IMG/VR virus record: IMGVR_UViG_3300014325_000011
Location: 51,126-115,125 of that record
Reading direction: 5' to 3' (one strand)
Length of the DNA stretch: 64,000 nucleotides
Source of the DNA: a virus
The stretch's first letter is position 1; the number at the start of each line of letters is the position of its first letter. The notes beneath the pieces are model-generated. The model did not search any database. It saw only the letters and a program-made list of their open reading frames with translations, and was not told the origin of the DNA. The translations under genes and the position numbers were made by a program. Positions 1-64,000 of the stretch are shown here, one piece after another.

Positions 1-1910
1 ATCCACGACAGATCCCCGAAGGGCGCCGTGGTCGCGATCTCCATCGTCGTCCCGGCGGACACCGGTGAGGTGTAGGACAAGACGGCGCCGGTCATCGACC
101 CGGTGATCGACGAATAGCGGCTGCCAGGTGAGACGGTGGGTGCGCCGGAGCCCGACAGGTCGGCGTAGATCGCCCACAGTTGGGAGCCGGTGCGGGTGCA
201 GGTCATCGACTGGGCCATGAGCGACGACGGACCCGACGGGGTGCCACCCCCACCGCCGGTACCTGTGCCGGTGGTTGCCTGCGGACCGGCGAGCAGGGTC
301 GGAACGGTGACTCCGGAGAATCCGCCGACGACCGTGTTCCCGGAGATCGTGTTGTTTCCCGAGCCGCCGGACCAGTTACCGGTGATCTGCGCGGGGGCAA
401 CGTCTAGATGGTTACCGATGACAGAGTTGTTCTTCGACCGGTTGGCGTCGGCCCGGTCGCCACCCGTCTGATCCATGTAGATGATGACCGAGTTGCCGCC
501 GTTGTTCCAGATGAAGTTGTTCTGCACGGTGTCGTGGTTACTGGACTGGATGGCGATTCCGCATCTGCGGAAGCCGTCAAGGCCGCTGCCGTACGCATTG
601 CCGACGATCAGGTTATTCTTGAAGACGTTGTTTCCGCCGGTTTCGTCGCAGATGCCACCCGAATAGTTCGAGTAGATGATGTTACTATCGTAGACGTTCC
701 CGAACGCCGGATAGTTCCCAGTCCTGTCGGCCAGGTTGATACCGCAGGAGACATCCTGCCAGACACCGTGGCCGCCAATGCCACCGTAAGACCCGCCGTT
801 TCCATTGCCCTTGTGGATCAGATTGCCGATCCACGTGGCACCGGTCTGCAACGCCATTTTGACGTTCGAGTCGTCCGCGCCCGAATCGTAATAATTATTC
901 TGGCCGGGGGTCAGGTTGAAAAAGAACTGGTTGTACCGGATGATCGAGCCCTGCTCGCCGTCACCGATAGCCTTGCCACCGTTGTGATGCAGCGTGCAGT
1001 TCTCCAGGATGAAGTTCGGCCCGAGCTGAATGCCAATGTAACAGTTGGTGATCTCGCAGTTGGCCACATGCCAACCGCTGGCGGTCTGGTTCTCCGAGAA
1101 ACACGAGTCGATCGCACCGCGCTGCGAGGTGTTCGGACCCACATCGCGCAACGTCAGATTGAAAATGCCAATGTTCGTGGTGGCCGAGCTTCCCCGGTGA
1201 ATCTGAATGTTCGACAGGATCGTTTTACCGGCGCCCTGGCCGTAGAACTGCTGACCTGGGTTAGGAACGATCGTGTAGCCGCCGCTGTAGGTTCCAGCGT
1301 CGAGGACGAACACAGTCCCCGCGCCGTGGCTCGACGCGGCCGACGCGATATTCGATCCGAGCGGAATACGCACCGCACCCGACGGGATCGGCAGCGCCGA
1401 TGGCATGATGACCGAGTTCGGGTAGGCGGTCGTGTCATTGACGTTCGTCGACCCGCCGTAGTAGTTGCCGGTGCTGCTACTTCCGCCGCCCGACGAGCCG
1501 CTGGAGCCCGACCCCGAACCGGACGATGGGTTCCCAACACCAGTCACATGCTGCGGGAACGTCGCCGCCAGATCAGCGCCTGTAAACACCAGCACTTGGA
1601 CAAACTTCGCACGACTGTTATCGGACGCGCCGACAACTGTCACCGTCCGCGGCGCCGCCGCCGTCGCGATCGTCGCCCAAAAATCGACCTCGGCGGTTGT
1701 CGACGTCGGCGCCCGCCAATCCCAGCGGGGCCAGTCCAACCTGCCCGAGTCGAACGCGAACGCGCCAACCGTGGTCCCATCGGCGCGGGGCGCCATCGCC
1801 GCGAGAATGACGATGACCGACCCGGCGGGGGCCGTGAACGAAGCTGTCGTCGCGTTGCCGGTGGCGACGTAGACCGCGGGCGGGGACGACGGGTCGACAG
1901 CGAGAGTCAT
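1..1910 (-). CDS. Minor tail protein with internal right-handed parallel beta-helix (pectin-lyase-like) domain; partial, runs off the left edge
   Basis: Not in the ORF track because there is no stop in the window. Manual translation from ATG 1910 (GGGAG RBS): MTLAVDPSSPPAVYVATGNATTASFTAPAGS... then Asn-ladder repeats (ENCTLHHNGG, IRYNQFFFN, DSNIIYSNYSGG, KNNLIVGN, QNNFIWNNGG). Directly follows the tape measure gene. Confidence 0.8.
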   Translation of the reverse strand, partial: MTLAVDPSSPPAVYVATGNATTASFTAPAGSVIVILAAMAPRADGTTVGAFAFDSGRLDWPRWDWRAPTSTTAEVDFWATIATAAAPRTVTVVGASDNSRAKFVQVLVFTGADLAATFPQHVTGVGNPSSGSGSGSSGSSGGGSSSTGNYYGGSTNVNDTTAYPNSVIMPSALPIPSGAVRIPLGSNIASAASSHGAGTVFVLDAGTYSGGYTIVPNPGQQFYGQGAGKTILSNIQIHRGSSATTNIGIFNLTLRDVGPNTSQRGAIDSCFSENQTASGWHVANCEITNCYIGIQLGPNFILENCTLHHNGGKAIGDGEQGSIIRYNQFFFNLTPGQNNYYDSGADDSNVKMALQTGATWIGNLIHKGNGNGGSYGGIGGHGVWQDVSCGINLADRTGNYPAFGNVYDSNIIYSNYSGGICDETGGNNVFKNNLIVGNAYGSGLDGFRRCGIAIQSSNHDTVQNNFIWNNGGNSVIIYMDQTGGDRADANRSKNNSVIGNHLDVAPAQITGNWSGGSGNNTISGNTVVGGFSGVTVPTLLAGPQATTGTGTGGGGGTPSGPSSLMAQSMTCTRTGSQLWAIYADLSGSGAPTVSPGSRYSSITGSMTGAVLSYTSPVSAGTTMEIATTAPFGDLSW

Positions 1911-1942
1911 CACATCTCCCGCTGTCGACGCCGACGTTCAGA

Positions 1943-4900
1943 TCAGACCCCGGCGATACGGGCCAGACCGTTGCTGGGGTTCCGCCGGTTGTACCGGAGG
2001 GATTGCTTCTGGGTGGACTTGAAAACCTTCTGGCCGTCGATGACGACATCGGACGCCTGCACCGTCAGGTTGATCGTGATGCCGCCTCCGCCGCCCGACG
2101 GCTGCATCCCCACCCAGCCGCCGCCAGCCTTCCCGCCGGCCAGAATCGACTTGGTCTCGTTGGCCGGGTGGATGTAGGCCGGTGCGCCGAACACGGCCAG
2201 CTCCGGGCCACGCTCACCGACGAGCACCGCCTGGCCGACGGGCGGGGAACCACCCTCGGCAAACGGGGCAATCTTGTTCAGGGTGCCGACGAACCCGCCG
2301 ACCGCCTTGGCGACACCACCGATACCTCCGGTGATGGTGCTGATCGCATGACCGATCGAGTCGAAGATCGGTTTGAGGACGCCCCAGATCGTGGTAACTG
2401 TGGTCTTGATCCCACCCCAGATCGTGTCCCAGGTGATTTTGAGGGCGCGGAGCGCGGCACCGATCGCCGTGTCAAGCGCCCCGCCAATCGCGTTGAACGT
2501 CGGCGACAGGAACGACGTCCACACCGTGGACACGGCAGTGTGGATCGCCCCCCAGATCGTGTTCCACGTGGTCTGCAAAGCACGCAGCCCAAACCCGATC
2601 ACAGCGTCGAACGCCGAAGCGATCGCATGGAACGTTGGCGACAGGAAACCATTCCAGATCGCGGAGAGGGCTGTTTGAATAGCACCCCACACGGCGTTCC
2701 ATGTCGCCTGGAGCAGACGCAGCCCGAATCCGATGACCGCGTCGAACGCTGTTGCGATCGCGTGGAACGTGGGCAGCAGCACCGAGTTCCACACAAACGA
2801 CACGGCGGTGCCAAGCGCCGACCAGATCCCGTTCCAGATCGCCTGAGCTAGGCGAAGGTTACCGATGATGAACGTTTCGACGCCTGAGACAATCGCATGG
2901 AAGGCGGGCAGCAGCACCGAGTTCCACACCCAGTTGACTGCGGTTCCGAGCGCATTCCAAACGGTTCGCCAGGCAGTTTCCAGCCAGCGGATCGCCGTTC
3001 CAATCGTGCCGGTGACGACCGAGGCAACACCCTTGCCGAACGGTTCGAGCACGTTGTGCCAGAACCAGAGGACCGCCTTGCCGATCGCCCGGTAGGCGAT
3101 CTCCCAGGCGAGCACCTGCAACCGGATCGGCAGCAGCAGAAGGTTGATCGCCTTCGCGATGGCCTTGAGGATCGGCTCCAGGAAATGCCAGGTGGCGAGC
3201 GCTGCTGTTCTGATCGCACCCCACGTGACCCGGGCCGCGGTCGTCAAAGCGCCTGTGACGGCCCGCCAGGCGGTTTCAACCCCACCGACGGTCGCCCGAA
3301 ATGCTGAGACGAACGGGCGAGCGACGGCCGACAGGAACGAGATTGTCGCCCGCCACGCTGTCGACAGTGCCGATCCGACCGCATGCCAGGCGGTGACGAT
3401 CCCACCCCACGCCGCCTTGAGGCCGCCGATCATGCCGTTCCAGCCGGCGACGAAAAACCCGGAGACGGCATGCCACGCGGTCACCAGCGCGCCGAGGGTC
3501 GCCGACCAGGCGATTTTGAGTGCGTCCCAGACCGCGAGCGCGGCGGTTTTCATCGCACCCCAGACGGTCGACCAGTGCTTGACGAGTTCGTAGATGGCGA
3601 AACCGAGCAGCGCCAGAGCCGCGACGATGAGAATCACAATCGCTGTGATCGGTGCGGCGGCGACCTCTGCGCCGACCAAGGCAATCCCGAGCGCAACAAC
3701 AGCCTCAATCACACCGTAGATCCACATGGCGACGGAAAGTGCCATAAGGGCCGCGAACGCTATGACGATGCCCTTTGTCAGGTTCTGATGGCTCGCGAAA
3801 AACTTGGCGATCGCTTCTAGCTTCGGAATCAGCCAGTTGCCAAGCTGGATCATCAGCGCCTTGGCGGACATCTCCAGTTGCTTCAACTGCTGGGAAAACG
3901 AGTTCGCCTGCGTGGACGCGAACGCCTTGTTGATGTCGCCGGTCGCGGAGCCGGCAGCCTTGACCTTCTCCGTGTAGACCCCGTAGGCGCCGATCATGTC
4001 GGAGATCGAGTTGCCGCCCTTGGTCCCGAACATGCTGGTCAGGGCGATCTGCTTCTTCAGATCGGCTTCCTTGCCCGAGCCGTACAGCTTGTCGAGCGAC
4101 ATCTTGATGTCACCGATAGCCTTCGGCAGGCCGCCTGTCGTAATGTCTTTCGACAGCTTGTCTACGGACAGGCCCATCTCGTTGAAGTATTTCGGTGCCG
4201 TCGCCGCGGGATGCAGCAGATACTTCATAGTGTTCGTCATCGCCGTGCCGGCAGCGGCGCCGCGAAGGTTCATGTCACCGAACAGGGCGAGAGACGCCGT
4301 CACATCGGTGATCGACAGGCCATAGTTCTTCCAGATCACGACGTTGCCCTTGCCGAAGGCGTCGGACATGTCCTGCATGGACATGTCACCTTCACCGACA
4401 GCAGCAACGAGCTGACCGGCCGCCTTGGAAAGGTTTTCCATCCCGGGCAGGCCGGAGACCATCGCCGCGTCGAGGGCGTTGGTTACGTCGACCAGGTTCG
4501 CCCCGGAGACCGCGGCGGCCTTACCGGCGATCGTCAGGACATCCATCGCCTTCGGGGCGCTGGTCCCCATCGACTTCGTGGCGGCCTCGACGTGGAGCAG
4601 CGCTTCGGCAAGCGAATCCGGGTCTTGGCCGATTTTGCCGGCCAGGGCGAGCACTTGGCCTTTGAGTGCGTTGACCTGCGGCATGGTCATGCCCAACTGG
4701 GAGTTGAGCTTGACCATCTCCTTGTCAAAGTCGGCGGCCATTTTGACCGACTCGGCTCCGACGGCGATGAATGCGACGGCGGACGCTTTGCCGAAGGCGG
4801 TGACGGCTTTGCCCATGGAGGCGACGGCCTTCTCACGGGACGCGGCAATCTTCGCGTCCGCGGCGGCCTGCGCGGCTACTTGGGCGTCGAGGGCGGCCTT

Positions 4901-5200
4901 CCACTCGATCGTGCCTACGGTGGCCGCCCGAGTCTGGGCAACCTGCATCGCCAGCGCGTTGCGGTCTGCGGCAACAGCCTGCTTCGCCCATTCGGCGTCC
5001 CACGCTGCACCCCACTTCGCGGCACCCTCAGCTCCGGACAGGGCCATAGCGTCGCTGGCGGCTTTAACCGCTGCGGCGCTCGACTCGGCCATCTCCTTGA
5101 CGGACGCGCCGGCCTCTTTCATGCCAACGGCGAACTCGGCCGCATTGTTGACCAGCTCGATCATGACCGGGGGCAGAAGGCCCCTCACGGGAGACCCCAT
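1943..5200 (-). CDS. Tape measure protein (TP901-like core)
   Basis: 1085 aa, Ala-rich. Has a SVKMAADFDKEM core, a hydrophobic segment, Trp-periodic repeats (VWNSVLLPTFHAIA...) and the C-terminal FAEGG...LVGERGPEL motif. Lies downstream of the tail chaperones. Confidence 0.95.
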   Translation of the reverse strand: MGSPVRGLLPPVMIELVNNAAEFAVGMKEAGASVKEMAESSAAAVKAASDAMALSGAEGAAKWGAAWDAEWAKQAVAADRNALAMQVAQTRAATVGTIEWKAALDAQVAAQAAADAKIAASREKAVASMGKAVTAFGKASAVAFIAVGAESVKMAADFDKEMVKLNSQLGMTMPQVNALKGQVLALAGKIGQDPDSLAEALLHVEAATKSMGTSAPKAMDVLTIAGKAAAVSGANLVDVTNALDAAMVSGLPGMENLSKAAGQLVAAVGEGDMSMQDMSDAFGKGNVVIWKNYGLSITDVTASLALFGDMNLRGAAAGTAMTNTMKYLLHPAATAPKYFNEMGLSVDKLSKDITTGGLPKAIGDIKMSLDKLYGSGKEADLKKQIALTSMFGTKGGNSISDMIGAYGVYTEKVKAAGSATGDINKAFASTQANSFSQQLKQLEMSAKALMIQLGNWLIPKLEAIAKFFASHQNLTKGIVIAFAALMALSVAMWIYGVIEAVVALGIALVGAEVAAAPITAIVILIVAALALLGFAIYELVKHWSTVWGAMKTAALAVWDALKIAWSATLGALVTAWHAVSGFFVAGWNGMIGGLKAAWGGIVTAWHAVGSALSTAWRATISFLSAVARPFVSAFRATVGGVETAWRAVTGALTTAARVTWGAIRTAALATWHFLEPILKAIAKAINLLLLPIRLQVLAWEIAYRAIGKAVLWFWHNVLEPFGKGVASVVTGTIGTAIRWLETAWRTVWNALGTAVNWVWNSVLLPAFHAIVSGVETFIIGNLRLAQAIWNGIWSALGTAVSFVWNSVLLPTFHAIATAFDAVIGFGLRLLQATWNAVWGAIQTALSAIWNGFLSPTFHAIASAFDAVIGFGLRALQTTWNTIWGAIHTAVSTVWTSFLSPTFNAIGGALDTAIGAALRALKITWDTIWGGIKTTVTTIWGVLKPIFDSIGHAISTITGGIGGVAKAVGGFVGTLNKIAPFAEGGSPPVGQAVLVGERGPELAVFGAPAYIHPANETKSILAGGKAGGGWVGMQPSGGGGGITINLTVQASDVVIDGQKVFKSTQKQSLRYNRRNPSNGLARIAGV

Positions 5201-5218
5201 GGGGACCTCCCGGGACGT

Positions 5219-5647
5219 TCAGAATCCGAGCGTTCGCCGTATCGCGGTCAGCGCGGCGGTCTGCATTTCGCCGTACGCCGTGTTGTAAGCCGGCTGCACG
5301 TAAGGCCGAGGTGGCAGTGTTGTGCGATGGTGCCGCCCGGTGGCCCCACCCAGTTCTTGGATGCGGGCGTAGACGACTGACGGGCCAACGGCCACATATC
5401 CGGGGCGGGTTTCGACCATCACGGAGCGGCGAAGGGTGCCGCTGATGACCGCTGGTGGCGCGTCGGGCGGGGATGGGGTGGGTGTGCCTCTGCGATGGGA
5501 GTAGATCGACAACTGGCGTTTGATCGACGCCTCGGCTACCGCCGCGCCAGCTTTCGCGCCTGCCATCGCGGCAAGGTCGGCCTTGGCGCCGAGCGCGTTC
5601 AGTCCGGCGAGCAACGCCTCCACGTCGACCCGGAGGGCCATCACCAT
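5219..5647 (-). CDS. HK97 gp10-like tail completion/neck protein
   Basis: SGTLRRSV...VGPSVVYARIQELGG...LPPRPYVQPA motif. Confidence 0.8.
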   Translation of the reverse strand: MVMALRVDVEALLAGLNALGAKADLAAMAGAKAGAAVAEASIKRQLSIYSHRRGTPTPSPPDAPPAVISGTLRRSVMVETRPGYVAVGPSVVYARIQELGGATGRHHRTTLPPRPYVQPAYNTAYGEMQTAALTAIRRTLGF

Positions 5648-5914
5648 CAGCGCGACCTCGCGTCCATCTCGGCGCGGCGCACATCCCGGTCGTGTTTACG
5701 CTGCCGGCCTTCGTCGATCGCTCGCATCATCAGCGGCCAGTCGTCGACCAGCGGCAGCGGAAGCGCATCAACCTGGTCTGGCGTCCACTGCCAGCGTTCC
5801 GCGTACCAGGAGTAGAGCTGGGCGTCGTCGATCCAGTCGGGTAGCGGCGCCTGGTTGGGTCGGAGTTCTTCGCCCTCGGCGAGTTGGCTCAGTCGCGCGA
5901 GGGCACGGAAGGGG
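5647..5914 (-). CDS. Tail assembly chaperone frameshift extension (gpT-like, -1 frame)
   Basis: Overlapping -1 frame reads FRALARLSQLAEG...YSWYAERWQWTPDQVDALP. No good start of its own; candidate slip site CCCCTTCC at 5907-5914. Confidence 0.7.
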
Positions 5915-6326
5915 ACTGCGGGTCCATGCTCGGCTTGGTGTCCCGCCGTCCGTTGATCTTGTCGAGGACGGGCTTCAACTCGTCTTCCAAGACGTCGATG
6001 ATGTCCAGGTCGATGGCAGCAAGCGCCTCGTCGTCGAGATCGAGGGGGATCGGAACCGGCTCGCCGCTCTCCGGGTCCTTCAGCGACCAGGCGACGACCC
6101 AATGCCGGAGCAACGCATCGAACGACGCGACCGACGCCGCCCCGACATTGGTGACCTTGCCGTCATCGTCGAGTTCCACAACGCTGAACGACGCGACCCG
6201 CAGATCATCCCGGTCGCCCTTCGTGACCCGCTTGGGGTTGCGGATCTCGGCCCACTGGCCGGTGCCATAGTCCTCGGTGGCTGGCAGGTCGACGCGCACG
6301 GTCTGCGCGCGAGGGTTGTTGGACAA
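5889..6326 (-). CDS. Tail assembly chaperone (gpG-like)
   Basis: Acidic 145-aa ORF between tail tube and tape measure; VVAWSL motif. Confidence 0.8.
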   Translation of the reverse strand: MSNNPRAQTVRVDLPATEDYGTGQWAEIRNPKRVTKGDRDDLRVASFSVVELDDDGKVTNVGAASVASFDALLRHWVVAWSLKDPESGEPVPIPLDLDDEALAAIDLDIIDVLEDELKPVLDKINGRRDTKPSMDPQSPSVPSRD

Positions 6327-6355
6327 GGGAGTCTCCTGCGGTCTGCGCGGTCGAG

Positions 6356-6391
6356 CCCACCCCCGGTGCGACCGCCTGCACCGGGGGTGGG
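6356..6391. terminator. 14-bp stem-loop downstream of the tail tube gene
   Basis: CCCACCCCCGGTGC-gaccgcct-GCACCGGGGGTGGG; no U-tract, so a terminator or mRNA-stabilising hairpin. Confidence 0.55.
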
Positions 6392-6403
6392 AGAACGGGG
6401 GAT

Positions 6404-7627
6404 CTACTGGAAAGTCGAACTGGAGATCGCCGACTTGGTGACGATCGTGCAGGCCCCGAAGCCGCCGGAGGCGCCCACGTTGGTCGTGTTCCCGATCGCC
6501 GAAAAGTCGGTTTCGACGGTCGTGTAGTCCTGGCCGCGGCCGACCTTCGCACCCCGATAGGACACCGACTGCATGGCAATGTCGATGCCTACCAGCGACG
6601 CCCCGCTACCGGCTTCGAAGTTGACCGTCAGGGCCGGGTTGGTGGCGTTCAGATAGCGAAGGAACTCGGTTTCGTCCGCGGCGATGAACGTCAACTTGCC
6701 AGTGGCGGCGAGCGGCCCGAGCCACACGGCATAGGGGCCCTGAACGCCGTCAACGGTGTTCAGCACCTTCACGTCGCGTTTGAGCTGCAACTCGCCGGAC
6801 TGGACGTAGAGAACCGGGCTACCGCCGATCGACGTCACACCCCGCCACGCGGGAAGCGGCGGACTGATACCCGACCACGACGAGGTCGGCTTGGGGATGA
6901 CACCGGACGGCCAGCCGGTGAGCTTCGCCGACCAAGTCAGCAGAGCTTCCGACGACCAGGTGATCGTCAGTTCGGATACGACGCTTCCCGGGTAGGCACG
7001 GGCCTTGTTCGACGAGGCACCGGTCAGACCAGAGAAGTCCGCGATGGTCAGCGATTCGGGCTGGCCGCCGCCGTACACACCAATGTTGTTCTTGATGTTG
7101 AAGGTGTGGCTGTACGGGGCCGACCCTCCGGTGACGGCATAGTCGCCGAGCAGGGCGCCGAGAAAATAGCCGATGCTCTCCGGGTACACGTCACCGGAGG
7201 TGCTGTACTCCGAATGGATGACACCGGGAATCGCCCCGAACAGGCCCACCTCGGAGCCGCGGTAGCCCATGTCCTCAAGAATGGTCAAGTTGTCGACGGG
7301 CTCAAACGTCTTGACCGGGATGTACGCGGTCGGGGCGGCGTTCGCGGCGGTGACGACGACAAGGTTCCCGGCACTGTGCGCTGCGACGGTCGCCGCACAG
7401 GTCACCGTGGTCCCCGACACCGACGTATAGGCGACCGTCTCAACGGTTGTGCCACCAGACGTCGGATCGTAGATGGTGAGGTTGCCGGAGTTCGGCCAGT
7501 TGGTGGTGTCCGAAACCGACAGCGACGTCGCCGACTGGTTCGCGCTCGCGGTCAGGAACGCCCGGTACTTGTCGAGGGACACGCCTAGGTAGGAGAGATT
7601 GGTTGCCTGTGCCGGAGCCGCGCTCAC
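6404..7627 (-). CDS. Major tail (tube) protein with an inserted accessory beta-domain
   Basis: 407 aa. SYLGV...YIPVKTFEPVDNLTILEDMGYRGS...G.VYPESIGYFL..LLG, and ARAYPGSVVSELTIT, typical of phage tail-tube proteins. Position just before the chaperones. Confidence 0.85.
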   Translation of the reverse strand: MSAAPAQATNLSYLGVSLDKYRAFLTASANQSATSLSVSDTTNWPNSGNLTIYDPTSGGTTVETVAYTSVSGTTVTCAATVAAHSAGNLVVVTAANAAPTAYIPVKTFEPVDNLTILEDMGYRGSEVGLFGAIPGVIHSEYSTSGDVYPESIGYFLGALLGDYAVTGGSAPYSHTFNIKNNIGVYGGGQPESLTIADFSGLTGASSNKARAYPGSVVSELTITWSSEALLTWSAKLTGWPSGVIPKPTSSWSGISPPLPAWRGVTSIGGSPVLYVQSGELQLKRDVKVLNTVDGVQGPYAVWLGPLAATGKLTFIAADETEFLRYLNATNPALTVNFEAGSGASLVGIDIAMQSVSYRGAKVGRGQDYTTVETDFSAIGNTTNVGASGGFGACTIVTKSAISSSTFQ

Positions 7628-7809
7628 TTCCCACCGCCTTTCTTGGGCGTCGAGGCCGGCTCGACGGCGATGGGAGAGGTATCGGGCGCCGACCAGTGGG
7701 GGTCGGGTGGTTCGGGCCAGTCGGCTATCTCGCCGGGCTGAAACCAGCTACCCCGGTCGGAGTAGTAGCGGGCCTGCCCATCGGCCGGGGCGAACGTGAA
7801 TGCGGGCAT
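7624..7809 (-). CDS. Small virion-module hypothetical protein
   Basis: 61 aa, overlaps the tube start (GTGA). Confidence 0.55.
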   Translation of the reverse strand: MPAFTFAPADGQARYYSDRGSWFQPGEIADWPEPPDPHWSAPDTSPIAVEPASTPKKGGGK

Positions 7810-7839
7810 GCGAAAACCCCCAGCCGAAAGGCGGGTAGA

Positions 7840-8382
7840 CTATGAAATGATGAATTCGGTGACGGTCGTGATGACGGCGACTTCAACGTGAAGCCGGTTG
7901 TCTTTCAGTTCCGGCTCGCCCGGGTTGATTTCAATGTCTTCGCCGGCCTGCCAGATGACGCCGAAGTCTCGACCACCGGTTCCCCAGGTGCGGTCTGCGC
8001 GCGCTCGTTCGGCGAGTGCGTCGAGGAATGCGTCGAAGTCATCGATCGCGTCCTCAACACGCGGCTGCCGGGACCGGAAGTAGGTTTCGAGGTAGACCGT
8101 GCGGTCGATCCGCTTTTCGCCGGCTGGCGTGATGCCGTTGGTGCCGCCTCCGCCGATCGACTCTCGCTTCTCCAGGTGGTTGACGAGGTGAACCGTGCAG
8201 ACAGCGCCGGAAACCTGGCCGGGCAGGGGGCAATAGTCGTCGTCCTGTGCCTCACGCGGGCCGCTGGTCCAAAGGGTGCCCAAGAACTTGACGGGGCCAT
8301 CGCGGTACATCGACGGTCGGGAGGGTTGCGGTCTTCCCCCGAACCAGGCTGCGGTGGCGGCGCGGATTGTGGCCCGAGACAT
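7840..8382 (-). CDS. Putative tail terminator / head-tail joining protein
   Basis: 180 aa, between adaptor and tube; FDAFLDALAERARADRTWG. Confidence 0.6.
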   Translation of the reverse strand: MSRATIRAATAAWFGGRPQPSRPSMYRDGPVKFLGTLWTSGPREAQDDDYCPLPGQVSGAVCTVHLVNHLEKRESIGGGGTNGITPAGEKRIDRTVYLETYFRSRQPRVEDAIDDFDAFLDALAERARADRTWGTGGRDFGVIWQAGEDIEINPGEPELKDNRLHVEVAVITTVTEFIIS

Positions 8383-8400
8383 GACGCCTCCGGGCTGGGT

Positions 8401-9555
8401 TCAGACTGCGATCCGCTTGTACCGGTCGAGGATCATCCGTGCGGCTTTTTGGAAGACGTCCATGTCGGTGCCCACCGACTTGTCTACCGACGGCGCCCCG
8501 GTGTCCGACGACCGGCGGATGAGCACCACGGCCATCTGGCCGACCGCGGTCTTGATGTCTTCGGGCATCGCGCCGATGGAGGTACCTGCCGGGTGGGCGT
8601 AGGCCGCCGTGCCGACGAGGGGAAGGGTTGCCGGGCCGGTTGTCGGGGTCCACGAGGTGGCGACGCTGACAGCTTCTTCCGAGCCTGGGTGGTGGATGTT
8701 GAGCGTCTGGCCGGGTTGGATGCCGGTGGCGTCCTGTATGGCCAGCGTCGTGGCGGCAGCAGCCGAGGCCGCGGTGAGAATCGAGATGGGGAAGCCGGCG
8801 ATGTAGTCGTACTCAACCCACATCCGCTGGCCCGGTGGAGGTCCGCCGAACTGCAACGGTACCGTTCCACCGCCGCCCGTGAACGGGACGACGATCAGCC
8901 CATCCGCGGGCCAGTAGACGGCCGGGGTGGAGTCAGTCATCTGCCCAGGGCTGCCGTAGGCCAACCTGGACAGCGACACTGCGGGTACGGTGCCGGAGGT
9001 GTGCCGGGGCGACAGGGTGATGGTGCCGTCGCCCGCGACCCGCACCGACTGCCGCTCCGACAGCACTCGGTGCGCGCCGAGTTGCACAGCGCAGTAGTTG
9101 TCGCACCATCTGGACGCCCTCAACAAGATGTTGCCCAGCTCGGCATCGTTCGCTGCCAGCGAGCCGTTGGCGATCAGGTCGTCAACGTTGGTGCCCGTCG
9201 GCATCGCCCTGAACTCGGCGATCGTCACATAGGAGCCGGGCCAGCCGAACACCTGCCCGGAATCGGCATACGCACCCGACGGCAGGGCGGTGAACTCGCC
9301 GTCGAGGCCGCCGTTCGGTGCGGTTGCCCTGTACCAGTAGGCATACCGGCCCTCGTTCGGCGGCGTGTACACATACTCGTACGAGCCGACGCCCAACCGG
9401 GTCAGATCGACCAGGTTGGCGGTGACGGTCGACCCGTCGGGCAGCCTGATCGTCAGCGACAGCGTTTCCGGATCGACCGGCGTACCGCTGACCGGGTCGA
9501 CAAGCTGGCAGGGCAGACGAACAGCCTGCCCCGCCGCGTAGGGGGTCGTCGACAT
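8401..9555 (-). CDS. Head-tail adaptor with N-terminal Ig-like domain and an inserted beta-domain
   Basis: YVTIAEFRAMP...ILLRASRWCDNYC...YDYIAGF...MPEDIKTAV...ARMILDRYKR adaptor signature. N-terminus has an Ig-like LTIRLPDG...GSYEYVY...GRYAY segment. Confidence 0.75.
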   Translation of the reverse strand: MSTTPYAAGQAVRLPCQLVDPVSGTPVDPETLSLTIRLPDGSTVTANLVDLTRLGVGSYEYVYTPPNEGRYAYWYRATAPNGGLDGEFTALPSGAYADSGQVFGWPGSYVTIAEFRAMPTGTNVDDLIANGSLAANDAELGNILLRASRWCDNYCAVQLGAHRVLSERQSVRVAGDGTITLSPRHTSGTVPAVSLSRLAYGSPGQMTDSTPAVYWPADGLIVVPFTGGGGTVPLQFGGPPPGQRMWVEYDYIAGFPISILTAASAAAATTLAIQDATGIQPGQTLNIHHPGSEEAVSVATSWTPTTGPATLPLVGTAAYAHPAGTSIGAMPEDIKTAVGQMAVVLIRRSSDTGAPSVDKSVGTDMDVFQKAARMILDRYKRIAV

Positions 9556-9570
9556 GACACCCCCACAGGG

Positions 9571-12183
9571 TCAGATCGTCGGACTGCCGGTGAGGACCAC
9601 GGCGGGTTCGTCGCCGCCGGCCGGCGCTGTCGCCGCGCTTGGGGTGCCGGTGAGGATTGCTCCGCCGAGCATTCCTCCGTAGTCGCCGCCGCCGTAGCCG
9701 ACATCCCCGTAGCCGACCGCATCGCCCGGTCCGGATGGGACATCGAGGCCGGTGAGGATCGCAGTCACAATGCGGGCGAGCGCGTCGGAGTCATCGAGCA
9801 CGACCGTGTCGACGCCGCCGTTGACCGCCGCGTCGATGTGCGCTTGGTCAACTGCCCGCGAGGATTCGGAGGCGGTAACCGTGGCCGACATCGGGCCGAA
9901 CGTGTCGGCACCTGTAATCCCGTCAACACTGAACGCGGTGACGGCAAGTCCGGTCTGGTCGGCCGCAGAGCCAGCGTCTGTGCTGGCCATACCGACTGCC
10001 GGGGTCTGCTCGCCAGCAGCGGCCTGGTCAAGCCCGGCGACGTTGGCGGACAGCGATCCGACCGCCTCCGCCAGCCCACCCTGATCGGGTGTGGCTGCGG
10101 TGACGCCGATCGCGACTGCCACACCCCCGTAGGGGTCGACACCGTAGCCGGCCTCGCCGTAGCCGTCGCCGGCCATCAGCGCGGACACGGTGTCAACGTC
10201 GGCGACCTGCGCGGACAGGGCTGCGAGGGTGTCGACGGCGACATGGTTGTCACGCGAGGTCAGCGTGACCTGCGGGGCACCCTCAGCGACCGAGGCTGTA
10301 TCCGTGTCGGACAGGCCGACGAGCGCCACCTCGGCTACCGCACCGCTGTCACTGGCGGTCAGGCTGGCTGCGACTGCCGGGGTTTCGCCCGCAGTCGCCC
10401 CATCCCCCCCGGCCACCGTGGCATTCAGCGACACCACCGAGTCGGCCGCGGTGATGCTGTCCATGCCGAACACGGTGGGGGACAGAACAGTCGCATCGGC
10501 GGCGGTAGCACTGTCCGAGCTGACCAGCAGGTAGGTCAGCGCACTACTGTCCGCTGCCGTGGCCGCATCAACACCGGCAACACCGATGGTCGGTGTCGCC
10601 TCAACGAACGCCGCCGTGTCCGAACTGGCGATCGACGGGGTGAGTGTCGCGCCGTCGATGGCTGTGATGCCATCAACGGCGGCCAGCGAGATGAGGGGAA
10701 CATCGCCGCCGTAGGAGCCGCCGCCGTAGCCACCTGCGCCGTAGCCATCCCCGGACCCGGTCGCGGCGACCACATCAACATCGGCAACCGAGGCGGTCAA
10801 CGAAACCAGCACATCGGTAGCGGTGACCGTGTCGCTGTCCGATTTGACAACTGCGGTGGCCGTCGTTTCGGAGGCGGTCGCACTATCCGAACTCGTAGCC
10901 GTGCCGGTGACCGCGCCCAAGTCGACGGCCGTACTACTGTCCGAATCGGCCGGCGTGGCCGTGATGGCCGCAGCGTCGGTAGCCGTCGCCGTGTCTGTCG
11001 ACGTCGGTCCGACGGCAGGGATGCTTCCCGTGTCGGCGGCGCTGCCGGCGTCCACCGAGGTCAGCGAGGCGGCGACCTGGCCAACATCAGCCAACGTCGC
11101 GGAATCGACAGGACCAGTCAGGGAGATCGCCGGGGCGGCCTCGCCGAACGTCGCCAGGTCGACGATCGAGGTCAGGCTGATCGCCAGTGCGGCCCCGTCG
11201 GCGAGGCTGGCCGTGTCCGAACCGGTGAACGTGGCGGTGAGCGCTGTCAGGTCCGCCGCGGAGGCCGCATCCGACCCGGCCACAGACGCCGACAGGGCGG
11301 TGACATCGGCAGCCGTAGCGGTGTCCGCCGAGGACAACACGGTGGTGATGCCCGCGGTTTCAGTACCAGTCGCAGTGTCCGCCGCCGCCGGAGTGACAGC
11401 GATCGAGACGGGGCTTCCTATCCCGCCGCCGTAGCCACCCTCGCCGTACAGACCCGCTCCGTAGCCGCCGGAGCTGGCGTCCATCTGCGCCGTGTCCGAC
11501 GCGGTCACCGTCGCCGTGATGCTGGCGGTCGCTGTGGCGGTCGCACTGTCCGAGGAGAGCAGCGTGACGGTCGCCGTCTCGGTGGCAGTACCACTGTCTG
11601 TCGACGTTTTGGCAACCAGCGCCTGCACTGCGGAGGCGACGGTGAACGCCGAGAACACGACGTCGCCGGACGAGTTGTACGTGTCCAGACCGGCCTTGCT
11701 GCCGCCCGTGATCGACGAGTCCGTACCCGACCAGATCGCCGACCCGTTTAGATCAACCTCAAGGGCGGTGCCATACACCGAAAGAGTGGTCGTGCAGGGA
11801 AACGACGGCGCGGTGAACGCGACCGACGTCAACACGCTGACCGAGCCGGACACGCATTTCAGAACATACATGGTGCCGGTGTCAAAATGAAAATCGGCCG
11901 CGTAAAACGACTGGGAACTCAGCAGCGTGCCCGAGTTCGACATGCGGGCGGCGACACCAGCCGACCGGCCCGACGGTGCGGCGTTGACCGTGACCGTGAC
12001 CGCCATGTCCGCCGACGGCACCGACGTGTTGTCACACCGGGCGTAGGCCACCGCGCTGCCCAGCGTCACCGTCGCAGTGTTACTGCCAGCATTAACCCAG
12101 TTGCCGGTGATCTCCGTCCACGACTGGTCGCCGCCAAACGCCGGACTCGCCGACGGAAACGTCTCGGTGTAGTAGGTGGTCAC
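9571..12183 (-). CDS. Long repetitive virion fibre protein (N-terminal lectin-like beta-sandwich plus S-D-T-A-T-A repeats)
   Basis: 870 aa; dozens of short (S/A)DxAxAxD units and four GYG-x-YG-x-YGG motifs. Confidence 0.65.
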   Translation of the reverse strand: MTTYYTETFPSASPAFGGDQSWTEITGNWVNAGSNTATVTLGSAVAYARCDNTSVPSADMAVTVTVNAAPSGRSAGVAARMSNSGTLLSSQSFYAADFHFDTGTMYVLKCVSGSVSVLTSVAFTAPSFPCTTTLSVYGTALEVDLNGSAIWSGTDSSITGGSKAGLDTYNSSGDVVFSAFTVASAVQALVAKTSTDSGTATETATVTLLSSDSATATATASITATVTASDTAQMDASSGGYGAGLYGEGGYGGGIGSPVSIAVTPAAADTATGTETAGITTVLSSADTATAADVTALSASVAGSDAASAADLTALTATFTGSDTASLADGAALAISLTSIVDLATFGEAAPAISLTGPVDSATLADVGQVAASLTSVDAGSAADTGSIPAVGPTSTDTATATDAAAITATPADSDSSTAVDLGAVTGTATSSDSATASETTATAVVKSDSDTVTATDVLVSLTASVADVDVVAATGSGDGYGAGGYGGGSYGGDVPLISLAAVDGITAIDGATLTPSIASSDTAAFVEATPTIGVAGVDAATAADSSALTYLLVSSDSATAADATVLSPTVFGMDSITAADSVVSLNATVAGGDGATAGETPAVAASLTASDSGAVAEVALVGLSDTDTASVAEGAPQVTLTSRDNHVAVDTLAALSAQVADVDTVSALMAGDGYGEAGYGVDPYGGVAVAIGVTAATPDQGGLAEAVGSLSANVAGLDQAAAGEQTPAVGMASTDAGSAADQTGLAVTAFSVDGITGADTFGPMSATVTASESSRAVDQAHIDAAVNGGVDTVVLDDSDALARIVTAILTGLDVPSGPGDAVGYGDVGYGGGDYGGMLGGAILTGTPSAATAPAGGDEPAVVLTGSPTI

Positions 12184-12215
12184 CGACGCCCCCGTCCAGG
12201 CTCACCTTCCGCCGG

Positions 12216-13766
12216 TCAGATCGCCTGCCAAGAGGTCCCATCCCAGACGAACGTGATGCCGGTCGTCGCAGAGGCCGTTGTCGAAAACGACTTTCCGTTC
12301 AGCTTGAACACCGCGTTCAGGGTCACCGTCCGGCCGCCAGTGCCGTCCTGCGTGAGCAGCAACGTGAGTTTCTGGCCCACCACCAGGTAGATCCCGGTGC
12401 CCGTGTTCGTACCCGTCAGCGCCGGGGCGCCGACCGTCGTGTTCCCGGTCAGCGTCATCGCGTACGTTTCGGACAGGAACGGGTCAGGTGTCCAGCTCGA
12501 CGAGTAGGATAGGGCGTTGAACCCGCCGCCCTGCACACCCATCTGCACCTTGTTCGACCCGATCACACTTGACGCCTGAAGGGGCGGCATGTTGGTGCTG
12601 TTGTCGTTCAACTTGCCGTAGAAGATCAGCTCGACGCGGTTCCCTGTGGCACTTGACGTGATATTCAGCCCGGAGGCCTGATGGTTCAGGTTCGCCGCCC
12701 GATCCCAGGTCAGGCCGGTGACCGTACAGTTGCTGCTACCGCCCAGATCCACCCCGGCGAAGGAGCCGACCGGCGTGCCCGTGGACGTGCCGTCCGAGGT
12801 GCCATTGTGGCTGTTGCTGTCCGCCTCGATGCCGACCAGCGTCTGTCGGCCGCCGCGCACATAGAAGCCCGCGCGCGCGTTGTCCTGCGCGCAACAGCCG
12901 GTGGATTCGCCGCCGTTAAAGTTCCCGGCCGCCGAGCTGCCGCCAATGTTGTAGTAGAGGAATCCGTTGCCGAACCCGTTGGCCAGGCTGTAGGTCAGAC
13001 CGCCGGTGATGTTGCCTCCGTCCCACGAGTTCGCAGGAGCGGAAACGCTGACCGCCGTGCTCGTCCCGAAACGGTTGGTCATCAACGAGTAGCCCGAATA
13101 CCAGGCCTTGCAGTTGGACAGCATGTTGTTGCCCTGGACCAGGAACCCGTCCAGCCCGTTGCCGCCCGAATCGCAGTTGGTGTACATGGAGTCGATCGAC
13201 AGGTTGAAGCCGAAGCCGTTGCAGGTCCACACCTGGATGTTGGCGCCCTGGACGACACCGCGGCCCGTCTGCACGAAGCCGTCGCCAGTGAAGTTCTGAA
13301 TCAGAACATTGGAGACCTGGTGGCGTGCGTCCGTGTACTCGTAGGAACCCGACGGGGTCGAGTTCTGAAACACTATTCCGCAGTTCCAGTTGCTGCCGGA
13401 AACGGAACCCTTGTTGCCCTCCAAGCGCATCTTGTGAACACCACAGGCCTGCGCATCGTTGACGCCCGAGTAGTTCTGGACGTTCATGATCAGGTTTTCG
13501 AGAGTGGTCGCCGACGCCCGCAACGTCAACTGGGTGGCGAGCCCAACACCCTCCAGAGTGACCCGTTCCGGCAGGTTGATCTGGCCGGTGATGTAGTTCC
13601 CCGCCGGGAAAAACACGGTCCCCGACTGGGCGTAGATCGACACCGGAGCGACCGACGCAACCGCAGTGGCAATCGCATTCGTATCGTCGGTGCTGCCATC
13701 ACCCTTGGCGCCGAAGTCCTTGACGTTTACGTAGATCCCACGCGGAGGGTAGAAAACATCGCTCAC
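12216..13766 (-). CDS. Pectate-lyase-3/GH28-like beta-helix spike (candidate depolymerase)
   Basis: VNVKDFGAKGDGSTDDTNAIATAV...GTVFFPAGNY...LEGVG signature followed by Asn-ladder repeats. Confidence 0.85.
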   Translation of the reverse strand: MSDVFYPPRGIYVNVKDFGAKGDGSTDDTNAIATAVASVAPVSIYAQSGTVFFPAGNYITGQINLPERVTLEGVGLATQLTLRASATTLENLIMNVQNYSGVNDAQACGVHKMRLEGNKGSVSGSNWNCGIVFQNSTPSGSYEYTDARHQVSNVLIQNFTGDGFVQTGRGVVQGANIQVWTCNGFGFNLSIDSMYTNCDSGGNGLDGFLVQGNNMLSNCKAWYSGYSLMTNRFGTSTAVSVSAPANSWDGGNITGGLTYSLANGFGNGFLYYNIGGSSAAGNFNGGESTGCCAQDNARAGFYVRGGRQTLVGIEADSNSHNGTSDGTSTGTPVGSFAGVDLGGSSNCTVTGLTWDRAANLNHQASGLNITSSATGNRVELIFYGKLNDNSTNMPPLQASSVIGSNKVQMGVQGGGFNALSYSSSWTPDPFLSETYAMTLTGNTTVGAPALTGTNTGTGIYLVVGQKLTLLLTQDGTGGRTVTLNAVFKLNGKSFSTTASATTGITFVWDGTSWQAI

Positions 13767-15382
13767 AGTGCGCTCCAGGTGAGGCGACCCAGCCGCAGTG
13801 CGCGGGCAGAAGAGGCAAGAGTTCGCAGCCGCGCCGTGTAGCCCAGCGCCGCCGAGCTCGATGGCAGGTTGGTCGTGTGCGTCGCGGCCAACGTCCCGTT
13901 GACCCAGAACCGGACCTGCGACACGGCGCTGTTGATCTCAATCAGCAGCTCGTACGCACTGTCCAGCACAATCGCCGACGTCGTGGTTGTGACTGTCGCC
14001 GTCGTCCCCGAGCTGGTGACTGTCCGCCAGACCGCCGTCCCGTCAACCCCGGTGTCATATCTGAGCCATGCACCCTGCGCGGTGCTGTACGAGCCGGTCG
14101 TCGCCGGACCGGCGTTGCCCGCAATGTCGGCGGAGACGAGACCCACCGCGAGCCGCGTCGAGGTGATCGCCGAAGGGTCGGTACGGATCCGGGCGTAGAC
14201 GTAGGGCGCCCACCTGGGTTGGATCACCCCGAACGGGGAGATCAGCCCGGCGTCAACCGACGAAGCCGCTGTGGTCGTGTACCGGACCAGCGGCCCTTCC
14301 GCCTGGTCGTCGGAGGTCGGCGTGATGTTGACGGTCGCGACGGTTGGTGGCGAGACCCCGTCGAGGATCAGCGTTGTATCGCCGCCCGGTGCGGCAACAG
14401 ACGCCGTCCGCCGGGTCACAGGGGCCAGCAGCTCATCCTCATGACCGACAGACGAGCGTGCCCGAGGGCGGCCGTTGCGCACCCAGATGACCGAACCCTC
14501 GGCAGTGGTGAACGACCCTTCCGCCTGGTGCGACCCGTCCGGGTTACCGGTCGGCGGGGTCGACGAGTTGCCGAGCGCGAGCACGTCCACGCCGCCGGCG
14601 GGGTCACCGGCCGCACCCCGGATACCGCCGCCAGCGGTGATGACAGATGCCCGGGTGGTGACTGTCGGCGCGGTACCGATCGCATCGGAGGGCTGCCCCG
14701 AATACATGGTCGCTCCGCCGACCTGGCCGACGCCGAAGACCGGGGCGCCGGCATAGTCGCGGGCGAGGATCAGGTTTTTCGTCGACGATTCTCTGCCGCG
14801 TACGACCAGCCCGTCATGGGAGGCGTCGGGTAGGAGGAGATTCCAAACGCCTTCGTTGGTGGAGCCGGTGCCACCGAAGTTCCGCTGAACGGTGCCACCG
14901 GACGTGTAGCTACCAGAGCCGGTCGTCGATTGGAGAGTGAACTGGGTGGGCGCAACCTTGGTGATCGTCTTGACGCCGTTGACGCCTGTGATGCCGCCGA
15001 CGTTCGCGATCGTCACCACGTCGCCCGTGCCGTAGCCATGGGATGCGCTGGTGGTGACCGTGACCGTTGTCGTACCGGTCACGTTGGAGATCGTCAGCGG
15101 CGCGTCACCGGTTTGGATCGTCCCGTCGGCGAGCAGACCCACCCGGGCCAACAGGTCTGCGGCCTGCTTGACCGCGAGCACCACCGCGGACGTGGAAGCG
15201 GCCGTGGTCTGGGTGGCTACAGCGCCGATGTCGGAGGGGGCGATCGCGTCGCCGCCGCCTGTGAGGTGCTGGTCGGCGTGGGTGTTGACCCGGTTGACGA
15301 TGGTCGTCAGGGCCGTGTTGAGGGTGGTGTCCCAGGCTGCCTGGTCGTGCGTTGGCAGCGTGGGGTTGATAGGTCCAGTCAC
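13763..15382 (-). CDS. Virion fibre protein with a TVTTSASHGY..GDVVTI (E1-FCCH-like) beta-domain and a C-terminal lectin-like domain
   Basis: 539 aa; N-terminal ~55 aa paralogous to 17068..19536. Confidence 0.65.
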   Translation of the reverse strand: MTGPINPTLPTHDQAAWDTTLNTALTTIVNRVNTHADQHLTGGGDAIAPSDIGAVATQTTAASTSAVVLAVKQAADLLARVGLLADGTIQTGDAPLTISNVTGTTTVTVTTSASHGYGTGDVVTIANVGGITGVNGVKTITKVAPTQFTLQSTTGSGSYTSGGTVQRNFGGTGSTNEGVWNLLLPDASHDGLVVRGRESSTKNLILARDYAGAPVFGVGQVGGATMYSGQPSDAIGTAPTVTTRASVITAGGGIRGAAGDPAGGVDVLALGNSSTPPTGNPDGSHQAEGSFTTAEGSVIWVRNGRPRARSSVGHEDELLAPVTRRTASVAAPGGDTTLILDGVSPPTVATVNITPTSDDQAEGPLVRYTTTAASSVDAGLISPFGVIQPRWAPYVYARIRTDPSAITSTRLAVGLVSADIAGNAGPATTGSYSTAQGAWLRYDTGVDGTAVWRTVTSSGTTATVTTTTSAIVLDSAYELLIEINSAVSQVRFWVNGTLAATHTTNLPSSSAALGYTARLRTLASSARALRLGRLTWSAL

Positions 15383-15421
15383 GGGGGCTGCTCACCCCCG
15401 TGACTCGACTAGGTCATGCGG

Positions 15422-15730
15422 CTAGGAAGCTTCGGACACGTGCGCGGCGGGGACCTTGCAGATCTTCGGTGCGTGCGGGCCACGGAGCCTGTGCTGGTCG
15501 GCCGGGCCCGGGTCGCCGGTCTTCTTCCATCGGGCATAGTGCATCCCGCACCATGTTCGGCAGTGAACCGGTTGGTCGCAGCCGGGGACGGTGCAGACCG
15601 TCGGACGGCTCGGCCTCGCCGCCCGAGGTGTGCCGTACTTGCGGTGCCACGACCGGTAGTGGTTCTTGCAGCGCCCCTTGGCGTAGGAGGGGAGTTCACA
15701 TTCGTCGTTCAGGCAGATAGCCTTGGCCAC
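15422..15730 (-). CDS. Cys/His repeat protein resembling the N-terminal Zn-binding part of phage HNH endonucleases (probable truncated HNH)
   Basis: C-x4-C...C-x2-HY twice (CLNDEC..CKNHY; CTVPGC..CGMHY..W..TGDP), a third copy truncated; no HNH core. Confidence 0.6.
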
Positions 15731-15838
15731 GTCGGGCCACCTCTCGTTGCGGTGTAGGTGGTGCGGCAGACGGCGGGGAGGTGCAACTCTCCGCCGTCAC
15801 CTATTCTAAAGCCCAGTGTCGCCCTAGTCTCCCACTGT

Positions 15839-15854
15839 TCGAACAACTGTTCCG
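15839..15854. promoter_or_regulatory. LexA/SOS box-like site upstream of a TAGAAT -10 (15803-15808, minus strand)
   Basis: TCGAAC-AACT-GTTCCG versus the actinobacterial consensus TCGAAC-N4-GTTCGA. Confidence 0.5.
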
Positions 15855-15878
15855 TGCGGCGCTGTACACAAAGCGAAA

Positions 15879-16439
15879 CTAGGAGAGCGATATGCTAACT
15901 TGTAGCTGCCAACTCGCCGCGCTCGTTTTCGTGCCCAAGGCCACGACTTTTCTATTCAGAAGGCGCCCCCCACTGGACGCATTCGCGAGTCCCCATTCGG
16001 CCCATTGAAAATTCCCGACGCCGGTGCCGAACGTCGCCGTCCACGTCGCTGTGGCCGATCCGGAGGAGGTTCCATCGGTGTGGGACACAGTCGCAGCGGC
16101 CCGCACCTTGTTGGAGCTGGCCTGGAGATCCGTTTGAGTCGCCGCTTCAGCCGTGGAGCTATCTCCTACAGCCAAGTAGGAGTTGCTCGAATTGAAGTAG
16201 GTGAGCGTCTGCCCACTTGTGGCCGTCCCGTTTCCGATCAGGCACTCCCAGATACAGCTCGCCCCGCCGTACATCAGCAAGTTGCCCGCACCCTCAACCA
16301 CCTCGTACGGGTCGACCGACTGATCGTCACCCCACCGCTTCGTAACCGTCCACGTGCAGCGCCACCGGGCCGGTTCGTGGTCGGCCACGGCCACACCGAG
16401 CCGGGCTGTTTCGGCCACACCGGCCGCATCCTTGTGCAT
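15879..16439 (-). CDS. Virion structural protein (fibre-attachment/minor structural family)
   Basis: GNLL...YLAVGDSSTAEAATQTDL...ATFGTGVGNFQWAEWGL...LLNRKV..LGTKTS; start chosen after the GAAAGGGG RBS. Confidence 0.65.
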   Translation of the reverse strand: MHKDAAGVAETARLGVAVADHEPARWRCTWTVTKRWGDDQSVDPYEVVEGAGNLLMYGGASCIWECLIGNGTATSGQTLTYFNSSNSYLAVGDSSTAEAATQTDLQASSNKVRAAATVSHTDGTSSGSATATWTATFGTGVGNFQWAEWGLANASSGGRLLNRKVVALGTKTSAASWQLQVSISLS

Positions 16440-16530
16440 GGGGGAGCCCCTTTCAGCGGGCATGGGAAAAGACCCGCATGAGGGCGGGTGGGAACGTTCG
16501 GATGTGCTGCCGGTCAGGTCGGCGGAACGG

Positions 16531-16881
16531 TCATGTTCCGCTCGTCGAGTCGAGCTGGCCGAGCAGCAGCCGGATGAGCGCGGAGCATTCGCGGGTGAGC
16601 CGGCCGACCTGGGTGGCTACCTGCGCGGCAGTCGGAGTGCCGATCGCCAGGTAGGTGGCGTTGGCGTCCAGTGCGGCCGACGCCAGTGCGCGCAGGGTGG
16701 CCGCGTTGACGTCAGCCAGCGGCGGGCTGGGCCAGGTGTAGCCGCCGGCCTGCGCCGCCGCCAGGGTGAGCAGCTGGGTGCCGGCGGGCGGGGTGTAGGG
16801 GCTGGTGCCGTCCCAGGTCACCGGACCGCCCTTGATGGTGAGGTCCGCTGTGTCTACTGACACGACCACGTAGGCCGCCAT
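16531..16881 (-). CDS. Putative fibre-associated/assembly protein
   Basis: MAAYVVVSV...[12 protein letters not shown], downstream of the glycine-rich fibre. Confidence 0.55.
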
Positions 16882-16882
16882 A

Positions 16883-17053
16883 TCAGCTGCTGGAGATCGC
16901 TTGGTTGAGAGCCTGGGCGAACACGTTGTCGAGGGCGTCCTCGGTCTCGTCCGGCAATTCCGACGCAGGCTTGCGCCAAAAAATGTAGGAACCCCAATAG
17001 GCCACGGCATCACCCGTGCCGGATTCGAGGAAAACCTGCAACTTGTCCGACAT
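16883..17053 (-). CDS. 56-aa hypothetical protein (below the ORF-track cutoff)
   Basis: [56 protein letters not shown]; GAGGAAG RBS; fills the gap exactly. Confidence 0.55.
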
Positions 17054-17067
17054 TCCGCTTCCTCACT

Positions 17068-19536
17068 TCAGATGGAAATTGCAACAACGAGACCGCCGCC
17101 GCCCACGCCACCGGCACCCGAGTTGTTGCCGTTCAGCGACGCCCCGCCGCCGCCACTTCCGCCGCCATAACCGCCGACACCTCCCGCGCCGGCTGCCGCA
17201 GACGTGGATGATCCGCCGCCGCCACCACCCGATCCGGGAACCGGGACACCTGTACCCGCATTGTTGCCCGGATTTCCCGCGCCACCGGCGGAGCCACCGG
17301 TACCGCCCGCGAGGCCGCTCGCAGAGGAAACGGAGCCGCCCGGCCCGCCGCTCGATGTCGCGTCACCACTGGTGATGCCGCCACCAGAGCCGCCGCCGCC
17401 GCCGCCGATGCCCACGTTGCCACCAGCGCCACCGCCACCAGTCCCGGATGCGGCCCCGCCGGTAGCGCCACCGAACATGGCCGAGCTGCCGCCAGTGCCC
17501 GCGGTACCGGCAGCGTTGGTGCCACCGCCGCCGCCATTACCGCCAGTCGAGGTGCAAAATGAGGTCGATTTGAACGTCGACGCCCCACCAGCGCCACCAC
17601 TCTGGCCATCGGTGTCATCCGTGGTCCGCGCAGCGCCAGCTGTGCCGCCTGCGCCGACCGTGACCGATTCCGTGGCGCTGAGCGCCGACGCGGGCAGTAG
17701 TCGATAGGTCATCGTGCCCGACCCGCCACCGCCGCCACCGCAGCGCACAGTGCCAGCAGCGCCACGCCGACCCGACCCGCCGCCGCCACCCGCACCGATA
17801 CAGGCGACGTAGACCATCGTCGCCCCCGCCGGCTTGGTCCAGGTGCCCGAGGATGTGAATGTCTGGACATCGGCCGTCGCCGCCCACGCGAGCCCGGTCG
17901 ACTGCCCGGACGCCGCCTTGAGCAGCTGGCCATCGGTGCCGACACCGAGCCGGGCGAGAGTCGCCGACGCCGTCGCAGCGAGCAGATCCCCCTTCGTGGT
18001 GACCGTCGACGCCTGCACCGCGCCCGTGATCCGCGAGTCGTCACCGGCGGCCAACGTCCCCGACGAGGTGCCCACGTTGGCGGAGATCGTCCGGTTCGCC
18101 GACAGGTCCCCGCCGCCCGTCAGTCCAGTGCCGGCGCTGACCGTCCGCGAGGCCGGCACTCCGGCATGCACATGGTCATCCCGCGCCGACGCAGTACCAG
18201 TGCCGACCGCTCCGGACGCCGCGATGGCCGCTGGCGTGTTGCTGGTGAGCTGCGGGGAGGCATGCACATGGTCCGAGCGGGCCGTATCTGTCGCGGTCCC
18301 CACCGTCCCCGACGCAGCCGTAGCTGCCGGGGTACTGGCCGTGAGCTGCGGCGACGCATGGGCATGGTCGGAACGCGACACGGTCGTCGACGTGCCGGCC
18401 GCACCGGACGCCGCCGTCGCTGCCGGAGTCGACGACGACAACGCCGACCCCTGAAGAGCAGTGCCCGCCGTCGACCCGTACGAGACCGCCAACGTCCGAT
18501 CAGCCGAAAGGTCGCCGCCGCCTGTCAGACCTGTCCCCGCGAGCACCTGGCGGGACTGCTGTACGGACGTCGGCCCCGGGGCCGCTTGCTGAGACCCGGT
18601 CCCCAACGTCCGGAGCGAAGCCGTACCCGCGTCCTGGTCGGCCGGTAGCGTTGCCGCCAACTGCGTCGGCGTACGCGCGGCCCACGCCCCGCCCGACTCC
18701 TGGATCACCGCCGAACCGGACGCGGTCAGACCGGCGATCGTCGTCAGGTCGCTATCCAGCGGCTGCTTTCCGTCCAACGCCGACTGAGTCGCCGTGGAAA
18801 TGGGCTTGGCCGCGTCGGAAGTGTTGTCAACCGAACCGAGGCCGACATCGCCCTTGACGAGCGTGACCACACCGGTCTTGCCCGCGACGCTCGAAACCGC
18901 GCCGGAACCGCCTGACGACCATTGGAGGCCCGTTGACTGGCCGGACGCCGCAGTAAGAACCTGCCCGTCGGTTCCGACAGGCAGCCGGGTCACCGTGTTG
19001 TCGGCCGTGGCTACATACAGATCACCCTTTGCGTCGACCGCGGAAAGCTGGACGTAGCGACCATCAAGGCTGCCGACGGTTTTCTGCCCGCCGGAGATCC
19101 ACCAGTGCCCGGCGCCGTCCGACGTGAGCGTGATGACCTGGTCCTGAAGCTGCACCTGCGTCGACGTCGACGCACTGTTGATGACGTCCGAGCCCGCACG
19201 GGCCACTGACACGACAACCGACGCGGCCAGGTTCTTCACCGCGACCATCTGACCAGCCACGTTCGCCGCCGGCAGGGTCACCGTGAACGTGCCGCCCGTC
19301 GGATCACACAGGACCAGCTCCCACGGGGCGGCCGTGTAGGCGCTCTCCGTCGCGGTGACCGTGAACCGAGACTGCGCGCCGATCGCGGACGGAGCGATAG
19401 GGTCCGCGCCGCCGGTCACATGCTGATCCGCATGGGCGTTCAGCCGGGAGACGACCGTTCCAAGACTGGCGTTAAGGTCCGAGTCCCAGTTTTTCTCCCC
19501 ATGCGTCGGCCACGTCGGATTGATCGGACCAGGCAT
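17068..19536 (-). CDS. Fibre protein with glycine-rich C-terminal domain
   Basis: 822 aa. KGDL...RLPVGTDGQVL x2, AGTGLTGGGDLSA.RT x2, GT....RxDHxH x3, TFTSSGTWTKPAGA..V.V.CIGAGGGGGSG. Confidence 0.85.
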   Translation of the reverse strand: MPGPINPTWPTHGEKNWDSDLNASLGTVVSRLNAHADQHVTGGADPIAPSAIGAQSRFTVTATESAYTAAPWELVLCDPTGGTFTVTLPAANVAGQMVAVKNLAASVVVSVARAGSDVINSASTSTQVQLQDQVITLTSDGAGHWWISGGQKTVGSLDGRYVQLSAVDAKGDLYVATADNTVTRLPVGTDGQVLTAASGQSTGLQWSSGGSGAVSSVAGKTGVVTLVKGDVGLGSVDNTSDAAKPISTATQSALDGKQPLDSDLTTIAGLTASGSAVIQESGGAWAARTPTQLAATLPADQDAGTASLRTLGTGSQQAAPGPTSVQQSRQVLAGTGLTGGGDLSADRTLAVSYGSTAGTALQGSALSSSTPAATAASGAAGTSTTVSRSDHAHASPQLTASTPAATAASGTVGTATDTARSDHVHASPQLTSNTPAAIAASGAVGTGTASARDDHVHAGVPASRTVSAGTGLTGGGDLSANRTISANVGTSSGTLAAGDDSRITGAVQASTVTTKGDLLAATASATLARLGVGTDGQLLKAASGQSTGLAWAATADVQTFTSSGTWTKPAGATMVYVACIGAGGGGGSGRRGAAGTVRCGGGGGGSGTMTYRLLPASALSATESVTVGAGGTAGAARTTDDTDGQSGGAGGASTFKSTSFCTSTGGNGGGGGTNAAGTAGTGGSSAMFGGATGGAASGTGGGGAGGNVGIGGGGGGSGGGITSGDATSSGGPGGSVSSASGLAGGTGGSAGGAGNPGNNAGTGVPVPGSGGGGGGSSTSAAAGAGGVGGYGGGSGGGGASLNGNNSGAGGVGGGGLVVAISI

Positions 19537-19565
19537 CGGAAATCACCCCCCGATGCCTTTCGCGG

Positions 19566-19874
19566 TCAGCCCAACAGTTCGACGATGCAGTCGGTTTCGG
19601 GGTCGAGCAGCACGGAGAAGGTGCGGCCATCCGGCCAGCCGATCCCCGCCGACGTGTAACCCGAATGGGGAAACAGGAAGCCCACGTACTGGCCGGGCAG
19701 TGGATTGTCCGGGTCGAACGGAGGCGGCTCGACCGGCACGTCGGGCGCGGTCTCCGGTTCGGGCTCGACAGGTGCCGGGGTCTCCGGGGGAACGTCGACG
19801 ACCGGTGGTGTGACCTGCGCGGCCCGCGGCGGTGAGGGGCGCGGGCCGGAGGTGCGACGAGTCTGACCGGCCAT
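19566..19874 (-). CDS. Hypothetical Pro-rich protein
   Basis: 102-aa ORF tiled in the operon. Confidence 0.55.
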   Translation of the reverse strand: MAGQTRRTSGPRPSPPRAAQVTPPVVDVPPETPAPVEPEPETAPDVPVEPPPFDPDNPLPGQYVGFLFPHSGYTSAGIGWPDGRTFSVLLDPETDCIVELLG

Positions 19875-19875
19875 C

Positions 19876-20745
19876 TCAGGTCACGATGACCAGGGGGATC
19901 TTGCCGGACGCGGTCGAACTGGTGATCGTCGCCGGGGGAGTGCCGTTCAGAGACGACCCGGACGTCTGCGAGATCTGCTTGTTCCCGGTGATGACCGCCT
20001 TCGACGCGCCCGCACCCGCCCGCCCGAGTCCGACGAGTGACGGCATCGTCGTACCGTCAGTGATCGACAGGGCGGCGTAGTACACACCCGACGTCGTGAC
20101 CGTGTACGGGCTCGACATCGCATAGGTGTAGGCCGTCTCCGCCGCCCACACAACAGTGTTCGTCGCATCCGCCGAGTTGGCGAGCAGTGCCGGAGTCGAC
20201 GCCGTCGAGTAGAGCGCGGCGAACGAATGCGTCGGCCCAGCCGCCGCGGTCGCCCCGGTGACGAACGTCAGGTTCGTGACGACCGCACCCGCGGGAAGCC
20301 AGATCGCCGTCGACAGCATCGTGTTCGACGTGAACGCAGCCAGGTCGGTGCCTGCCAGATGCCGCGGCATGTTCTCGAAGTACACACCCGTCGGGCTGCC
20401 GTTCAGCGCATACGTCGCCTGGCCGGTGTAGGCCGACGACAGGCCACCCGAGGCGTTGAGCGGTGCGCTGACCGGCAGGAACACCTGTAGTGGCACGTTC
20501 GACTCGATGAGGGTCGACCCGTTGTAGATGTCGACCGCGGCGATACCGGAGGTGCAGAACTCGGCGAAACCGTTGCCGTCGGTCGTGAACGACCCTGAGC
20601 CGGACAGAGCCGACGTCAGTGTCGGATCGGTGTACAGCGTCGCCGCTGTACTCGTTCCGACGAGCTTCGCGGTCAGCGTCGTGGACCGGGTCGGGTTGAC
20701 CCCATCGGGCGCGACGATGCGGGCGAACTGGAAGGCGGTGGCCAT
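19876..20745 (-). CDS. Virion structural/decoration protein
   Basis: 289 aa, Thr/Ser/Ala-rich; ATLYTDPT...TTDGNGFAEF Ig-like N-terminus. Confidence 0.6.
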   Translation of the reverse strand: MATAFQFARIVAPDGVNPTRSTTLTAKLVGTSTAATLYTDPTLTSALSGSGSFTTDGNGFAEFCTSGIAAVDIYNGSTLIESNVPLQVFLPVSAPLNASGGLSSAYTGQATYALNGSPTGVYFENMPRHLAGTDLAAFTSNTMLSTAIWLPAGAVVTNLTFVTGATAAAGPTHSFAALYSTASTPALLANSADATNTVVWAAETAYTYAMSSPYTVTTSGVYYAALSITDGTTMPSLVGLGRAGAGASKAVITGNKQISQTSGSSLNGTPPATITSSTASGKIPLVIVT

Positions 20746-20751
20746 GTGCGG

Positions 20752-21006
20752 CTACTCCTCGGTACGGGGGTTGTCGGTGCCGCAGCGGGAACACCTGACA
20801 AACAGTGATCGGAAACCGCACCCGCACGGGTAGCCGGAGGTGCGAGGGGCGCCGCCGAGGTTGACCGGAAAGGCGCCCTGGTCGCGGAGCATGCGAAGGT
20901 GCCGCGGATTGTCGACGTCGAAGATCCGGCCGTTGTAGGCCGTCTTTCCGTGTTCGGTGCGCACGTCGAGGCCGACGCAGGCACCGTCAGGACTGGCCAT
21001 GCGCAT
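20752..21006 (-). CDS. Small head-module protein with C-terminal Zn finger
   Basis: CGCGFRSLFVRCSRCG. Confidence 0.65.
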   Translation of the reverse strand: MRMASPDGACVGLDVRTEHGKTAYNGRIFDVDNPRHLRMLRDQGAFPVNLGGAPRTSGYPCGCGFRSLFVRCSRCGTDNPRTEE

Positions 21007-21009
21007 TGG

Positions 21010-21282
21010 TCAGCCTCCGTTGGTCGCGTAGGCGTAGGACACGGCCGGGCTGGTGCCGGTCACGGTCAGCCGGACGCCGCCGAGAACCCAGCGGACCGTC
21101 GCCCCGGCGGGCAGTACGAATCCGGCGACACAGCCTGGGGCGGTCAGCGTGGCCGCGTTCGACGCGGAAGCGTTGGTGATCGTGACGGCGCCGAGTTCGC
21201 CGGGCGCCTGGCCGATGGCCTCCGCGGGAAGCAGCGCACCCGAACTGGTCACCTGCCCGGTGATGAACTTCGGCGCCGACAT
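21010..21282 (-). CDS. Small beta-rich virion protein
   Basis: 90 aa, tiled. Confidence 0.55.
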   Translation of the reverse strand: MSAPKFITGQVTSSGALLPAEAIGQAPGELGAVTITNASASNAATLTAPGCVAGFVLPAGATVRWVLGGVRLTVTGTSPAVSYAYATNGG

Positions 21283-21602
21283 CAGACAGTCACATCCGCG
21301 GCGGTCTGCACGATGCTCGTCAGCGCGGTCACCTGTGCGGCCACATCGGCGGTCAGCACCGGGTAGGAGCAGTGCGACACGTCAAGGTGGACGTTCACGC
21401 CGACCTGGGCTGCGGACAGACGCAGAATCGACGTGCACTTCGATGACGACAGGTAGGTGTTGATCTGGTTGAGCACGGCGGCGAAACCGGGGCCGTTGAG
21501 GTTGAAGTTGTCGCGGGCGACGAGGGTCAGGGTGACGACGCCGTTCGGGCCGCCGGTCGTTTCGATCTGGAACGGGCTGCCCGTGATCGCGTACATGCGC
21601 AT
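21282..21602 (-). CDS. Hypothetical protein
   Basis: 106 aa with a strong GAAAGGAGG RBS. Confidence 0.6.
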   Translation of the reverse strand: MRMYAITGSPFQIETTGGPNGVVTLTLVARDNFNLNGPGFAAVLNQINTYLSSSKCTSILRLSAAQVGVNVHLDVSHCSYPVLTADVAAQVTALTSIVQTAADVTV

Positions 21603-21629
21603 GGCGCCCCTCCTTTCTCTGGGGACGCC

Positions 21630-21665
21630 GACGGCCGCCCGCCGGAGTAGAGGCGAGCGGCCGTC
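21630..21665. terminator. Stem-loop after the major capsid gene
   Basis: GACGGCCGC...GCGGCCGTC inverted repeat. Confidence 0.5.
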
Positions 21666-21684
21666 GGGGATGAGAAGGGGAGGG

Positions 21685-23448
21685 TCAGCTCGTCGGCTGA
21701 ATGCCGACGATCATCGAGCTGCGGTCCGGGGCGTGCGCGGCCACCGTCGACGTCCAGTAGACCGAGGTGTCATACGACATCTGGGTCACCGGCCAATCTA
21801 TGCTCATGTAATCCTGCGGGCCGCGGACCTCCCAGCAGTTCGGCACGGTAATGCCCGGCTGGGTGATCGAGTCCTGCAAGATGACCGCGTTGCCCTGCGG
21901 CATCCACGGGTGGACCATGATGCCGACCGACTTGCCGGTCGTCTGGTTCACGATGCCGTTGACAACCGCGCCGAGCTTGACGCCCATCAGCTGGTCTTCG
22001 GAGATTTCCAGCCGGTAGTTCGACGCCGACTGGCCGCGCAGAGCGTTGGAGATCTGGTTGCGGTCCTGGCCCGCCATCCAGATTTCCTCCGGGTCGGCCT
22101 TGGTGTTCGTCCAGGTCTGCGCGAACGCGGCCTGGAATTCGGCACCCGGGCTGGCCGTGGAAAACGGGGCGTTGAGGCGGCCCACGTAGCCGGTGGTGCC
22201 GGCGACGCTGTGGATCCACGGGATGACACCGTCGTAGTTGTCCGCGCGGGCGGACACGCCGTCGACGGAGGCCAGGTTGACGGTGCCGCCGGCCTGGATC
22301 GGGAACGCGGCGACGGACGCCCCGGAGGTCGGCAGCGCACCCTGAAGCGTCAGCGTGAGCGTCGGAGTGCGACCAGCGGACTGGCCGTTCGGGAACGCCG
22401 CGCCGGTGTACAGCCAGCGCGAGGCGTCCCCTGGGTCGGAGGCGCCCGTGGAGACGAACACCTTGTAGCCGGTCGCGCCGGACACGAAGTTCGGGATGGT
22501 GATGTCGACGACCTGGCCCGAAGACACGGCAATACCGGCGGACGCGGACGAGGCGGCGGACACGCCGAAGTCGCCCGACTCGGCGACGATCTTGACGTAG
22601 ACGTTGGTGGTGAAGCCGGTCAGCGCGGTCTCGCCGGTCGCCGCGGTACGCGCCGCGCCGGTCGGGGTGCCCGACGGGGCGGACAGGGTGCCCGAGTAGC
22701 CACTGAGGGTGCCGCGGCCGTAGAGCAGAACCCGCTCCTCGGCGAGCATCGACGCGTACAGGGTCGCCTGCCGGGAAAGCTGCCGGGTGTCCTGGAAACC
22801 GACCGCGGAGAAGTAGGTCCAGAACGACTGCTCGTCGGAGGCACCCATCTGGACGTACGACAGGTTGGTGTCATCACCCGCGTAGGTGATCTTCGGCGGG
22901 CGGTTCAGGTAGTAGCCGTTCGCCGACCCCGGGTTCGCGAAGTTCGTCTGCGTCGGGTCGGTGAAACCCGGATTGAACGCACCCACACCGCCGGTACCGG
23001 AACCGGAAATACCGGTGATCCGCTTGTACCGGAACGACGTGCCCTGACCCTGTGTGCGGGGAAACTTGTTCCGCCACGGGGTGAGGATCGGGGCGAGCAG
23101 CATCGCCGGGGCGCGCAGGTCGAACGCGACCAGACCGCCGGCGACAGGACTCGTCGGGGTGATGTCCTTCGCGAGGAACTCGGTTCCGAGGGCCTGCGCG
23201 GCAGCGGCCTCGATCGCGGCCATCACGTCGGGCGTGACACCCATGTCGGAGTACGCCTTGGTCAGGACGTCCCTCGCCGAACCGCGGGTCGTCTTCGTCA
23301 GCGTCCGGGAGGTGATGTCGACCTCGACGTCACCGCGGACGGTGGATGGCGCCGCTTCGACGGCCATCCGATAGTCGGCGGCGGCCTTGACGAGGTCGGC
23401 GTCGGAGAGTTGCGCGCCGAACAGCTCGCGCAGCAGCTTCGCGCTCAT
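21685..23448 (-). CDS. Major capsid protein with a large inserted Ig-like domain
   Basis: GLVAFDLRAPAMLLAP..TPWRNKFPR..G.G...EERVLLYGRG...ADPEEIW...VHPWMPQG..., downstream of the protease/scaffold gene. Alternative start at 23469. Confidence 0.85.
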   Translation of the reverse strand: MSAKLLRELFGAQLSDADLVKAAADYRMAVEAAPSTVRGDVEVDITSRTLTKTTRGSARDVLTKAYSDMGVTPDVMAAIEAAAAQALGTEFLAKDITPTSPVAGGLVAFDLRAPAMLLAPILTPWRNKFPRTQGQGTSFRYKRITGISGSGTGGVGAFNPGFTDPTQTNFANPGSANGYYLNRPPKITYAGDDTNLSYVQMGASDEQSFWTYFSAVGFQDTRQLSRQATLYASMLAEERVLLYGRGTLSGYSGTLSAPSGTPTGAARTAATGETALTGFTTNVYVKIVAESGDFGVSAASSASAGIAVSSGQVVDITIPNFVSGATGYKVFVSTGASDPGDASRWLYTGAAFPNGQSAGRTPTLTLTLQGALPTSGASVAAFPIQAGGTVNLASVDGVSARADNYDGVIPWIHSVAGTTGYVGRLNAPFSTASPGAEFQAAFAQTWTNTKADPEEIWMAGQDRNQISNALRGQSASNYRLEISEDQLMGVKLGAVVNGIVNQTTGKSVGIMVHPWMPQGNAVILQDSITQPGITVPNCWEVRGPQDYMSIDWPVTQMSYDTSVYWTSTVAAHAPDRSSMIVGIQPTS

Positions 23449-23528
23449 GGGGTTGCCTCTTTCGGGCATGGAAAAGGCCCGCCACCGTGGGGTGACGGGC
23501 CCTGGGAGTTGTCTGGGGTGGGTGGGGA

Positions 23529-25286
23529 TCAGGCGGCGTCGAGCTGTTCGATCTGCCGGTTGATCTCCGCGCGCAGGTCGGGTGCCGCGCCGGGCAGCAT
23601 GGCCCGCAGCGCCGCCTTACGCATGTCCGCCTCGGCGTTCTTCGCCATCTGGGCGGGGGACACCGGAGGCTGAACTCGCGTCACCGCAGGTCCGCCCGGC
23701 CTCGGGGTGCTCTTGAGCAGCGTCTCCACCTCTGCCACCCGATCAACGATCGGGCCCATGGCCTTCGTGAGGACGTCGCCGAGTTGCACGGTGAGGTCGG
23801 CGGTCACCTTGTCGGCGACAGCCTTTGTCAGCGTCTCGGTGTCAGTGGTGCTGGCCGCCGCAGGGGCGGGGGTCTCAGAGGCGGCGGCCTTGAGCGCGGT
23901 GTTCTTGCGGGCCTTCTTCATCGCCTTCTCCAGCCGGCGGGAAAGCTCGTCCGACAGGCTGGGGGCGGCAGGCGCAGCCGGCTCGGTGGGCTCGGCAGCC
24001 TTCTCGACGTCCGGGGTTGCGGCGAGCTGCATCACGGTCGGAGCCGGGGTGGTGTCGCCGCCGGCAGCAGTGTTCTCCGCCATGGCGGCGGCCTCCAATT
24101 CGTAGGTCTCGCGCTCCACAAAGCACGTCAGGGTCGCCATGACGCTGACAAGCATGTCCATGTCGGCGACCTCACCGGCGCCGCCGCCGGAGAGGAAGCC
24201 CGCAGCCTCGGACTGCACGAGCGCAGCCAAGTCCGCGAGGACGCGCTTGGCGCGGGCGATGTCGTCCAGCTCGTCGTCGACCGACTTGACAATGTCCGGA
24301 TCGGTGGTCTTCTCGACAGGCTCGGGCTTGGCTGCTGGCTCGTCGGCAGGTGTCTGCTGCTTGGCGAGTTCGGCGAGAACCGCTTTCACGATCGCGTCGA
24401 CATCAGGCCCGGCGGCCTTGGACGCAGTGGCAGGCTTCGGCTTGTTCGACGGGTGGTCGGCGTCGTCCTCGTCTTCGGTGCCGTCCCCGTCGTCGTCCGC
24501 GTCGTCACGGTTGTGCTTGCCGTCGCCGTCAGGGTCCGAACCGCCCTTGCCGCCGTCTTCGGAGGTGAAGGGCTTGGCCTTCCGCTTCTCCAGCGTCTCC
24601 GGGTCGGCTGCGTCCGGGTCGTCCGGGTTCACGACGACCAAGGGGGCGGTGAGTTCGTCCACCAGGGCGGCGGTCATCGGACGCACCTGCCCGTCTGCGG
24701 TCTTGAGCAGCATCTGCGGGCGGGTGATGATGTCGCCTTCGGCCGTCTTCTCGATGGCGTCGGTGTCCTCTTCGAGGTGCTGGTCTTCGACGACTTCGAG
24801 CGTGCCAGCGGCCTTGTTCAGGGTCGCCATCCGAAGAACGGCAGTCGGGAGCGAGGGGCGGTCGACGGCACTTACCTCAGTGACGTCCCCACGGCACACC
24901 ATTCCGTTCGGGGCGTTGGTGGCCTTGGCCAGACCATAGTTCGCCACGCCGATTGAGAAGCCGGACAGAATGCCATGCTCAATCTTCTTTTCGGCGACCG
25001 GGTCAACGATCTTCGCGCGCATGTGCCACGAATGGTCGTCGGTCTCCCAGACCTCGACGGCCTTACCGATCGGCCGCTGGGCCGAGTGACCCTCACGGAC
25101 GTTCCCACCTGATGGCCCGTGCATGTACGCCGGAATCGCGGATTTGAGCCACGTCGGGTCCATCCGCTGGCCGTCCGAGTCGAGGTCTGGGCCGGTGAAC
25201 TTGCCCTCGACCCACAGAACGCCATCGGCGTCCCGCTCCTTGCGTAGGAACGGGGTGTAGATGTCCAGCCGCTCAGCGACAGGCAT
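23529..25286 (-). CDS. Prohead protease-scaffold fusion
   Basis: N-terminal DSDGQ..D...GNVREGH...GKA...GILSGFSIG...EVSAVDRP protease domain; acidic, Ala-rich scaffold-like C-terminus. Confidence 0.85.
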   Translation of the reverse strand: MPVAERLDIYTPFLRKERDADGVLWVEGKFTGPDLDSDGQRMDPTWLKSAIPAYMHGPSGGNVREGHSAQRPIGKAVEVWETDDHSWHMRAKIVDPVAEKKIEHGILSGFSIGVANYGLAKATNAPNGMVCRGDVTEVSAVDRPSLPTAVLRMATLNKAAGTLEVVEDQHLEEDTDAIEKTAEGDIITRPQMLLKTADGQVRPMTAALVDELTAPLVVVNPDDPDAADPETLEKRKAKPFTSEDGGKGGSDPDGDGKHNRDDADDDGDGTEDEDDADHPSNKPKPATASKAAGPDVDAIVKAVLAELAKQQTPADEPAAKPEPVEKTTDPDIVKSVDDELDDIARAKRVLADLAALVQSEAAGFLSGGGAGEVADMDMLVSVMATLTCFVERETYELEAAAMAENTAAGGDTTPAPTVMQLAATPDVEKAAEPTEPAAPAAPSLSDELSRRLEKAMKKARKNTALKAAASETPAPAAASTTDTETLTKAVADKVTADLTVQLGDVLTKAMGPIVDRVAEVETLLKSTPRPGGPAVTRVQPPVSPAQMAKNAEADMRKAALRAMLPGAAPDLRAEINRQIEQLDAA

Positions 25287-25342
25287 GGTGAGACCACCTC
25301 GCGAGGTGAGACCAGCCGCGCGAGGGCTGGGAGAATGAAGGA

Positions 25343-25645
25343 ATGAGCGACGAGACGCCGCGTGAGCCGCGGGTTGTGGTGGTCGAGGTCGACGAGAACG
25401 GCTACGGCCGCGTCGACCCGCCGGTCACGGTCAGCGCCGAAGACCCGGTCCAGTTCGCGGTGAGAATGCCCAGCGATCTGGCGTCACGGGTCGCACCCTG
25501 CTTGCTGCACGGCCTGTCGATCGGCACGCCCGCCACTGAGGGTGGACAGGATGCGGACCGGCTGATCCCCTACTGGGATCGGACCAACATGGCCATTGAT
25601 GCGCCTGTCATGCCGCGATCATCCGGCGAGGGTGAGCAGTCCTAG
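25343..25645 (+). CDS. Counter-oriented small hypothetical protein (moron-like)
   Basis: GAGAAT-6 nt-ATG leaderless-type promoter; 100 aa. Confidence 0.5.
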   Translation: MSDETPREPRVVVVEVDENGYGRVDPPVTVSAEDPVQFAVRMPSDLASRVAPCLLHGLSIGTPATEGGQDADRLIPYWDRTNMAIDAPVMPRSSGEGEQS

Positions 25646-25852
25646 CGCCGTCTCACACCGCAGAACGGTCCGGCCCAGCCCGGTCAGCCGCTGGTAGTCG
25701 ACCGGTTCGGCGTTGAGCACGTCCAGGGCGTGGTCGAGCAGTACATCGGCCAGCAGTGCGGCGTGGGGCGACGGGTCGCAGAGCAGGGCCAGGCGGATGG
25801 CGTGGACACGGGCGGCAAGGTCATCCGGATCAGCCCGCATCGCCATCCCCAT
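25619..25852 (-). CDS. Hypothetical protein
   Basis: Helical 77-aa ORF tiled in the operon. Confidence 0.45.
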   Translation of the reverse strand: MGMAMRADPDDLAARVHAIRLALLCDPSPHAALLADVLLDHALDVLNAEPVDYQRLTGLGRTVLRCETALGLLTLAG

Positions 25853-26228
25853 CGCTCGTGGTCTGGGTGTGCATGGCCTCGTGGAACTGGGCCAGCCGCA
25901 GGTAGACGTCTCGTTCCTGTTTCCACCCGTCGGAGAGGAACGCGCGGGCGGGCACCGACTCATCTCCGAGCCGCATGGCTGCCTCAAGACGGTGCTGTCC
26001 GTCGACCGAAAGGAGAGATCCGCTCTTGCGTACGCCGATCAGTACCGGGTGGGCTTCGCGGGCCTCCGGGTTGTTCATCAGCGCGAGAACCTTCTCTTCC
26101 GACCTCGGACGCTGATAGTGGACCCGGTCGACCTGGACAAGTTGGGGGTCGACGTCGATCGAGGTCAGTTCGTCGTCAAGGCCGAGGTCTTCGGCGGTGT
26201 AGGGCCGATGGGCGGGCTGGTCGGCCAC
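25830..26228 (-). CDS. ParB/Srx N-terminal-like protein with DGQHR motif
   Basis: YQRP...VLIGVRKSGSLLSVDGQHRLEAA; GTG start overlaps the upstream stop (TAGTG). Confidence 0.7.
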   Translation of the reverse strand: MADQPAHRPYTAEDLGLDDELTSIDVDPQLVQVDRVHYQRPRSEEKVLALMNNPEAREAHPVLIGVRKSGSLLSVDGQHRLEAAMRLGDESVPARAFLSDGWKQERDVYLRLAQFHEAMHTQTTSDGDGDAG

Positions 26229-26518
26229 TACAACCCCCCCGGGCCGTTGCGGCGGTCGAGGCGCAACAGCCGCTCCCGGAGATCGTCGCCTATGGCGTCT
26301 AGGCGTTCGGTTTCTGCCCGCACCAGGTCGTTGAGCTTCGTGTGCAGGATGTGGATCTGGTTCTCGTGGTAGTCGTGCCGGCGGTGCAGCCGTTCGAGAT
26401 GCACCCGCGTCCGCCAGACTGCGACCGCAGCGGCGGGGGTGGCCCAGAGCAGCGAGGCGATCAGGTTGGTCAGCACCGAGCCGTTCGGGAATCCCATGAG
26501 AAGCCACAGGGTGTGCAT
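26228..26518 (-). CDS. Small membrane protein (TM segment plus coiled coil)
   Basis: GSVLTNLIASLLWATPAAAVAVW hydrophobic stretch. Confidence 0.55.
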   Translation of the reverse strand: MHTLWLLMGFPNGSVLTNLIASLLWATPAAAVAVWRTRVHLERLHRRHDYHENQIHILHTKLNDLVRAETERLDAIGDDLRERLLRLDRRNGPGGL

Positions 26519-26520
26519 GG

Positions 26521-27345
26521 CTACCCCTTGCCCGCGGCCTTGTTGCCGTGTTTCCGGCGCTGTCCGGGATCGGGTGGGAGTTCGGTGATCTGTTCGGCGA
26601 GGTCGTCTTCGGACAGGTCGTCGGTCTCGGGAACTGTGCCGGGGGTTTGCCGTTCGGCTCGTTGCTGGGCTGCGAGTGCGGCCAGGGCGGCAGCGGTAGC
26701 GAGAGGGGAGGCCGACGGTGCGACCTCACGGGTAGAGCCTGCGGTCGGATGGGCAGGTACGTCAGGGATGGTGGGCAGCAGCGGGTTGGTGTCCGATGCG
26801 GCCGGCGCGTCGGTGGGGAGAATCAGCTCAGGCAGTACACAGCATCGGCAGCGACCGTGCTGTGGTGGGCCGTCGTCGCCTGTCGGGAACGGAGCGTCGA
26901 GGGGGATCGGCCCGGCCGCTTCGTTGTCGTTGCATGGGTCACAGACCATGTCGTCCGACGATGTGAGCCAGCTTTTGCCTTCGATGCCCGCATCGGCGTA
27001 GCTCGCGAGGCTGGCGGCGGTCATGGCCCGGTTCATCTCGGTTGTGGCGACCAGCTCCGCCCAGCGGGAGTCGTCCAACACGCCTTGCAGGACCTGCGCG
27101 AGCTGGTCTACCGAGTCGCCGCGGGCTACCGCATCGGCCACAGCGGAGGCGAGACGGTCCAACCGGTGGTCTTCGATGGAGGCGAGCAGCGAGCCGCGTT
27201 GTGCTGCCCGGTCGGACCAGCCGGGGTTGCGGCCGACGGCGGTGGCGATCAGCTCGTCCAACTTGGATGCTTGACGGGCAGCGGGGATGGAGCCCGGGGT
27301 CCACGCATCCCAGTTGATCGAGGCATCTACGACCGGTGTGGCCAC
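26521..27345 (-). CDS. MuF-like minor head protein (C-terminal part)
   Basis: ATTEMNRA...KSWLTSSDDMVCDPC...PPQHGRCRC Phage_Mu_F motif. Confidence 0.85.
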   Translation of the reverse strand: MATPVVDASINWDAWTPGSIPAARQASKLDELIATAVGRNPGWSDRAAQRGSLLASIEDHRLDRLASAVADAVARGDSVDQLAQVLQGVLDDSRWAELVATTEMNRAMTAASLASYADAGIEGKSWLTSSDDMVCDPCNDNEAAGPIPLDAPFPTGDDGPPQHGRCRCCVLPELILPTDAPAASDTNPLLPTIPDVPAHPTAGSTREVAPSASPLATAAALAALAAQQRAERQTPGTVPETDDLSEDDLAEQITELPPDPGQRRKHGNKAAGKG

Positions 27346-27400
27346 AGGTCACCCACCAAGGTCACATGATCGAGCCTGTTCCCGCAGGTAGAATGGTGAC

Positions 27401-28084
27401 GTGGCCGACGATCGGCGCAAGCGGCGCAACCTCGAACGCGCATTGCGAACGACCAGTGGCAGATGCTGGAGCTGCGGCGCCCGCCTATCCATCAACGGCC
27501 TCACGTCCGGCACGGTTGCCGCTGTCGCCGAACTCATCACACCACCGAGCGCAGGTGGCACCTACCAAGCCCTCAACATCCGGCCAAGTTGTGCGCCATG
27601 CAACCAAGCGCGCGCCACCCGCGTTGAAGCCGGGACCGCGACCGTCCACATGCCCACGTCGAACTCAAACCGAATTCTGGCGTGGATCTTGGAGCGCGAC
27701 GGGCCGGCCTGCTGCCACTGTGGAGTTCCGCTGTCGATCGAGGGTACTGCGCCGGGAACCGCCGCCGCCACCTTCGAACATGTACGCCCCGCCAGCAGAA
27801 AAGGTGCGCGCGTACTTCCCAATGGTCGTGCGGCCTGTCAGCCATGCAATAGCGCTCGCGGGTCGACAATCGGGATTCTCGACGGGGACCACAGGCATGT
27901 GTACACGTCCCACGAGGATGGCGCTGAATGTGTGTTCTGCGGTAGGCCGATGTCCAGCAGGTCGCAGTATCGACATCGACAGGAGGGTTGCCGATGCGAG
28001 GATCGCGCCCGGATGCTCGTGGAGGACCCGGAGGCCCTTTTGGCGCTGGCTTTCCCGCCGGACCGCTACCCCCTTCCGCGTTGA
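27401..28084 (+). CDS. HNH endonuclease with two tandem HNH domains, counter-oriented
   Basis: CWSCG...GGTYQALNIRPSCAPCN and CCHCG...TFEHVRP...NGRAACQPCN; TAGAAT-6 nt-GTG leaderless promoter at 27389. Confidence 0.8.
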   Translation: MADDRRKRRNLERALRTTSGRCWSCGARLSINGLTSGTVAAVAELITPPSAGGTYQALNIRPSCAPCNQARATRVEAGTATVHMPTSNSNRILAWILERDGPACCHCGVPLSIEGTAPGTAAATFEHVRPASRKGARVLPNGRAACQPCNSARGSTIGILDGDHRHVYTSHEDGAECVFCGRPMSSRSQYRHRQEGCRCEDRARMLVEDPEALLALAFPPDRYPLPR

Positions 28085-28160
28085 GGAAGGGGGTAGCCAG
28101 GTTGTGCGTGCTGGCGTCGTGGCCGCCTCAAGGTCGCGACGCCAGCACGGTCTCAGAGGG

Positions 28161-28502
28161 TCAGGTGCCGACCTTCTCAACGTGCTCGGACGGCGCATGG
28201 TTGTCATGCCAGTAGAACTCACCGCCCGGACCGACGGGTCGATGCTGACCGCAGGCCACGCAGTAGGTCGACCCGTAGAACACAGGATCGCGCGCATAAG
28301 TCTCGGCGATCGCGACACCCATTGTGGTTGTCGTCCCGCAGGTCTCATGCCAGTAGGTGCGCCGGACCGGTCGGACGAACCCTCGGGCGCGTTCTTCGTC
28401 GCTCAGCACAAGGTAGACGGGCGCCTGCGGCTCGGGCTCCGAGTCAGCCGGGTCGGCACCGTGGGTGAGCCGTGGATCGCTTGGGTCGGACGTTGTGGTC
28501 AT
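28161..28502 (-). CDS. Phage hypothetical protein, Zn-binding
   Basis: YLVLSDEERARGFVRPVRRTY.H..CG..T.MG..IAETYARDP.FYGSTYC..C. Confidence 0.7.
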   Translation of the reverse strand: MTTTSDPSDPRLTHGADPADSEPEPQAPVYLVLSDEERARGFVRPVRRTYWHETCGTTTTMGVAIAETYARDPVFYGSTYCVACGQHRPVGPGGEFYWHDNHAPSEHVEKVGT

Positions 28503-28512
28503 CAGGCCCTCC

Positions 28513-28752
28513 TCATCGACGGATGGGAACCAGCCAGTCGCCATCGCTGAGACTGACCGAACCGTCCGAACGCTGGTTGCAGGTCGCACAAGGCTGGCCC
28601 GCGCCACCACAGCCGCAGCAGCGATGGGACGGATCGGAACCGTCACGGACGACCGGCTGGCAGCAGTAGCCAGCCCACGGCTTGTCGGGATGTCTCTCGC
28701 AGACCCATTCGAGCCCGTCACAGGTGGGGCAGGGCCCTACGCGGGTATCCAT
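28513..28752 (-). CDS. Cys-rich small protein
   Basis: CPTCDGLEWVCERHPDKPW...CGGAGQPCATCN. Confidence 0.6.
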   Translation of the reverse strand: MDTRVGPCPTCDGLEWVCERHPDKPWAGYCCQPVVRDGSDPSHRCCGCGGAGQPCATCNQRSDGSVSLSDGDWLVPIRR

Positions 28753-28979
28753 CGGCCCTCCCGCACGAACCCATGATCGCCGCAGGCCGTACATAGCACC
28801 GACGGCGAGATGGTGGATGGCTGCTCGGACTCCAGCGTCCACCCTGCAGGTTCGCCGAAGTAGATCCAGCCATACCGGCAGGGCTCGCCGTCTCTGCCCG
28901 GGTGGTCGATCTGCGCGCCGTGTAGCTCACCGTCGATCCGCCGATAGGTGAGCGTGTGACCGTGGCCCAGGTCAATCAT
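28737..28979 (-). CDS. DUF6527-like protein
   Basis: W.LESEQPSTISPSVLCTACGDHGFVREGRW motif. Confidence 0.6.
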   Translation of the reverse strand: MIDLGHGHTLTYRRIDGELHGAQIDHPGRDGEPCRYGWIYFGEPAGWTLESEQPSTISPSVLCTACGDHGFVREGRWIPA

Positions 28980-29163
28980 CGGCACAGTAGCCACAGACTG
29001 CTGACACCGTGCCGAACATGGTGGATGCGAAGCGCCATCCGACAGCCTCCAACGCGCGCCGGCCGTCAACCTCCGAAGCGATTGGGCCGAACTTGGCTGC
29101 GTCCTCGTCGTCGCCACACAGGTCACAGGTTGCGCGGACATCAAGGTGGACGTCGAGCGTCAT
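28972..29163 (-). CDS. Small Zn-ribbon protein
   Basis: CDLC...GW...CGYC. Confidence 0.55.
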   Translation of the reverse strand: MTLDVHLDVRATCDLCGDDEDAAKFGPIASEVDGRRALEAVGWRFASTMFGTVSAVCGYCADD

Positions 29164-29178
29164 CTCCCAGCGCCCCCT

Positions 29179-29679
29179 TCAGAAGATGCTGCGCCCACCG
29201 CGCGGGGCTCCGGGTGCTTCCCGCATGAGCCGGTCGAGGTCGCGCAGTTCACGTTTCCGACCGGAGTCGTCAGGCTTCGCGGTCTTGAACTGGGGTGTCG
29301 GCCGGTGGTGGAGCGGCACGGCGACTGTCGGTGGCACTGACGGTTTCACCCGCACCACTGCGTCCTCTGCCGCTACCTCGCCCGCTTTCCACCCTGCCCG
29401 GTAGACCTCGGTCAGCGCCGGGCCGAGCACACCCTTACGGGCATGCTGGCCGAGGATCATCCGTATCTCAGCCCGCAGAATCGTCGGGTCGGTGGTCGTC
29501 CCCGACGGCCAGCGGGACGCGAGGATCCCCGCCACTGCTTCGGCATCAATAAGCCGGTTCGCAGCCTGGGAGACGTGCCCCGCCATCCGTGGCCCTAGCT
29601 GGTCGTGGGCTTGGAAGCCCAGCCATGCCGCCCGCTCCCGTTGCCGGTTGCGGGCTTTCGGCTCGCCCCCCGCCACCAC
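29179..29679 (-). CDS. Probable N-terminal part of the MuF-like head protein, overlapping the portal 3' end in the +1 frame
   Basis: EPKA...AWLGFQAHDQL...ALTEVYRAGWKAGEVAA; start uncertain. Confidence 0.5.
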   Translation of the reverse strand: MVAGGEPKARNRQRERAAWLGFQAHDQLGPRMAGHVSQAANRLIDAEAVAGILASRWPSGTTTDPTILRAEIRMILGQHARKGVLGPALTEVYRAGWKAGEVAAEDAVVRVKPSVPPTVAVPLHHRPTPQFKTAKPDDSGRKRELRDLDRLMREAPGAPRGGRSIF

Positions 29680-31678
29680 CCGCCTTGCGGAGTTCGGCGG
29701 CGGTCGCCTTCGCGAGGCTTGCGGCGTCGGCGGGGGAGTCGTCCAACACCATGTGGTTGAGCGTCCGGGCCGTGTCGTCGTCCACCGTCGTGAAGGTGAA
29801 CGGCCGGGCGGGTGTCTTCCCAGTCTTGGCGAGCCTTGCCGCCCAGGTGGCGAACGCGGACAGTTCGGCGGCACTGGCGGACTTCTCCGCACCCTTCACG
29901 GGCTTCTGTGTGTCGCCAGACTTCGCGTTGCCCTTGGCCGGGGGCTTCGAGCCAGCATCCGGGCTGCCCTCGTCGGGGGTCTGCTCGTCGCCGTCCTCCC
30001 GCTCGCTGGCGGGAGTGTTCAGTGGCTTCCCGGAGGGCAGGTTGCCTGCTTGCAGGTTCTGCTTCGCCGCTTCCGCACCGGCCTTGACCGCCTCACCCTG
30101 GGCTTCCTGCTGCTCCTGCAAGCCGCGGATGAACTGGGGGCCCATCCTCGACAGGATGTAGGGTTCGTCGGCTTCGGGCATGTCGGCGTAGGGGGCCATG
30201 CCCATTTCGTCGCGGGCTTCGTTCAGCGTCATCCGGCCCGACTCGACACGGGCCAGCAGGACGGCGTCGGCGGCGGCCTCGTCTTCCTCTTCCAGGCCAA
30301 GGAACCGGAACTCGATCGCCGGGTCGAGGCCGAGGTACCGGCGGTTGACCATGTTGAAGATGCCGGACAGCCACTTCGCCCACGGCAGGATCATCTTCCG
30401 GTACTGGATGTTCTCCTGACCCTCATGGTAGCTCGCCCCACCCAGTCCGCCGGTTTCGATGAACCCGATCTCCGCCGGGGTAACCTGGAACGACGCACAG
30501 ATCAACTTGACGATGTAGGTGTCATACTCGGGCTTGTACAGTTCCGAGTTGTCGGCGAACTTCGCGAGCTTCCCACCTGGCAGGCCGATCTGAATCCGCT
30601 GCCGCTCGGCAAGATCCCCGGCAAGCTGGGTGTTGATCGACCGCCGCCAGCGTTGCATCTCGTCCGGTGTCATCCGGACGCTCTCCGGCAACTCCATCAG
30701 CGCCAGGGGCAGCGCGTTCGAGTCGAACTGGCGGGTCATCCACTCGGCGCGCTTCATCCACAGATTGATCCGCACCAGGGCGTTCTCCACCGGGCCGAAG
30801 CCGTAAGGGGACGACACCCGCTTGTTCCGCACCGAGTAGATCAGCTCGTCGGCTGACCTGCCACCATCAACCGTGCCATCCTTGCCGATGGGTGCGGTGA
30901 ACTCGCCGCGGGGGAAGCCATACAGGATCTCTTGGAACGCAGGGTCCGGAGGCTTCGGCCTACGCCCACGATGATCCAACAGCGGCTTGACAACGTCACC
31001 TGACATGTTCCACAGCGCGTAGAGATCATTGCCGTAGGTCAGATTCGCGTGCAGTGGCCAGGCGTCAAGGACCAGCACCTCTTCGAGGCCCACCCACAGC
31101 CAGTCGGCGAACTCCAAACCCTCGTCACGGTCCGGGGTCTGCCAGAAGTCCATCGCCTTGGCGATCTGCGGGGCCAGCTTCTCGCGAAGCTTCTGCTTCG
31201 CCTCCGTCTGCCGCAGACCTTCCAGTTCGGCCGCCGCGGCGATCGCCTTTTCGGAGACGACGATCGACCAGTCCAAACCGCAGACCTCGGTGCGGATCAC
31301 CCGCATGCAGTCCTGGACAATGTCCGTCCGCGCTGCGGCCCGTAGCGTGTCGAACGGGATGAGCCTGTGTTCGCCGCCGGGGATGTTCCAGCCGACCGGA
31401 TATTCCCAGGCCCTCGGATCGCTGCGACCATCCGGCCGCACCGGGTCGATGCCGTACGGCGGCAGGGGGGTCAGCGGGCCGAACGGCACCGTGTACGGCA
31501 ACTCACGGGGAAGCGGCTCATACGAGCCGACCGGCATCCCGGACTGCATCGTCGCAAGGGCGTTGGCCTGCGCGGACATGTCCCGGGTCTGCGCACCAGC
31601 CGCACGGGCGCCGGCCGCATAGCTGGCCTTGTCGAGGCGGCGGCGCTGCTGGGCGCGGCGACGGCTACGGGAGGACAT
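29546..31678 (-). CDS. Portal protein
   Basis: PRAWEYPVGWNI...IPFDTLRAAA...EEVLVLDA...SPYGFGPVE...ASFQVTPAEIGF...MTLNEARDEMG. Confidence 0.92.
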   Translation of the reverse strand: MSSRSRRRAQQRRRLDKASYAAGARAAGAQTRDMSAQANALATMQSGMPVGSYEPLPRELPYTVPFGPLTPLPPYGIDPVRPDGRSDPRAWEYPVGWNIPGGEHRLIPFDTLRAAARTDIVQDCMRVIRTEVCGLDWSIVVSEKAIAAAAELEGLRQTEAKQKLREKLAPQIAKAMDFWQTPDRDEGLEFADWLWVGLEEVLVLDAWPLHANLTYGNDLYALWNMSGDVVKPLLDHRGRRPKPPDPAFQEILYGFPRGEFTAPIGKDGTVDGGRSADELIYSVRNKRVSSPYGFGPVENALVRINLWMKRAEWMTRQFDSNALPLALMELPESVRMTPDEMQRWRRSINTQLAGDLAERQRIQIGLPGGKLAKFADNSELYKPEYDTYIVKLICASFQVTPAEIGFIETGGLGGASYHEGQENIQYRKMILPWAKWLSGIFNMVNRRYLGLDPAIEFRFLGLEEEDEAAADAVLLARVESGRMTLNEARDEMGMAPYADMPEADEPYILSRMGPQFIRGLQEQQEAQGEAVKAGAEAAKQNLQAGNLPSGKPLNTPASEREDGDEQTPDEGSPDAGSKPPAKGNAKSGDTQKPVKGAEKSASAAELSAFATWAARLAKTGKTPARPFTFTTVDDDTARTLNHMVLDDSPADAASLAKATAAELRKAGGGGGRAESPQPATGAGGMAGLPSPRPARATDGGARLPGCEPAY

Positions 31679-31699
31679 CGGCCCTCCGCGGCGTTCAGG

Positions 31700-31981
31700 T
31701 CAGTTCCGGGCCTGCTCGGCTATCTCACGCCAGCGTCGGGCGTTCTCGGCAAGGGCGGCTGTCAGTGCATCCCGCAGCCGGGCGGCGTCCTGTTCGGACA
31801 GCTCGACGTACACCTCTGGGTCGGCGGCGGTATCCACGGTGGCGATCCGCACCGCATAGCCGGACGGTTCCGCGGCTGGGTGCATCCCGGTGCGGGCCAC
31901 GTCGAGTTCGCGGCCGTCACAGTCGCGGATCGGCTCTGGCAGGTCGAGGGAACTCCAGATGCTCACAGCGGCCTCCGCCAA
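31700..31981 (-). CDS. Hypothetical protein
   Basis: 93-aa ORF between TerL and portal. Confidence 0.45.
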   Translation of the reverse strand: MAEAAVSIWSSLDLPEPIRDCDGRELDVARTGMHPAAEPSGYAVRIATVDTAADPEVYVELSEQDAARLRDALTAALAENARRWREIAEQARN

Positions 31982-34436
31982 CCCTCCTGTGAGGTCTGGC
32001 CGGGGAACAGGTCGTCGATGCCCAACGGGGCTGGTGTCTCGTCGGGCGGAAGCTGGGGCTGTGACCCGGCGGCGTCCTCTTTGGCGAAGACGTGGTTCAT
32101 GTAGAACTGCATCCCACCGATGTCGGCAAGATCAGTTATCGCCCAGACGCAGTTGTGGACCAGCACACCGTTCGCCACGAACTCGTGGACGTCGGCGACC
32201 TGTAGGTCATACACGTCCCGCAGCTCGGGCTCGGCGTAGAGCTGCACCACACGTCCGGCCGCAGGTCTCGGGCTTGACCCGGTACTTGTTCTGCCAGAAC
32301 TCTGTTCCGCAGAGAGGACACGGCACGCGGACCTTGTAGGTGTTGGCGTCTCGGTGATCTTTTTCGATGCACTGTTTCGAGCAGTGCTTGGCTCCCCGGG
32401 GGTTGCGGCTGAGGAACTTCGTGCCGCAAGTGACACAGGTGTACTCGACGTGCTCACGGTCTTCCCAAGTCCGGGCGCCGTGTTCCCGGTGCCACGCTCG
32501 CCCCTCGTCGCTTCGGTGCCACTCGGAAGCCAAATGCCGGACATCGGCGAGATGAGCCTGTTGTCTTGGCCCTCGGTTCCGCTCCAAGACCTCGTCGGCG
32601 TGTTCGGCGAAGTGCTCCGGCGGACTGAGCGCGACAAGGTTCGAGGGGTCGTTGTTGAACGGGTCGTCGTCCTTGTGGTGGACGTGGTAGCCGTCGGGAA
32701 TTGGACCGTGATGGCGCTTGTAGATCTCACGGTGGTACTGCTCAAGGCCGGAGCCACGAGGAGGCGAGTAGTAGACCCGGTTGGCGCGCTGCCGGCCTTT
32801 CGGGTTCCGGGTATAACGCACGCCGTCGAGGTAGACGGAGATAGGCGATTCCATACCACGATTGTATCTGCCCAAACCAGAGAATCGAGACGAGCCCATC
32901 CGCGATTCTCGGTCCAGACAAGGTGATCGGGAGTACCCGTAATCCGTCGCCCGTCAGCCGTAACTGCGGTCATCACCCGGGCTTCGCGGCGCGTACAGCG
33001 CGTCGCTTCGACCAGACGCCATCCCGCGCGGGTCCACACCAGTTCGCCCGGCTGGACATCTTCAATCGGGACGTCACCCCGACGCGCGAGAACCGTGGTA
33101 CCCGCGATCAGGCAGGCGTCGAGCCTGTTCGGCGACCAGTCCGCGTCCGGCGTCCACGAGATCATCTCGTCCTCAAGGTCAGGTAGCCCGCCGACATGGT
33201 GCGCCCGGCCCTGCTCGTAGATCGCCGAGATCGGTTCGGCGCGGATCTTCTTACCGCGGCTGGCCGTGACCTTCGTGTAAGCCACGTTGTGATCCACATG
33301 GCGGATCGTCGACTCGACCATGTCCGCCCCGAAGTTGACCTCGGCGACGATCCTGTCCGCCTTGTACCGGTGGTAGGCGTCGACCGCGGCCCGAGCCCAA
33401 CCATCCGGGCTCGCCTTCAACGTCAGGTCTTCCAACACCCAGAAGTGCTCCTGCGCGTCGACACCGGCTACGACGATGCCCGTGTGGTCCGACTCGTCGT
33501 TGGCCGTACCTGCCGGGTCGATCGCGACCACGATCCGGACCAGAGTGGGTAGGTCTGTGAGCGCACGACGGTGCTCGTCGATGTTGCCCCGGGTCCACAG
33601 GGCGCCCGGGTTGTCGTCCAGGTATTCGCCGTACAGCTCCTGGCGGCCAAGACGGGTGCCCTCGTAGCGCTTGCGCAGTTCCGACAGGGCGGCAGCGGAC
33701 AGGTTCGCCGCGTTGTCGAATGTCGAGCCGCGGGTGACGACTACCGAGCCGTCATCGCGGCCCATCCAGTCCTTGAGCAGGATCGATGGCTTCGGTGTGG
33801 TCGTGACGATGACCTGCGGGCGGCCGATGCGTAGCGCCGGGGCTAGGCCCTCAGTCCAGGACGCGCGGGCGTAACGCCACTTGGCAATTTCATCGAACCA
33901 ACCGCCGGACAGGTTCAGGCCACGGCCTACGTCGGCGTCATCCGCACCCAGCATGTGGATGATCTGGCCTGTGCTCAGCCTGATCTGCCAGAGCGACCGG
34001 TTATACACGTAGTCGACGTGGCGGTTGTTGAGCACGGTGCGAACACCGGCCGGACCTTCGACGCAGACCAGCCGAGCGTCGGAGAACGTTTCGGCGACGA
34101 TCGCCCATTCGGTGGGAGAGCCGTCGGGAGCGGTTGGGGTGTCGAGGACGCGCTGAACCAGCGTCTCGGCACCCGTTCGACTTTTCCCCAACCACGTCCC
34201 GCCAGGATCAGCCAGACGAGCCAGTCGCCGTCAGGTGCCCGCTGGGCGGTCCGTGCATGCTTCCACGTAAACGTGCCGTGGGGTTCGCCGTCACAGTCGT
34301 CGAGGCCGCACGCCCACGGCTTGTCTGCCGTAACGGTGACGGCTTCGAGTTGCTGGCGCAGTTCGAGCTCCCGCCGAAGGAGGGCGAGGCGTCGTTCAGC
34401 TAGGGTCGCCGGTTTCGGCAAGGTCGCGGTGGACAA
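31963..34436 (-). CDS. terL: Terminase large subunit, -1 frameshift at 34182-34188, intein-containing
   Basis: Frame 1 from TTG 34436 (GGAG RBS) ends ...WLILAGRGWGK. The -1 frame continues SRTGAE...GGWFDEIA (Walker B)...TTTPK...GRQELYGE...VAIDPA...DRIVAEVNFG...SPNRLDA. Confidence 0.9.
32152..33114 (-). mobile_element. Intein (321 aa) in the TerL nuclease domain
   Basis: Begins CLIAGTTV (block A); GTPDHLVW (block B TxxH); VYDLQV...HEFVANGVLVHN|C (blocks F/G, Cys+1). Exteins rejoin as SPNRLDA-CVWAITDL. Confidence 0.95.
32207..32854 (-). CDS. HNH homing endonuclease nested in an alternative frame inside the intein
   Basis: YHREIYKRHHGPIPDGYHVHHKDDDPFNNDPSNLVAL...EH..EH (HNH_3 type) plus C-terminal Zn-finger repeats CVTCG..F...CSKQC and CPLCG.EF...TCGRTC. 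Confidence 0.9.
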   Translation of the reverse strand: MESPISVYLDGVRYTRNPKGRQRANRVYYSPPRGSGLEQYHREIYKRHHGPIPDGYHVHHKDDDPFNNDPSNLVALSPPEHFAEHADEVLERNRGPRQQAHLADVRHLASEWHRSDEGRAWHREHGARTWEDREHVEYTCVTCGTKFLSRNPRGAKHCSKQCIEKDHRDANTYKVRVPCPLCGTEFWQNKYRVKPETCGRTCGAALRRARAAGRV

Positions 34437-34890
34437 GGCGGCGCTCCAACTCGGCGATCTCCGCTTCGATCTGGCCGACGGTTCGGACCTCAACCTTGGT
34501 CGGGGCGTCAAGGCCGAGGAGCTTCGCCCGACGGTCTTGGATCTTCAACAGCCGGTCGATGGCGGCGAGGATGGGTGCGTCGTCTTCCAACGGTTTGCCG
34601 TCGTGCCAGATGACGCCGTCTTTCTGGACGGTGTAGTGCTTGGCTTCGAGTACCTGCATGCCGGCCTGGTAAAGCCGGTCGAGGCGTTCGAGTTCGAGGG
34701 CGCGTAGTTCGTCGGCGGTTTCGCGGACGTCGGCGGCGATGATCCGCTGGACGGCGCGGTAGGCGACGCCGCGGTTCGGGTAGCGGAGTTCGGTGGCGAT
34801 CTGCTCGTAGGTCTTGCCTGCGATCCGCATGCGGGCGGCGTCGGCGTCCCGGGCGGCGGTGGCAGGGTTGTTGCGGGCGCGGGGCGGCAT
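34396..34890 (-). CDS. terS: Terminase small subunit
   Basis: HTH (MRIAGKTYEQIATELRY), ELERLDRL, AIDRLLKIQDRRAKLLGLDAP; overlaps the TerL start. Confidence 0.85.
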   Translation of the reverse strand: MPPRARNNPATAARDADAARMRIAGKTYEQIATELRYPNRGVAYRAVQRIIAADVRETADELRALELERLDRLYQAGMQVLEAKHYTVQKDGVIWHDGKPLEDDAPILAAIDRLLKIQDRRAKLLGLDAPTKVEVRTVGQIEAEIAELERRLVHRDLAETGDPS

Positions 34891-34998
34891 GTGTCACTCC
34901 CCGCGTTTCTGAAACGCGCCTAGTCATCGGCTTGCGTTTGGCTTACACTTGTCTTTCATGGGACGTAAACGTGCTGGTCAGCGGGTCGGGTCGTCGTC

Positions 34999-35217
34999 GT
35001 GGCCCGGGTAGCGCGGGTATCCGTCACGTTCCGGATGGCGCCGACGGCACGGGACCGGTTCGACCGGATCGCCGAGGTGACTACTGTCGACCGTTCGGAC
35101 GTGATCCGCGACGCGCTCGGCCAGTGGCTCGGGCAGCGCGACAAGGACTGCGCCTACAAGCACAAAGGCCCGATCGTCGACGGTGCCTGTGGGCACTGTG
35201 GGAAGGAGTTGGGATGA
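34999..35217 (+). CDS. Ribbon-helix-helix (CopG-like) regulator
   Basis: VSVTFRM....DRFDRIA....DRSDVIRDAL. Confidence 0.7.
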   Translation: MARVARVSVTFRMAPTARDRFDRIAEVTTVDRSDVIRDALGQWLGQRDKDCAYKHKGPIVDGACGHCGKELG

Positions 35218-35418
35218 CCGCGACCAGACGACCAGTCTCACCCGTCGGTGTTGCCGAGGTGAAGGCCCTTGAGACCAGCAACCCGCGGTTGCAGTGCATG
35301 AGCCTCGGGCCGCCGCTCGGGCTGACCGGCATGGCCGGGGTGTACTGCCAGTCCCGTTCAACCAGCACGGCCACGACTACGTCATTGACTGGGATGACGA
35401 CAGCGCCGAGGGGGAGAA

Positions 35419-35793
35419 GTGAACAGCCCGCCGGAGACCAAGCTCGACGTTGACCAGCTCCGCGTCCTCGCCGCCGTGGACCGGGGCTGGGTGGATTACC
35501 TGCCTGAGTACACGATCGGTTGGGGCAGCCGGCAGAGGACCATCATCGAGACCTACGAGATCAACAGTAGCGCCGGGGTGCTTCGCAAAGACGGTCAGAC
35601 GTTCATGCGCGGCGAGCAGAAGACCGTGCGTGGCCGGGCGCTTCGCCGTCTCGGGTTCATCGAGATCGGCGACTCGGATGGCCGTCGCAAGCCGGTGACG
35701 GTCACCGAGAAGGGTCGACAGTACCTTGCGAAGGACCCGAGGTCGACGACCGTTCTCGACGCGGAATCAGCCAGTTCCCGCCACCGAGGCTGA
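35419..35793 (+). CDS. Hypothetical winged-helix-like protein
   Basis: QLRVLAAV...LRRLGFI...VTVTEKGRQYL. Confidence 0.55.
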   Translation: MNSPPETKLDVDQLRVLAAVDRGWVDYLPEYTIGWGSRQRTIIETYEINSSAGVLRKDGQTFMRGEQKTVRGRALRRLGFIEIGDSDGRRKPVTVTEKGRQYLAKDPRSTTVLDAESASSRHRG

Positions 35794-36075
35794 CAGAACC
35801 GTGATCAGCGTGACGACGTACACGCAGGGACTGAGCCTCAGCCGTTCCGGTGGTCTTCGAGGTCGTCGCAGGTCAGTAGCGTCGACTCGTGGGGACAGGA
35901 ACGCCCGGGGCGGCCTCGGTGTGGAGCCGGTGTCCGAGGTCGTGGCCGCAGACGCAGTTCCCCGCACCTGAGTGGACGTCTCGGGCGTAGACGTGCGGAC
36001 GTCCGTACTGGCCCTTGAACGGGCCGACGGTGCCCTCGAAGCCGGGAACGTCGACAGTTGCGGCGGCAGCGAGGC

Positions 36076-36408
36076 TCATCCCTGATCTTCCCTTGCTGTA
36101 GCAGTCGGGCCTTGCAGGAACGCGGTCAGCTTCCCGGTTGCGACGTCTTCGTCGAGGTCGTCGAGGTTGACCAGTAGCCCTGACCACGTCTCGGCAGGGT
36201 CGGAAGCACTAGAGGGGAGTTCCCTCCACTGGTCGGAGGGCCCCATGTCGCCGTGCTGACCGGTGTAGCCGTCGAACCGCCACTGCCGGCCGCAGATGTC
36301 GCACTGCCAGACCGAGTTCCGGTCGAACGCGGTTCCTTTGCCCGAGTCAGGCTTCTTGCACGCACGCGCAGTGTGAGCAGGCAGGTTGTTCTTGGTGATC
36401 CACGGCAT
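36076..36408 (-). CDS. Hypothetical Zn-binding protein
   Basis: VWQCDICGRQW; tiled with the small ORFs 35873-36079 and 36424-36609. Confidence 0.5.
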   Translation of the reverse strand: MPWITKNNLPAHTARACKKPDSGKGTAFDRNSVWQCDICGRQWRFDGYTGQHGDMGPSDQWRELPSSASDPAETWSGLLVNLDDLDEDVATGKLTAFLQGPTATAREDQG

Positions 36409-37208
36409 GTCAGACCCCCACGCCTAGTAGCACTGCCAACGGGCGCCGCAGTCGCAGCGCATCCCAGACCAGCGGACCTTCAGCCGGCGGGAACAGCCCT
36501 TGGCGTGCTTTCGGTGCCCATTGGGGAGCCGTTCGCCAACCCGGTCCACCACGGACACCGTATTGGGGTCACGCTCATCGACGATGACCTGATACCGAGC
36601 TTCTTCCACCTGCCCATTCTACCGCGTTTCCGCTGGTAGGGTGGTGTGTAGGTGCCGCCCATCCGACCGGGTGATCGCGACGAACAAACCCATCGGGCGG
36701 CGCCCCTCAAGCGGAACCGCGATGGTTCCTTGGGGCGGGAGGCGAGGGAACCACCGGGCGTCGCGCCGTAGCCGCGACACCCCCGTAAGGGGCTGACATC
36801 TCGGCCCGGCCTCCCGCCCAACCTACCCGGTGCGCGGTGAAAGCCCATTCACTGCGATCATGGATCGCATGAACGTTTCAGTTGATGTAGATGTGGGGGC
36901 GATTGTCGACGCCCGGGTAGCAGCCCGGATTGAACGGGTCCGCCGGCGGCGTGCAGCGCTAGCCGCCTTCCAGAAAGCGCACGTTCAGCGCCGCGAGTAC
37001 GGCAACCGTGCGCGCCATGCGGCGAAACTCGCCCGTCAGGCAGACGGGTGAACCTCAACCGCCGGTTCGGTCGCCACCACGGCGTGCATGGCCCCGCAGG
37101 GTTCCGCGTCCCACGGCTGGTCACACTGGCCACAGACGGGGCGGGAACGGGCTGTACGAAGCGCCTCAGCCCACGCCGCGGCGAACGAGCCAAGCTCGGC
37201 AGTCTCAG

Positions 37209-37442
37209 TCACGCCGCCTCCCATTCGTCGTCGTAGCTGGCACTGGGGGCGCGATGCCTGAGCGGTTCGAGGTCTGCGAAACGCCACAGCAACGGGCGGT
37301 GTCCGGTGGTGAGCTGGGCCGCAGGCTGGATGCCGTGCCGGGCCAACAGTTTCCGGGTCGCCATGTAGTCGCGTTGGGGGTTGTGGCGGAAGAAGGTGCA
37401 GGCGTCGCGCAACAGCAAGAAGCCCGGAGGTGGCATCGGCAA
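37209..37442 (-). CDS. Small HTH-like DNA-binding protein
   Basis: LLLRDAC...TRKLLARHGIQP...LLWRFADL. Confidence 0.5.
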   Translation of the reverse strand: MPMPPPGFLLLRDACTFFRHNPQRDYMATRKLLARHGIQPAAQLTTGHRPLLWRFADLEPLRHRAPSASYDDEWEAA

Positions 37443-37526
37443 CCTCCGGGCACACTTCTGGACGCATCTCCGATCCTATACATCTCGGCGGCGGGGTCAA
37501 CAGCGGGGTCCGCACAACACGTCGTG

Positions 37527-37650
37527 TCGGGGTGGCCGGACTCGAACCGGCGACCGGGCCGCCTGCCACACGTCGACCATCTCGCGCGCGCTCCAGTCGA
37601 CGTCGGGATTCGAACCCTGGCGCTCCACCCAGCCTTTGCCTTTCACCCCA
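37527..37650 (-). ncRNA. Degenerate tRNA-like element with two T-arm motifs
   Basis: GGGGTG...CACCCC acceptor-like pairing; GCCGG-TTCGAGT-CCGGC T-arm and an inner GGG-TTCGAAT-CCC; no clear D or anticodon arm. Confidence 0.35.
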
Positions 37651-39569
37651 TGTCCGATTCTGCCAGCCAGATCTCCGCCTTGTGATGCTCACAGTCGCAG
37701 CGAGTGTCGCAGGTCCGCCACCATGCCTGGCCGAAGTGTCGTTGACCAGTCGGGTAGTAGCGCCACTCGTAGCAGTCCAGGCAGGTTCCGTCGTCGGGCG
37801 GGAGGATGCCGCGCTCGCGCTCCACAGCGGTCTCGTTCCGCTCGACCGCTCGGGCGGCCATCCGGGCTTCCCAGGTGTCAGGCATCCTCGCCGGTCTCCC
37901 CGTGGATCGCATCCCACATACCCATGACGACGTCCCACCGCCGCTCGATCGTGCCGGGAACATGCTGCGGGTTCGAGCAGCGCCAGTCGACGTACGGAAC
38001 ACCGTCCTCGCCAACCCCAGTGAACGACTCCCGGGGGGCACCGCAGCCCACGCAGAAGCCGTACAGGGTGATGTTCCGCCAGTCGGCGGCGGTCCAGGTC
38101 GACCGGTCGGCGCTAGCCACAACCAACCTCCCGCCGGCAGCGTGAACACAGATGCCGCGCCCGCCGTCGCACCATCACCGCCTTGTCGTCGAACTGTGCG
38201 CCGCACACGGTGACCACGGGGCCGCTGGGAATCGTGTTCCAGCCGGCCGGTTCGGGTGGCGGGTCGGCGATCAGGCTGAGGTGTAGCTGCTGTTCGAGAC
38301 GGCCGCGGAGCACGGCCCGAAGCTGGTCAGGCATCGTCGCCCAGCAGCCCGGCGAGCTTTCCGTGGGCCTCGGCTATCCAGTCGCGCCTGTACCAAGCGG
38401 TCGAGTAGGGCTCCAGGGTGCCGTCGTCGAGCGCTTCGGGATCGGTCGCGGCAGCCAGTTCCTTCGCCGCAGCTTCGATGGCCAGTAGCCGGCCGATCGG
38501 ACCGTACTCGACTCCGACCTTGTGGCCGCCACCCGTACAGGGACTGTCATCGTCGTCGGGCACTATCAGGTCGTCGTAGTGGTCGACAGCGAACCAGTCG
38601 CCGCAGTGCTCGCACCAGTGGCGGTCGTCGACTGTCATGGCCGACCTGGGATCGCCGAGACGAGAAACGACTTCACTCCACCCGCGCCCACCAGCCGCCG
38701 GCCGCCTGACAGATGTAGCGGCCCCTCATACTCGCCTGGCGGCAGGTAGACGGTCACACCCTCTGGGGTGCTGTCGACGAACTCTTGGAGCGACATGCCG
38801 GGGCGGATGACGGCCGGCGTCTCGGTGAACCGCGGTCGCGTCGATCGCGGTTGGCCGGCTCCAGCCCACATTGCAGTGGTCCAGTCGAGCACCTCGGCGC
38901 GGGTGTGTTCGTAGAGCTGGCGCAGGTCGTCAGTCATCGTGGGTATCCCTTCGCTGCTCTCGGCGCCACGCCTAGCCCTCCCGACGTCGGGTTACACGGC
39001 AGGCCATCCTGCCCCACTGGCGGGCGTTGCGCTTCCCATGATGGGTGCCGTGGTTCGGGACGCCCGGGGGAGTCTCGCCATATGGGTCGAACATCGACTG
39101 GTGGGAGCGGGACAGCATCGGACCTTTCACCATTGCTCCGCCTTCCAGAACCTGTCTTCCCGTCGCCGTGCCCACCGTCGCCAGAACCGGCCGTCAGCCG
39201 CTCGAACCTGCGGCTTGCAACGCCGGCCATGAGACCGGGGGTGGTGGATGTGCTCGTCGCCGGGGTCGTCCGTAGTCAGCTTCGACCGGGCGAGCATCGG
39301 ACCGTCAGTCATCGGATCGGAACGTGACGTGCTGCGGCTTGTTTCTCTCCACCGACAGGACCAGTACGCCTCCGAAGCCCGGCGGCTGATTGAGGACGGC
39401 GTGGGTGCCTTCCACGCCAGCCCGGCGAATCGGCCGCAAGAACTGCGGGCGGGCGGGTGCCCCGCTGTCCTCGCGGAGAACGGCGACGATCGGCGTGTCC
39501 GGCCCCCACGTGTCGAGCAGGACGCTGGTGGCCTCGGCAAGGTCTCCGAGAGTCAGTGGTGCGCCATTC

Positions 39570-39878
39570 TCAGCCATCGTTTCTCCCTCGGTAGCGGACC
39601 GCGAACCCGGGCAAGCCCAGTCCGAAATCCGGGTCGGACGATGCGGGCCGCAGTGGGGCGCGTAGCTCGGTCTCGTCAGGCGAGCACATCGGCCGACCCT
39701 GCGACAGGCCAGCTTGGACGCCGACCCAGCGGAACGGCTCGTCGCACTGTGCGCAGGACACCCGGATGTCGGCGGCATACCCGGTCACCGGGCCGCCATC
39801 GGTGGCGGTCAGACGGTTGACGTCAACGAAGGCGTTGAAGTCCTCATGCGGGCAGGGAAGGTCAGCATTGGCGGTCAT
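39570..39878 (-). CDS. Phage hypothetical protein
   Basis: CPHEDF.A.VDVNRL...Y.ADIRV.C.QC..PF.W.G...ELRAPL; one of many tiled small ORFs at 37.6-42.2 kb. Confidence 0.6.
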   Translation of the reverse strand: MTANADLPCPHEDFNAFVDVNRLTATDGGPVTGYAADIRVSCAQCDEPFRWVGVQAGLSQGRPMCSPDETELRAPLRPASSDPDFGLGLPGFAVRYRGRNDG

Positions 39879-42194
39879 GGGTTCCTTCCTTCGCTACCGC
39901 GCGGTGCGCCTTGTGGCGTTCGATCGCCGCAGCGAGCAGGTCGACCAGCGCCGGGTCCAGTTCGTCCGCGTCCAGGCGGACACAGACCGCATTGACGAGC
40001 TGATGGGGTGTCACGAGTCCTCCCAGTGCGATCCGACGATGGTTCGCGGTTGGCCGTCGGGGGCGACCAGGTCGACATGCTGGCCGGTGCCGTCGGACAT
40101 GGTGATGACCAGCGTGAAGGCGCCCATGGCCGCCCGTTCCAAATGGACCATGGTGATCGTCGTCGAATCGGACGGGCGGACGACGATCTCGTCGAGGCCG
40201 CCGCCGTCCTCCCCGATGTGACCCCACGGCAGGTCTCGGCTGACGAACGCGGCCGACCCTTTGCAGACGCCGTCTGGGGGTGGCGGTCCGGGCTGGCCGT
40301 AGGCCGTGTCCGTGGCGGCACAGTCCAGGCAGTGCCAGGTTTCGTCGTCCTCATCCCAGTGCCAGCGGTGGCCGGTCACGGCAGCGCCTCCCGAAGCGCG
40401 TCAACCAGCCAGTAGGCGCCCTCTGTGGTCGTCAACGCACTCCACACGGCGGCCATCACCTCATGGTCGGTGTCCCGCCGGGCGTACTCGACTTCCCGCT
40501 GGGCGGGGGAACTGAACGGGTTGCAGCCCGCGTCGTAGTGGCCGAGACAGCGCTCACAGACGTAGCCGACCCCCTTCGACTTCGCGAAGCACAGCGGCAA
40601 CTCGCAGCATTCACAGTGGAAGCGGGCGATCGGCGGGCGGATGCCCCGCGGGCGACCCTCAACTGGGCCGATCAGGCGCTGCACGTCAACCGGATGCTCA
40701 TGGGCGAACGCGACCCGCTCGTCCATGGTCCAGCCGACGCCGCTACGGGTGGAGAGGATGCCGCAGACGTCGCAGCACAACTGCCACACCTTCTCGTCGG
40801 GATTCATCGCGCATCCTCGGTTTCGACCGCACGCCCGGACGGCCCCAACTGGAAGGTGCTCAGCACCGGGTCTCCGTCCATCAGCCGACGCTGATGTGGA
40901 ATCTGTGCCTCGCAGAACCGTTCGGCCTCGGCTCGGTCGCGGAACAGGTCGACGGACACGTAGTACGGGTCTCGGCCGGTACAGACCGTGTAGACGGTCA
41001 CGGTCTGGTTGCGGCGGGCTGCACGCCAGCCGAGCGCGAACCCGAAGACGACGAAGACCGCGGCGATGGTGGCAGTCATTCGCGCACTCCAGCGGGTGGT
41101 GGGACAGCGCGAAGTGACCCGGACACCCTGCGCCCGTCGGGCCACCATGAGCGGAATGTGCCCTCCCAGAGAAACGGGGGCACCATCGCGGCGTCCGCAT
41201 CAAACACAGGATCGGGCTTACGTCCACACCACGCCACAGCGTCCTCTGCGTACTCGTCACGTGTCGTCATCGACCCGTGAGACCAGTAGGTCACCCGATC
41301 GGGTTCGGCGGACACCCGCCAGCCACCCGAACAGCCGCAGGTGCAGCCGTCGAGCAGCCAGCGACGGTCGAGGCGGGCGGCTTTCGCCAACACGACCTTC
41401 TCGGGGACTTCGATATCGCCGCCACGGTCACGGATCATCCAGTTGAGGACGCGGCCAACCTCGAACCGGGACACTGACCATCCGCCGCGCGGGGGAGCCG
41501 AGAAGAAGTCGGTCTGCACGCTACTGGCGCCCATCTGGGCGAAGAACGGGCGGAGCTGGTCGACGGGGTTGCCCTGGGCAAGCTGGGCGATTCTGACCGC
41601 GTCGACGAACACCACGTCCGGGATGTGCTTGGCCTGCACCCGACCGGTGCTCACCGGTCCGGCTCCAGTGCATCGGCGTAGTAGGCAGCGCGAAGCGAGG
41701 CACCCTCGGCGGTATTGCTGTCGAATGGCACCCGCCACCTGACCCGGCGACCGTGCCCGCAGAACACCTGCACCGTGCCCCCATCGCCGTCGGGGTAGCC
41801 AGACAGTGACGAGCCCACCCCCGGGCAGGTACGCAAATGGGCGGCTGCGCGCCGAGCGGTCTCCGACAACGCCCCCGGATTGGGTTCTTCGCCCCGACAG
41901 AATCGGGCCTCGATCTCCAGCAGGTCGGCGCTCACGCTGCGACCACCTTCGGCTCGTCGGCGTACCGCCACAGCACACCGCGCGGATCACGCTAGATCTC
42001 AACGGGTCGCAGCCGGCCGACCGCGGCAAGAAGCTGTTCGACATGCGTGACCACCTCGAACCGCGGGCCGTGGCGGGGAAAGTCGTGGTCGCGGACACAC
42101 GGGTCGAACCAGCCTTCACCGTTCGGTGCTACACCCGCGCTCTGCGCAGGGGGCGGATCGGCTGGGATCGGAGGCCGCCCGCCATACCAGCCGA

Positions 42195-42944
42195 TCATGC
42201 AGCCCTCCCCGGGGTCAGCTCGTGCAGACGGTCATGCCCAACCCGCCACGCATGGCGCATCGACCGTTCCGACCGGCGACACAGCACCAAAGGCAACTGG
42301 CCCCAGCAGACAGGGCAGGCAGGGTCCCGCCGGTCCGCGCAGCCGGAACAGAGGGCACGGCAGGACGGATACTGCTCATCGTCGTGGCACCCCTCCGGGC
42401 CGCCCATCGAGCAGTAGACATCCCCCGACTTCGGGTCCTGGACCAGTGTCCGATTCCCACACACCCCGCAGCGGGCACCGGGGGAGCGGATCGCAACAGG
42501 AGCACGCTCAAACCGCAACATGATCAGTGCTTGGGCGCGTAGCGACCGGAAATCGGCCAGCACCTCTTCGCCGAACGGATGACCCACCGTCAGGTCGGCA
42601 AGGTTCTCCAACGCCCATACGAAGGTTGGCTCCGTCTTGCCGAAGCCCTGCACCGGATGCAGCTTGCCAGCCCAGTAGATGACCTCTTCGCGGACCTTCT
42701 CCGCCAACGACAGCGCCGGGATGTCACCGGGAGCCTGCGAGTGCGGCTTCGCCTTCCGGATCGCCACATCGTCGCCCTGTAGCGGCGTGCCGAACTGGTG
42801 GTGCAGGCGGAACGCGAGCGGCGTGTCCTCACCGTCGTCGTTGTCGCCGGTCGGCTTGTAGGAGCGGTAAAAGTCCCACATCAGACCGCGAATCTCTTCC
42901 GCAATAGGGTCGAGGACCGTCACAAACTCATCATATCGCCGCAT
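42195..42944 (-). CDS. Hypothetical protein with C-terminal Zn ribbons (possible late-gene activator)
   Basis: 249 aa; CGVCGNRTL...VYC...C; activator role is inferred from position only. Confidence 0.5.
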   Translation of the reverse strand: MRRYDEFVTVLDPIAEEIRGLMWDFYRSYKPTGDNDDGEDTPLAFRLHHQFGTPLQGDDVAIRKAKPHSQAPGDIPALSLAEKVREEVIYWAGKLHPVQGFGKTEPTFVWALENLADLTVGHPFGEEVLADFRSLRAQALIMLRFERAPVAIRSPGARCGVCGNRTLVQDPKSGDVYCSMGGPEGCHDDEQYPSCRALCSGCADRRDPACPVCWGQLPLVLCRRSERSMRHAWRVGHDRLHELTPGRAA

Positions 42945-43013
42945 CCCCGCAGGTCAGACACGGCGGGCCGTCGCCGACCTTATCGATAGTCGGCCCCGAC
43001 CGCGCCCGCACAA

Positions 43014-43029
43014 TCGAACAGTCGTTCGC
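43014..43029. promoter_or_regulatory. LexA/SOS box upstream of the GIY-YIG gene
   Basis: TCGAAC-AGTC-GTTCGC (1 mismatch to consensus), 10 nt before the TAGAAT -10 at 43040. Confidence 0.7.
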
Positions 43030-43111
43030 GCTATTCCTGTAGAATTAGGGGCATAGGTTGCCCCCGCGACGCGCGAACGTCCGGGGGCGTGGCCGACTGG
43101 TTGGAGTCGAC

Positions 43112-43651
43112 ATGGAAGAGGATAAGGGCGAAGGCCCTGGCACGCCTACGACGCTGTACCGGATGTACGACGATGCGGGGACCTTGCTCTACGTCGGCAT
43201 CTCGGGCACGACCGCTACGCGACTGTCCCAGCACCGCGCTGGCAAGGACTGGTGGCACCGGGTGTCGTTCATCCGGTGCGAACACTTCGCGACCCGGTCC
43301 GACGCCGCGAAGGCCGAACTGCGGGCTATCGCTGCGGAACAGCCGGAGTTCAACAAGACCGGCGCTGTCGCCGTGCCCCACCCGCCCACGGCAGAGCAGT
43401 ACGCCGCCGTCCTCGCAAGGTACGAGGAGGCGCGTCGCGAACAGGAACGGCTGGAGGAACTCAAACGGCAGGCGCAGGCGCGGCGCGAGGCTGAGGAGGC
43501 GGCGCTGCGCGTCGAATACGCGGCGTTCGTGCATGACTGGGTAGCGGCTGGGATGCCGGAGTTCTTCCGGAACGAGCAGATGCGCGACAACCCCATCTTC
43601 AAGGGCTTCCTCGACCACCCCGTCGTGCTCGCTGTCCTTGCGGGCCAGTAG
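43112..43651 (+). CDS. GIY-YIG nuclease family protein
   Basis: LYRMYDDAGTLLYVGIS....RLSQH....WW...AE..AI..EQPEFN; GGAG RBS before ATG 43112. Confidence 0.85.
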   Translation: MEEDKGEGPGTPTTLYRMYDDAGTLLYVGISGTTATRLSQHRAGKDWWHRVSFIRCEHFATRSDAAKAELRAIAAEQPEFNKTGAVAVPHPPTAEQYAAVLARYEEARREQERLEELKRQAQARREAEEAALRVEYAAFVHDWVAAGMPEFFRNEQMRDNPIFKGFLDHPVVLAVLAGQ

Positions 43652-44701
43652 CTAGAGGCCCAGACGTCGAGCGGGGTTGGTCGCGTCGAGCGCCCGACCC
43701 CGCTGCACGTAATTGCGGGCGATCTTGACCGACTTCCACCGCCCCTGTCGCATGATCTCTCGCTCTTCGACGCCCGCCCTCGCGGCAGTCGTCGCGAAGC
43801 CAGAGCGCAACGAGTGACCCGCGAAGTCGTCGGCATCTAGCCCCGCCGCCGTCGCGCGCCGCTTCACGATGAGGGCCACACTCTGCGGCGACAGGCGACG
43901 GGGGAGGATCTGCCCCGAGCGGGCGACGGGCCGGAACGCTGGACTGACATCGTGGCCAGAGTCGGCAAGCAGGGCACACCATGCCTGCCACGCATGTACC
44001 GGGCTGGTTGCCTCCCGGTCGCCGGGCGGCAGACCGATGATGTCGCCGTCGGAACGCTGGTCGGTCTTCGACGTGGCGATCAGCACTTCTAGCCCTTCGC
44101 CTGTGTCGACGATGTTGGCCAGGTCGAGTGCGGCCAGTTCGCTGCGCCGCATTGCTCCGGCAAGGCCGAACAGCAAGATTGCGCGGTCGCGGACATCGGC
44201 CGGCTTGTCAGGGTCGAGCCCGGCCACGAGGCGAACGACGGTGGCGGTGGTGGCCGCGGTCTTTGGCGCCGAAGAGAACTCCGGGCCACGGCGCGCGATG
44301 CCTTCAAGGACGAACTGCACGGCTGCGTCGCCCGTAGGGGAGTTGTGGCCGTGGGCCTTGTGCATGACGGAGATGGAGGAGACGCGACGGAGGATCGTCG
44401 ACGTCTTCGCGGGCCTACCGCCAGTCGCCTCAGTGCCGTTGTTCGCGAGGTCGGTGACGTAGCGCCAGACGGCATCGGGGGTGGCCGGTAGAGGATCGGA
44501 CTCGTGACGCGCACACCAGCCGACGAAGTGCGCCCAGTCGGTTTCGTAGGCGCGACGCGTGTTCGGGGCCATCGACCGGTCGGCGTACTCGCGGGCCTGT
44601 GCGTCCAGCGCGGCATTGATCTCAGCGACCGAGCCGGGGACGGGGACGAGCACGCCAGCCGACACCGTTTCCAAGGTCATTACCGACCACTCTCCCGCCA
44701 T
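43652..44701 (-). CDS. Cre-like tyrosine recombinase
   Basis: APNTRRAY..DW..F..WC N-terminal domain; RDRAILL...MRRSEL, SKTDQ, GHSLRSG, GRWKS...Y catalytic set. Confidence 0.92.
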   Translation of the reverse strand: MAGEWSVMTLETVSAGVLVPVPGSVAEINAALDAQAREYADRSMAPNTRRAYETDWAHFVGWCARHESDPLPATPDAVWRYVTDLANNGTEATGGRPAKTSTILRRVSSISVMHKAHGHNSPTGDAAVQFVLEGIARRGPEFSSAPKTAATTATVVRLVAGLDPDKPADVRDRAILLFGLAGAMRRSELAALDLANIVDTGEGLEVLIATSKTDQRSDGDIIGLPPGDREATSPVHAWQAWCALLADSGHDVSPAFRPVARSGQILPRRLSPQSVALIVKRRATAAGLDADDFAGHSLRSGFATTAARAGVEEREIMRQGRWKSVKIARNYVQRGRALDATNPARRLGL

Positions 44702-45575
44702 TGATAATGGTGCGATATCGCTAGTCGATGTTGATTAGGGGGGGAGGCTCAGTCCTGCGAGCCGAGCCGTCGCATCGCCCGTTCGATGTCCCCGCTGACC
44801 CGTTCCCAGTCGCCGCGGATCGCGGCGGCATCCCGCTCGTGAAGTTCGCGGAGACTGGGTTGGGCCAGACGGCGTGGGATCGAGATCGACGCCGGAGAGA
44901 AGGTCTGCGCGACTCGCGGATGTACGTGCTGGGCGAGCCACCTACTGATCCTGTTGCGCATGGTCACTCTCCGTATCGGCGTGCAAAATGCCTGTTGGGT
45001 GAAGGGATCACGGCCCTACTTGGCCGCGCAATCTTCCCCGCCCGGCGCGCTATCGTCGTCGGCGCAGTGATCGTGAGCGCGATCCCGGGTCAGCCTCTCG
45101 ACCGACGCGGGTCCGCGAAGGCCACGCGCCATGCCAATGCGAACGTCAGCCTCACGGTCGAGGCGCTTGTTACTGACAATCTGATCCGGGTCGATCGCCC
45201 CGACTGCTTCCATCGCCTCCTCGAACCCGTCGTGCAGTGGCACCCCAAGTCGCTCGTAGAGCCGGCGCGCCAAGTTGTCCCACCGCCTGTCGCGCAGGCG
45301 CAGTCGCTTCACGTCGTCCTCAAGCTCCGCGACCCGCAGCCGCAACCTCTCATTGTCGGCGTCGAGTTGGGCGACCCTTGGCCCTTCGGCCGCATCCCGT
45401 TCGGCGACCAGTGCACGCCGCTCAGTCACCGCGGCGTCTGCCTGTCGGGCCGCCTTCTCCCTGACGGCCGCGAGTTCAGCCGCTAGGCGCACCACCTCCA
45501 TCTCGGCTTTCTCGGCCCGAACGGTCAGCACCTCCCAGTCGCGGCGCACCGTCGCAGCGGCGCCATGCTTGCCCT

Positions 45576-46175
45576 TCACAGCTGGCTCCTGTTCTTGTTG
45601 ACAACGCGTGCCGGCCGGCTTTTCGCTCGGGCCGTGGTGGTGGAAGTCGGACCCGGCGTGGACTGCATCAACCGCTCAAGGTCCCGCAGCTCGTCATAGC
45701 GGCGGCTCACCTCGGCCCGCAGGGTCTCGACGCTGGCGGCGACCCTTCCCCGGAGGGACTTCGCGCGGCGCGCCTCCTCGCGCAGCGCTTCAACCTCGGC
45801 CGCCCGCGTAGCCCTGGGTGCGCGGGCGGCCTCGATCCGGGCCTCACGTTCGCGAAGTGCCTTCTCAACGGCTTCGGCTTCGGCCTGCTGGCGCAACGCC
45901 TCGATCTCGGCTGCCTGACGCTGGGCTTCCCGTTCGCGCTGTGCCTCCTGCTCCCGCAGTTCCCTCTCGGCCGTTTCGGCGGCGGCGATGGCCGCCTTCT
46001 CGCGTTCGGCCTTCTCGCGCAATGCCTTCTCGGCGCGCTCAAGGCGCCGCTGCGCGTCGCGCCAAGCCTTCTCGGCCTTGCGCACCGACGCCTCTACCTC
46101 AGCAAGGTAGCGGTCAGATAGAGGCGCCTCAGGACGCACCCATCCGAAATTTATTTTGTGAGATAGCCGGACCAT
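45576..46175 (-). CDS. Coiled-coil protein
   Basis: E/A/R/K-rich heptads; followed by a similar ORF at 45016-45579. Confidence 0.55.
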   Translation of the reverse strand: MVRLSHKINFGWVRPEAPLSDRYLAEVEASVRKAEKAWRDAQRRLERAEKALREKAEREKAAIAAAETAERELREQEAQREREAQRQAAEIEALRQQAEAEAVEKALREREARIEAARAPRATRAAEVEALREEARRAKSLRGRVAASVETLRAEVSRRYDELRDLERLMQSTPGPTSTTTARAKSRPARVVNKNRSQL

Positions 46176-47571
46176 GTCAGCTCTCCCCCTTGGCCTCTAC
46201 ATGTGGCGGACGGCCAGCCCCTACACAGGTCGCGCCCGGTGTTATCCCGTCCGGACGCCATCCCCTGCGGTAGTCGTTCCTGATGCCAGTGACAACACCC
46301 TCCCAGCGTTCGGCACCCATTTAGATCACGCCCGATCCGGTGCAGGATGACCCGTCGTCGTTGTGCTGGGCCAACAGCACCTGGCCGCGGCGTGGACCGG
46401 TACGCGCCGGCCGGTCTGTTCCGCAGTAGGGGCAGCAGCGGTCGCCGAGAGGCTGATCCGCCTGGTGGGGTGTCGAGTCTGGGATAGGGACGCTCACGGT
46501 GTCTCCCCGTCATCCTTGGCGGCCCAGCCGAACTCGTCACAGTTCTGCCGTTGCGCCTCCGCCCGCATCTGCGCCGGGTCCATGCCGAACACCTGGGCGA
46601 TGATGACGTCCACCTCCGCGTCAGAGAAGGCGAACGGATCATCGGTCAGATGGTGGCGCCACTCCTTCTTCGCCTCCGCTTCGGCGGCGATCAGCCGGGC
46701 AGAAGCTGCGGCCAGGCGCTGGCGGGAACGTGTGACCCGGCGGTTTGCCCGCCAGAGGTAGGCGATCGCGGCGGCACAGACCAAGGCGACGCCGGCACAC
46801 CAGAGGATCAGCGTTGTCACCGGTCCAGCTCCGTTCGTACCGCATCCACAGCGGCCATCCACGCGGCGCGGGTGGTCACGGGAAGGTCGGCCCATGTGGG
46901 CATCGGAAGACCCTGCCAGTTCTTGCCGCCCGTCGAATCGCCGTACGCCGCGTAGGCAGCCTTGGCGAGATGGGCGACCGGTTCGACATCGACAGCCTCG
47001 ACAGTGCGGCGACCGCGCAGCCTGCCTACCGCCTTCTCGATGACGCAGGCGGCGACGAACAGGGCGGCGCCGAACAGGAACCCGGTCACGGTCAGCCTCC
47101 GTAGGCGGCGAGCAGCCAGCCCGGCCGCTCCGATGATTCGATGCCGAGTGTCGCCATCGCCGCGGACACCGCCTCGAACAGTGGGGCGAGACTGCCCACC
47201 TGCGGCACCGAGACCGGCCGGTTCCAGTCGGTGCGGTAGGTCGGCTTCGCGGCGAGAATCAGATGGGTGTCCGTGTCGTCGCCGTGGCGGATCAGGTCGA
47301 CCGCGAGGGCACTGTGGGCCGCGGATCGGCGCTTGTTCCAGGCATCCCAAAACTTGGGCTGTAGGGCGAAGTCCGGTTCCCGGTCGGTGAACCCGGCGAG
47401 GCGGTCGCGGAGGAAGTCGGCGATGCCGTCTTCCAACTGTGGCGGGGTGGACCAGTCGTGGTCCTCGTACAGGTCGTCGATCTCATCGAAGATGCCCCGG
47501 CGGGTCAGGAAGTAGCCGGAACCGTCGCCGAGGTTGACCCCGTAGGCGAAGATGGCGGACGGGTCGCTCAT

Positions 47572-48216
47572 TCAGACCACCTTCCGTCTGCCGCACAACT
47601 GGCACTCGAACAACTTCCGCATGCCCGTGTCGATCAGCCAGCCGCGGTCGAAGGCGCGGGGATGGGAGCAGTGGCGGCGGGTCAGCCAGCGACGGATGAT
47701 GGCCTGCCCGAACCGTCGGCTCGTCGTGGCCTTCTGCCAGCAGAGCGCCGACACGAGGGCGTCATCGACCGGGTTGTGTTCGACAAGGTTGGGCCGACCG
47801 GCGAGCTTCCTCCGGTCGGCATGCCGGTCGAAGCCAGCGACCCGGAGCGCTGTGCCCACCTCGTCGAGTGGGTACGGGCCTTCGAAGGTGCGGATGTCGT
47901 CCAGCTCGACGCAGGCGCGGAACAGGCCGGCCTCGACTGGCACACCAAAGTCGGCGATGCAGTCGTCTGAGCTGTCCTTGTGGGCTGTCCAGAAGTCCCA
48001 GAAGGCGTTCAGCAGGTCAGTGCGGTTGTCGTAGCGACACAGGTTGACCGCTGGCACCACGTTCTTGTGTACCCACGGGTCGGTCACCGCGGCCGGGTCT
48101 AGCTGGCCTTCGAAGTGTGCGGCGGTTCCGCCGTCTAGCCAGACGGCGCCGATTGCCCACACATCGCCGTACAGGCCGTCCGTCTCGGCGTCGACCGAAA
48201 AGATCTTTCGCGTCAC
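47572..48216 (-). CDS. DEDDh 3'-5' exonuclease-like protein
   Basis: FSVDAETDG (ExoI) ... HNPVDDA (ExoIII). Confidence 0.7.
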   Translation of the reverse strand: MTRKIFSVDAETDGLYGDVWAIGAVWLDGGTAAHFEGQLDPAAVTDPWVHKNVVPAVNLCRYDNRTDLLNAFWDFWTAHKDSSDDCIADFGVPVEAGLFRACVELDDIRTFEGPYPLDEVGTALRVAGFDRHADRRKLAGRPNLVEHNPVDDALVSALCWQKATTSRRFGQAIIRRWLTRRHCSHPRAFDRGWLIDTGMRKLFECQLCGRRKVV

Positions 48217-48902
48217 TGGCTCTCTCCGAACGTGTGTGCGACGCTGTTGCGGTGCATCTGCTCATCGACAGTGAGCTGGTCGTCCCGATCCGGCCCGCCG
48301 CGGTTCGCGTCATCCTCGACCGGTCCGAAGACCTCACACGAGCCCACGAACTCACCTGGGTTCAGGGACCCGATGGGTCGGAGATCGGAGTCCACTGGGA
48401 CGCGATCGGAACTGTCGAGGTCGTCAGCGACTGAACTGGCCACCGCCGCGCGGATCAGCCGGACCGCTTCCTCTCGACGGCGCACCGTCTTCTCAATCAA
48501 CGCCAGATAGGCGCCGATCACCGACGCGGCGAACAGAAGATCCGACCGGGTTTGGGTGCCGTAGCGGAGCCGCCAGCCCAACTCTGCCGCCGCGGGCGGG
48601 TTCGGCCAGATTGTGTCGTCCGGCAGGAACAGATAGCCCGTGTGGTCAGCCATCTGGCCTCTCCCCCTTCCGGGCTTCCCGTGCGGCGTCCCGCACCTCG
48701 GCTGGGCTGGCGTCGTACAAGCCCAGTTCCTCTTGGTGCCGGACCAGGTCGGCGAACGCCCGGCTCTGCCGCCGCCGTTGGCGCCAAGGCCGCTGGTGGA
48801 ACCACCGCCAACGCCACCGGTCGCAGCCGCATAGGGAACAGTCCGAACCGCGGCGGTAGTGCTCGTGTGAACGGCTGTGGCCGCAGACACAGCGAAGAAC
48901 GA

Positions 48903-49796
48903 TCATTGCGCACCCGGCCTATCGGGAAGGTTCGCTGACTGCGGCCACCGGACCTCAGCCAGGCCATGGCCCAAGCTGGCCGCATGGTCGCCCTTATGGC
49001 CGGGCCTCAGATCGCAGATCCATCCGCACCGACCCAACGGAGCGGGCACGCTTGAAGCCCTACCTCCAACTTCGCTTGGACCTTCTACCTGCGCCTCCAA
49101 GCGATCCGGCGAGTTACTTGTAGGTTCGAGGGCGCCGAGGATGCGCATGATCTCGATGGGGGCCAGAAGTTCGTAATCCCGGCGGCGCTCCTCCGCCAGC
49201 GCCCGAACCCGGGCCGCCTGTGCTTCGGCGACAGCGGCACGGGCCATGTAACTCGCCCCTGCGGCGGCCAGGCGCCCAGTCTGCGCCTCCAGTTCGGCGA
49301 CCATGGCCTCTGCGGCGACCGCCCGCGACTCCTGTACCGCCGCATCCAACCCGCGGAGCTGGGCCACCTTCGCTTCGGCAGCGACAGCGCGGGCAGTCAG
49401 CTCGGCGACTCGGGCGCGGGTCTCGGCGAGCTGGGAGGTAAGCGCATCGACAGCGCCGACCAGCCCTTCCACCCGGCGGGTTGCCCGCATTGCGATCCGT
49501 CGAACCCGTCGGTAGGCCCGCTCGGCGTCGGCTAGTTGCTCGTCGACGGTCTGCTCCGGCAGGCCGGCGGCGATGGCGTGAAGAAGGTCAACTAGTGCGG
49601 CCGGGTGTCCGGCGTCGACAGCCTCGTTCTCCGCTTCCAATCTGCTGATCTCGTCGAGCAGAGGAACGACTACCGGCGTGAGGGCGGCCCGCCACACTCG
49701 CTGACGGTCAGCAAGGCTGTCCTCGCGTCTGAACCAGCCGGCCAACGCTGCTGCGCCGTTCGCGTCCTCAACCATGGAGTCGGTGATCTCGGTCAT
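48903..49796 (-). CDS. Coiled-coil hypothetical protein
   Basis: RAVAAEA repeats. Confidence 0.5.
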   Translation of the reverse strand: MTEITDSMVEDANGAAALAGWFRREDSLADRQRVWRAALTPVVVPLLDEISRLEAENEAVDAGHPAALVDLLHAIAAGLPEQTVDEQLADAERAYRRVRRIAMRATRRVEGLVGAVDALTSQLAETRARVAELTARAVAAEAKVAQLRGLDAAVQESRAVAAEAMVAELEAQTGRLAAAGASYMARAAVAEAQAARVRALAEERRRDYELLAPIEIMRILGALEPTSNSPDRLEAQVEGPSEVGGRASSVPAPLGRCGWICDLRPGHKGDHAASLGHGLAEVRWPQSANLPDRPGAQ

Positions 49797-50028
49797 GCCG
49801 ACTCCCTCCCTGGAAACACGGTCCGGTCTCGGCCGCAGCCCGAACACTCCCGGCGCCACACAGGCTCGTAGTACGACTCCATGTCGGGCGGATCGCCGGT
49901 CAGAACCTCGTCATGGGGTAGCCGTTTCCGGCAGCCGAAACACCACATCTCCCCCGCCGACTCGCGGGCATATTCATGCTTCGGCCCGACGCCGCACACG
50001 ACAACGCCCGACGGCAGGTAGATGCAGG

Positions 50029-50475
50029 TCATGAGGCTTTTATTCTAACAGAATTGCTATCGGCGAACCCGCCGGAAAGGCGTGCGTCAAAACGCATCCG
50101 CCACCTACGGGCATCATTGTTCGTGATCCCCGCAGCCGCATACAGCGGGCCAACAGACCGCCCCTCCGCGACCGCCTCATCCAACGCATCGGCCAACGCC
50201 ACATCGGGCGCTATCGCCGCCATCACCGGCGCATGCACCCGCCTCGGAACGGCCAACAGCACGGCGTCCACCATCCGCTGGCGGACGTCCCGCCCGGCCC
50301 AGATGCCATCCGGTTCAAGGTAGGCCAGCGACTCGGCATCACACGCATTCCGGACTGGGCACCAGGCACAGATCCGCGTTGCCTTCTCAACCGCACGCCT
50401 CGAACCGGTTGCCGCCGCGTCGAACAGGTCGATGTGGTCACGGCATCTGGCCCGGCCCGCATCCCAGCCGCTCAT
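50029..50475 (-). CDS. WhiB family transcription factor
   Basis: ARC...LF...ICAWCPVRNAC...GIWAG. Confidence 0.8.
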   Translation of the reverse strand: MSGWDAGRARCRDHIDLFDAAATGSRRAVEKATRICAWCPVRNACDAESLAYLEPDGIWAGRDVRQRMVDAVLLAVPRRVHAPVMAAIAPDVALADALDEAVAEGRSVGPLYAAAGITNNDARRWRMRFDARLSGGFADSNSVRIKAS

Positions 50476-50723
50476 GCCGCCCTCCGATCTTGGCCGAGTT
50501 CCCGGAGCCGGTTCCGGTCGCGGACCACCGTCCGCGACGAGATCCCCAACCGGATGGCGATCTGCCTCGCAGAACAGCCCAGCAGCGTCAGCACGCGCAC
50601 CGCATTGCGCCGTTCGGCCACCCGGCTGTCGGCGCAGGTCCAGCAGAACCGCTCACCGCTGACGCGGATAGTGACCACATGACCGGCGTGTTTTCTGGCG
50701 TAGTCGCCCGGCCGGGTCGTCAT
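50472..50723 (-). CDS. HTH DNA-binding protein
   Basis: GCSARQIAIRLGISSRTVVRD. Confidence 0.7.
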   Translation of the reverse strand: MTTRPGDYARKHAGHVVTIRVSGERFCWTCADSRVAERRNAVRVLTLLGCSARQIAIRLGISSRTVVRDRNRLRELGQDRRAA

Positions 50724-51247
50724 GCTGCAACCCCATCGAGTCGGGCGGCGAACTCTGCACGCCAGCGGAGAACCGCTTCCTTGTCCATGCCTGTCAGCCG
50801 TGCGCCTTCCCGCGCCCCGGAGGTTTCGTCCAACACCTCGGCCAGGTTGATGTCTGGGTCGAGGTCAGAGACCGTCAGCGACGGCCGGTGGGCTGTACTG
50901 CGGCGGCGGACCAACAGATCCCGTTCGGCTGGCATCAGACCGCCCCACATGCCGGCCTCTTCCCGGTGCAGCAGCGCGACCAGCAGGCAGACCGTCCGCA
51001 CCGGGCATACCGCACAGACCCGCCGGCCTTCGTCGACCGCGGGTGACTCGGCGTCGGGGGCGACCTCGGACAACGTGTCAAACAGGTCGACATGGGTGCC
51101 GCAGGTGCCACGTCGCCGCCAGGCTGGCGGCGGGTCGAAGTCGGCCAGCAGGTCGGCGACCGTGCGGGCCGCGGTGCCGGCGAGAAGGTAACGGCCCGCC
51201 GGGCTTGCGGCACGCCGGATTGTGGACAAGTAGTTGTCGGGGATCAT
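50720..51247 (-). CDS. WhiB family transcription factor
   Basis: W...GTC...LF...VCAVCPVRTVCL..AL...GMWGGL...ER. Confidence 0.88.
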   Translation of the reverse strand: MIPDNYLSTIRRAASPAGRYLLAGTAARTVADLLADFDPPPAWRRRGTCGTHVDLFDTLSEVAPDAESPAVDEGRRVCAVCPVRTVCLLVALLHREEAGMWGGLMPAERDLLVRRRSTAHRPSLTVSDLDPDINLAEVLDETSGAREGARLTGMDKEAVLRWRAEFAARLDGVAA

Positions 51248-51729
51248 CGCAGCACCTCCGACACCGTGATCCGAACCCCAGGAACGGTCAGAGGGCAGCC
51301 CGGACCGTCGGCGTAGTGCTGGGAGTTGCCATGTTCGATGACCTGAGAGTCGTCCCTGTACACCTGGGCGACCGTGAGGGCGTCGGAAATTGCTCTGACC
51401 AACTTGTCAAGATCGCCAGAGCTTTGCGTGATCGGCAAAACCCAGTCCGGGTTTGTCCGCCAGTTCTTCGGCGCCGTCTTCCGCTGAGGCATCGCGAACA
51501 CCAAGTCGAGGCGAACCCCACCGAGAAGAGGACCCCGACGACCCGCGTGGGTGTACCACGCCTCCCGAGCCTTCGCCGCGACCAGTGCCCGCCAGTTCGT
51601 CAGCTTCGCCGGGTCGTCGGGGATCACGAAGGTCTTCTCGCCGCGGGTGAACGCCTTCATCGACCCTTGGGTTGCGGCCATGCCCTCCACGTCGAAGGTG
51701 ACAGCCCGAGCGGCTTCCACGATGCTCAT
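51244..51729 (-). CDS. rusA: RusA-like Holliday junction resolvase
   Basis: FDVEG...QGS...DLDKLVRAISDALT...YRDDSQV. Confidence 0.88.
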   Translation of the reverse strand: MSIVEAARAVTFDVEGMAATQGSMKAFTRGEKTFVIPDDPAKLTNWRALVAAKAREAWYTHAGRRGPLLGGVRLDLVFAMPQRKTAPKNWRTNPDWVLPITQSSGDLDKLVRAISDALTVAQVYRDDSQVIEHGNSQHYADGPGCPLTVPGVRITVSEVLR

Positions 51730-51971
51730 GCCGCCGCCTGCCTTCTGTATAGGAACGGCGTCTTGCGGAACCCGACCGTCCGATCCTGGCGGCGGTCGTA
51801 ACGCCACATCCCAGACGGTGTTTCTCCCTCATGCCACAGGGCGAAGAACCTGCGACGGGCCATCCGGATGCGGCGTGCGAACGCCTGATACTGGACGCCG
51901 AGCGCGTCGGCCGCGGCCTGATAGGTGTTGAACGTGGCGAGCGCGGCGAACCGGGCGACGCGGTCAGACAT
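51726..51971 (-). CDS. Small HTH protein
   Basis: YQAAADALGV...RIRMARRRFFALWHEGETPS. Confidence 0.55.
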   Translation of the reverse strand: MSDRVARFAALATFNTYQAAADALGVQYQAFARRIRMARRRFFALWHEGETPSGMWRYDRRQDRTVGFRKTPFLYRRQAAA

Positions 51972-53052
51972 CGCCCACCCCTGCGGGCTTCTTCGGGAAC
52001 GTCACGCGCAGAGAGACCGCGGTCGTCTTCGTGACCTGCTTGGTTGGAATCGGCCCGCAGACCAGTTCGTATTCGCGGCGCACCCGGTCCAGGTCTTCGA
52101 CCTCGTCGACCTTCGGGTTGCCGCCCGACCAGGCGATTTTGGTGCCGTCGTCGAGAGCAATCCTCTTCACGCCTTCAAGGTGGGGACGCCACTCCTCCAA
52201 CAGGGCTTCGGCTTCCCGCTTCTGCCAGGTCGCCGCCGCGTACTGCTGGGCCGCTTCGATCAGCACCGGATCGTCGGCGGTCGGGTACTTGCCCTCGGGG
52301 CCTCGACAGTCGGTCACCCGAGAACAGAACTGGCGACAGAAGAAGTGGTCCTCGTCGCGCAGGTCCCACATGTCGATGGCATGGCGGATCTCGGCGGTCC
52401 TGGCGTCGACTGTGTGCATCTCGAAGCGGTCGAGGATGCCAGCCATCTCCGCGGCGCGGGCGTTCTCCTGTGCGACCCGGTCGGCGGCCTCGTCGGCGAT
52501 CTCCTGTGAGAATGGTTCGCTGTACTCCCAGGCGTCGTCGAACTCGCCGTCGCGGGGCAGGCAGACCAGCGACACCCGGTCGATCTGATGGCCTTCGGCG
52601 CGCAACGCGGCGGCGCCCATGTGCAACTGGCCCCGGTAGCCGCTGCCGATGCCGTACTTCTGCATCCACACGATCTTCGACAGGCGAGGGAACTTCCAAT
52701 CGGAAAGGAGATTGGCGGTGATGTTGCCCAAGTCGATCGTGCAGGGCACGCCCCGGTAGACGGCCCGATGCTCCACCAGCAGACCGGGACGGCCCTTGAG
52801 GGCACGTTCGGCCGCAGCGTGGGCTGCCTTGCCGATCCAGGCGTCCAGACGGAGCCGCGGGTCGGACTCGGGGATGCCCAGCAGGCGCCACAGAGACTCG
52901 GCCCGGCAACCCATCGCCTGAGACGCCCCTGTCTGGATCTGCAAGGCGCGTGGGTCGGCGGCCTCCTTCTCGGCGAGCGCGGCCATCAGGAGGCCCAAGC
53001 CGGTCGTCGGGGCGGTGGTCTCGAACGTCGGCCGGTCATCGAGGGCGGTCAC
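51964..53052 (-). CDS. Cas4/RecE-like PD-(D/E)xK exonuclease
   Basis: GASQAMGCR...G...H...VEH...TIDL...DWK...Q...C..FC....C. Confidence 0.8.
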   Translation of the reverse strand: MTALDDRPTFETTAPTTGLGLLMAALAEKEAADPRALQIQTGASQAMGCRAESLWRLLGIPESDPRLRLDAWIGKAAHAAAERALKGRPGLLVEHRAVYRGVPCTIDLGNITANLLSDWKFPRLSKIVWMQKYGIGSGYRGQLHMGAAALRAEGHQIDRVSLVCLPRDGEFDDAWEYSEPFSQEIADEAADRVAQENARAAEMAGILDRFEMHTVDARTAEIRHAIDMWDLRDEDHFFCRQFCSRVTDCRGPEGKYPTADDPVLIEAAQQYAAATWQKREAEALLEEWRPHLEGVKRIALDDGTKIAWSGGNPKVDEVEDLDRVRREYELVCGPIPTKQVTKTTAVSLRVTFPKKPAGVGDV

Positions 53053-53589
53053 TTTGGCTCCCCTTCGGGCTGAACCGAGATCTCAATCCACCAGTCGCAG
53101 TCGCATCCTTCGAGCTGCCCGCAACGGCCGACGGGGTGAGGGTTCTGCCATTCGAGGCGGACCGGGACCGCAGACATGGTGAGGAGGTCGGTGTAGTCGA
53201 CGCCCGGGTCGGCGTGGCAGTCCGCGCAGGACACCGATGCCTGCCCGCAGTCGATCTCCAAATGCCAGCGGTGGCCGCCGTCGCGCTTGCCGCATTCGGC
53301 TTGGCGGGCTTCCTGCTCACGCCAGGCGACCGCACTCGGGCTGTTGTCGTTCGCGGCCAGTTCCTCGGGCGTGGCAACACGCCAGTTGAGCGCGGTCACA
53401 GGACAGTTCCTTTCGGGCGCGGGTCCTTCGGTGACGGGCCAACAAGTCCAGCCGAATGCAGCACCTGCCACACGTCGGGATGGGTCTCAAAGACGTGCCA
53501 GACCGCGCGGGCCTCGGTCTCGGCCGCGACCAGCAGGCCGTAGGGCACAGTCCAGTCGCAGTGCTGGCAAGCGATCACGTCGGCGGTCA

Positions 53590-54060
53590 TCAGGTCTGCC
53601 CCTGACCAGCTAGACGCATTTCCTGGTTCACGGTCGCGTTGGTCGACCGGTTGGACTCCTGCATGGTCTTGAGGCGCCACATCTCGTTCTTCGCCGTGTC
53701 AGCGATGATGTTGGCTGTCTCGGCGGCGAGCAGAAGATCGGCCGTTTCCAGGTCGGCGATCTTCTTGCGGACGTCCATCGGACCTTCGGCGCGTAGGAAC
53801 GCCTCCGCTTTCGCCCGTTCGTAGGCAACCTGCGTCTGAGCGGCGGCCTTTGCGAGGCGGGACCATTCCTCGCTCTGCTCTTTGACCAGGTCGTCGAGCA
53901 GGTCGAACTTGGCCTGTACCTCGATCGGGCTTGGCAGTTCCCGGCGGTGCTTGCGCCAGCCGGTGCCGTCCCAGATCCAGCCCTGGCGGCATTCTCCGAG
54001 CCGGGGCCGGGTGTCGTGGCGGATCTCCCCGGTCTCCCGGTCCACCGTTGGGGCGGTCAT
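53590..54060 (-). CDS. Hypothetical coiled-coil protein
   Basis: VDRETGEI N-terminus; YERAKAEAFL... Confidence 0.55.
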   Translation of the reverse strand: MTAPTVDRETGEIRHDTRPRLGECRQGWIWDGTGWRKHRRELPSPIEVQAKFDLLDDLVKEQSEEWSRLAKAAAQTQVAYERAKAEAFLRAEGPMDVRKKIADLETADLLLAAETANIIADTAKNEMWRLKTMQESNRSTNATVNQEMRLAGQGQT

Positions 54061-55022
54061 GCTGCGACCTCAAACAGACCCGACTCGGGCTCGGCCGGCC
54101 GTCGTGGAGGAACCCTAGATGGACCCCGGTAGCCGGATACCTCTCGGCAAGCTCGAACCCGGGCCAGCGGTGAATCCTCGACCTCGCCCAGAGTCCACGA
54201 ACAGTCCCACAGCCCGGCACGGCTATGGAGCCTCTGCCGCCAGCCCTCCGCGAACGCCGGACAGTTCGCCTCCGAAACGTGGGTCGGTGTGCAGCCAGCC
54301 TTGAACCTGCCGTCGAACGACCAGGCCATCGAGTCGGCGGAGGCGAGCATCCGGCCGTAGCGGACCAGACCGCTGGTCTTACAGCCGAAGCCGTGCAGGG
54401 GAAACTCGGCGGCGAACGCGGCGACGATGGCGCCGATCTCGGCGGTGTCCTGCCGGCGGCATACCGATCCGAGGCCGACAAGTTCGTAGGCGTGGAGGTC
54501 AACCCCGGCCTGTGCGTACAGGTCGGCGCAGTGCTCGTAGTCGCCCAGCGTCCAACCCTGAAGCACTGGCATGACGGGGCACGACTCGTCCGACACCTTC
54601 GGCCACAGGGCCCGCAGCGTCTGGAAGTTGTCGACTGTGCGGGCCTGATGCTCGCGGACCGTCAAGCCGGTCTTGGCCAGCATGAACGGCTCACACATCC
54701 AGTCCTGTGGCGCCGCCCAGTCCATCCGTCCAACCGTCGCCTCGTAGCGGGCCAGCGCCTCCACATAGGCCTGTGGTGGCGTGCGCCACTCGCCATATTT
54801 CGACAGTTCGGTGAACCCACCGGAGTCGATTGCGTAGGGGCCGACGGCCTTTGCCGGCGAGGTGATCGGCGCGAGAGCGCGATGCGAGACGAACAGGGGC
54901 CAGCGTGCCCAGCCCAACCATGATGGGTGATGGCTGCCCAGGTAGAAGCACATCCCGTCCGTGGATGTGTGCTGGTCCAGTCCGTCGATGTCAGCTTCGT
55001 CGAACAGCGTTATGCCGGTCAT
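54057..55022 (-). CDS. Queuine tRNA-ribosyltransferase-like (DpdA/TGT-fold) protein
   Basis: FYLG...DSGGFTEL...QDWMCEP...PVLQGW...GLGSVC...LHGFG...SADSMAW. Confidence 0.8.
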   Translation of the reverse strand: MTGITLFDEADIDGLDQHTSTDGMCFYLGSHHPSWLGWARWPLFVSHRALAPITSPAKAVGPYAIDSGGFTELSKYGEWRTPPQAYVEALARYEATVGRMDWAAPQDWMCEPFMLAKTGLTVREHQARTVDNFQTLRALWPKVSDESCPVMPVLQGWTLGDYEHCADLYAQAGVDLHAYELVGLGSVCRRQDTAEIGAIVAAFAAEFPLHGFGCKTSGLVRYGRMLASADSMAWSFDGRFKAGCTPTHVSEANCPAFAEGWRQRLHSRAGLWDCSWTLGEVEDSPLARVRACREVSGYRGPSRVPPRRPAEPESGLFEVAA

Positions 55023-55375
55023 GCGACACCGGCCTTCCGGTCGTACACGGTGATCCAATCGTGAAGCCCCGACCACTGAACCGGCCGATGCTCGGCCACC
55101 TCGACCCACCCCTTGTCGAGCGCGGCGAAGAAGTTGTCGTCCGCGCAGCAGCCGCCGTCACCCTCACCGATGTAGATGACCCGGTTGCCGGTGTAGAAGT
55201 CGAGCGCGGCGGCGGCCATCGGCGAACCGTAGGGCGGCCAGCAAAGGAACAGCGCCCGGTCCGGGAAGTCTTTCGCCGCCCGGGTGTAGCCGGTGGCCAC
55301 CGGGTGGTAGGTGGCACGGAGCCGCTGGCCGACGGGCAGCTTGCCGATCGGCGCCAGGTCCAGCGAATCAGACAT
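55019..55375 (-). CDS. C-terminal half of a phage SAM-dependent methyltransferase-like protein
   Basis: LFLCWPPY...YIGEGDGGC..DD.FF...QW.G.HD; no GAGxG SAM-binding motif upstream. Confidence 0.55.
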   Translation of the reverse strand: MSDSLDLAPIGKLPVGQRLRATYHPVATGYTRAAKDFPDRALFLCWPPYGSPMAAAALDFYTGNRVIYIGEGDGGCCADDNFFAALDKGWVEVAEHRPVQWSGLHDWITVYDRKAGVA

Positions 55376-55702
55376 CGCCATCCACCGCCCGAATCCGCTC
55401 CCGCAGGTCGGCGAGCATCGCCTCACGGTTCGGATCGTCCAAACCGAACCGGCTGGCAGCCGTCCGCTCGCGCGGGAGTAGCCAATCCACCATCACCGGC
55501 AGGTTCACCACATGCGGATCGCCGTCAGGGTCGAAGACGAGCACACCTCGCAGGTGCCGATGCTCGGCCGCTTCTTCCGTAGTGGCCATCCGCCAGCCGG
55601 CCGGCAGATGGTTCGCGAGGTCTTCGATCATCGACCGTTCGATCTGACCCGCTGGAGTAGCAAGACGGGCCTTCGCCCAGTCCGACGTGTAGTCAGGGGC
55701 AT

Positions 55703-55873
55703 TCATGCCGCCACCCACCTACGGTCGTGGGACACGGCCCGGCCCTCGTCCTGCAAGGCACGCAGACCATCCCGAACCTGCTGGACGTCCAGTCCGGTCA
55801 GGTGGGCGAGTTTGCGAGCCCGCACCGGCTGGGAACCGAGGACCCCGGCCAGCGCCCGCTCCACGGCGGTCAT
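55703..55873 (-). CDS. 56-aa winged-helix protein (below the ORF-track cutoff)
   Basis: MTAVERALAGVLGSQPVRARKLAHLTGLDVQQVRDGLRALQDEGRAV...W; ATGA overlaps on both sides. Confidence 0.6.
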   Translation of the reverse strand: MTAVERALAGVLGSQPVRARKLAHLTGLDVQQVRDGLRALQDEGRAVSHDRRWVAA

Positions 55874-56976
55874 GCCGCACGCTCCGCAGGGGCGGAGCCG
55901 TTCGCGGCGACCTGCGCCAGCGCCGGACGTGGCGCCAGTTCCTTACCGCGCAACTTCAAAAGCTCACCGAGGGGCATCGTCGTGTCGTCCAGCCCGTTGC
56001 CGACCATCAGCCTGTCCAGCCCGTCGGCCACGGCCTGCCGGTACATCGCGCCGACCTGCTCGAAGGTCGCCGTGTTTGACAGGGCGTCGTCGCGGAGCTT
56101 CGCCGCCCGCGGGTCCTCGCCGCCCTCCTCTGGGAGCAGGGCACCAACGGTCGTTGACACGATGTCGCGGACCTGCGTGTTCTGCGGGTCGAACCGAATC
56201 GCATCGAAGATCAGCCATTCAAGGAGACGGCCATCCGCCTCCTTGACCAACACTGGCTGAGACTCGTCGATCCCCGGGCGGATACCGGCATGTACCGAAC
56301 GGGCGCCGATGATCGTCGGCGGTTCAGTGCGGGACAGCCGCATCCACACCGTCGCGTCAAAGCCAAGGTTCTTCTGCCCGTCGACCCGGTAGTCCTTCTG
56401 CCGCTCGACAGGCTTTCCCGCATCGTCGAACGACGCGATCTCCTTGCCCCTGGCAAGCAGGATCACGATCCCGGGAAAAGTCAGGAACTTGGTCATCAGC
56501 GTGCCATGACGACGATTCGCGTCGTTCCACAGATCAACCGTCGGCTTGACCTCGACATCCTCGCCGACCCGGCGCCCCCGCTTCGCGAGCCGTTCCCGCT
56601 GCCGGTCGGACGCCCACGCGGACAGCCCAGCCCACACATCCGACATGGTGTCGACAACAAGGACGGCCGGCTTCTCCCCGCTGTCCTTCGCCCACTGGGC
56701 GTACGCCTTGACTTCGTCAACTCGGCGGACCAGCGTCGACCAGTCGCTTTCACCTTCGACGATCTCGAACCGGGCGCCGGGCCATGCCCCGTACTCGTCG
56801 GCACTGCCCTCGCCTCGGTCCAACCAGAACGTGCGACCGACCCGATCCGACGCGGACAGGATGACGGCCGCAGTTGTCTTCCCGCACTTTTCCGGGCCTT
56901 CGACGAGGACAACCGGGCAGGACACCCGACCGGTTGGGCGGCGGGTCGGAACCTGCGGTGGCTGGGGGGCGCTCAT
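55870..56976 (-). CDS. AAA_24/Sak4-like ATPase (recombination)
   Basis: VLVEGPEKCGKT Walker A, LVVDTMS Walker B. Confidence 0.8.
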   Translation of the reverse strand: MSAPQPPQVPTRRPTGRVSCPVVLVEGPEKCGKTTAAVILSASDRVGRTFWLDRGEGSADEYGAWPGARFEIVEGESDWSTLVRRVDEVKAYAQWAKDSGEKPAVLVVDTMSDVWAGLSAWASDRQRERLAKRGRRVGEDVEVKPTVDLWNDANRRHGTLMTKFLTFPGIVILLARGKEIASFDDAGKPVERQKDYRVDGQKNLGFDATVWMRLSRTEPPTIIGARSVHAGIRPGIDESQPVLVKEADGRLLEWLIFDAIRFDPQNTQVRDIVSTTVGALLPEEGGEDPRAAKLRDDALSNTATFEQVGAMYRQAVADGLDRLMVGNGLDDTTMPLGELLKLRGKELAPRPALAQVAANGSAPAERAA

Positions 56977-57405
56977 GCGGCCACCGCCAGTGGCGTGACG
57001 ATGCCGTACTCGGCGTTCAGTTCGGCGAGTCTCGCCGCCGACGCCTCCCGCAGCGCGTCCCGCAGCGCCAACATCCGGCGAAGCGACATCATGACCGACT
57101 CGCCGTTGCCCAGCTCCCAGCCGATCAGCAGCAGGTCCAGTTCGGCGTCGTACCGGCCGACAGCGGCCGGACTCGTCGAACCATCCGCCGTGATGCGGGC
57201 CACGGTCGCCCGAGCTTCCTCCCGGTCCTGCGCCGTCGGCTCGATCGAACCGGTCACACCGACCTGTTCCATCAGATCGGCCGACAGGCGCAGAGCGCGC
57301 GCCGTCGGGTTACTCTTCTGGGTCAAGGCCCTCTCCATTCCTGCTTGACGTCATGGGTGGGTTCAGGGCGCCCCTGCCGTGGCTGCGGCTAGGGGCGTCC
57401 GCATT

Positions 57406-57744
57406 TCAAGCGGCCTCAGCGGTAGGCCGTGGATAGCGGCCGGACTGGTGCCTCAGCCGCGCCGCCCACGTCTCACTCGCCGCGTAGACCTCGGCGTCCG
57501 CCTGGTCGATGACGAAGGTGCCGCGCGCGCCGACCCGTTTGGCTACGAGCCACAGGCCTGGGTCTGGCCGCTGGCCGGTGCGGTCCCATTCGTCGGCGCC
57601 AGCGGCGGCGGCCCGAGAGGCGGTTCGGGGAGTGCAGCCGAGGATTCGGGCGGCTTCGGCGGTCCCGATCCACTGTGGTTCGGCGGCCAGGTCGACGGCG
57701 CGGAGGTGTTCTCCGGTGTCGTCGGCGGGCTGGTCGATGTCCAT
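57406..57744 (-). CDS. Cro/Xis-like HTH protein, first early gene
   Basis: WIGTAEAARILGCTPRT; divergent from the repressor. Confidence 0.7.
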   Translation of the reverse strand: MDIDQPADDTGEHLRAVDLAAEPQWIGTAEAARILGCTPRTASRAAAAGADEWDRTGQRPDPGLWLVAKRVGARGTFVIDQADAEVYAASETWAARLRHQSGRYPRPTAEAA

Positions 57745-57792
57745 GGATCTATTGTCCTAGACTGTCCTTGATCCGTCAAGTATCTAGGACAA
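57745..57792 (-). promoter_or_regulatory. Leaderless early promoter with operator
   Basis: TTGACG-17-GACAAT-6-ATG, flanked by the TTGTCCTAGA/TCTAGGACAA inverted repeat. Confidence 0.75.
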
Positions 57793-57897
57793 GTCGGAGC
57801 AGGGCTGCGGGCCGAATATGACGACCACATCAACAGCCGGAGCGAAACCCTCACACCGCAGCCAGAACAGGCCTCAGATGTGGCACCATGACCCACC

Positions 57898-58881
57898 GTG
57901 GCCCACGACGACGGCGGAGGCCGCTACCTCACCGCCGCCCAGACCCAGCGCCTAGCCGACGCCATGGTCCGACGTCGGACCACACTCGGCGGAGCCGGCC
58001 ACCTCATCTGGCCCCTGTCCCGCAACACCCTCAATCTGTGGTCCGCGGGCAAAGGTCACCGCGCCCAGATCGGCCGACTCGCAGACGTCGACCAGGTCAT
58101 GTGGTGGGAACCAGGCTCGGCCCTCGCCTACGCGCGCGGCGAAGGCCCACTACGACCACTACCGGACCCCACCGACTTCCAGTGGAAGATCTTCGTCGCC
58201 CGGTGTGAGCGGAGGCTCCGCTACGGGGACGTCGCACTCGAAGCCGGCCACCGGGCCGACGGCACACCACAACTCACCGCCGACGACGTCGAACGGTTCG
58301 AGCGGCACCCGCTCTACGAACCGCCCCCCGCCGATCTGATCGCCGCACTCGCCGCCAGTCTCGGCCTGAACGCCGACCATCTGGCCCGGCTCGCCGCAGA
58401 ATCGGTCCAGCCCTCCGGCGACGCCGCCACCGAGAAGGCCATCGGCCGGTTCCTCCACCAGGTCCACAGCCTGCCGCTCCACTGGCAGGCCGCCGTGGTT
58501 GACACGGCAACGTTCCTCGCCGGCTCCGATGAGATCCGGCAGGTTGTCGACCTGCTCGCAGACCTACCCGAACACACCAGAGTTGGAACGGTCCGCACGA
58601 TCCGCCGACTCCTGGCCGACGTGGAACTTCGACAGGTCGTTGAACGGTTCGGCCGCCTCGCCGGGCCTTCACGCATAGACGCCCTGGAGGCGTTTACGGC
58701 GGTCGTCCGCGGCCTGTCACGCACGGCGATTACGGTCGAACCGGTCGACTATGAGGAGGAAGCGGTCGCGATCGCACGGAACGCGGAGGACGAAACGCTC
58801 GTCGAACAGTTCCGCGACGAGCAGGCCGATGATCTGGCCGCCGAGGTCGACGAGCGGCCGGGGGGCGACGAGGCCGGCTAG
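57898..58881 (+). CDS. Putative immunity repressor
   Basis: RLADAMVRRR..LG...SRNTL...LADVD..M.WEPGS resembles actinophage repressor HTH; a second XRE-like segment follows; divergent from the Cro-like gene. Confidence 0.6.
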   Translation: MAHDDGGGRYLTAAQTQRLADAMVRRRTTLGGAGHLIWPLSRNTLNLWSAGKGHRAQIGRLADVDQVMWWEPGSALAYARGEGPLRPLPDPTDFQWKIFVARCERRLRYGDVALEAGHRADGTPQLTADDVERFERHPLYEPPPADLIAALAASLGLNADHLARLAAESVQPSGDAATEKAIGRFLHQVHSLPLHWQAAVVDTATFLAGSDEIRQVVDLLADLPEHTRVGTVRTIRRLLADVELRQVVERFGRLAGPSRIDALEAFTAVVRGLSRTAITVEPVDYEEEAVAIARNAEDETLVEQFRDEQADDLAAEVDERPGGDEAG

Positions 58882-59359
58882 TCGACGGGGGGCGGCAGTT
58901 CCAAGCCCAGGTCTTCGCGGATTTCGCGGAGAAGTTTAGAACGGAGTTCAGCTTCGTAAAGCGCGCGGGCGCGTTCGAGTCGCGGCTTGGTGGTGTCGTT
59001 TCCTACGGCGTCGAGCGCCTGGATCAGAAGCTTCGCCCGTGACCCCACCGTCATTGCCTTGCGCCCGCCGGCCACAGCTCCCCCAAGAGATCGCCAGTGC
59101 CACCACCTGTCGGCCATCGGACATTAGGCGATCGTTCGACATTTGCACAAGATTTTCCGGCAGCCGTGTGTGCCGGTTGTGTGCCCTGAGCAGCCAGAAT
59201 AACAGAGTGTCGCGGCCAATTGGGGTTGGAAGCGGACAGATCGGTCGTGTCGTTAACTGTGTGCCGATCATACGCAGGTCGGCCCGTTGTGGCCTCCTTG
59301 AGCTATCCGGAACGGCCCTCCACTTCTACATAGGTGTAGATAAGTGTGCCTCCCTAGCC

Positions 59360-59548
59360 CTACCAGCCGCGGGCGCGCCATTCGGCGAGGTGGGGGCGCT
59401 CCCGGCCGAGGGTGGAGTCCTTGCCGTGGCCGGGGTAGATCCAGGTGGTGTCGGGCAGCGGGCCGAAGACCTTGGCCTCCAGGCCGTCCATCAGACTCCG
59501 AAAATCAGCCGGAAGTGTTGTCCGCCCGGGGCCGCCCGGGAACAGGCA
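59360..59548 (-). pseudogene. 3' fragment of a host-type MBL-fold metallo-hydrolase
   Basis: CLFPGGPGRT...F.SL...E.KVF..LPD.TW.YPGHG..STLG.ERPHL.EWRARGW*; the HxHxDH-containing 5' part is absent. Confidence 0.85.
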
Positions 59549-59562
59549 GTGTCCCAGCCGGC
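59531..59562. other. Candidate attP core for the serine integrase
   Basis: Imperfect inverted repeat GCCGcCcGGGA-N10-TCCCaGcCGGC centred where MBL similarity begins, 15 nt before the integrase ATG. Confidence 0.55.
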
Positions 59563-59576
59563 TAACATGACCGACC

Positions 59577-61040
59577 ATGGTGAACGGCGACGAAAACCAC
59601 CTCGAACCCGCCATCTCCTACGGCCGCGAATCCTACGACCGGTACAACGACGAACACACCGTCGACGCCCAGCTCGCCGGCAACCGCGACGCCGCACCCC
59701 ACCTCGGCCTGCGGATCGTCACCGAACGGCGCGACGATGACATCTCGGCCCACGACGGCACCCACCGGCCCGGCTACCAGCAGGTCGTCGACGACATCCG
59801 CGGCGGCGTCGCCCGAGTCGTCCTCGTGCTGCACACCTCACGGCTGTGGCGGGACCGGGTCGAACGATCCAAGGACATCAACCTGTTCGGCACCTACGGG
59901 GTGCGGATCGTCGCCCGCCGCGGACCCCACCTCGATCTGTCGACAGCGGCAGGCCGCGGACTCGCCGGGCTGATGGGCGAGTTCGACACGATGGAGTCCG
60001 AGACGAAAGGCGAACGGGTCCGCGACGAGCTGGCGCTGCGTGCCGCCGCCGGCCGGTCGATCGGCCCGGTGGCCTACGGCTGGCGCCGGGAAAACGTGTT
60101 CGACGACCGGGGCCGTCGGGTCGACTTCAACGACGTGGAGCATCCCGAGCAGGCCGACGTGGTCCGGTGGATCGTCGATCAGCTTCTCGCCGGCAAGTCG
60201 ATCAAATGGGTGGTGGCCAGTCTCAACGACCGCGGCATCGTCGCCCCCGGCGGAGGGCTGTGGCTGCCTTCCGGGGTTCGGAAGGTGGCTCTGCGGCCGG
60301 CGAACATCGCCCGGAAGGTCTACAAGAGTGCGGACATCGGTCGGGCAGTGTGGCCAGCGATCGTCGACGAGGACAAACATCATCGGGTTGTCGCCCTGCT
60401 GAACGATCCAGTGCGGCTCACGTCCCGGTCGGGTGCCCGGCAGCATGCGCTCACCTACAACGCCGACGTCGGCCGGTGCGGGGTGTGCGAGGGACCGCTG
60501 GCTGTCCACACGGTCAAGACCGGGCGACGGCGGACGGCGCATGTGCTATACGCCTGCCAGAAGGGCTGCGTCGGCCGCAACCAGGAGAAAGTCGACCTGA
60601 TGGTCGAAGGGATGGTGATCGGTGTGCTGGCCCGTCCCGACTGGCGTCGCCGGTTCGACCGGAAAGACACCCGCGCGGTGGCAGCCCGAACCCGAGCGGA
60701 GGCGCTGCGGGCACGACTGCTGCAAGCCACCGACGACTACGACGAGGACCGGATCACCCACGAACAGTTCCTACGTCAGACAACTCGGCTCCGGGACCGG
60801 ATCGCCGAACAGGAGGAGATCGCCCGTCGGGCACAGCCCGGGGTGGGGCCGGAGCTTGCCGAGGGGCTGACGGACGGGCCGGTTGAGGATCGGGTGCGTC
60901 GGTGGCGGGCGCTGTCGGCGGGTCAGAAGCAGCGCCTGTTGGCCGCGTTGCGGGTCCAGGTTCGGATTCTGCCGGTGCGTCGGAAGGGTGCCGGGTTTGA
61001 TCCGACGTCGGTGCTGATCGTCGAGTTGGACGATGCCTGA
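59577..61040 (+). CDS. int: Large serine recombinase (integrase)
   Basis: YGRES catalytic Ser, DDDISA...RPGY...SRLWR, ESETKGER, YGW recombinase domain, CGVC...YAC Zn ribbon, coiled coil. Confidence 0.95.
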   Translation: MVNGDENHLEPAISYGRESYDRYNDEHTVDAQLAGNRDAAPHLGLRIVTERRDDDISAHDGTHRPGYQQVVDDIRGGVARVVLVLHTSRLWRDRVERSKDINLFGTYGVRIVARRGPHLDLSTAAGRGLAGLMGEFDTMESETKGERVRDELALRAAAGRSIGPVAYGWRRENVFDDRGRRVDFNDVEHPEQADVVRWIVDQLLAGKSIKWVVASLNDRGIVAPGGGLWLPSGVRKVALRPANIARKVYKSADIGRAVWPAIVDEDKHHRVVALLNDPVRLTSRSGARQHALTYNADVGRCGVCEGPLAVHTVKTGRRRTAHVLYACQKGCVGRNQEKVDLMVEGMVIGVLARPDWRRRFDRKDTRAVAARTRAEALRARLLQATDDYDEDRITHEQFLRQTTRLRDRIAEQEEIARRAQPGVGPELAEGLTDGPVEDRVRRWRALSAGQKQRLLAALRVQVRILPVRRKGAGFDPTSVLIVELDDA

Positions 61041-61065
61041 TCTTGTCCTAACTCGTCCGAATCTA

Positions 61066-61100
61066 TTGACCGATCCAGGACACTATAGGACACTGGGTGG
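61066..61100 (+). promoter_or_regulatory. Leaderless promoter nearly identical to the early promoter at 57751-57779
   Basis: TTGACC-GATCCAGGACACTATAG-GACACT-6-GTG. Confidence 0.7.
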
Positions 61101-61286
61101 GTGCTTTCGACCGATCAGACGCCAGCCGAACCGGCCGTATGGACAAGCGGGGACGCTGCCATCGACGCCTATGTAGCTGAGATCGTCGCCCGCTGGTCGG
61201 CGCCCACCGAGCAGCAGATCGCCCAGATCGAGGCGATCCTGTTCCCGGATGCGATCGACCCGCAGCCTGTCCGCCGCGCGGCCTAA
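61101..61286 (+). CDS. Small protein downstream of int (candidate recombination directionality factor)
   Basis: 61 aa, AYVAEIVARWSAPTEQQIAQIEAIL; has its own promoter. Confidence 0.5.
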   Translation: MLSTDQTPAEPAVWTSGDAAIDAYVAEIVARWSAPTEQQIAQIEAILFPDAIDPQPVRRAA

Positions 61287-61297
61287 ACCCCCCTGAA

Positions 61298-61345
61298 CGA
61301 TGTTGTGGGGCCCCTGATGAACCTGGCAGGGGCCCCACAACATCG
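61298..61345. terminator. 19-bp perfect stem-loop between convergent genes
   Basis: CGATGTTGTGGGGCCCCTG-10-CAGGGGCCCCACAACATCG. Confidence 0.8.
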
Positions 61346-61353
61346 TCTCGGGA

Positions 61354-61611
61354 TCAGATCCGGTCAGACGCACACCCGGCGGCGAGTTCCGCGACCCGGA
61401 CGGCGATCCACTCGGCGATCGTCAGATCGCCCTTCGACTGGCCGCACGGTGCGCAGCACGGCGCCAGGTTGACGAGCGCATCGGTGCCATGTGGCCGGCT
61501 CCGCGGAATCATATGGTCGAGATGGTCGGCGGGGCGCGCGCCGCAGTAGACGCACATCCCACCGACCTGCGCAGTCAGCCGTTCGCGGCATCCCGCCGAC
61601 CGGACGCTCAC
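61354..61611 (-). CDS. Small HNH endonuclease
   Basis: CVYCG...DHMIPRS...NLAPCCAPC..SKG. Confidence 0.8.
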   Translation of the reverse strand: MSVRSAGCRERLTAQVGGMCVYCGARPADHLDHMIPRSRPHGTDALVNLAPCCAPCGQSKGDLTIAEWIAVRVAELAAGCASDRI

Positions 61612-62633
61612 CCCACAACCTCCACCGGGTCGGCCGGGTCGACGGCGAGCAGTTCCCGCAGATAGCGGAGCACGTCGAACCGGATAACCGCGGCGATCAT
61701 CTGCCCGTCGGTCTGCTCCGGTAGCCGGCGGATGTACGGCTGGGCGTCGTACTCGTCAGCGACCTTGTCGAGGGCTTCGACCGCGGCGAGAACGACCGCC
61801 CCCGGGATCGCACCCACATCCGGCGGCAATGGGGGAAGGTCGTCCTCCTGGCCGCGTTCGCCAGACTCATCCGAGGCTGCGGGGTCACTGTCGACCGGCT
61901 GGCATTCGTCAGTCCAATGGTCGGAGACGGGCTGGCCGCAGCGGGAGCAGACCGGCCGGCTCACCGGGCACCACCCGGGGTGGTGCAGGAGCAGAGGGTT
62001 TCAGGGCCGGCACCGGTGTCGATGTGGTTGCAGCCCTTGTTGTCGTGGTCCGCCTTCGGGTGGGGGCATTCACCGCAGCCCAGGGCCGCCGGGTAGTCGG
62101 CAGCCTTGGCAATCTCGGCGACCCGGGCCTTGAGGGTCGGCCTCGGGTGGAACAGCGGCCGGATGACCGTTGCGGCGCTCACCGGGCAGGCTCCGTCGAA
62201 GACGTGTCGGCCGTGCAGACCGTGTCGTCCGCGTGGATCGGCGCGCCGCCGGTCTCCTGCCAGGCGGTACGGCCACAGGGGCAGGTGACGACGGACGCGC
62301 CCTCGGGGAGGCCGCTCACCGGGTGCCACCCTCGCCACCGGACAGGTGACGCTCCAGCATCTCGGCGAGGGTCTTCGCGGCGTCCTCCTCGCCCTCATCC
62401 GAACCGGACGACTGGGACTGGGAGGTGTCACGGAAGTTGATGGCACGATGGAACACGGGCTCGACCTCCTGCGGTCGGGTCAAGGGCCCTGGTGCCCTGC
62501 CGGCAAGCTCCGGCACCGGGGTCCGCCTGTTAGGACGGGCCGTACAGCGATGGCAGTCGCCGTACGGCTCAGGCGCCCGGTCGTGCTAGCTCACGGCCGG
62601 GCGCCACCTTCACTAGTGAGCAGTCATCACTAT

Positions 62634-62656
62634 GACCACTCACTAGTAGAGTGGTC
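62634..62656. promoter_or_regulatory. Palindromic operator, likely bound by the adjacent GntR
   Basis: GACCACTC-ACTAGTA-GAGTGGTC, plus TCACTAGTGA at 62610, in the divergent intergenic region. Confidence 0.55.
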
Positions 62657-62766
62657 CACGCGGCCACGAACCGTCAACCCCCCAATCGGGCCCGTAGTCG
62701 CACCCCTTCCCTTCGGGACTTTGTGGTCTGTACAGTCATTGCCATGAACCGCAACGAGTCGCAGCC

Positions 62767-63555
62767 GTGAACGCCGACCGGCGAGTGCCGAACTACCAGC
62801 GGATCGCGGACGCGCTGATGGCCCGCATCGACTCTGGCGAGTTCCCGTCTGGCTCCCGGCTCCCCACCGAACCCCAGTTGAAGGCCGAGTACGACGTCTC
62901 GTCGACGACGGTTCGCAACGCCGTCAAGGCGCTGGCTGCGGCTGGCATCGTGGAGACCCGCCACGGAGCCGGCACGTTCGTCATCGAGCGGAAGCTGTTG
63001 ACGATCAACGCGACGACGACCGAAGACCTTGACCGGCGCCGAGGCATCGTCGCCCAAGACTCGTGGAGCACCGACGTCAAGGAAGCCGGGCGCGAGCCGG
63101 ACCAGCGGTTCGAGTGCTTGAACGTAGCCGCGTCCGATGAGCAGGCGAAGCTGCTAGGTGTCGAGCCCGGTGCGTGGCTGGTCATGCGCCGCTGCTGGCG
63201 AACCGTTGATGGCATCCCAGCGTCCATCGAAGCCAGCGTGTTTCCGCGCTGGCTCGTCGACGCCCTACCTGAGCTTGGCTCTCCGCATGACATCGCACAA
63301 GGCACGACGTCCTTCGTCGCCGAGCGGGGTTACCCGATGGAAGTCCACCTCGACTACGTCTCTGGACGACCGTTCACCCGTGAGGAAGAGTCGTTCTTCC
63401 GGGCACCTGCCGGCGTGCAGGCACTCATCCGCGGGCGGGTCAGCTACGACAAGCCAGATGGGCGCGTATTGCGGATCATGGAGACGGTGTACCGCAACGA
63501 CATGCACAAGATCCTGTATGTCGTTGCCGGGCGCGGGAACGCGACGTCACGGTGA
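62767..63555 (+). CDS. GntR/HutC-family regulator (wHTH plus UTRA)
   Basis: YQRIADAL...GSRLPTE..L...YDVS..TVR.A...L...G....HGAGTFV. Confidence 0.93.
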   Translation: MNADRRVPNYQRIADALMARIDSGEFPSGSRLPTEPQLKAEYDVSSTTVRNAVKALAAAGIVETRHGAGTFVIERKLLTINATTTEDLDRRRGIVAQDSWSTDVKEAGREPDQRFECLNVAASDEQAKLLGVEPGAWLVMRRCWRTVDGIPASIEASVFPRWLVDALPELGSPHDIAQGTTSFVAERGYPMEVHLDYVSGRPFTREEESFFRAPAGVQALIRGRVSYDKPDGRVLRIMETVYRNDMHKILYVVAGRGNATSR

Positions 63556-64000
63556 CGCCAACCCTGTACCTGAGAACCGCGGTCACTGCTGACGCCGCAC
63601 TGATCCTCGACTGGCGGAAGGCCACCGCAGAATGGCTGGCAGCCACCTACGGCACCGATCAGTGGTCGATCCCATACGACTGGGCAAAGGTTGAACGGTG
63701 GGTCTCCGAGGGGCACACGTTCATGGCCGCGCTCGAACCGGACGGCGAACCGGTCGCGACGATCACCAGCACGCCGGAAGGTGATCCGGCACTCTGGACA
63801 CCCGAAGAGCTGGCGGTGCCCGCGCGGTACCTGAACAAGGCGAACGTGCGCCGGGAGTATGCCGAACTCGGCATCGACGCGTGTCTCATCTCTTGGGCGG
63901 CGACACGGGCCGCGAAGCAGGGCGTCGGCTTGGTGCGGATCGACGTGTGGTCCACCAATCATCGACTCCACGACTACTACCGGAACATGGGGTTCCGCTA
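63552..64000 (+). CDS. GNAT acetyltransferase; partial, runs off the right edge
   Basis: AEWL...GTDQW...YLNKANVRREYAELGI...VRIDVWSTNHRLHDYYRNMGF; GTGA overlap with GntR. Confidence 0.85.
   Translation, partial: MTPTLYLRTAVTADAALILDWRKATAEWLAATYGTDQWSIPYDWAKVERWVSEGHTFMAALEPDGEPVATITSTPEGDPALWTPEELAVPARYLNKANVRREYAELGIDACLISWAATRAAKQGVGLVRIDVWSTNHRLHDYYRNMGFR

Follow-up and report, generated by a model that had tools for sequence, protein, structure and literature searches.

The terL locus of the window

The analysed DNA, called the window throughout, is a stretch of 64,000 nucleotides of a soil phage, from the IMG/VR virus record IMGVR_UViG_3300014325_000011. On its minus strand it carries a terminase gene, terL, with an intein in its reading frame and a complete HNH endonuclease gene in another frame of the same DNA (Table 1). 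According to Pfam, the N-extein comprises the ATPase domain and the larger part of the RNase H-like nuclease domain, and Intein_splicing (PF14890) matches the TerL ORF with 41.6 bits against a cut-off of 35.8. The extein/intein junction was fixed from an alignment of 90 loci. A preliminary description had claimed an intein frame that is open for 321 aa with intact splicing blocks, and all of its elements were found in place: Cys1 after ...SPNRLDA, GTPDH in block B, VYDL in block F and ...LVHN followed by Cys+1, with C1, H64 and N321 invariant in an alignment of 60 inteins. By its sequence the element is thus classified as a class-1 Hint intein that would be expected to splice. The TerL frame runs through the intein without a stop, which sets it apart from split inteins and fractured genes. 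A -1 shift at the Walker A site is needed for a complete TerL in the window phage, so the protein may not be produced in the usual way here. The linker of the intein frame, previously described as low-complexity sequence that holds no endonuclease, matched no Pfam domain. In the model it has a pLDDT of ~50, compared to more than 90 at both intein ends; it is predicted to be disordered and would leave with the spliced-out intein.

Table 1. Features of the terL locus, in window positions.
Feature	Position	Strand	Details
TerL ORF containing the intein	31963..34191	-	742 aa, from the Walker-A Lys onward; Pfam Terminase_6N, Terminase_6C, Intein_splicing
N-extein of TerL	33115..34191	-	ends ...SPNRLDA; Pfam stretches 2-202 and 223-336
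Class-1 intein (by sequence and alignment)	32152..33114	-	321 codons, Cys1 ... His-Asn
N-terminal splicing (Hint) domain	32845..33114	-	intein residues 1-90, blocks A and B; pLDDT 90-98, beta-rich; Hint_2 and Intein_splicing matches
Intein-frame linker	32275..32844	-	residues 91-280, Thr/Ser/Arg-rich; pLDDT 46-53, without secondary structure
C-terminal splicing domain	32152..32274	-	residues 281-321, blocks F (VYDL) and G (...VLVHN); pLDDT 81-98
C-extein	31966..32151	-	CVWAITDL...; Cys+1 at 32149-32151
HNH endonuclease gene	32207..32854	-	215 aa and TGA, -1 (+2) frame of the intein; HNH_3, E = 1.2e-13
HNH N-terminal beta-hairpins and beta-beta-alpha-metal core	32585..32833	-	HNH residues 8-90, HVHH...NN...N...H; I-HmuI structural match
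Zinc ribbon 1	32339..32458	-	HNH residues 133-172; invariant C140, C143, C158, C162; small zinc-finger fold matches
Zinc ribbon 2	32210..32332	-	HNH residues 175-215; invariant C179, C182, C198, C202; YacG-like match, Z 4.8
HNH stop TGA	32207..32209	-	GTA TGA, inside the intein block-F codons GTG TAT GAC
-10-like box TACAAT	32861..32866	-	6 nt upstream of the HNH ATG (32852-32854); intein codons GAT ACA ATC

The match of the nested gene product to HNH_3 (PF13392) scores 50.8 bits, with a cut-off of 24.8. The protein has 104 homologous protein clusters, the nearest of which in the protein database are 53-57% identical to it, and it keeps all 27 family-invariant residues, including H59, H60, N68, N72 and H81 of the catalytic core. 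Both C-terminal ribbons are of the form CxxC...CxxxC. The structure model has a pLDDT of 93.1. Its best PDB match in VIA-align was I-HmuI (1U3E), at a middling Z of 7.5 and an rmsd of 3.1 over 76 residues, followed by a match with Z 4.8. With Foldseek, the whole model had no significant match in the PDB, and a profile search of PDB sequences with the HNH protein gave weak matches only, with I-HmuI at E = 0.043. Taken together, sequence and model point to an I-HmuI-like HNH_3 protein with a helical spacer and two zinc ribbons. The HNH_3 match, the two ribbons and the GTA TGA terminus agree with the earlier reading of this ORF as a complete 215-aa HNH protein in the -1 frame that has two C-terminal zinc fingers and ends inside block F.

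Double coding, selection and start signals in related loci

The -1 nesting recurs in 84 out of 101 related loci, at GC contents from 0.28 to 0.70, and two more loci are cut by contig ends. Not one of the 101 carries the HNH in frame with the intein or in the third frame. Tetrasphaera phage TJE1, A. baumannii phage Highwayman, C. difficile phage phiCDHM19 and phage MD07 show the identical arrangement, and Pfam assigned the host gene to TerL in all ten representative loci. In every nested locus the C-terminal splicing domain is kept and the HNH stop lies within or adjoining blocks F/G. A search for longer homologues, in which the HNH would be fused in frame to an intein, gave a 1446-aa protein as its sole result; only the last ~60 residues of this protein match the HNH, and it was rejected as it looks frameshifted and truncated. 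Comparison of the window with contigs X2, X3 and X4, which stem from three independent soil and rhizosphere studies, showed 0 differences and 0 gaps over a region that takes in both ends of the HNH gene and the N-terminus of the intein. The preliminary description had named compensating indels, or homologues with the HNH in frame, as the observations that would speak against it, and neither was seen.

The likelihood of an open intein frame was assessed by synonymous resampling. In the window genome, which has 65% GC, the chance is P ~0.08 and thus unremarkable on its own, so the significance of the open frame comes from the low-GC relatives, with P = 7.8e-4 for Highwayman and 3.7e-7 for phiCDHM19. 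Free-standing homologues of the HNH gene contain 8-12 stops in the frame that corresponds to the intein; these members always adjoin terS, terL or portal genes. Split forms also occur, in L026, L060 and Lactobacillus phage CL2, where the host frame is interrupted between the splicing halves. Free and split forms are scattered in a quick tree. The DNA of the intein region had no match in the phage collection, which therefore holds no close sequenced relative of the window element.

Sorted by host codon position (1/2/3), the substitutions between relatives number 161/127/333 and 15/4/55 in the N- and C-splicing domains, respectively, whereas the overlap has 218/606/301. Within the overlap, dN/dS of the HNH frame was 0.10-0.31 in ten of eleven pairs of relatives, with pS saturated in the eleventh, compared to 0.8-1.9 for the intein frame. 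Judged from these sequence comparisons, selection switches to the HNH frame within the overlap, as had been predicted from the window sequence. Since no close relative of the window copy was found, selection on this copy is inferred from the family. Our data confirm that the double coding is real, selected and common to many phages. They also support the initial proposal of a two-frame element in which both frames are kept open, given the conserved nesting, the purifying selection on the HNH frame in relatives and the confidently modelled splicing halves.

Across the family, two kinds of signal are enriched at the HNH start. In 32 of 85 loci, compared to 2% of control windows, a TANNNT box precedes the start codon at a distance of exactly 6 nt. 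A Shine-Dalgarno core is present in 38 of 85, compared to 5% of controls, and 17 of the 85 loci have neither. The first T of the box comes from an Asp codon; in high-GC loci this codon was GAT each time (19 of 19), whereas the background GAT fraction is 0.24. Conservation of the box could partly be due to an intein motif, D-x-[LIM]. A simple scan of positions 32100-33200 found no two-hexamer sigma-70 promoter and no -35 partner, a result that neither supports nor excludes a promoter consisting of the -10 element only. As far as sequence can tell, the HNH gene carries its own start signals.

Mobility signatures in relatives and alternative readings

Signatures of homing were found in relatives of the window element. 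Compared to Acba_21, phage Highwayman carries an exact 981-nt insertion, and all 15 extein differences between the two lie within -163..+12 nt of the site, which reads as the signature of a co-conversion tract. Only one of 42 Obolenskvirus records contains the element, and near-identical phages do without it. Between phiCDHM19 and phiCD119 the intein differs by 2 substitutions in 987 nt and the N-extein by 71 in 1347, and CD1801 presents the empty site in comparison with phiCDHM19. Sporadic presence, co-conversion of the flanks and elements more alike than their flanks are what homing would be expected to leave. Precise absence was seen for family members only; for the TerL of the window itself, the searches yielded no relative that lacks the intein.

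We consider it very likely that the locus holds a composite selfish element, namely a class-1 mini-intein and a separate HNH gene in the -1 frame on one stretch of DNA. The mini-intein, inserted into the TerL nuclease domain at its catalytic Asp motif, would consist of Hint halves of ~90 aa (N-terminal) and ~40 aa (C-terminal) with a disordered linker of ~190 aa between them. It would be translated within TerL and then splice itself out to leave ...NRLDA-CVWAITDL..., which would render the insertion harmless. The HNH protein would be produced independently of TerL. In the window phage, the arrangement TACAAT, 6 nt, ATG suggests a leaderless transcript from the internal -10 box as the likely route, and in other family members translation would start from the Shine-Dalgarno site. 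The HNH protein may then cut or nick the conserved DNA of the nuclease motif in intein-less terL alleles of co-infecting relatives, and repair would copy intein and HNH gene together into the cut allele.

Alternatively, the HNH ORF of the window might be an unexpressed relic that stays open by chance in GC-rich DNA, so that only the mini-intein matters. Homing endonucleases do decay after fixation, no RNA data set was listed among the public runs with the phage, and no close relative was found from which dN/dS of the window copy could be taken. On the other hand, the ORF is full-length with every family-invariant residue, its product folds at high pLDDT in the model, the start geometry is kept with a rare GAT codon, and the relatives show the low dN/dS reported above. 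We regard a relic as unlikely. Even less probable is that the HNH protein is a domesticated packaging nuclease of the HK97 gp74 type, associated with the terminase and kept with terL for a joint function. The same idea was raised for a Brucella phage (Tevdoradze et al. 2015, PMC4422536), and the constant position of free-standing members beside terS, terL or portal genes would fit it. However, the domain is HNH_3/I-HmuI-like, with no match to an HK97-type HNH family at E <= 0.01, the near-identical Obolenskvirus phages package their DNA without the element, and the co-conversion tracts and the mismatch between element and extein identity are marks of a mobile parasite. It is very improbable that the HNH arises by recoding, in which a programmed -1 frameshift from the intein frame would yield not a free HNH protein but a fusion of N-extein, N-intein and HNH. 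In its favour, the HNH frame is offset from TerL by exactly -1 and stays open over 33 codons ahead of the ATG, and a GGGAAAA site exists elsewhere in the window TerL; yet the window has no in-phase XXXYYYZ heptamer before the HNH, such heptamers are not enriched in the family (5 of 85 loci compared to 15 of 313 control windows), and it is Shine-Dalgarno cores and -10 boxes that are strongly enriched at the start codons instead. That an HNH truly in frame with the intein was displaced by two compensating assembly indels is next to impossible: the window is a metagenome-assembled virus record and an open alternative frame is not rare at its GC content, but the three independent contigs agree with it across both overlap ends and the -1 offset recurs in independent loci, including isolated and sequenced phages.

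Relation to known systems and implications

The preliminary description had cautioned that novelty needs checking, and out-of-frame nucleases of this kind have indeed been published (PMC4422536; bioRxiv 10.1101/2025.01.02.630785; PMC11855218). In Brucella phages Tb and Pr (Perisivirus; GenBank JN939331, ORF7/ORF8; Tevdoradze et al. 2015), the TerL intein frame likewise contains no stop over the length of a complete HNH gene, which is annotated separately and runs in another frame of the same strand. That HNH has ~228 aa with zinc ribbons and also stops inside the C-terminal splicing block. However, the Brucella intein lies in the ATPase domain (GNRAD/C...HN/CVIIDD), its HNH frame is offset by +1 instead of +2, and its domain order is reversed, with the zinc ribbons at the N-terminus and the HNH at the C-terminus. 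Alignment with the window HNH is limited to the 30-residue HNH motif, and tblastn with the window protein did not recover the one from Brucella phages. TerL inteins with out-of-frame nucleases have also been described in Gordonia phages (Gosselin 2025 preprint, bioRxiv 10.1101/2025.01.02.630785). There, too, the nuclease is encoded in 'frame 3' of the linker (+2 = -1) and the in-frame linker is unstructured; as to the origin, a free-standing endonuclease was proposed to have invaded an intein. In contrast to the HNH_3 protein with two zinc ribbons found here, the Gordonia nuclease (Affeca) is of the Endonuclease_7 type (CxxC...DHDH...), and its intein sits at the TRWHEDD motif of the ATPase and not at the nuclease Asp motif. 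The Gordonia case is confined to one phage cluster and was regarded by its authors as rare and possibly transitional, whereas the window family is widespread and stable, and the HNH was in frame in none of its loci.

Other systems share parts of the layout. In fractured genes, split inteins have a free-standing endonuclease gene between their halves (Dassa et al. 2009, PMC2677866), the 3′ end of which overlaps the C-intein ORF. The split relatives in our family are exactly such forms, whereas the uninterrupted host frame of the window gives a contiguous, presumably cis-splicing intein; moreover, the fractured-gene nucleases are GIY-YIG and Vsr-like, not HNH. The ShiLan insertion (Arsenault et al. 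2025, PMC11855218), which lies in a phage DNA methylase, likewise hides an out-of-frame HNH ORF in an insert that is stop-free in the frame of the host gene. It has no splicing domains, and the insert stays in the host protein, whereas the intein would remove the one in the window. I-HmuI of Bacillus phage SPO1 (PDB 1U3E) belongs to the same Pfam family, HNH_3, and its structure is the one that best matches the first 90 residues of the window HNH. It differs in being encoded in a group I intron and in having C-terminal DNA-binding modules of the helix-turn-helix type, in place of the long helical spacer and two zinc ribbons of the intein-borne protein.

An out-of-frame nuclease in a TerL intein has therefore already been published, and it is the nuclease family and the insertion site that differ here. 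Our literature search found no publication on this family of TerL nuclease-site inteins with HNH_3 genes. The locus had been put forward as a little-described system, which applies to the family and not to the layout, known from the Brucella and Gordonia phages.

In the usual textbook view, an intein combines a splicing domain and an endonuclease domain fused in a single frame. The family described here represents a long-lived alternative, in which a mini-intein and an endonuclease gene of the free-standing type overlap in two frames over ~650 nt, and intein codons also spell out promoter or ribosome-binding signals. As a single family with both contiguous and split inteins, it links the two forms, and it supports the view that inteins gain nucleases through invasion by free-standing genes. 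Its dozens of diverged members, with GC contents of 28-70%, form a natural data set for the encoding of two proteins and a promoter in one stretch of DNA. Annotation pipelines overlook the nested gene or mislabel terL: the published records of TJE1, Highwayman and phiCDHM19 annotate only terL over the overlap, and the phiCD119 record labels the ORF there only as a hypothetical protein. We tentatively suggest, as a conjecture we would not yet favour, that overprinting is an evolutionarily stable strategy and not a transitional accident. It would shield the HNH gene from decay after fixation, because a frameshifting indel that inactivates the HNH would also destroy the essential TerL. If this is true, the embedded promoter or ribosome-binding site would time the HNH independently of the late gene terL, and overprinting would be the commonest nuclease-carrying mode of TerL nuclease-site inteins. 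It could also account for the persistence of the nesting in 84 of 101 sampled loci from many phyla, and for the lack of any in which the HNH has moved in frame.

The nested HNH ORF and the reading frames of TerL

The source record in IMG/VR is 115,125 bp long, carries direct terminal repeats and is rated 100% complete; the window comprises its final 64 kb. The large terminase (TerL) gene has a GC content of 65%, and its ORF matches Terminase_6N (residues 2-202), Terminase_6C (residues 223-336) and Intein_splicing (41.6 bits; Pfam cut-off 35.8). As proposed in the preliminary description, the intein frame is open for 321 aa, and all splicing blocks were located: Cys1, block B (GTPDH), block F (VYDL) and the terminal ...LVHN followed by Cys+1. 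The complete 215-aa HNH that had been reported in the −1 frame sits in a 248-codon open stretch, matches HNH_3 with 50.8 bits (Pfam cut-off 24.8) and carries two C-terminal CxxC...CxxxC zinc ribbons. Its stop, GTA TGA, is formed by the intein codons GTG TAT GAC in the shifted frame and does lie inside block F.

Coordinates of features in the window and of related loci
Feature	Coordinates	Strand	Details
Large terminase ORF, 742 aa	34191..31963	minus	Pfam Terminase_6N, Terminase_6C, Hint_2, Intein_splicing
Intein, 321 codons	33114..32152	minus	Cys1 after ...SPNRLDA; Cys+1 after ...LVHN
HNH ORF, 215 aa	32854..32207	minus	+2 (= −1) frame of intein; Pfam HNH_3
−10-like box TACAAT	32866..32861	minus	exactly 6 nt before HNH ATG
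Walker A frame break of TerL	34137-34511	minus	...WLVWLILAGRGWGK in other frame than LGKSRTGAE...
Slip site G GGA AAA	34182-34188		
Two-intein TerL, locus L027	739-4290		second intein upstream, LAGLIDADG; nuclease-site intein with nested HNH
Two-intein TerL, locus L066	97-3873		second intein upstream, LAGLIDADG; nuclease-site intein with nested HNH
Two-intein TerL, locus L079	1084-4233		second intein upstream, Hint domain only; nuclease-site intein with nested HNH
Split terL, Lactobacillus phage CL2 (L008)	506-2760		
Split terL, Vibrio phage 1.245.O (L005)	1-3374		
Split terL, loci L026 and L060			
terL of Clostridium phage phiCD119 (L114)	200-2595		
Nanobdellota archaeon MAG contig (L106)	305-2377		TerL-intein-HNH layout

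The HNH protein was modelled with a mean pLDDT of 93.1, and its residues 1-90 resemble I-HmuI (1U3E; Z 7.5, rmsd 3.1 over 76 residues; next match Z 4.8). In the intein-frame model, residues 1-90 and 281-321 form a Hint fold (pLDDT 81-98). The 190-residue linker (pLDDT ~50) shows no secondary structure, in agreement with the low-complexity centre without endonuclease described before. From the intact ORF, the invariant residues, the confident fold and the kept start geometry we infer that the window's HNH copy is functional. The intein is presumed to splice, and the HNH to be transcribed, translated and specific in its cleavage.

To estimate the chance of an open intein frame over the HNH ORF, synonymous codons of the HNH protein were resampled. 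For the window, P is ~0.08, so an open intein frame alone is not improbable in a GC-rich genome and the case rests on independent assemblies, sequenced relatives and wider sampling. For the low-GC members from Acinetobacter phage Highwayman and Clostridium phage phiCDHM19, P is 7.8e-4 and 3.7e-7, respectively. Free-standing HNH homologues contain 8-12 stops in the corresponding intein frame. Compensating indel errors, which the preliminary description had considered as a source of the second frame, are excluded by metagenome contigs from three independent studies (X2, soil 2025; X3, rhizosphere 2017; X4, soil 2025), which match the window without a single difference or gap across the start and stop of the HNH and the N-terminus of the intein. 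DNA near-identical to the window is present in soil and rhizosphere metagenomes; no close relative of the window's own copy was found in the collections searched.

A further frame break lies in the Walker A region of TerL, where a −1 shift at the slip site would restore the motif GRGWGKS. This region is contiguous in two relatives (L011 and L084). An assembly error is ruled out, because the X2 and X3 contigs carry the same DNA with no indel. The break reflects either programmed frameshifting or a broken gene. A complete TerL needs the −1 shift, which bears on the amount of TerL made in this phage.

Nesting and selection in related loci

Homologues of the window's HNH lie inside genes annotated as terL in Tetrasphaera phage TJE1, Highwayman, Rhodobacteraceae phage MD07 and phiCDHM19, all at the +2 offset. 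Sampling was extended to another 101 loci in genomes from IMG/VR and GTDB (GC 0.28-0.70). The HNH is nested at −1 in 84 of these, within host ORFs of 388-1259 codons; 2 more end at contig edges and 15 lack a spanning host ORF. In none of the 101 was it in frame with the intein or in the third frame. Intein blocks F/G and C/S/T+1 surround the HNH stop in all nested hosts, with the Cys1 block A 270-364 codons upstream. All 10 representative hosts examined with Pfam are TerL proteins of Terminase_3 or Terminase_6 type, and three of them carry a second intein, two with a LAGLIDADG domain. The TerL nuclease domain has a conserved metal-binding motif, and the insertion point always lies in it, differing by a few residues among TerL families (...LDA|C VWAI... 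in the window, ...DH|C (x)DALRY in most members).

The TerL-intein-HNH layout also occurs on L106, a contig assigned to the bin of a DPANN archaeon, which may come from an archaeal virus or have been binned wrongly. P0105, a 1446-aa 'intein/homing endonuclease' protein from a JGI metagenome, matches HNH residues 106-162 in frame over its final ~60 residues and probably represents a truncated copy of the element that has undergone a frameshift.

Frame-specific selection was assessed in 11 pairs of related inteins by tallying substitutions at host codon positions 1/2/3. The counts were 161/127/333 in the N-splicing domain, 218/606/301 in the overlap and 15/4/55 in the C-splicing domain. The second host codon position corresponds to the third of the HNH, so the wobble excess moves to the HNH frame within the overlap and returns outside it. 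Within the overlap, the HNH frame has a dN/dS of 0.10-0.31 (with pS saturated for 1 of the 11 pairs) and the intein frame one of 0.8-1.9, as anticipated for purifying selection on the HNH. Together with the structure models, these values indicate that the intein-frame linker is a stop-free spacer and the HNH the protein that matters in the overlap.

Start signals, split forms and mobility

The start codon that fits the family's conserved N-terminus is the ATG at 32854 rather than the one further upstream at 32899. In 85 non-redundant nested loci compared with control windows, the −10-like motif TANNNT lies 5-8 nt before the start in 32 (6 nt in 30; controls 2%) and a GGAG/GAGG/AGGA Shine-Dalgarno core lies at −18 to −4 in 38 (controls 5%), including two loci with both; neither signal was seen in 17 (controls 93%). 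The −10 type prevails in high-GC, actinobacteria-like members, and leaderless transcripts of Actinobacteria use a box-to-start geometry of this kind. The box coincides with the intein codons D-x-[LIM], spelled GAT Axx xTx. Its Asp codon is GAT in 19/19 loci with a GC of at least 0.6, in whose genes GAT makes up 24% of Asp codons, and the rare codons AGA and ATA also turn up repeatedly there, which points to selection acting on the motif as DNA. A simple two-hexamer scan found no −35 partner, so the box is regarded as a candidate internal promoter for the HNH. Expression of the HNH by −1 ribosomal frameshifting is improbable, as no in-phase slippery heptamer precedes it in the window and heptamers are not enriched in relatives (5/85 loci, 15/313 controls).

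Free-standing HNH homologues adjoin intein-less terL genes. Several loci that were at first classed as free turn out to be split into an ORF of N-extein and N-intein, the HNH, and an ORF of C-intein and C-extein, the last overlapping the 3′ end of the HNH in the frame relation of nested loci. A quick HNH tree places the free and split forms at scattered positions among the nested ones. CL2 and Vibrio phage 1.245.O are isolated, viable phages with such a split-intein ('fractured') terL.

Among 42 Obolenskvirus records, only Highwayman carries the element. The terL of Acba_21 lacks exactly 981 nt (327 codons) and has the empty site ...HYIDA|LRYALEKV, compared with ...HYIDA|[intein]|CRYAIEKV in Highwayman. 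All 15 differences between these genes lie at −163 to +12 nt from the insertion point, and the other ~1100 nt are identical, as homing accompanied by co-conversion of flanking markers would produce. Between phiCDHM19 and phiCD119, 71 substitutions fall in 1347 nt of N-extein and 2 in 987 nt of intein and HNH; the C. difficile phage CD1801 has an empty site, ...KHDDA|PDALTGV. The phiCD119 record, from 2005, differs from phiCDHM19 in terL by ~8 single-base indels that break the annotation into 'ter2' and 'ORF3' and are probably sequencing errors.

Relation to known systems

Out-of-frame nucleases in inteins or insertions are of a kind already published; the preliminary description had mentioned alternate-frame HNHs in other actinophage insertion elements. 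An endonuclease VII-like nuclease in 'frame 3' of actinophage TerL inteins, as well as antisense LAGLIDADG and Vsr-like nucleases, were described by Gosselin, Arsenault and Gogarten (bioRxiv 10.1101/2025.01.02.630785), and an out-of-frame HNH hidden in a methylase insertion by Arsenault et al. 2025 (PMC11855218). The TerL intein of Brucella phages Tb/Pr, with its out-of-frame HNH gene, was discussed by Tevdoradze et al. 2015 (PMC4422536), and split inteins whose halves flank a free-standing nuclease gene by Dassa et al. 2009 (PMC2677866). In Gordonia phage Affeca, the nuclease ORF is of Endonuclease_7 type and lies at the TRWHEDD motif of the ATPase domain, whereas the window has HNH_3 at the nuclease motif. 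In phage Tb, the nuclease is a ZnR-HNH encoded in the +1 frame and the intein occupies the ATPase site GNRAD|C, in contrast to the −1 frame and nuclease-motif site of the window, and the two HNH proteins align only over the 30-residue HNH motif.

Literature searches found no published description of the window's TerL-intein/HNH_3 family. The published entries for TJE1, Highwayman and phiCDHM19 annotate nothing but terL over the HNH stretch, and the phiCD119 record labels the ORF there only as a hypothetical protein. The family is marked by an HNH_3 core of I-HmuI type with two C-terminal zinc ribbons, encoded in the −1 frame of an intein at the nuclease motif. It is widespread, and while its kind is known, this combination is new to the literature searched.

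Follow-up and report, generated by a model that had tools for sequence, protein, structure and literature searches.

A one-base frame break at an in-phase G_GGA_AAA heptamer in the Walker A motif of a soil phage's sole terL gene

In the window (the whole stretch of 64,000 nucleotides analysed here), the large-terminase gene terL loses its conserved frame within the codons of its Walker A motif, at a slippery heptamer on which a -1 slip would regain that frame without the gain or loss of a residue. The break is real in the DNA and is not an assembly error, and we give even odds to TerL being produced by -1 slippage across a deletion that became fixed recently. No tailed phage can do without TerL, which also serves as a routine marker gene. 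Were this phage able to live with a sole terL that is readable only via a -1 slip, recoding would reach into the catalytic core of an indispensable enzyme, such phages would be wrongly called defective by gene callers and completeness tools, and the supply of TerL could be under regulation in temperate actinophages. To our knowledge, such regulation of TerL supply has been proposed for phage Hau3 and never proven. Should the break be a null allele, it would offer a clean natural case of a just-inactivated temperate phage that has still been circulating in soils for several years. The earlier note, which interpreted the site as a possible programmed frameshift setting TerL dosage, is partly supported overall.

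Results

The terL frame break

The first part of terL (frame A, 85 codons, 34182..34436, minus strand) runs from a TTG start at 34436, with GGAG 8 nt upstream, to the Walker-A lysine, ending in ...WLILAGRGWGK. It matches, residue for residue, the N-terminal end of P0003, an intact TerL from Frankia that begins MPTTTLPKPATFAERRL, and also aligns with the continuous TerL of the relative L004. The conserved frame is lost at minus-strand TGG GGA AAA GTC (34190-34179), after which the zero frame runs on from the heptamer for 69 codons without homology (33975..34181, minus strand) to a stop at 33977-33975. This agrees at every coordinate with the earlier note, which had read AGRGWGK followed by drift to a stop at 33975. 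The second part (frame B, 33115..34182, minus strand) is the N-extein, opening with SRTGAE and comprising the ATPase together with the greater part of the nuclease domain; it matches Pfam Terminase_6N (E 1e-14), Terminase_6C (E 3e-12) and a PHROG for terminase large subunit. The C-extein with its stop codon was placed at 31963..32151 (minus strand) by translation and by alignment with P0003 and the IMG/VR contig L003. With PF03237 and PF17289 above their cut-offs, an ATPase bearing Walker A and B and an RNaseH-like nuclease domain present, a portal gene adjoining, and Terminase_6N, Terminase_6C and an intein all found, the gene is terL, as had been proposed.

The heptamer G_GGA_AAA (34182..34188, minus strand) lies in phase with frame A exactly at the frame junction, in the X_XXY_YYZ form. 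On the minus strand of terL, a -1 slip there restores GRGWGKSRTGAE, and the -1 frame, SRTGAETLVQRV..., stays open as far as 31963. Walker A is complete only after this shift. The junction GRGWGK|SRTGAE is the same as in P0003, so that the -1 reading adds and drops no residue; the earlier claim that slippage at 34188-34182 rebuilds the conserved P-loop is thus exact by alignment. The precursor lengths given with that claim were recomputed as 85 + 739 = 824 aa for the recoded product and, minus a 321-aa intein, 503 aa after splicing. This recoded, spliced product aligns end-to-end at 85% identity with the intact 503-aa TerL of Frankia sp. AgW1.1 (P0003, WP_203012400.1, from a 107,780-bp contig), and residues 61-97, which span the break, are 100% identical. 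Alignments to unbroken relatives place a one-base deficit at the break, with one A fewer than in the expected GGA AAA AGT. A TerL starting from the TTG at 34191 (MGKSRTG...), or two fragments jointly rebuilding the P-loop, were considered and rejected because, judging from the conserved alignment, such a product would lack the beta-strand WLILAGRG as well as one half of the P-loop.

Genome state and copies carrying the break

The phage genome (115 kb, Frankia-type, from soil) received a completeness rating of 100%, and the record ends in a terminal overlap of 123 bp and not in host flanks. The genome encodes a serine integrase, the element being temperate, and holds no second terL, so the broken gene is its only one. 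Pfam FtsK_SpoIIIE had no hit in it. Two GC3 frame-plot scans aimed at further frameshifts failed to flag even the terL break, through excess noise or overly strict settings, and gave way to a tblastn comparison. Against a contig of a Frankia symbiont (G001:C29), about 14 proteins are shared and terL alone is split between frames, and the several disrupted genes of a decaying prophage were thus not found among them.

The break sequence is identical in L002 and L003, IMG/VR contigs from two other metagenomes, and an independent soil run from 2025, in which the window-type strain recurs, yielded a 751-nt contig with 0 differences and 0 gaps against 33606-34356. In total, the broken allele occurs in at least four data sets, from 2017 to 2025, and in two genomic backgrounds. 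The earlier note had allowed that a one-base loss by sequencing error or by decay would look the same; the identical independent assemblies all but dispose of the error, and decay is still a live rival. All broken copies share one 1.05-kb patch with zero substitutions over 34671-33620, carried by two mosaic genomes whose likeness elsewhere is 68-97%, and with a single identical patch there is no divergence on which selection on the break could be tested. Downstream of the patch, at 33619-33136, 38 of the 40 codons differing from L003 are synonymous in frame B, an excess that may predate the break. Pattern scans able to catch GGA AAA AGT CGA ACG retrieved no intact form of this allele, Logan contigs of the runs X4, X5 and X6 included no specific contig spanning the break, and no RNA runs with this sequence are listed among public runs. 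Pieces of 34 nt at 34181-34214 (runs X3, X4 and X6) were taken to stem from other DNA, since they carry 2 mismatches and the sequence flanking them departs from that of terL at either end.

Relatives with a continuous frame

Whether relatives have a continuous frame, a check proposed in the earlier note, has a divided answer: relatives at 98% identity have the break too, and all those at 90% identity or less are continuous. The continuous set comprises P0003-P0008, L004, L005, L008 and L036, 153 cultured phages, and 22 plus at least 120 contigs from IMG/VR. The in-phase heptamer is itself present in at least 120 intact relatives, and among the at least 120 contigs with this heptamer in phase and an A5 run, no other lineage retains a deletion. 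A search of the zero-frame product against 1.84 billion representatives retrieved no diverged relative of the clade with the run-on tail. One allele alone has the break, with neither break nor signals conserved in diverged relatives, and for this reason conservation and covariation cannot be shown. Among 56 genomes of the family of the Frankia symbiont, together with a contig scan, the sole relative was G001:C29, at 72-74%. Both GC-rich and AT-richer intact relatives also use AAA for the P-loop lysine. A terL N-fragment from a 140 kb NCBI genome contig (P0144) appears, judged from its protein sequence, to be one base short in the same Lys codon without a slippery site, and its cluster mate P0275 is intact.

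The heptamer and the downstream hairpin

The minus strand of the 115-kb genome carries a single GGGAAAA. The earlier note had drawn a parallel to GGGAAAA as a tail-chaperone slippery site; this single minus-strand copy lies in terL and is not this phage's chaperone site, and in the chaperone ORF pair (6605-5891 and 6162-5649) the last 60 codons hold no canonical heptamer in phase. Of the Gly codons, 7.5% are GGA; AAA accounts for 14% of Lys codons and AGT for 5% of Ser codons. For these three rare codons to stand in a row as GGA-AAA-AGT, the joint expectation is about 5e-4. The heptamer's presence in phase follows from the W-G-K codons and does not go beyond chance. The genome contains no tRNA genes able to alter GGA or AAA decoding, and there is no convincing Shine-Dalgarno-like element 10-14 nt upstream of the heptamer.

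An imperfect stem-loop with a 14-bp stem, a candidate stimulator, lies 7 nt 3' of the heptamer (34137..34174, minus strand). It folds at -19.3 kcal/mol alone and at -20.4 within 50-52 nt, and 13.6% of the genome's 50-nt windows fold equally well or better (empirical p about 0.14). In context it scores a z of -1.4 to -1.9, reaching -2.7 only if the sequence is cut exactly to the stem; the same place in four unbroken homologues gives -0.75 to +0.75. The outer stem is made of conserved T-G and T-P codons, and Rfam returned no match, frameshift elements included, in 33900-34500. The stem-loop thus exists where the earlier note had placed it, but does not stand out statistically and looks ordinary for this GC content. 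It may nevertheless help slippage.

Discussion

Explanations for the break

Under the reading to which we give the even chance, an inherited deletion of one base, the simplest form being A5 to A4 in GGA AAA AGT, would have arisen within the Walker-A codons, and because W-G-K was already written TGG GGA AAA, it would have landed on an in-phase X_XXY_YYZ heptamer. The tRNA-Gly and tRNA-Lys together, or tRNA-Lys alone on the four A's, could then slip by -1 and regain the terL frame, amounting to compensatory ('corrective') frameshifting of an indel that would now be the standard allele of the lineage. The yield of full-length TerL would probably be a few per cent, atop a TTG start, and the intein would then be spliced out. 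A useful rate of slippage and the viability of the phage are what we infer; the TTG start, the frameshift and the intein together would leave very little TerL, which counts against slippage. A nearly comparable claim, to which we lean somewhat less, is that a recent one-base deletion simply inactivated terL and the element persists as a lysogen or independently of virions, with heptamer and hairpin as coincidental by-products of coding sequence. A null terL can be carried along by a temperate element with a serine integrase, and one-base indels typically fall in homopolymer runs. Consistent with inactivation, the break is limited to one allele without later divergence, all other relatives are intact, the heptamer pre-exists in the many intact genes counted above, the hairpin's p value is unremarkable, and P0144 seems to have lost a base in the same codon without a slippery site. 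Inactivation is harder to reconcile with the integrity of every other gene shared with G001:C29, with a terminal overlap instead of host flanks, and with the finding of the broken version in all those data sets and both backgrounds while no intact version turned up in the collections searched. Some -1 product should leak through even at a chance G_GGA_AAA, and 'null' may therefore not be absolute.

That the heptamer and hairpin were selected as an evolved, regulated -1 frameshift, setting TerL dosage or coupling packaging to host translation, we regard as unlikely. The geometry is canonical (heptamer, 7-nt spacer, 14-bp stem), the rare-codon trio is improbable by its joint expectation, the hairpin's z-score (-1.5 to -1.9 in this comparison) falls below those of the four unbroken homologues, and regulatory recoding has been proposed for Hau3 at the same P-loop (PMC10732093). 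Against such selection, no diverged relative has the break, the hairpin looks unexceptional in its genome with an outer stem dictated by conserved T-G and T-P codons, intact relatives also encode the P-loop lysine as AAA, and Rfam gave no match. It is similarly doubtful that an obligatory P-loop -1 shift is a selected valve of this temperate phage, one that holds TerL levels low or links packaging to how actively the Frankia host translates. Such a valve would run parallel to the UUA-bypass proposal for Hau3 and might belong to a wider, undescribed habit of terL recoding at Walker A among soil actinophages. Heterogeneity or artefact, be it assembly or sequencing error, a phase-variable run length or transcriptional slippage, is very improbable. 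The break does lie in a G4A4 homopolymer context, and Logan contigs and assemblies drop rare variants, which makes a minority A5 population possible, but four independent assemblies carry the same sequence. Slipped-strand variation and RNA-polymerase slippage, moreover, become appreciable only in runs of about 7-9 or more, and runs of 4 fall short of this.

Comparison with known systems

The arrangement of heptamer, 5-9 nt spacer and stem-loop is shared with Escherichia coli dnaX, which combines A_AAA_AAG, a Shine-Dalgarno-like element upstream and a strong, proven 3' hairpin and makes two functional products; in contrast to the internal Shine-Dalgarno of dnaX, the terL site has no convincing counterpart. 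In lambda G/GT, the heptamer G_GGA_AAG needs no structure to shift at a few per cent. For lambda G/GT and the other -1 frameshifts of the G_GGA_AAG type in tail-assembly chaperones, PMC9030533 cites Levin 1993 and Xu 2004. The terL site resembles lambda G/GT in its heptamer class (G_GGA_AAR), in a simultaneous or P-site -1 slip and in residing in a structural or packaging gene of a tailed phage. In the lambda type, both products are functional, a complete protein is extended near its 3' end, and phages that have diverged widely keep the site, whereas in terL the shift would be obligatory, 85 codons in, inside the P-loop and confined to a single allele, with a zero-frame product that looks useless.

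A closer parallel in gene and motif is the candidate UUA-triggered bypassing in terL of the Streptomyces phage Hau3, the prophage StrepC.1 and one other prophage (PMC10732093; PMC5009743). Similar to the present case, Hau3 is a temperate actinophage with its sole terL broken at Walker A (KGWG|K there, after GRGWGK here) and a terminase whose production requires recoding. The Hau3-type breaks are 10-nt inserts opening with a rare UUA, for which hopping is proposed (PMC10732093; PMC5009743); in contrast, the terL described here is missing one base, for which a -1 slip is enough, its junction shows no TTA and no insert of about 10 nt, and its family, Terminase_6N, differs from that of Hau3. Frameshifting that makes up for an indel, known as 'corrective' or 'savior indel', forms an established category, an example being G-run indels in herpesvirus thymidine kinase (PMC5009743). 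There, as would apply here, a homopolymer indel in a gene that is essential or useful is offset by low-level slippage on the same run and the unshifted product is useless; the herpesvirus case concerns a eukaryotic virus under drug selection, whereas no selective benefit is known for the terL break. Putative terL frameshifts have also been put forward for the Microbacterium prophage vB_MoxS-R1 and the Gordonia phage Nyceirae, which in PMC9030533 likewise appear as actinobacterial (pro)phages with terL as two overlapping ORFs and a suspected frameshift. As described there, these frameshifts are speculative, lack a canonical heptamer (GGT-AGC is proposed) and are not placed at Walker A.

Intein and neighbouring genes

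An ORF of 164 aa, taken from the ORF list and its translation, lies upstream in the position of a small terminase (34396..34890, minus strand), and this position is what suggests that it encodes one. It shares its frame with the second part of terL, and the terL start at 34436 lies 41 nt ahead of the ORF's end. The ORF matches phrog_645 (E 1e-31), labelled 'Rnase E', and had no hit in Pfam; all 4 of its 4 differences from L003 are synonymous. Directly downstream of terL is the portal gene (PF04860, 31678-29546). The 321-aa intein (32152..33114, minus strand; Pfam Intein_splicing and Hint_2, PF14890 E 1.5e-10) sits in the nuclease domain and carries the motifs CLIAG...TPDH...VHN|C, with its N-terminal Cys, a TxxH block and a C-terminal HN ahead of Cys+1. 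It is absent from L002 and L003, its bounds CLIAG...VHN|C were set by alignment to intein-less alleles, and its excision yields the junction found in L003 and P0003. Within the intein, a third frame holds a 230-aa ORF starting with ATG (32207..32899, minus strand) that retrieved matches to Pfam HNH_3 (E 1e-13) and to phrog_15471, HNH endonuclease (E 9e-29).

A frame break within the Walker A codons of terL

The single terL gene of this genome (minus strand) follows an ORF in the small-terminase position and is interrupted in its P-loop codons at the heptamer G_GGA_AAA (34188-34182). The apparent start codon is TTG 34436, with GGAG 8 nt upstream and a 41-nt overlap with the end of the preceding ORF; no ATG or GTG was found in frame A, the zero frame, from 34511 to the break. 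The frame A part of the gene comprises 85 codons ending in ...WLILAGRGWGK and is homologous to the N-termini of continuous TerLs (those of the unbroken relative L004 and of P0004-P0008). Past the junction, TGG GGA AAA G at 34190-34181, frame A runs for 69 codons without homology to a stop at 33977-33975. Frame B, the -1 frame, reads SRTGAETLVQRV... after the junction, stays open to 31963, and carries Terminase_6N, Terminase_6C, and a 321 aa intein (CLIAG...TPDH...VHN/C; 33114-32152, minus strand). Conceptually, the recoded precursor is 824 aa long, and 503 aa once spliced; the description of the break in the earlier note was accurate to the base in its coordinates, frames, and product lengths.

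Once recoded and spliced, the product can be aligned over the full length of both proteins, at 85% identity, with P0003, an intact 503 aa protein of Frankia sp. AgW1.1 named as a terminase by NCBI, and residues 61-97, which cross the junction, are 100% identical. The alignments indicate that the frame A and frame B parts are one gene. In DNA alignments with four unbroken relatives (L004, L005, L008, and L009), the window has exactly one base fewer, and the break would most simply have arisen when GGA AAA AGT lost an A.

The earlier note had allowed for a sequencing error. This is excluded, as L002 and L003, contigs from two other metagenomes, have the identical sequence with the same two overlapping ORFs, and a 751-nt contig from an independent 2025 soil run covers 33606-34356 with 0 differences and 0 gaps. 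Any explanation by artefact, or by heterogeneity at the DNA or RNA level, is highly improbable. A second contig of the soil run matches the window-type allele at 33100-33343.

Distribution of the broken allele

In degenerate pattern scans, the contigs of L002 and L003 were the only others with the broken form, and no intact counterpart of this allele was recovered. All more distant relatives have a continuous frame: P0003 (90% identical to the L003 ORF), P0004-P0008, the terL genes of L004/L007, L005/L009, L008, and L036, 22 IMG/VR contigs encoding GRGWGKSRTGAE, and 153 cultured phages. The earlier note had held that continuous relatives would count against a programmed shift, which applies to these but not to L002 and L003. 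A search of the zero-frame product against 1.84 billion representative proteins found no diverged relative of the same clade with the run-on tail.

Relatedness between the window and G057, the contig of L003, is mosaic, with 68-97% similarity depending on the segment. The two have 52 differing positions across terS-terL, none of them within 34671-33620, a 1.05-kb patch of 100% identity that includes the break and looks like a recent recombination patch. The patch spans the 3' two-thirds of the upstream ORF and the 5' part of terL, and both of its flanks show 3-10% difference; Logan unitigs from two runs stop at its edge, at 33606-33608. The broken allele has thus entered, or been retained in, two distinct genomic backgrounds, and has not yet had time to gather changes that would test selection on the break. 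Over 33619-33136, 40 codons differ between the window and L003, 38 of them synonymously when read in frame B, which marks this as the frame under selection; the divergence may be older than the break.

Recoding, leakage, or loss of function

On G_GGA_AAA, tRNA-Lys would re-pair perfectly with the four A's and tRNA-Gly would re-pair with GGG. The near-identical lambda G/GT site gives a few per cent of shifting without any structure, so some TerL would be expected here whatever the history of the site. Translation from TTG 34191 was considered and rejected because strand beta-1 and half of the P-loop would be missing; since TerL activity depends on a complete P-loop, the only route to active enzyme is a -1 shift on the heptamer. 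We give roughly even chances to a leaky shift supplying enough TerL, with the broken allele as the working form of this lineage. This would be compensatory frameshifting, a recognised class (reviewed in PMC5009743). That the allele is a recent null, maintained through lysogeny, is somewhat less probable; the serine-integrase Recombinase domain at 60144-60398 marks the phage as temperate.

A truly evolved regulatory device, counted within the leaky reading, is unlikely. The programmed frameshift proposed in the earlier note is plausible, with a canonical, in-phase heptamer and exact restoration of the P-loop, but it is unproven, its stimulator is weak, and the break fails the conservation expected of an established programmed frameshift. 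The heptamer itself is simply the spelling of W-G-K with GGA and AAA: at least 120 IMG/VR contigs whose Walker A is intact have TGG/TTT GGA AAA A(C/G)N there. GGA (7.5%), AAA (14%), and AGT (5%) are rare codons in this GC-rich genome and their conjunction is unusual, yet it is equally needed by a deletion in the A-run. The hairpin at 34174-34137 (7-nt spacer, about -20 kcal/mol), put forward earlier as a stimulator, is equalled or exceeded by 13.6% of all 50-nt windows in this genome. Its z-score in context is -1.4 to -1.9, whereas the corresponding site of unbroken homologues scores -0.75 to +0.75, a suggestive difference, though with four comparators only. Conserved T-G and T-P codons partly build its outer stem, and the hairpin region had no Rfam match.

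Frameshifting at G_GGA_AAR in the -1 direction is classical in tail chaperones. The published terL recoding that we found consists of proposals (PMC10732093; PMC5009743; PMC9030533). UUA-triggered bypassing after KGWG of terL, at the same P-loop, was proposed for Hau3, a Streptomyces phage, and for two prophages (PMC10732093; PMC5009743); the window's break has neither UUA nor insert, and is therefore not of the Hau3 type. Another paper gives a speculative terL frameshift in Microbacterium prophage vB_MoxS-R1 and mentions that terL of Gordonia phage Nyceirae is split (PMC9030533).

Genome context and other terL fragments

The source, an IMG/VR virus record of which the window takes up bases 51126-115125, is 115,125 bp long with a 123 bp terminal overlap, a completeness rating of 100%, and about 67% G+C; no tRNA genes were found in the genome. 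The upstream ORF (34890-34396, minus strand) matches phrog_645 and no Pfam family; the phrog label, "Rnase E", is probably misleading for this family. The portal gene (PF04860) lies at 31678-29546 (minus strand). About 14 genes are common to this genome and G001:C29, a related 112,930 bp contig of a Frankia symbiont (all its ORFs translated, tblastn), and terL is the sole one whose match is split over two frames; apart from the break, the genetic context is sound. Inside the intein, a complete 230 aa HNH endonuclease ORF with an ATG start (32207-32899, minus strand) occupies the third frame, and the intein frame is open throughout it, encoding a linker rich in S, T, R, and P. Two ORFs resembling a tail-assembly-chaperone pair, at 6605-5891 and 6162-5649 (minus strand), overlap by 271 nt, and the final 60 codons of the 6605-5891 ORF contain no canonical X_XXY_YYZ heptamer.

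Searches also retrieved other terL fragments. P0144 (NCBI, from a contig of 140,216 bp) is an N-fragment ending ...GRGWGSRGRRRRR, where its 90%-cluster mate P0275 reads GRGWGKSRTAAEA; at the protein level, this would fit one base lost in the Walker A lysine codon, with no slippery heptamer. P0236, P0273, and P0274 (Logan, 7 contigs) are 115-116 aa ORFs of an unrelated terL lineage reading ...GRGWGK, followed by off-frame-looking tails with PNGR like the window's run-on, and may represent a second lineage broken near the same place. Several terL fragments from other sources (P0216, P0238, and P0242) leave frame about 13 codons past GK and run into a common SLPRTPIRG motif, present twice in P0238; the pattern resembles insertion of a small repeat element into terL.

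What the first reader, a model, noticed from the sequence alone, without database searches (positions are those of the whole stretch)
59340..59580. Serine-integrase attP carrying a replacement 3' end of its host target gene (MBL hydrolase)
Seen: a start-less 62-codon C-terminal fragment of an MBL-fold hydrolase begins abruptly at (H)CLFPGG, where host proteins read GDxLFPGG. It starts inside an imperfect inverted repeat just upstream of int. Phage-type genes, and matching promoters, lie on both sides. Known: 3'-end replacement is familiar for tyrosine integrases at tRNA genes, while large serine integrases need only a 2-bp core and usually disrupt their target. Inference: attB lies in the host MBL gene, and integration rebuilds a chimeric full-length enzyme. 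The window therefore appears to show the unintegrated (attP) form.
Basis: partly seen in the sequence, partly recalled or inferred. Interest (0 to 1): 0.72.

Follow-up and report, generated by a model that had tools for sequence, protein, structure and literature searches.

The report
Phage attP that rebuilds host gene
A 115-kb circular phage of Frankia-like soil bacteria keeps its docking site inside a spare copy of the last 60 codons of a host hydrolase gene, so inserting into that gene should leave it whole. Known K5 mycobacteriophages share this design, where it had gone unexplained.

Summary

- **Fragment.** Window 59360-59548 (minus strand) is a start-less 62-codon 3' end of a glyoxalase-II-like MBL hydrolase (E 8e-33). 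It lies 28 nt from a large serine integrase gene (59577-61040).
- **Unintegrated form.** The contig closes into a 115,002-bp circle and holds no 5' part of the gene, so this is the attP form.
- **Relatives.** The closer integrase relatives (35-80% identical) show the same layout, in K5 mycobacteriophages, a 59.5-kb viral contig and integrated elements of five actinobacterial genomes. One metagenome-assembled genome supplies empty site, attL and attR, which share only TTCC in the Phe-Pro codons of LFPGG.
- **Half-site geometry.** An 8-bp motif sits 18 bp from the centre in phage-type arms and 13 bp in host-type arms. This held at 22 of 22 sites and matches the published attP/attB rule.
- **Likely host site.** A Pseudofrankia-like metagenome gene matches the phage exactly over a 25-nt core and the last 135 nt up to the stop codon. 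Only a 31-nt patch that sets the phage-type arm differs.

No lysogen of this phage was found and nothing was tested at the bench. The scan met this target site before in mycobacteria (e1-4202812, e1-5232373). I rate it a new member of a known kind.

The parts
59516..59567 (.). Predicted attP of the serine integrase, about 52 bp, centred on AA at 59541-59542 (TT in the gene sense, inside the Phe codon of LFPGG).
   Evidence: Dyad symmetry is 14/25, in the top 0.36% of the window. Outer motifs lie 18-25 bp from the centre on both arms, in register with the int-side arms of the relatives tabulated. The attB/attL/attR triad shares only TTCC.
59541..59542 (.). Inferred crossover dinucleotide.
   Evidence: It lies inside the TTCC shared by attB (L011), attL (L017) and attR (L010). 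It is also the centre of symmetry of the outer motifs. Inferred, not shown.
59516..59523 (.). P-arm outer motif TGTTGTCC (GGACAACA in the gene sense, codons R-T-T). Probable zinc-ribbon-domain contact.
   Evidence: The same motif lies 18-25 bp from the centre in all phage- or element-borne copies, and 13-20 bp in all host-type arms.
59560..59567 (.). P'-arm outer motif GGCTAACA, 10 nt upstream of the int ATG.
   Evidence: It is in register (18-25 bp from the centre) in the int-side arms tabulated.
59360..59548 (-). Phage-borne replacement 3' end of the MBL (glyoxalase-II-like) hydrolase gene: 62 codons plus stop, no start codon. It carries the last metal-ligand motif, YPGHG.
   Evidence: Family naming comes (TIGR03413-like; PDB 2xf4, deposited as hydroxyacylglutathione hydrolase).
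59526..59550 (.). 25-nt core identical to the candidate attB of metagenome locus L084.
   Evidence: Exact-match scan and alignment.
59495..59525 (-). Phage-specific 31-nt patch (34 nt in the host). It encodes RTTLPADFR in place of NTFGDAAAFT and moves the outer motif 5 bp outward.
59360..59494 (-). 135-nt block 100% identical to the native gene of L084. The identity ends at the last base of the stop codon.
59577..61040 (+). Large serine integrase, 487 aa.
   Evidence: PF00239 and PF07508 and phrog_95 integrase. Ser19 and Cys301, 304, 327 and 331 are invariant in 21 relatives.

Best explanation
Window 59516-59567 is the attP of the large serine integrase encoded at 59577-61040, in a circular 115-kb temperate actinophage. 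Its host is most likely Pseudofrankia or a close relative.

The target, attB, is about 40 bp in a conserved glyoxalase-II-like MBL hydrolase gene. It spans the codons LFTGDCLFPGGPGNT. Strand exchange occurs at TT in the Phe codon of LFPGG.

The gene-side arm of attP lies inside a phage-borne copy of the last 60 codons of that gene. Integration therefore joins the host's first ~158 codons in frame to the phage copy, giving a full-length chimeric gene at attR. The host's own 3' end is left as a silent orphan next to int, at attL.

The phage copy differs from the host gene only in a ~10-residue stretch (RTTLPADFR for NTFGDAAAFT). That change moves an 8-bp motif from 13-20 bp to 18-25 bp from the centre. 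This is the 5-bp shift that distinguishes attP from attB half-sites for this enzyme class.

Shown: the anatomy, the circular form, the integrated relatives with attB/attL/attR, the motif registers, and the identity blocks with a native gene. Inferred: the exact crossover dinucleotide, that the motif is the zinc-ribbon-domain contact, that this phage integrates, and that the chimeric enzyme is active.
For: 1. The fragment and its breakpoint are real.
2. The genome is circular and has no 5' part of the gene.
3. The same layout occurs beside the closer integrase relatives (35-80% identical). These are K5 mycobacteriophages, a 59.5-kb viral contig, and integrated elements in G001, G002, G003, G103 and G202. 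Most remoter or equally distant relatives lack the fragment.
4. The G003 triad of attB, attL and attR shares only TTCC.
5. The G202 element has an integrase 81% identical to that of the cultured phage Larva, with matching arms.
6. All 22 sites (44 arms) carry the register that their context predicts: P/P' at 18 bp, B/B' at 13 bp. This is the rule published for LI integrase (PMC3783163).
7. L084, whose protein is 91% identical to the Pseudofrankia protein, shares exact 25-nt and 135-nt blocks with the phage and no other phage DNA.
8. The closest integrase (56% identical) and a GRTT-type MBL protein both come from Pseudofrankia sp. BMG5.37, each from a contig of 500,977 bp. A second pair shares a contig length of 42,094 bp.
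9. Four of the five element-borne copies in bacterial genomes, and all four phage or viral-contig copies, keep the frame to RGW-stop. dN/dS among phage- and element-borne copies is 0.11-0.19 where synonymous sites are not saturated.
Against: - No lysogen of this particular phage was found, and no recombination assay exists.
- The candidate attB comes from a metagenome contig, not a named host.
- The motif rule was derived from the same sequences it is scored on, and some margins are small.
- One chimeric gene (G103) is frameshifted, so the rebuilt gene is not always kept.
- GRTT-type genes are also native in five genomes checked that have no orphan copy; four also lacked any integrase hit, and G256 has only a distant one (32% identity). 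The 'phage-type' arm is therefore not diagnostic of an element.
- The phage also encodes a tyrosine recombinase.
- Pfam's zinc-ribbon model was not matched, and no solved structure was found by sequence.
Confidence: 0.85

Rival explanations
1. The window is an integrated prophage, and the fragment is the host's own 3' end at an attL or attR junction (a scar).
For: An int-adjacent MBL 3' fragment looks the same in attL and in attP. Integrated relatives show exactly this.
Against: The contig closes on itself, with a gene reading through the junction, and it is a virus record. No 5' part of the gene is present. Identity to the host gene stops at the stop codon, with no shared flank. The arm is P-type, as in the other three virus-genome sites, whereas all seven attL junctions are B-type.
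Confidence: 0.03
2. The fragment is an inert relic of an old imprecise excision. The integrase now uses a different site, or is not used.
For: No lysogen of this phage was seen. The phage is large and also has a tyrosine recombinase, so it might persist as a plasmid.
Against: The layout, frame and arm registers are conserved across integrases only 35-56% identical. dN/dS is 0.11-0.19. All invariant integrase residues are present. The exact 25-nt and 135-nt identity with a native gene argues for recent contact with that locus.
Confidence: 0.06
3. The fragment is a free-standing small gene, as annotated in K5 phages ('hydrolase', 43 aa), with a function of its own.
For: GenBank annotates gp38 as a hydrolase. 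A genome announcement calls it a 43-residue protein related to hydrolase C-termini (PMC5679794). A mechanical 84-aa ORF exists here.
Against: It holds only the last of the MBL metal-ligand motifs. No start codon is conserved. Homology starts exactly at the recombination core in every lineage. In integrated relatives it is fused to the host 5' part.
Confidence: 0.03
4. The tyrosine recombinase at 43652-44701 is the true integrase, and the serine recombinase serves another reaction such as inversion or resolution.
For: The tyrosine recombinase has PF00589 and an N-terminal SAM-like domain.
Against: The serine enzyme has the size, domains and Cys4 of integrases, not of small invertases. Its relatives flank integrated elements at this gene. 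No att-like gene fragment was examined or seen next to the tyrosine recombinase.
Confidence: 0.03

Closest known systems
Subcluster K5 mycobacteriophages (Larva, Kratio, Collard, AlleyCat, Edugator, Psycho and others): gene 38 'hydrolase' next to serine integrase gene 39
   Same: The layout is the same: an MBL 3' fragment (66% identical) divergent from an integrase 38% identical. The P-arm motif TGTTGTCC, its 14-nt spacing to GGGAA and the P'-arm register all match. An integrase 81% identical to Larva's flanks an integrated 10.9-kb element in the MBL gene of genome G202.
   Different: The host genus differs, and the genomes are 61-63 kb rather than 115 kb. In the papers I could read, the fragment is only noted as a 43-residue hydrolase C-terminus, with no link to attP (PMC5679794).
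Large serine integrases with defined att sites: Listeria A118/LI integrase, Bxb1, phiC31
   Same: There is an N-terminal serine catalytic domain, a recombinase domain and a Cys4 motif. attP is about 50 bp and attB about 40 bp. The outer motif is shifted 5 bp toward the centre in attB, as published for LI integrase (PMC3783163).
   Different: Those systems are reported to cut their target gene. [quoted passage not shown] Here the gene is rebuilt, the attP/attB core is 25 nt, and one attP arm is coding sequence homologous to the attB arm.
Burkholderia phage JC1 integrating into rimO (PMC9144972)
   Same: A phage with a serine recombinase has attP just upstream of the recombinase gene. After experimentally mapped integration, the target gene stays in frame.
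   Different: JC1 replaces the 5' end: about 10 codons and a new ATG, with an 18-bp overlap. It does not carry a homologous 60-codon 3' end.
Tyrosine-integrase phages and islands at tRNA genes
   Same: attP carries a copy of the 3' end of the target. Integration leaves an intact gene plus a displaced copy (PMC8092301).
   Different: The enzyme family and mechanism differ, and the target here is a protein-coding gene. Serine recombinases at tRNA genes are reported as rare: Mycobacterium integrative conjugative elements in tRNA-Leu and phiRSM1 in tRNA-Ser (PMC3218068).
Streptococcal conjugative elements with a single serine integrase in rumA (PMC4701971)
   Same: Serine-integrase integration alters the 3' part of a protein-coding target.
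   Different: There the 3' parts of rumA and of the integrase gene are exchanged, with a change of frame. The authors count these insertions as disruptions.

Membership tests
Large serine recombinase (serine integrase) | N-terminal resolvase-type catalytic domain with the serine nucleophile | tested here: met
   PF00239, E 1.1e-17, residues 12-160. Y15, R17 and S19 are invariant in 21 relatives.
Large serine recombinase (serine integrase) | Recombinase domain (PF07508) following the catalytic domain | tested here: met
   PF07508, E 1.1e-8, residues 190-274. phrog_95 integrase, E 3e-68.
Large serine recombinase (serine integrase) | Zinc-ribbon domain with four cysteines and an inserted coiled coil | tested here: inconclusive
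   C301, C304, C327 and C331 are invariant. However, Pfam PF13408 did not match even at E 5, and no solved structure was found by sequence. The coiled coil was not tested.
Large serine recombinase (serine integrase) | attP about 50 bp and attB about 40 bp, with the outer half-site motif 5 bp closer to the centre in attB | tested here: met
   22 sites (44 arms) follow the rule according to their context. The rule is as published in PMC3783163. The motif was derived from the same sequences.
Large serine recombinase (serine integrase) | Recombination at a 2-bp crossover without host factors; excision needs a directionality factor | not testable with these tools
   TT is inferred from the TTCC shared by attB, attL and attR. 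No directionality factor was identified.
Integrative elements whose attP carries a replacement end of the target gene | attP contains a homologue of the target's end, and the occupied site has an intact gene plus a displaced copy | tested here: met
   G001, G002, G003 and G202 have an intact chimeric gene plus an orphan copy. In G103 the chimeric gene is frameshifted.
Integrative elements whose attP carries a replacement end of the target gene | The replacement copy is kept functional by purifying selection | tested here: met
   dN/dS is 0.11-0.19 among phage- and element-borne copies and 0.12-0.28 against their own host's orphan, over only 46 codons. Enzyme activity was not tested.
Gene-disrupting 'regulatory switch' prophages (A118 in comK, SPbeta in spsM) | Integration splits the target gene, and only excision restores it | tested here: not met
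   A full-length in-frame gene remains in four of five occupied sites (G202).

The most novel reading that the evidence does not exclude
The phage-borne patch may do more than repair the gene. If a prophage is lost by homologous recombination between the two 135-nt tails, the host keeps the phage-type (GRTT) arm. That turns attB into an attR-like site that this integrase clade can no longer use. On this reading, the GRTT alleles seen in five genomes with no orphan copy and no close integrase relative would be footprints of past integrations that immunise the locus. The arrays of displaced tails would record repeated rounds. The P arm itself would be a re-registered copy of the B arm, which shows how an attP can arise from an attB.
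Probability: 0.2. Interest if true: 0.75.

Novelty: new member of a known kind. Interest (0 to 1): 0.55.

Why it matters
- **A counter-example to the usual view.** Serine integrases are usually described as cutting their target genes. Here a whole clade, spanning phages of Mycobacterium and of Frankia-like hosts plus small integrated elements, repairs its target with a 60-codon spare end.
- **A view of how attP relates to attB.** One attP arm is visibly homologous to the attB arm and differs by a short coding patch that shifts the outer motif by 5 bp. This gives a natural system for asking how attP and attB diverge and what sets their identity.
- **Testable now.** K5 phages grow on M. smegmatis, so the prediction can be checked at the bench.
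- **A possible tool.** The integrase with its attP could serve as a non-disruptive integrating vector for Frankia and Pseudofrankia, which I understand lack good genetic tools (my own knowledge).
- **An annotation fix.** The small 'hydrolase' genes of K5 phages should be read as part of attP.

Tried and rejected
- I therefore could not fetch Pseudofrankia or Frankia DNA or lay reads to look for junctions.
- Megablast of the region against deposited phages found nothing.
- A viral-contig scan with the single integrase found nothing. An alignment query was needed.
- I tried to reach Frankiaceae through the family of the best DNA hit, G156. That family is only 62-69% identical to the Pseudofrankia protein, so it is not the host family.
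- phmmer of the integrase against solved structures gave no hit.
- I considered that GRTT-type genes always mark an element. I rejected this because five such genomes have no orphan copy.
- The exact-seed inverted-repeat tool found only 6-nt palindromes. The imperfect dyad needed a custom scan.
- I did not fold the hydrolase to place the variable patch on the structure.

Full report
**What is in the window**

The minus strand of window 59360-59548 reads 62 codons, CLFPGG...RARGW, followed by a stop. A search restricted to longer proteins returned 1878 MBL-fold hydrolases of about 216-232 aa. All aligned to their C-termini. The best was a 220-aa protein of Pseudofrankia sp. BMG5.37, with E 8e-33 and 92% identity over residues 157-218.

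The family is glyoxalase-II-like. It scores below cut-off against TIGR03413. The nearest solved relative is 2xf4, deposited as a hydroxyacylglutathione hydrolase.

The fragment has no start codon of its own. The 84-aa ORF listed at 59360-59614 simply runs on, antisense to the first codons of int. Int (59577-61040, 487 aa) has the Resolvase and Recombinase domains. Ser19 and four cysteines are invariant in an alignment of 21 relatives.

**The window shows the free form**

- The window is the last 64 kb of a single 115,125-bp contig.
- The contig's first and last 123 bases are identical. A 184-aa GNAT gene reads through the junction, giving a 115,002-bp circle.
- The tools call it a virus record.
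- It encodes a tape measure protein, a portal and minor tail proteins. It also encodes DnaB, endonuclease VII, a C5 methylase and an HNH endonuclease.
- tblastn found no 5' part of the MBL gene anywhere in it.

**Relatives show integration at this gene**

A genome scan with the integrase found three bacterial relatives, 35-40% identical. All three have an MBL 3' fragment directly upstream of int on the opposite strand.

- In Nocardioides (G001), a full-length MBL gene lies about 8 kb further on.
- In the Actinocrinis metagenome-assembled genome (G002), one 13-kb contig holds the full-length gene at one end and int plus the orphan fragment at the other.
- Among 401 genomes of one order, 23 integrase homologues reached E 1e-40. 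Three of them (G103, G202 and G003), including the two best-scoring, have the fragment. The other 20 do not, including some with similar percent identity.
- G103 and G202 carry elements of 9.9 and 10.9 kb, with the same arrangement.
- In viral contigs, the four loci with the fragment (Larva, Collard, and contigs of 59.5 kb and 10.8 kb) are among the closer integrase relatives. The best-scoring locus, L165, starts 30 nt upstream of int, so it could not be checked.
A second integrase/MBL pair shares a contig length of 42,094 bp. I infer adjacency from this; it is not shown.

**The crossover point**

The Nocardiaceae metagenome-assembled genome G003 holds three versions of the locus, presumably from a mixed population.

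- L011 is an intact native gene.
- L010 is a full-length gene nearly identical to L011 up to ...ctgTTCC, and diverged after that point.
- L017 is an int-adjacent fragment nearly identical to L011 from TTCC onward.

The only sequence shared by all three at the joint is TTCC, the Phe-Pro codons of LFPGG.

In the window, the outer motifs TGTTGTCC (59516-59523) and GGCTAACA (59560-59567) are symmetric about 59541|59542. The dyad score there is 14 of 25, in the top 0.36% of all centres in the window. I therefore place the crossover at TT (AA on the plus strand, 59541-59542). This is an inference.

**Half-site geometry**

I classed 22 sites by context alone:

| Class | Context | Number |
|---|---|---|
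| attP | virus genomes | 4 |
| attL | int-adjacent junctions | 7 |
| attR | far-end full-length genes | 5 |
| attB | empty sites | 6 |

Every phage-derived arm has a GGACAACA-like motif 18-25 bp from the centre. Every host-derived arm has it at 13-20 bp.

Rutherford et al. reported for LI integrase that the zinc-ribbon-domain motif in attB is shifted 5 bp toward the centre relative to attP (PMC3783163). The pattern here matches that rule.

In coding terms, host genes read G-N-T or G-K-T after FPGG. Phage and element copies read G-R-T-T or G-R-T-I and are one codon shorter than the GNT-type host genes.

One caveat applies. The motif was read from these same sequences, and a few margins are small.

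**The likely attB of this phage**

A metagenome scan with the native Pseudofrankia protein found L084, whose protein is 91% identical to the query and reads PGNTFGDAA after FPGG. Its DNA compares with the phage as follows:

| Window segment | Length | Relation to L084 |
|---|---|---|
| 59526-59550 | 25 nt | identical; spans the crossover |
| 59495-59525 | 31 nt (34 nt in L084) | diverged |
| 59360-59494 | 135 nt | identical; ends at the last base of the stop codon |

No other phage DNA is present in L084.

After integration the enzyme would differ from the native one only by RTTLPADFR in place of NTFGDAAAFT. The exact tail identity suggests recent recombination between the phage and host copies. 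On that view, the patch is retained because attP needs it.

**Selection**

- All four phage or viral-contig copies, and four of the five element-borne copies in bacterial genomes, keep the frame to RGW-stop. The G103 copy is frameshifted.
- Over the last 46 codons, dN/dS among the phage- and element-borne copies tested is 0.11-0.19 where synonymous sites are not saturated.
- Against each element's own host orphan, dN/dS is 0.12-0.28.

**What is known**

- K5 mycobacteriophages have the same layout. It is annotated as a 43-aa 'hydrolase' next to the serine integrase. A genome announcement mentions it only as a protein related to hydrolase C-termini (PMC5679794).
- Two surveys state that serine-integrase elements disrupt their target genes (PMC8092301; PMC4701971).
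- Exceptions exist. Phage JC1 keeps rimO in frame by supplying a new start (PMC9144972). Some actinobacterial elements with serine recombinases sit in tRNA-Leu (PMC3218068).
- I found no paper naming the MBL gene as an attB.
- This scan met the same target in mycobacteria before (e1-4202812 and e1-5232373).

**Limits**

- There is no lysogen of this phage and no bench test.
- The host is inferred from protein identity and one metagenome contig.
- GRTT-type genes also occur in five genomes checked that have no orphan copy. Four of these also lack any integrase hit; G256 has only a distant one, at 32% identity.
- The tally of 349 of 401 genomes includes five unpublished genomes (G234, G151, G010, G354, G220). 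No other claim rests on them.

Noticed in passing
window 63878-64000 and contig bases 1-123: An exact 123-bp terminal overlap closes the contig into a 115,002-bp circle. A 184-aa GNAT acetyltransferase gene, preceded by a GntR/UTRA regulator at 62767-63555, reads through the junction.
   Followed up: yes
window 43652-44701 (minus strand): A second recombinase is present: a tyrosine recombinase with PF00589 and an N-terminal SAM-like domain. Its role (dimer resolution or a second integration system) is unknown.
   Followed up: partly
window 57751-57780 and contig 14280-14309: A 30-bp exact inverted repeat links the region left of the attP-int block to a site about 94 kb away. It overlaps the 'twin promoter/operator' noted by another first-reader entry.
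   Followed up: no
L060 (G359:C51) 2386-3051, 3501-3692, 7180-7374: An intact native (VGNT-type) MBL gene is followed by two decayed GRT-type tails, one with an internal stop, and no integrase. This order is the reverse of a simple occupied site. It resembles the integrase-less tail arrays reported earlier in the scan.
   Followed up: partly
L013 (G002:C190) 1507-1722: The same metagenome-assembled genome has a second orphan tail. It has a phage-type int-side arm (GGTAACA in register) but no integrase. A 421-aa protein of unassigned function (not scanned against any family library) converges on it, and its downstream flank differs from that of the first orphan. This could be a tandem or decayed element.
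   Followed up: partly
L006 10001-17890: The ~8-kb integrated element in Nocardioides carries the integrase and a Phage_capsid gene (14760-15602) but no full phage gene set, which suggests a satellite-like element. The same integrase/attP module thus serves phages of 60-115 kb and elements of about 8 to 12.4 kb.
   Followed up: partly
L059 (G103:C2) 2600-3248: The chimeric MBL gene at attR is frameshifted just after PGRTTRP, while the displaced native tail next to int is intact.
   Followed up: no
window 59563-59568: The outer P'-arm motif contains TAACAT, 8 nt before the int ATG. Relatives have TAACAT, TAATAC or GAATAC in the same register. The half-site may double as the -10 box of int.
   Followed up: no
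L153 1863-2510 and 4564-4803: A metagenome contig has a full-length GNT-type MBL gene and a second GNT-type tail 2 kb downstream, with no integrase in the stretch held.
   Followed up: no
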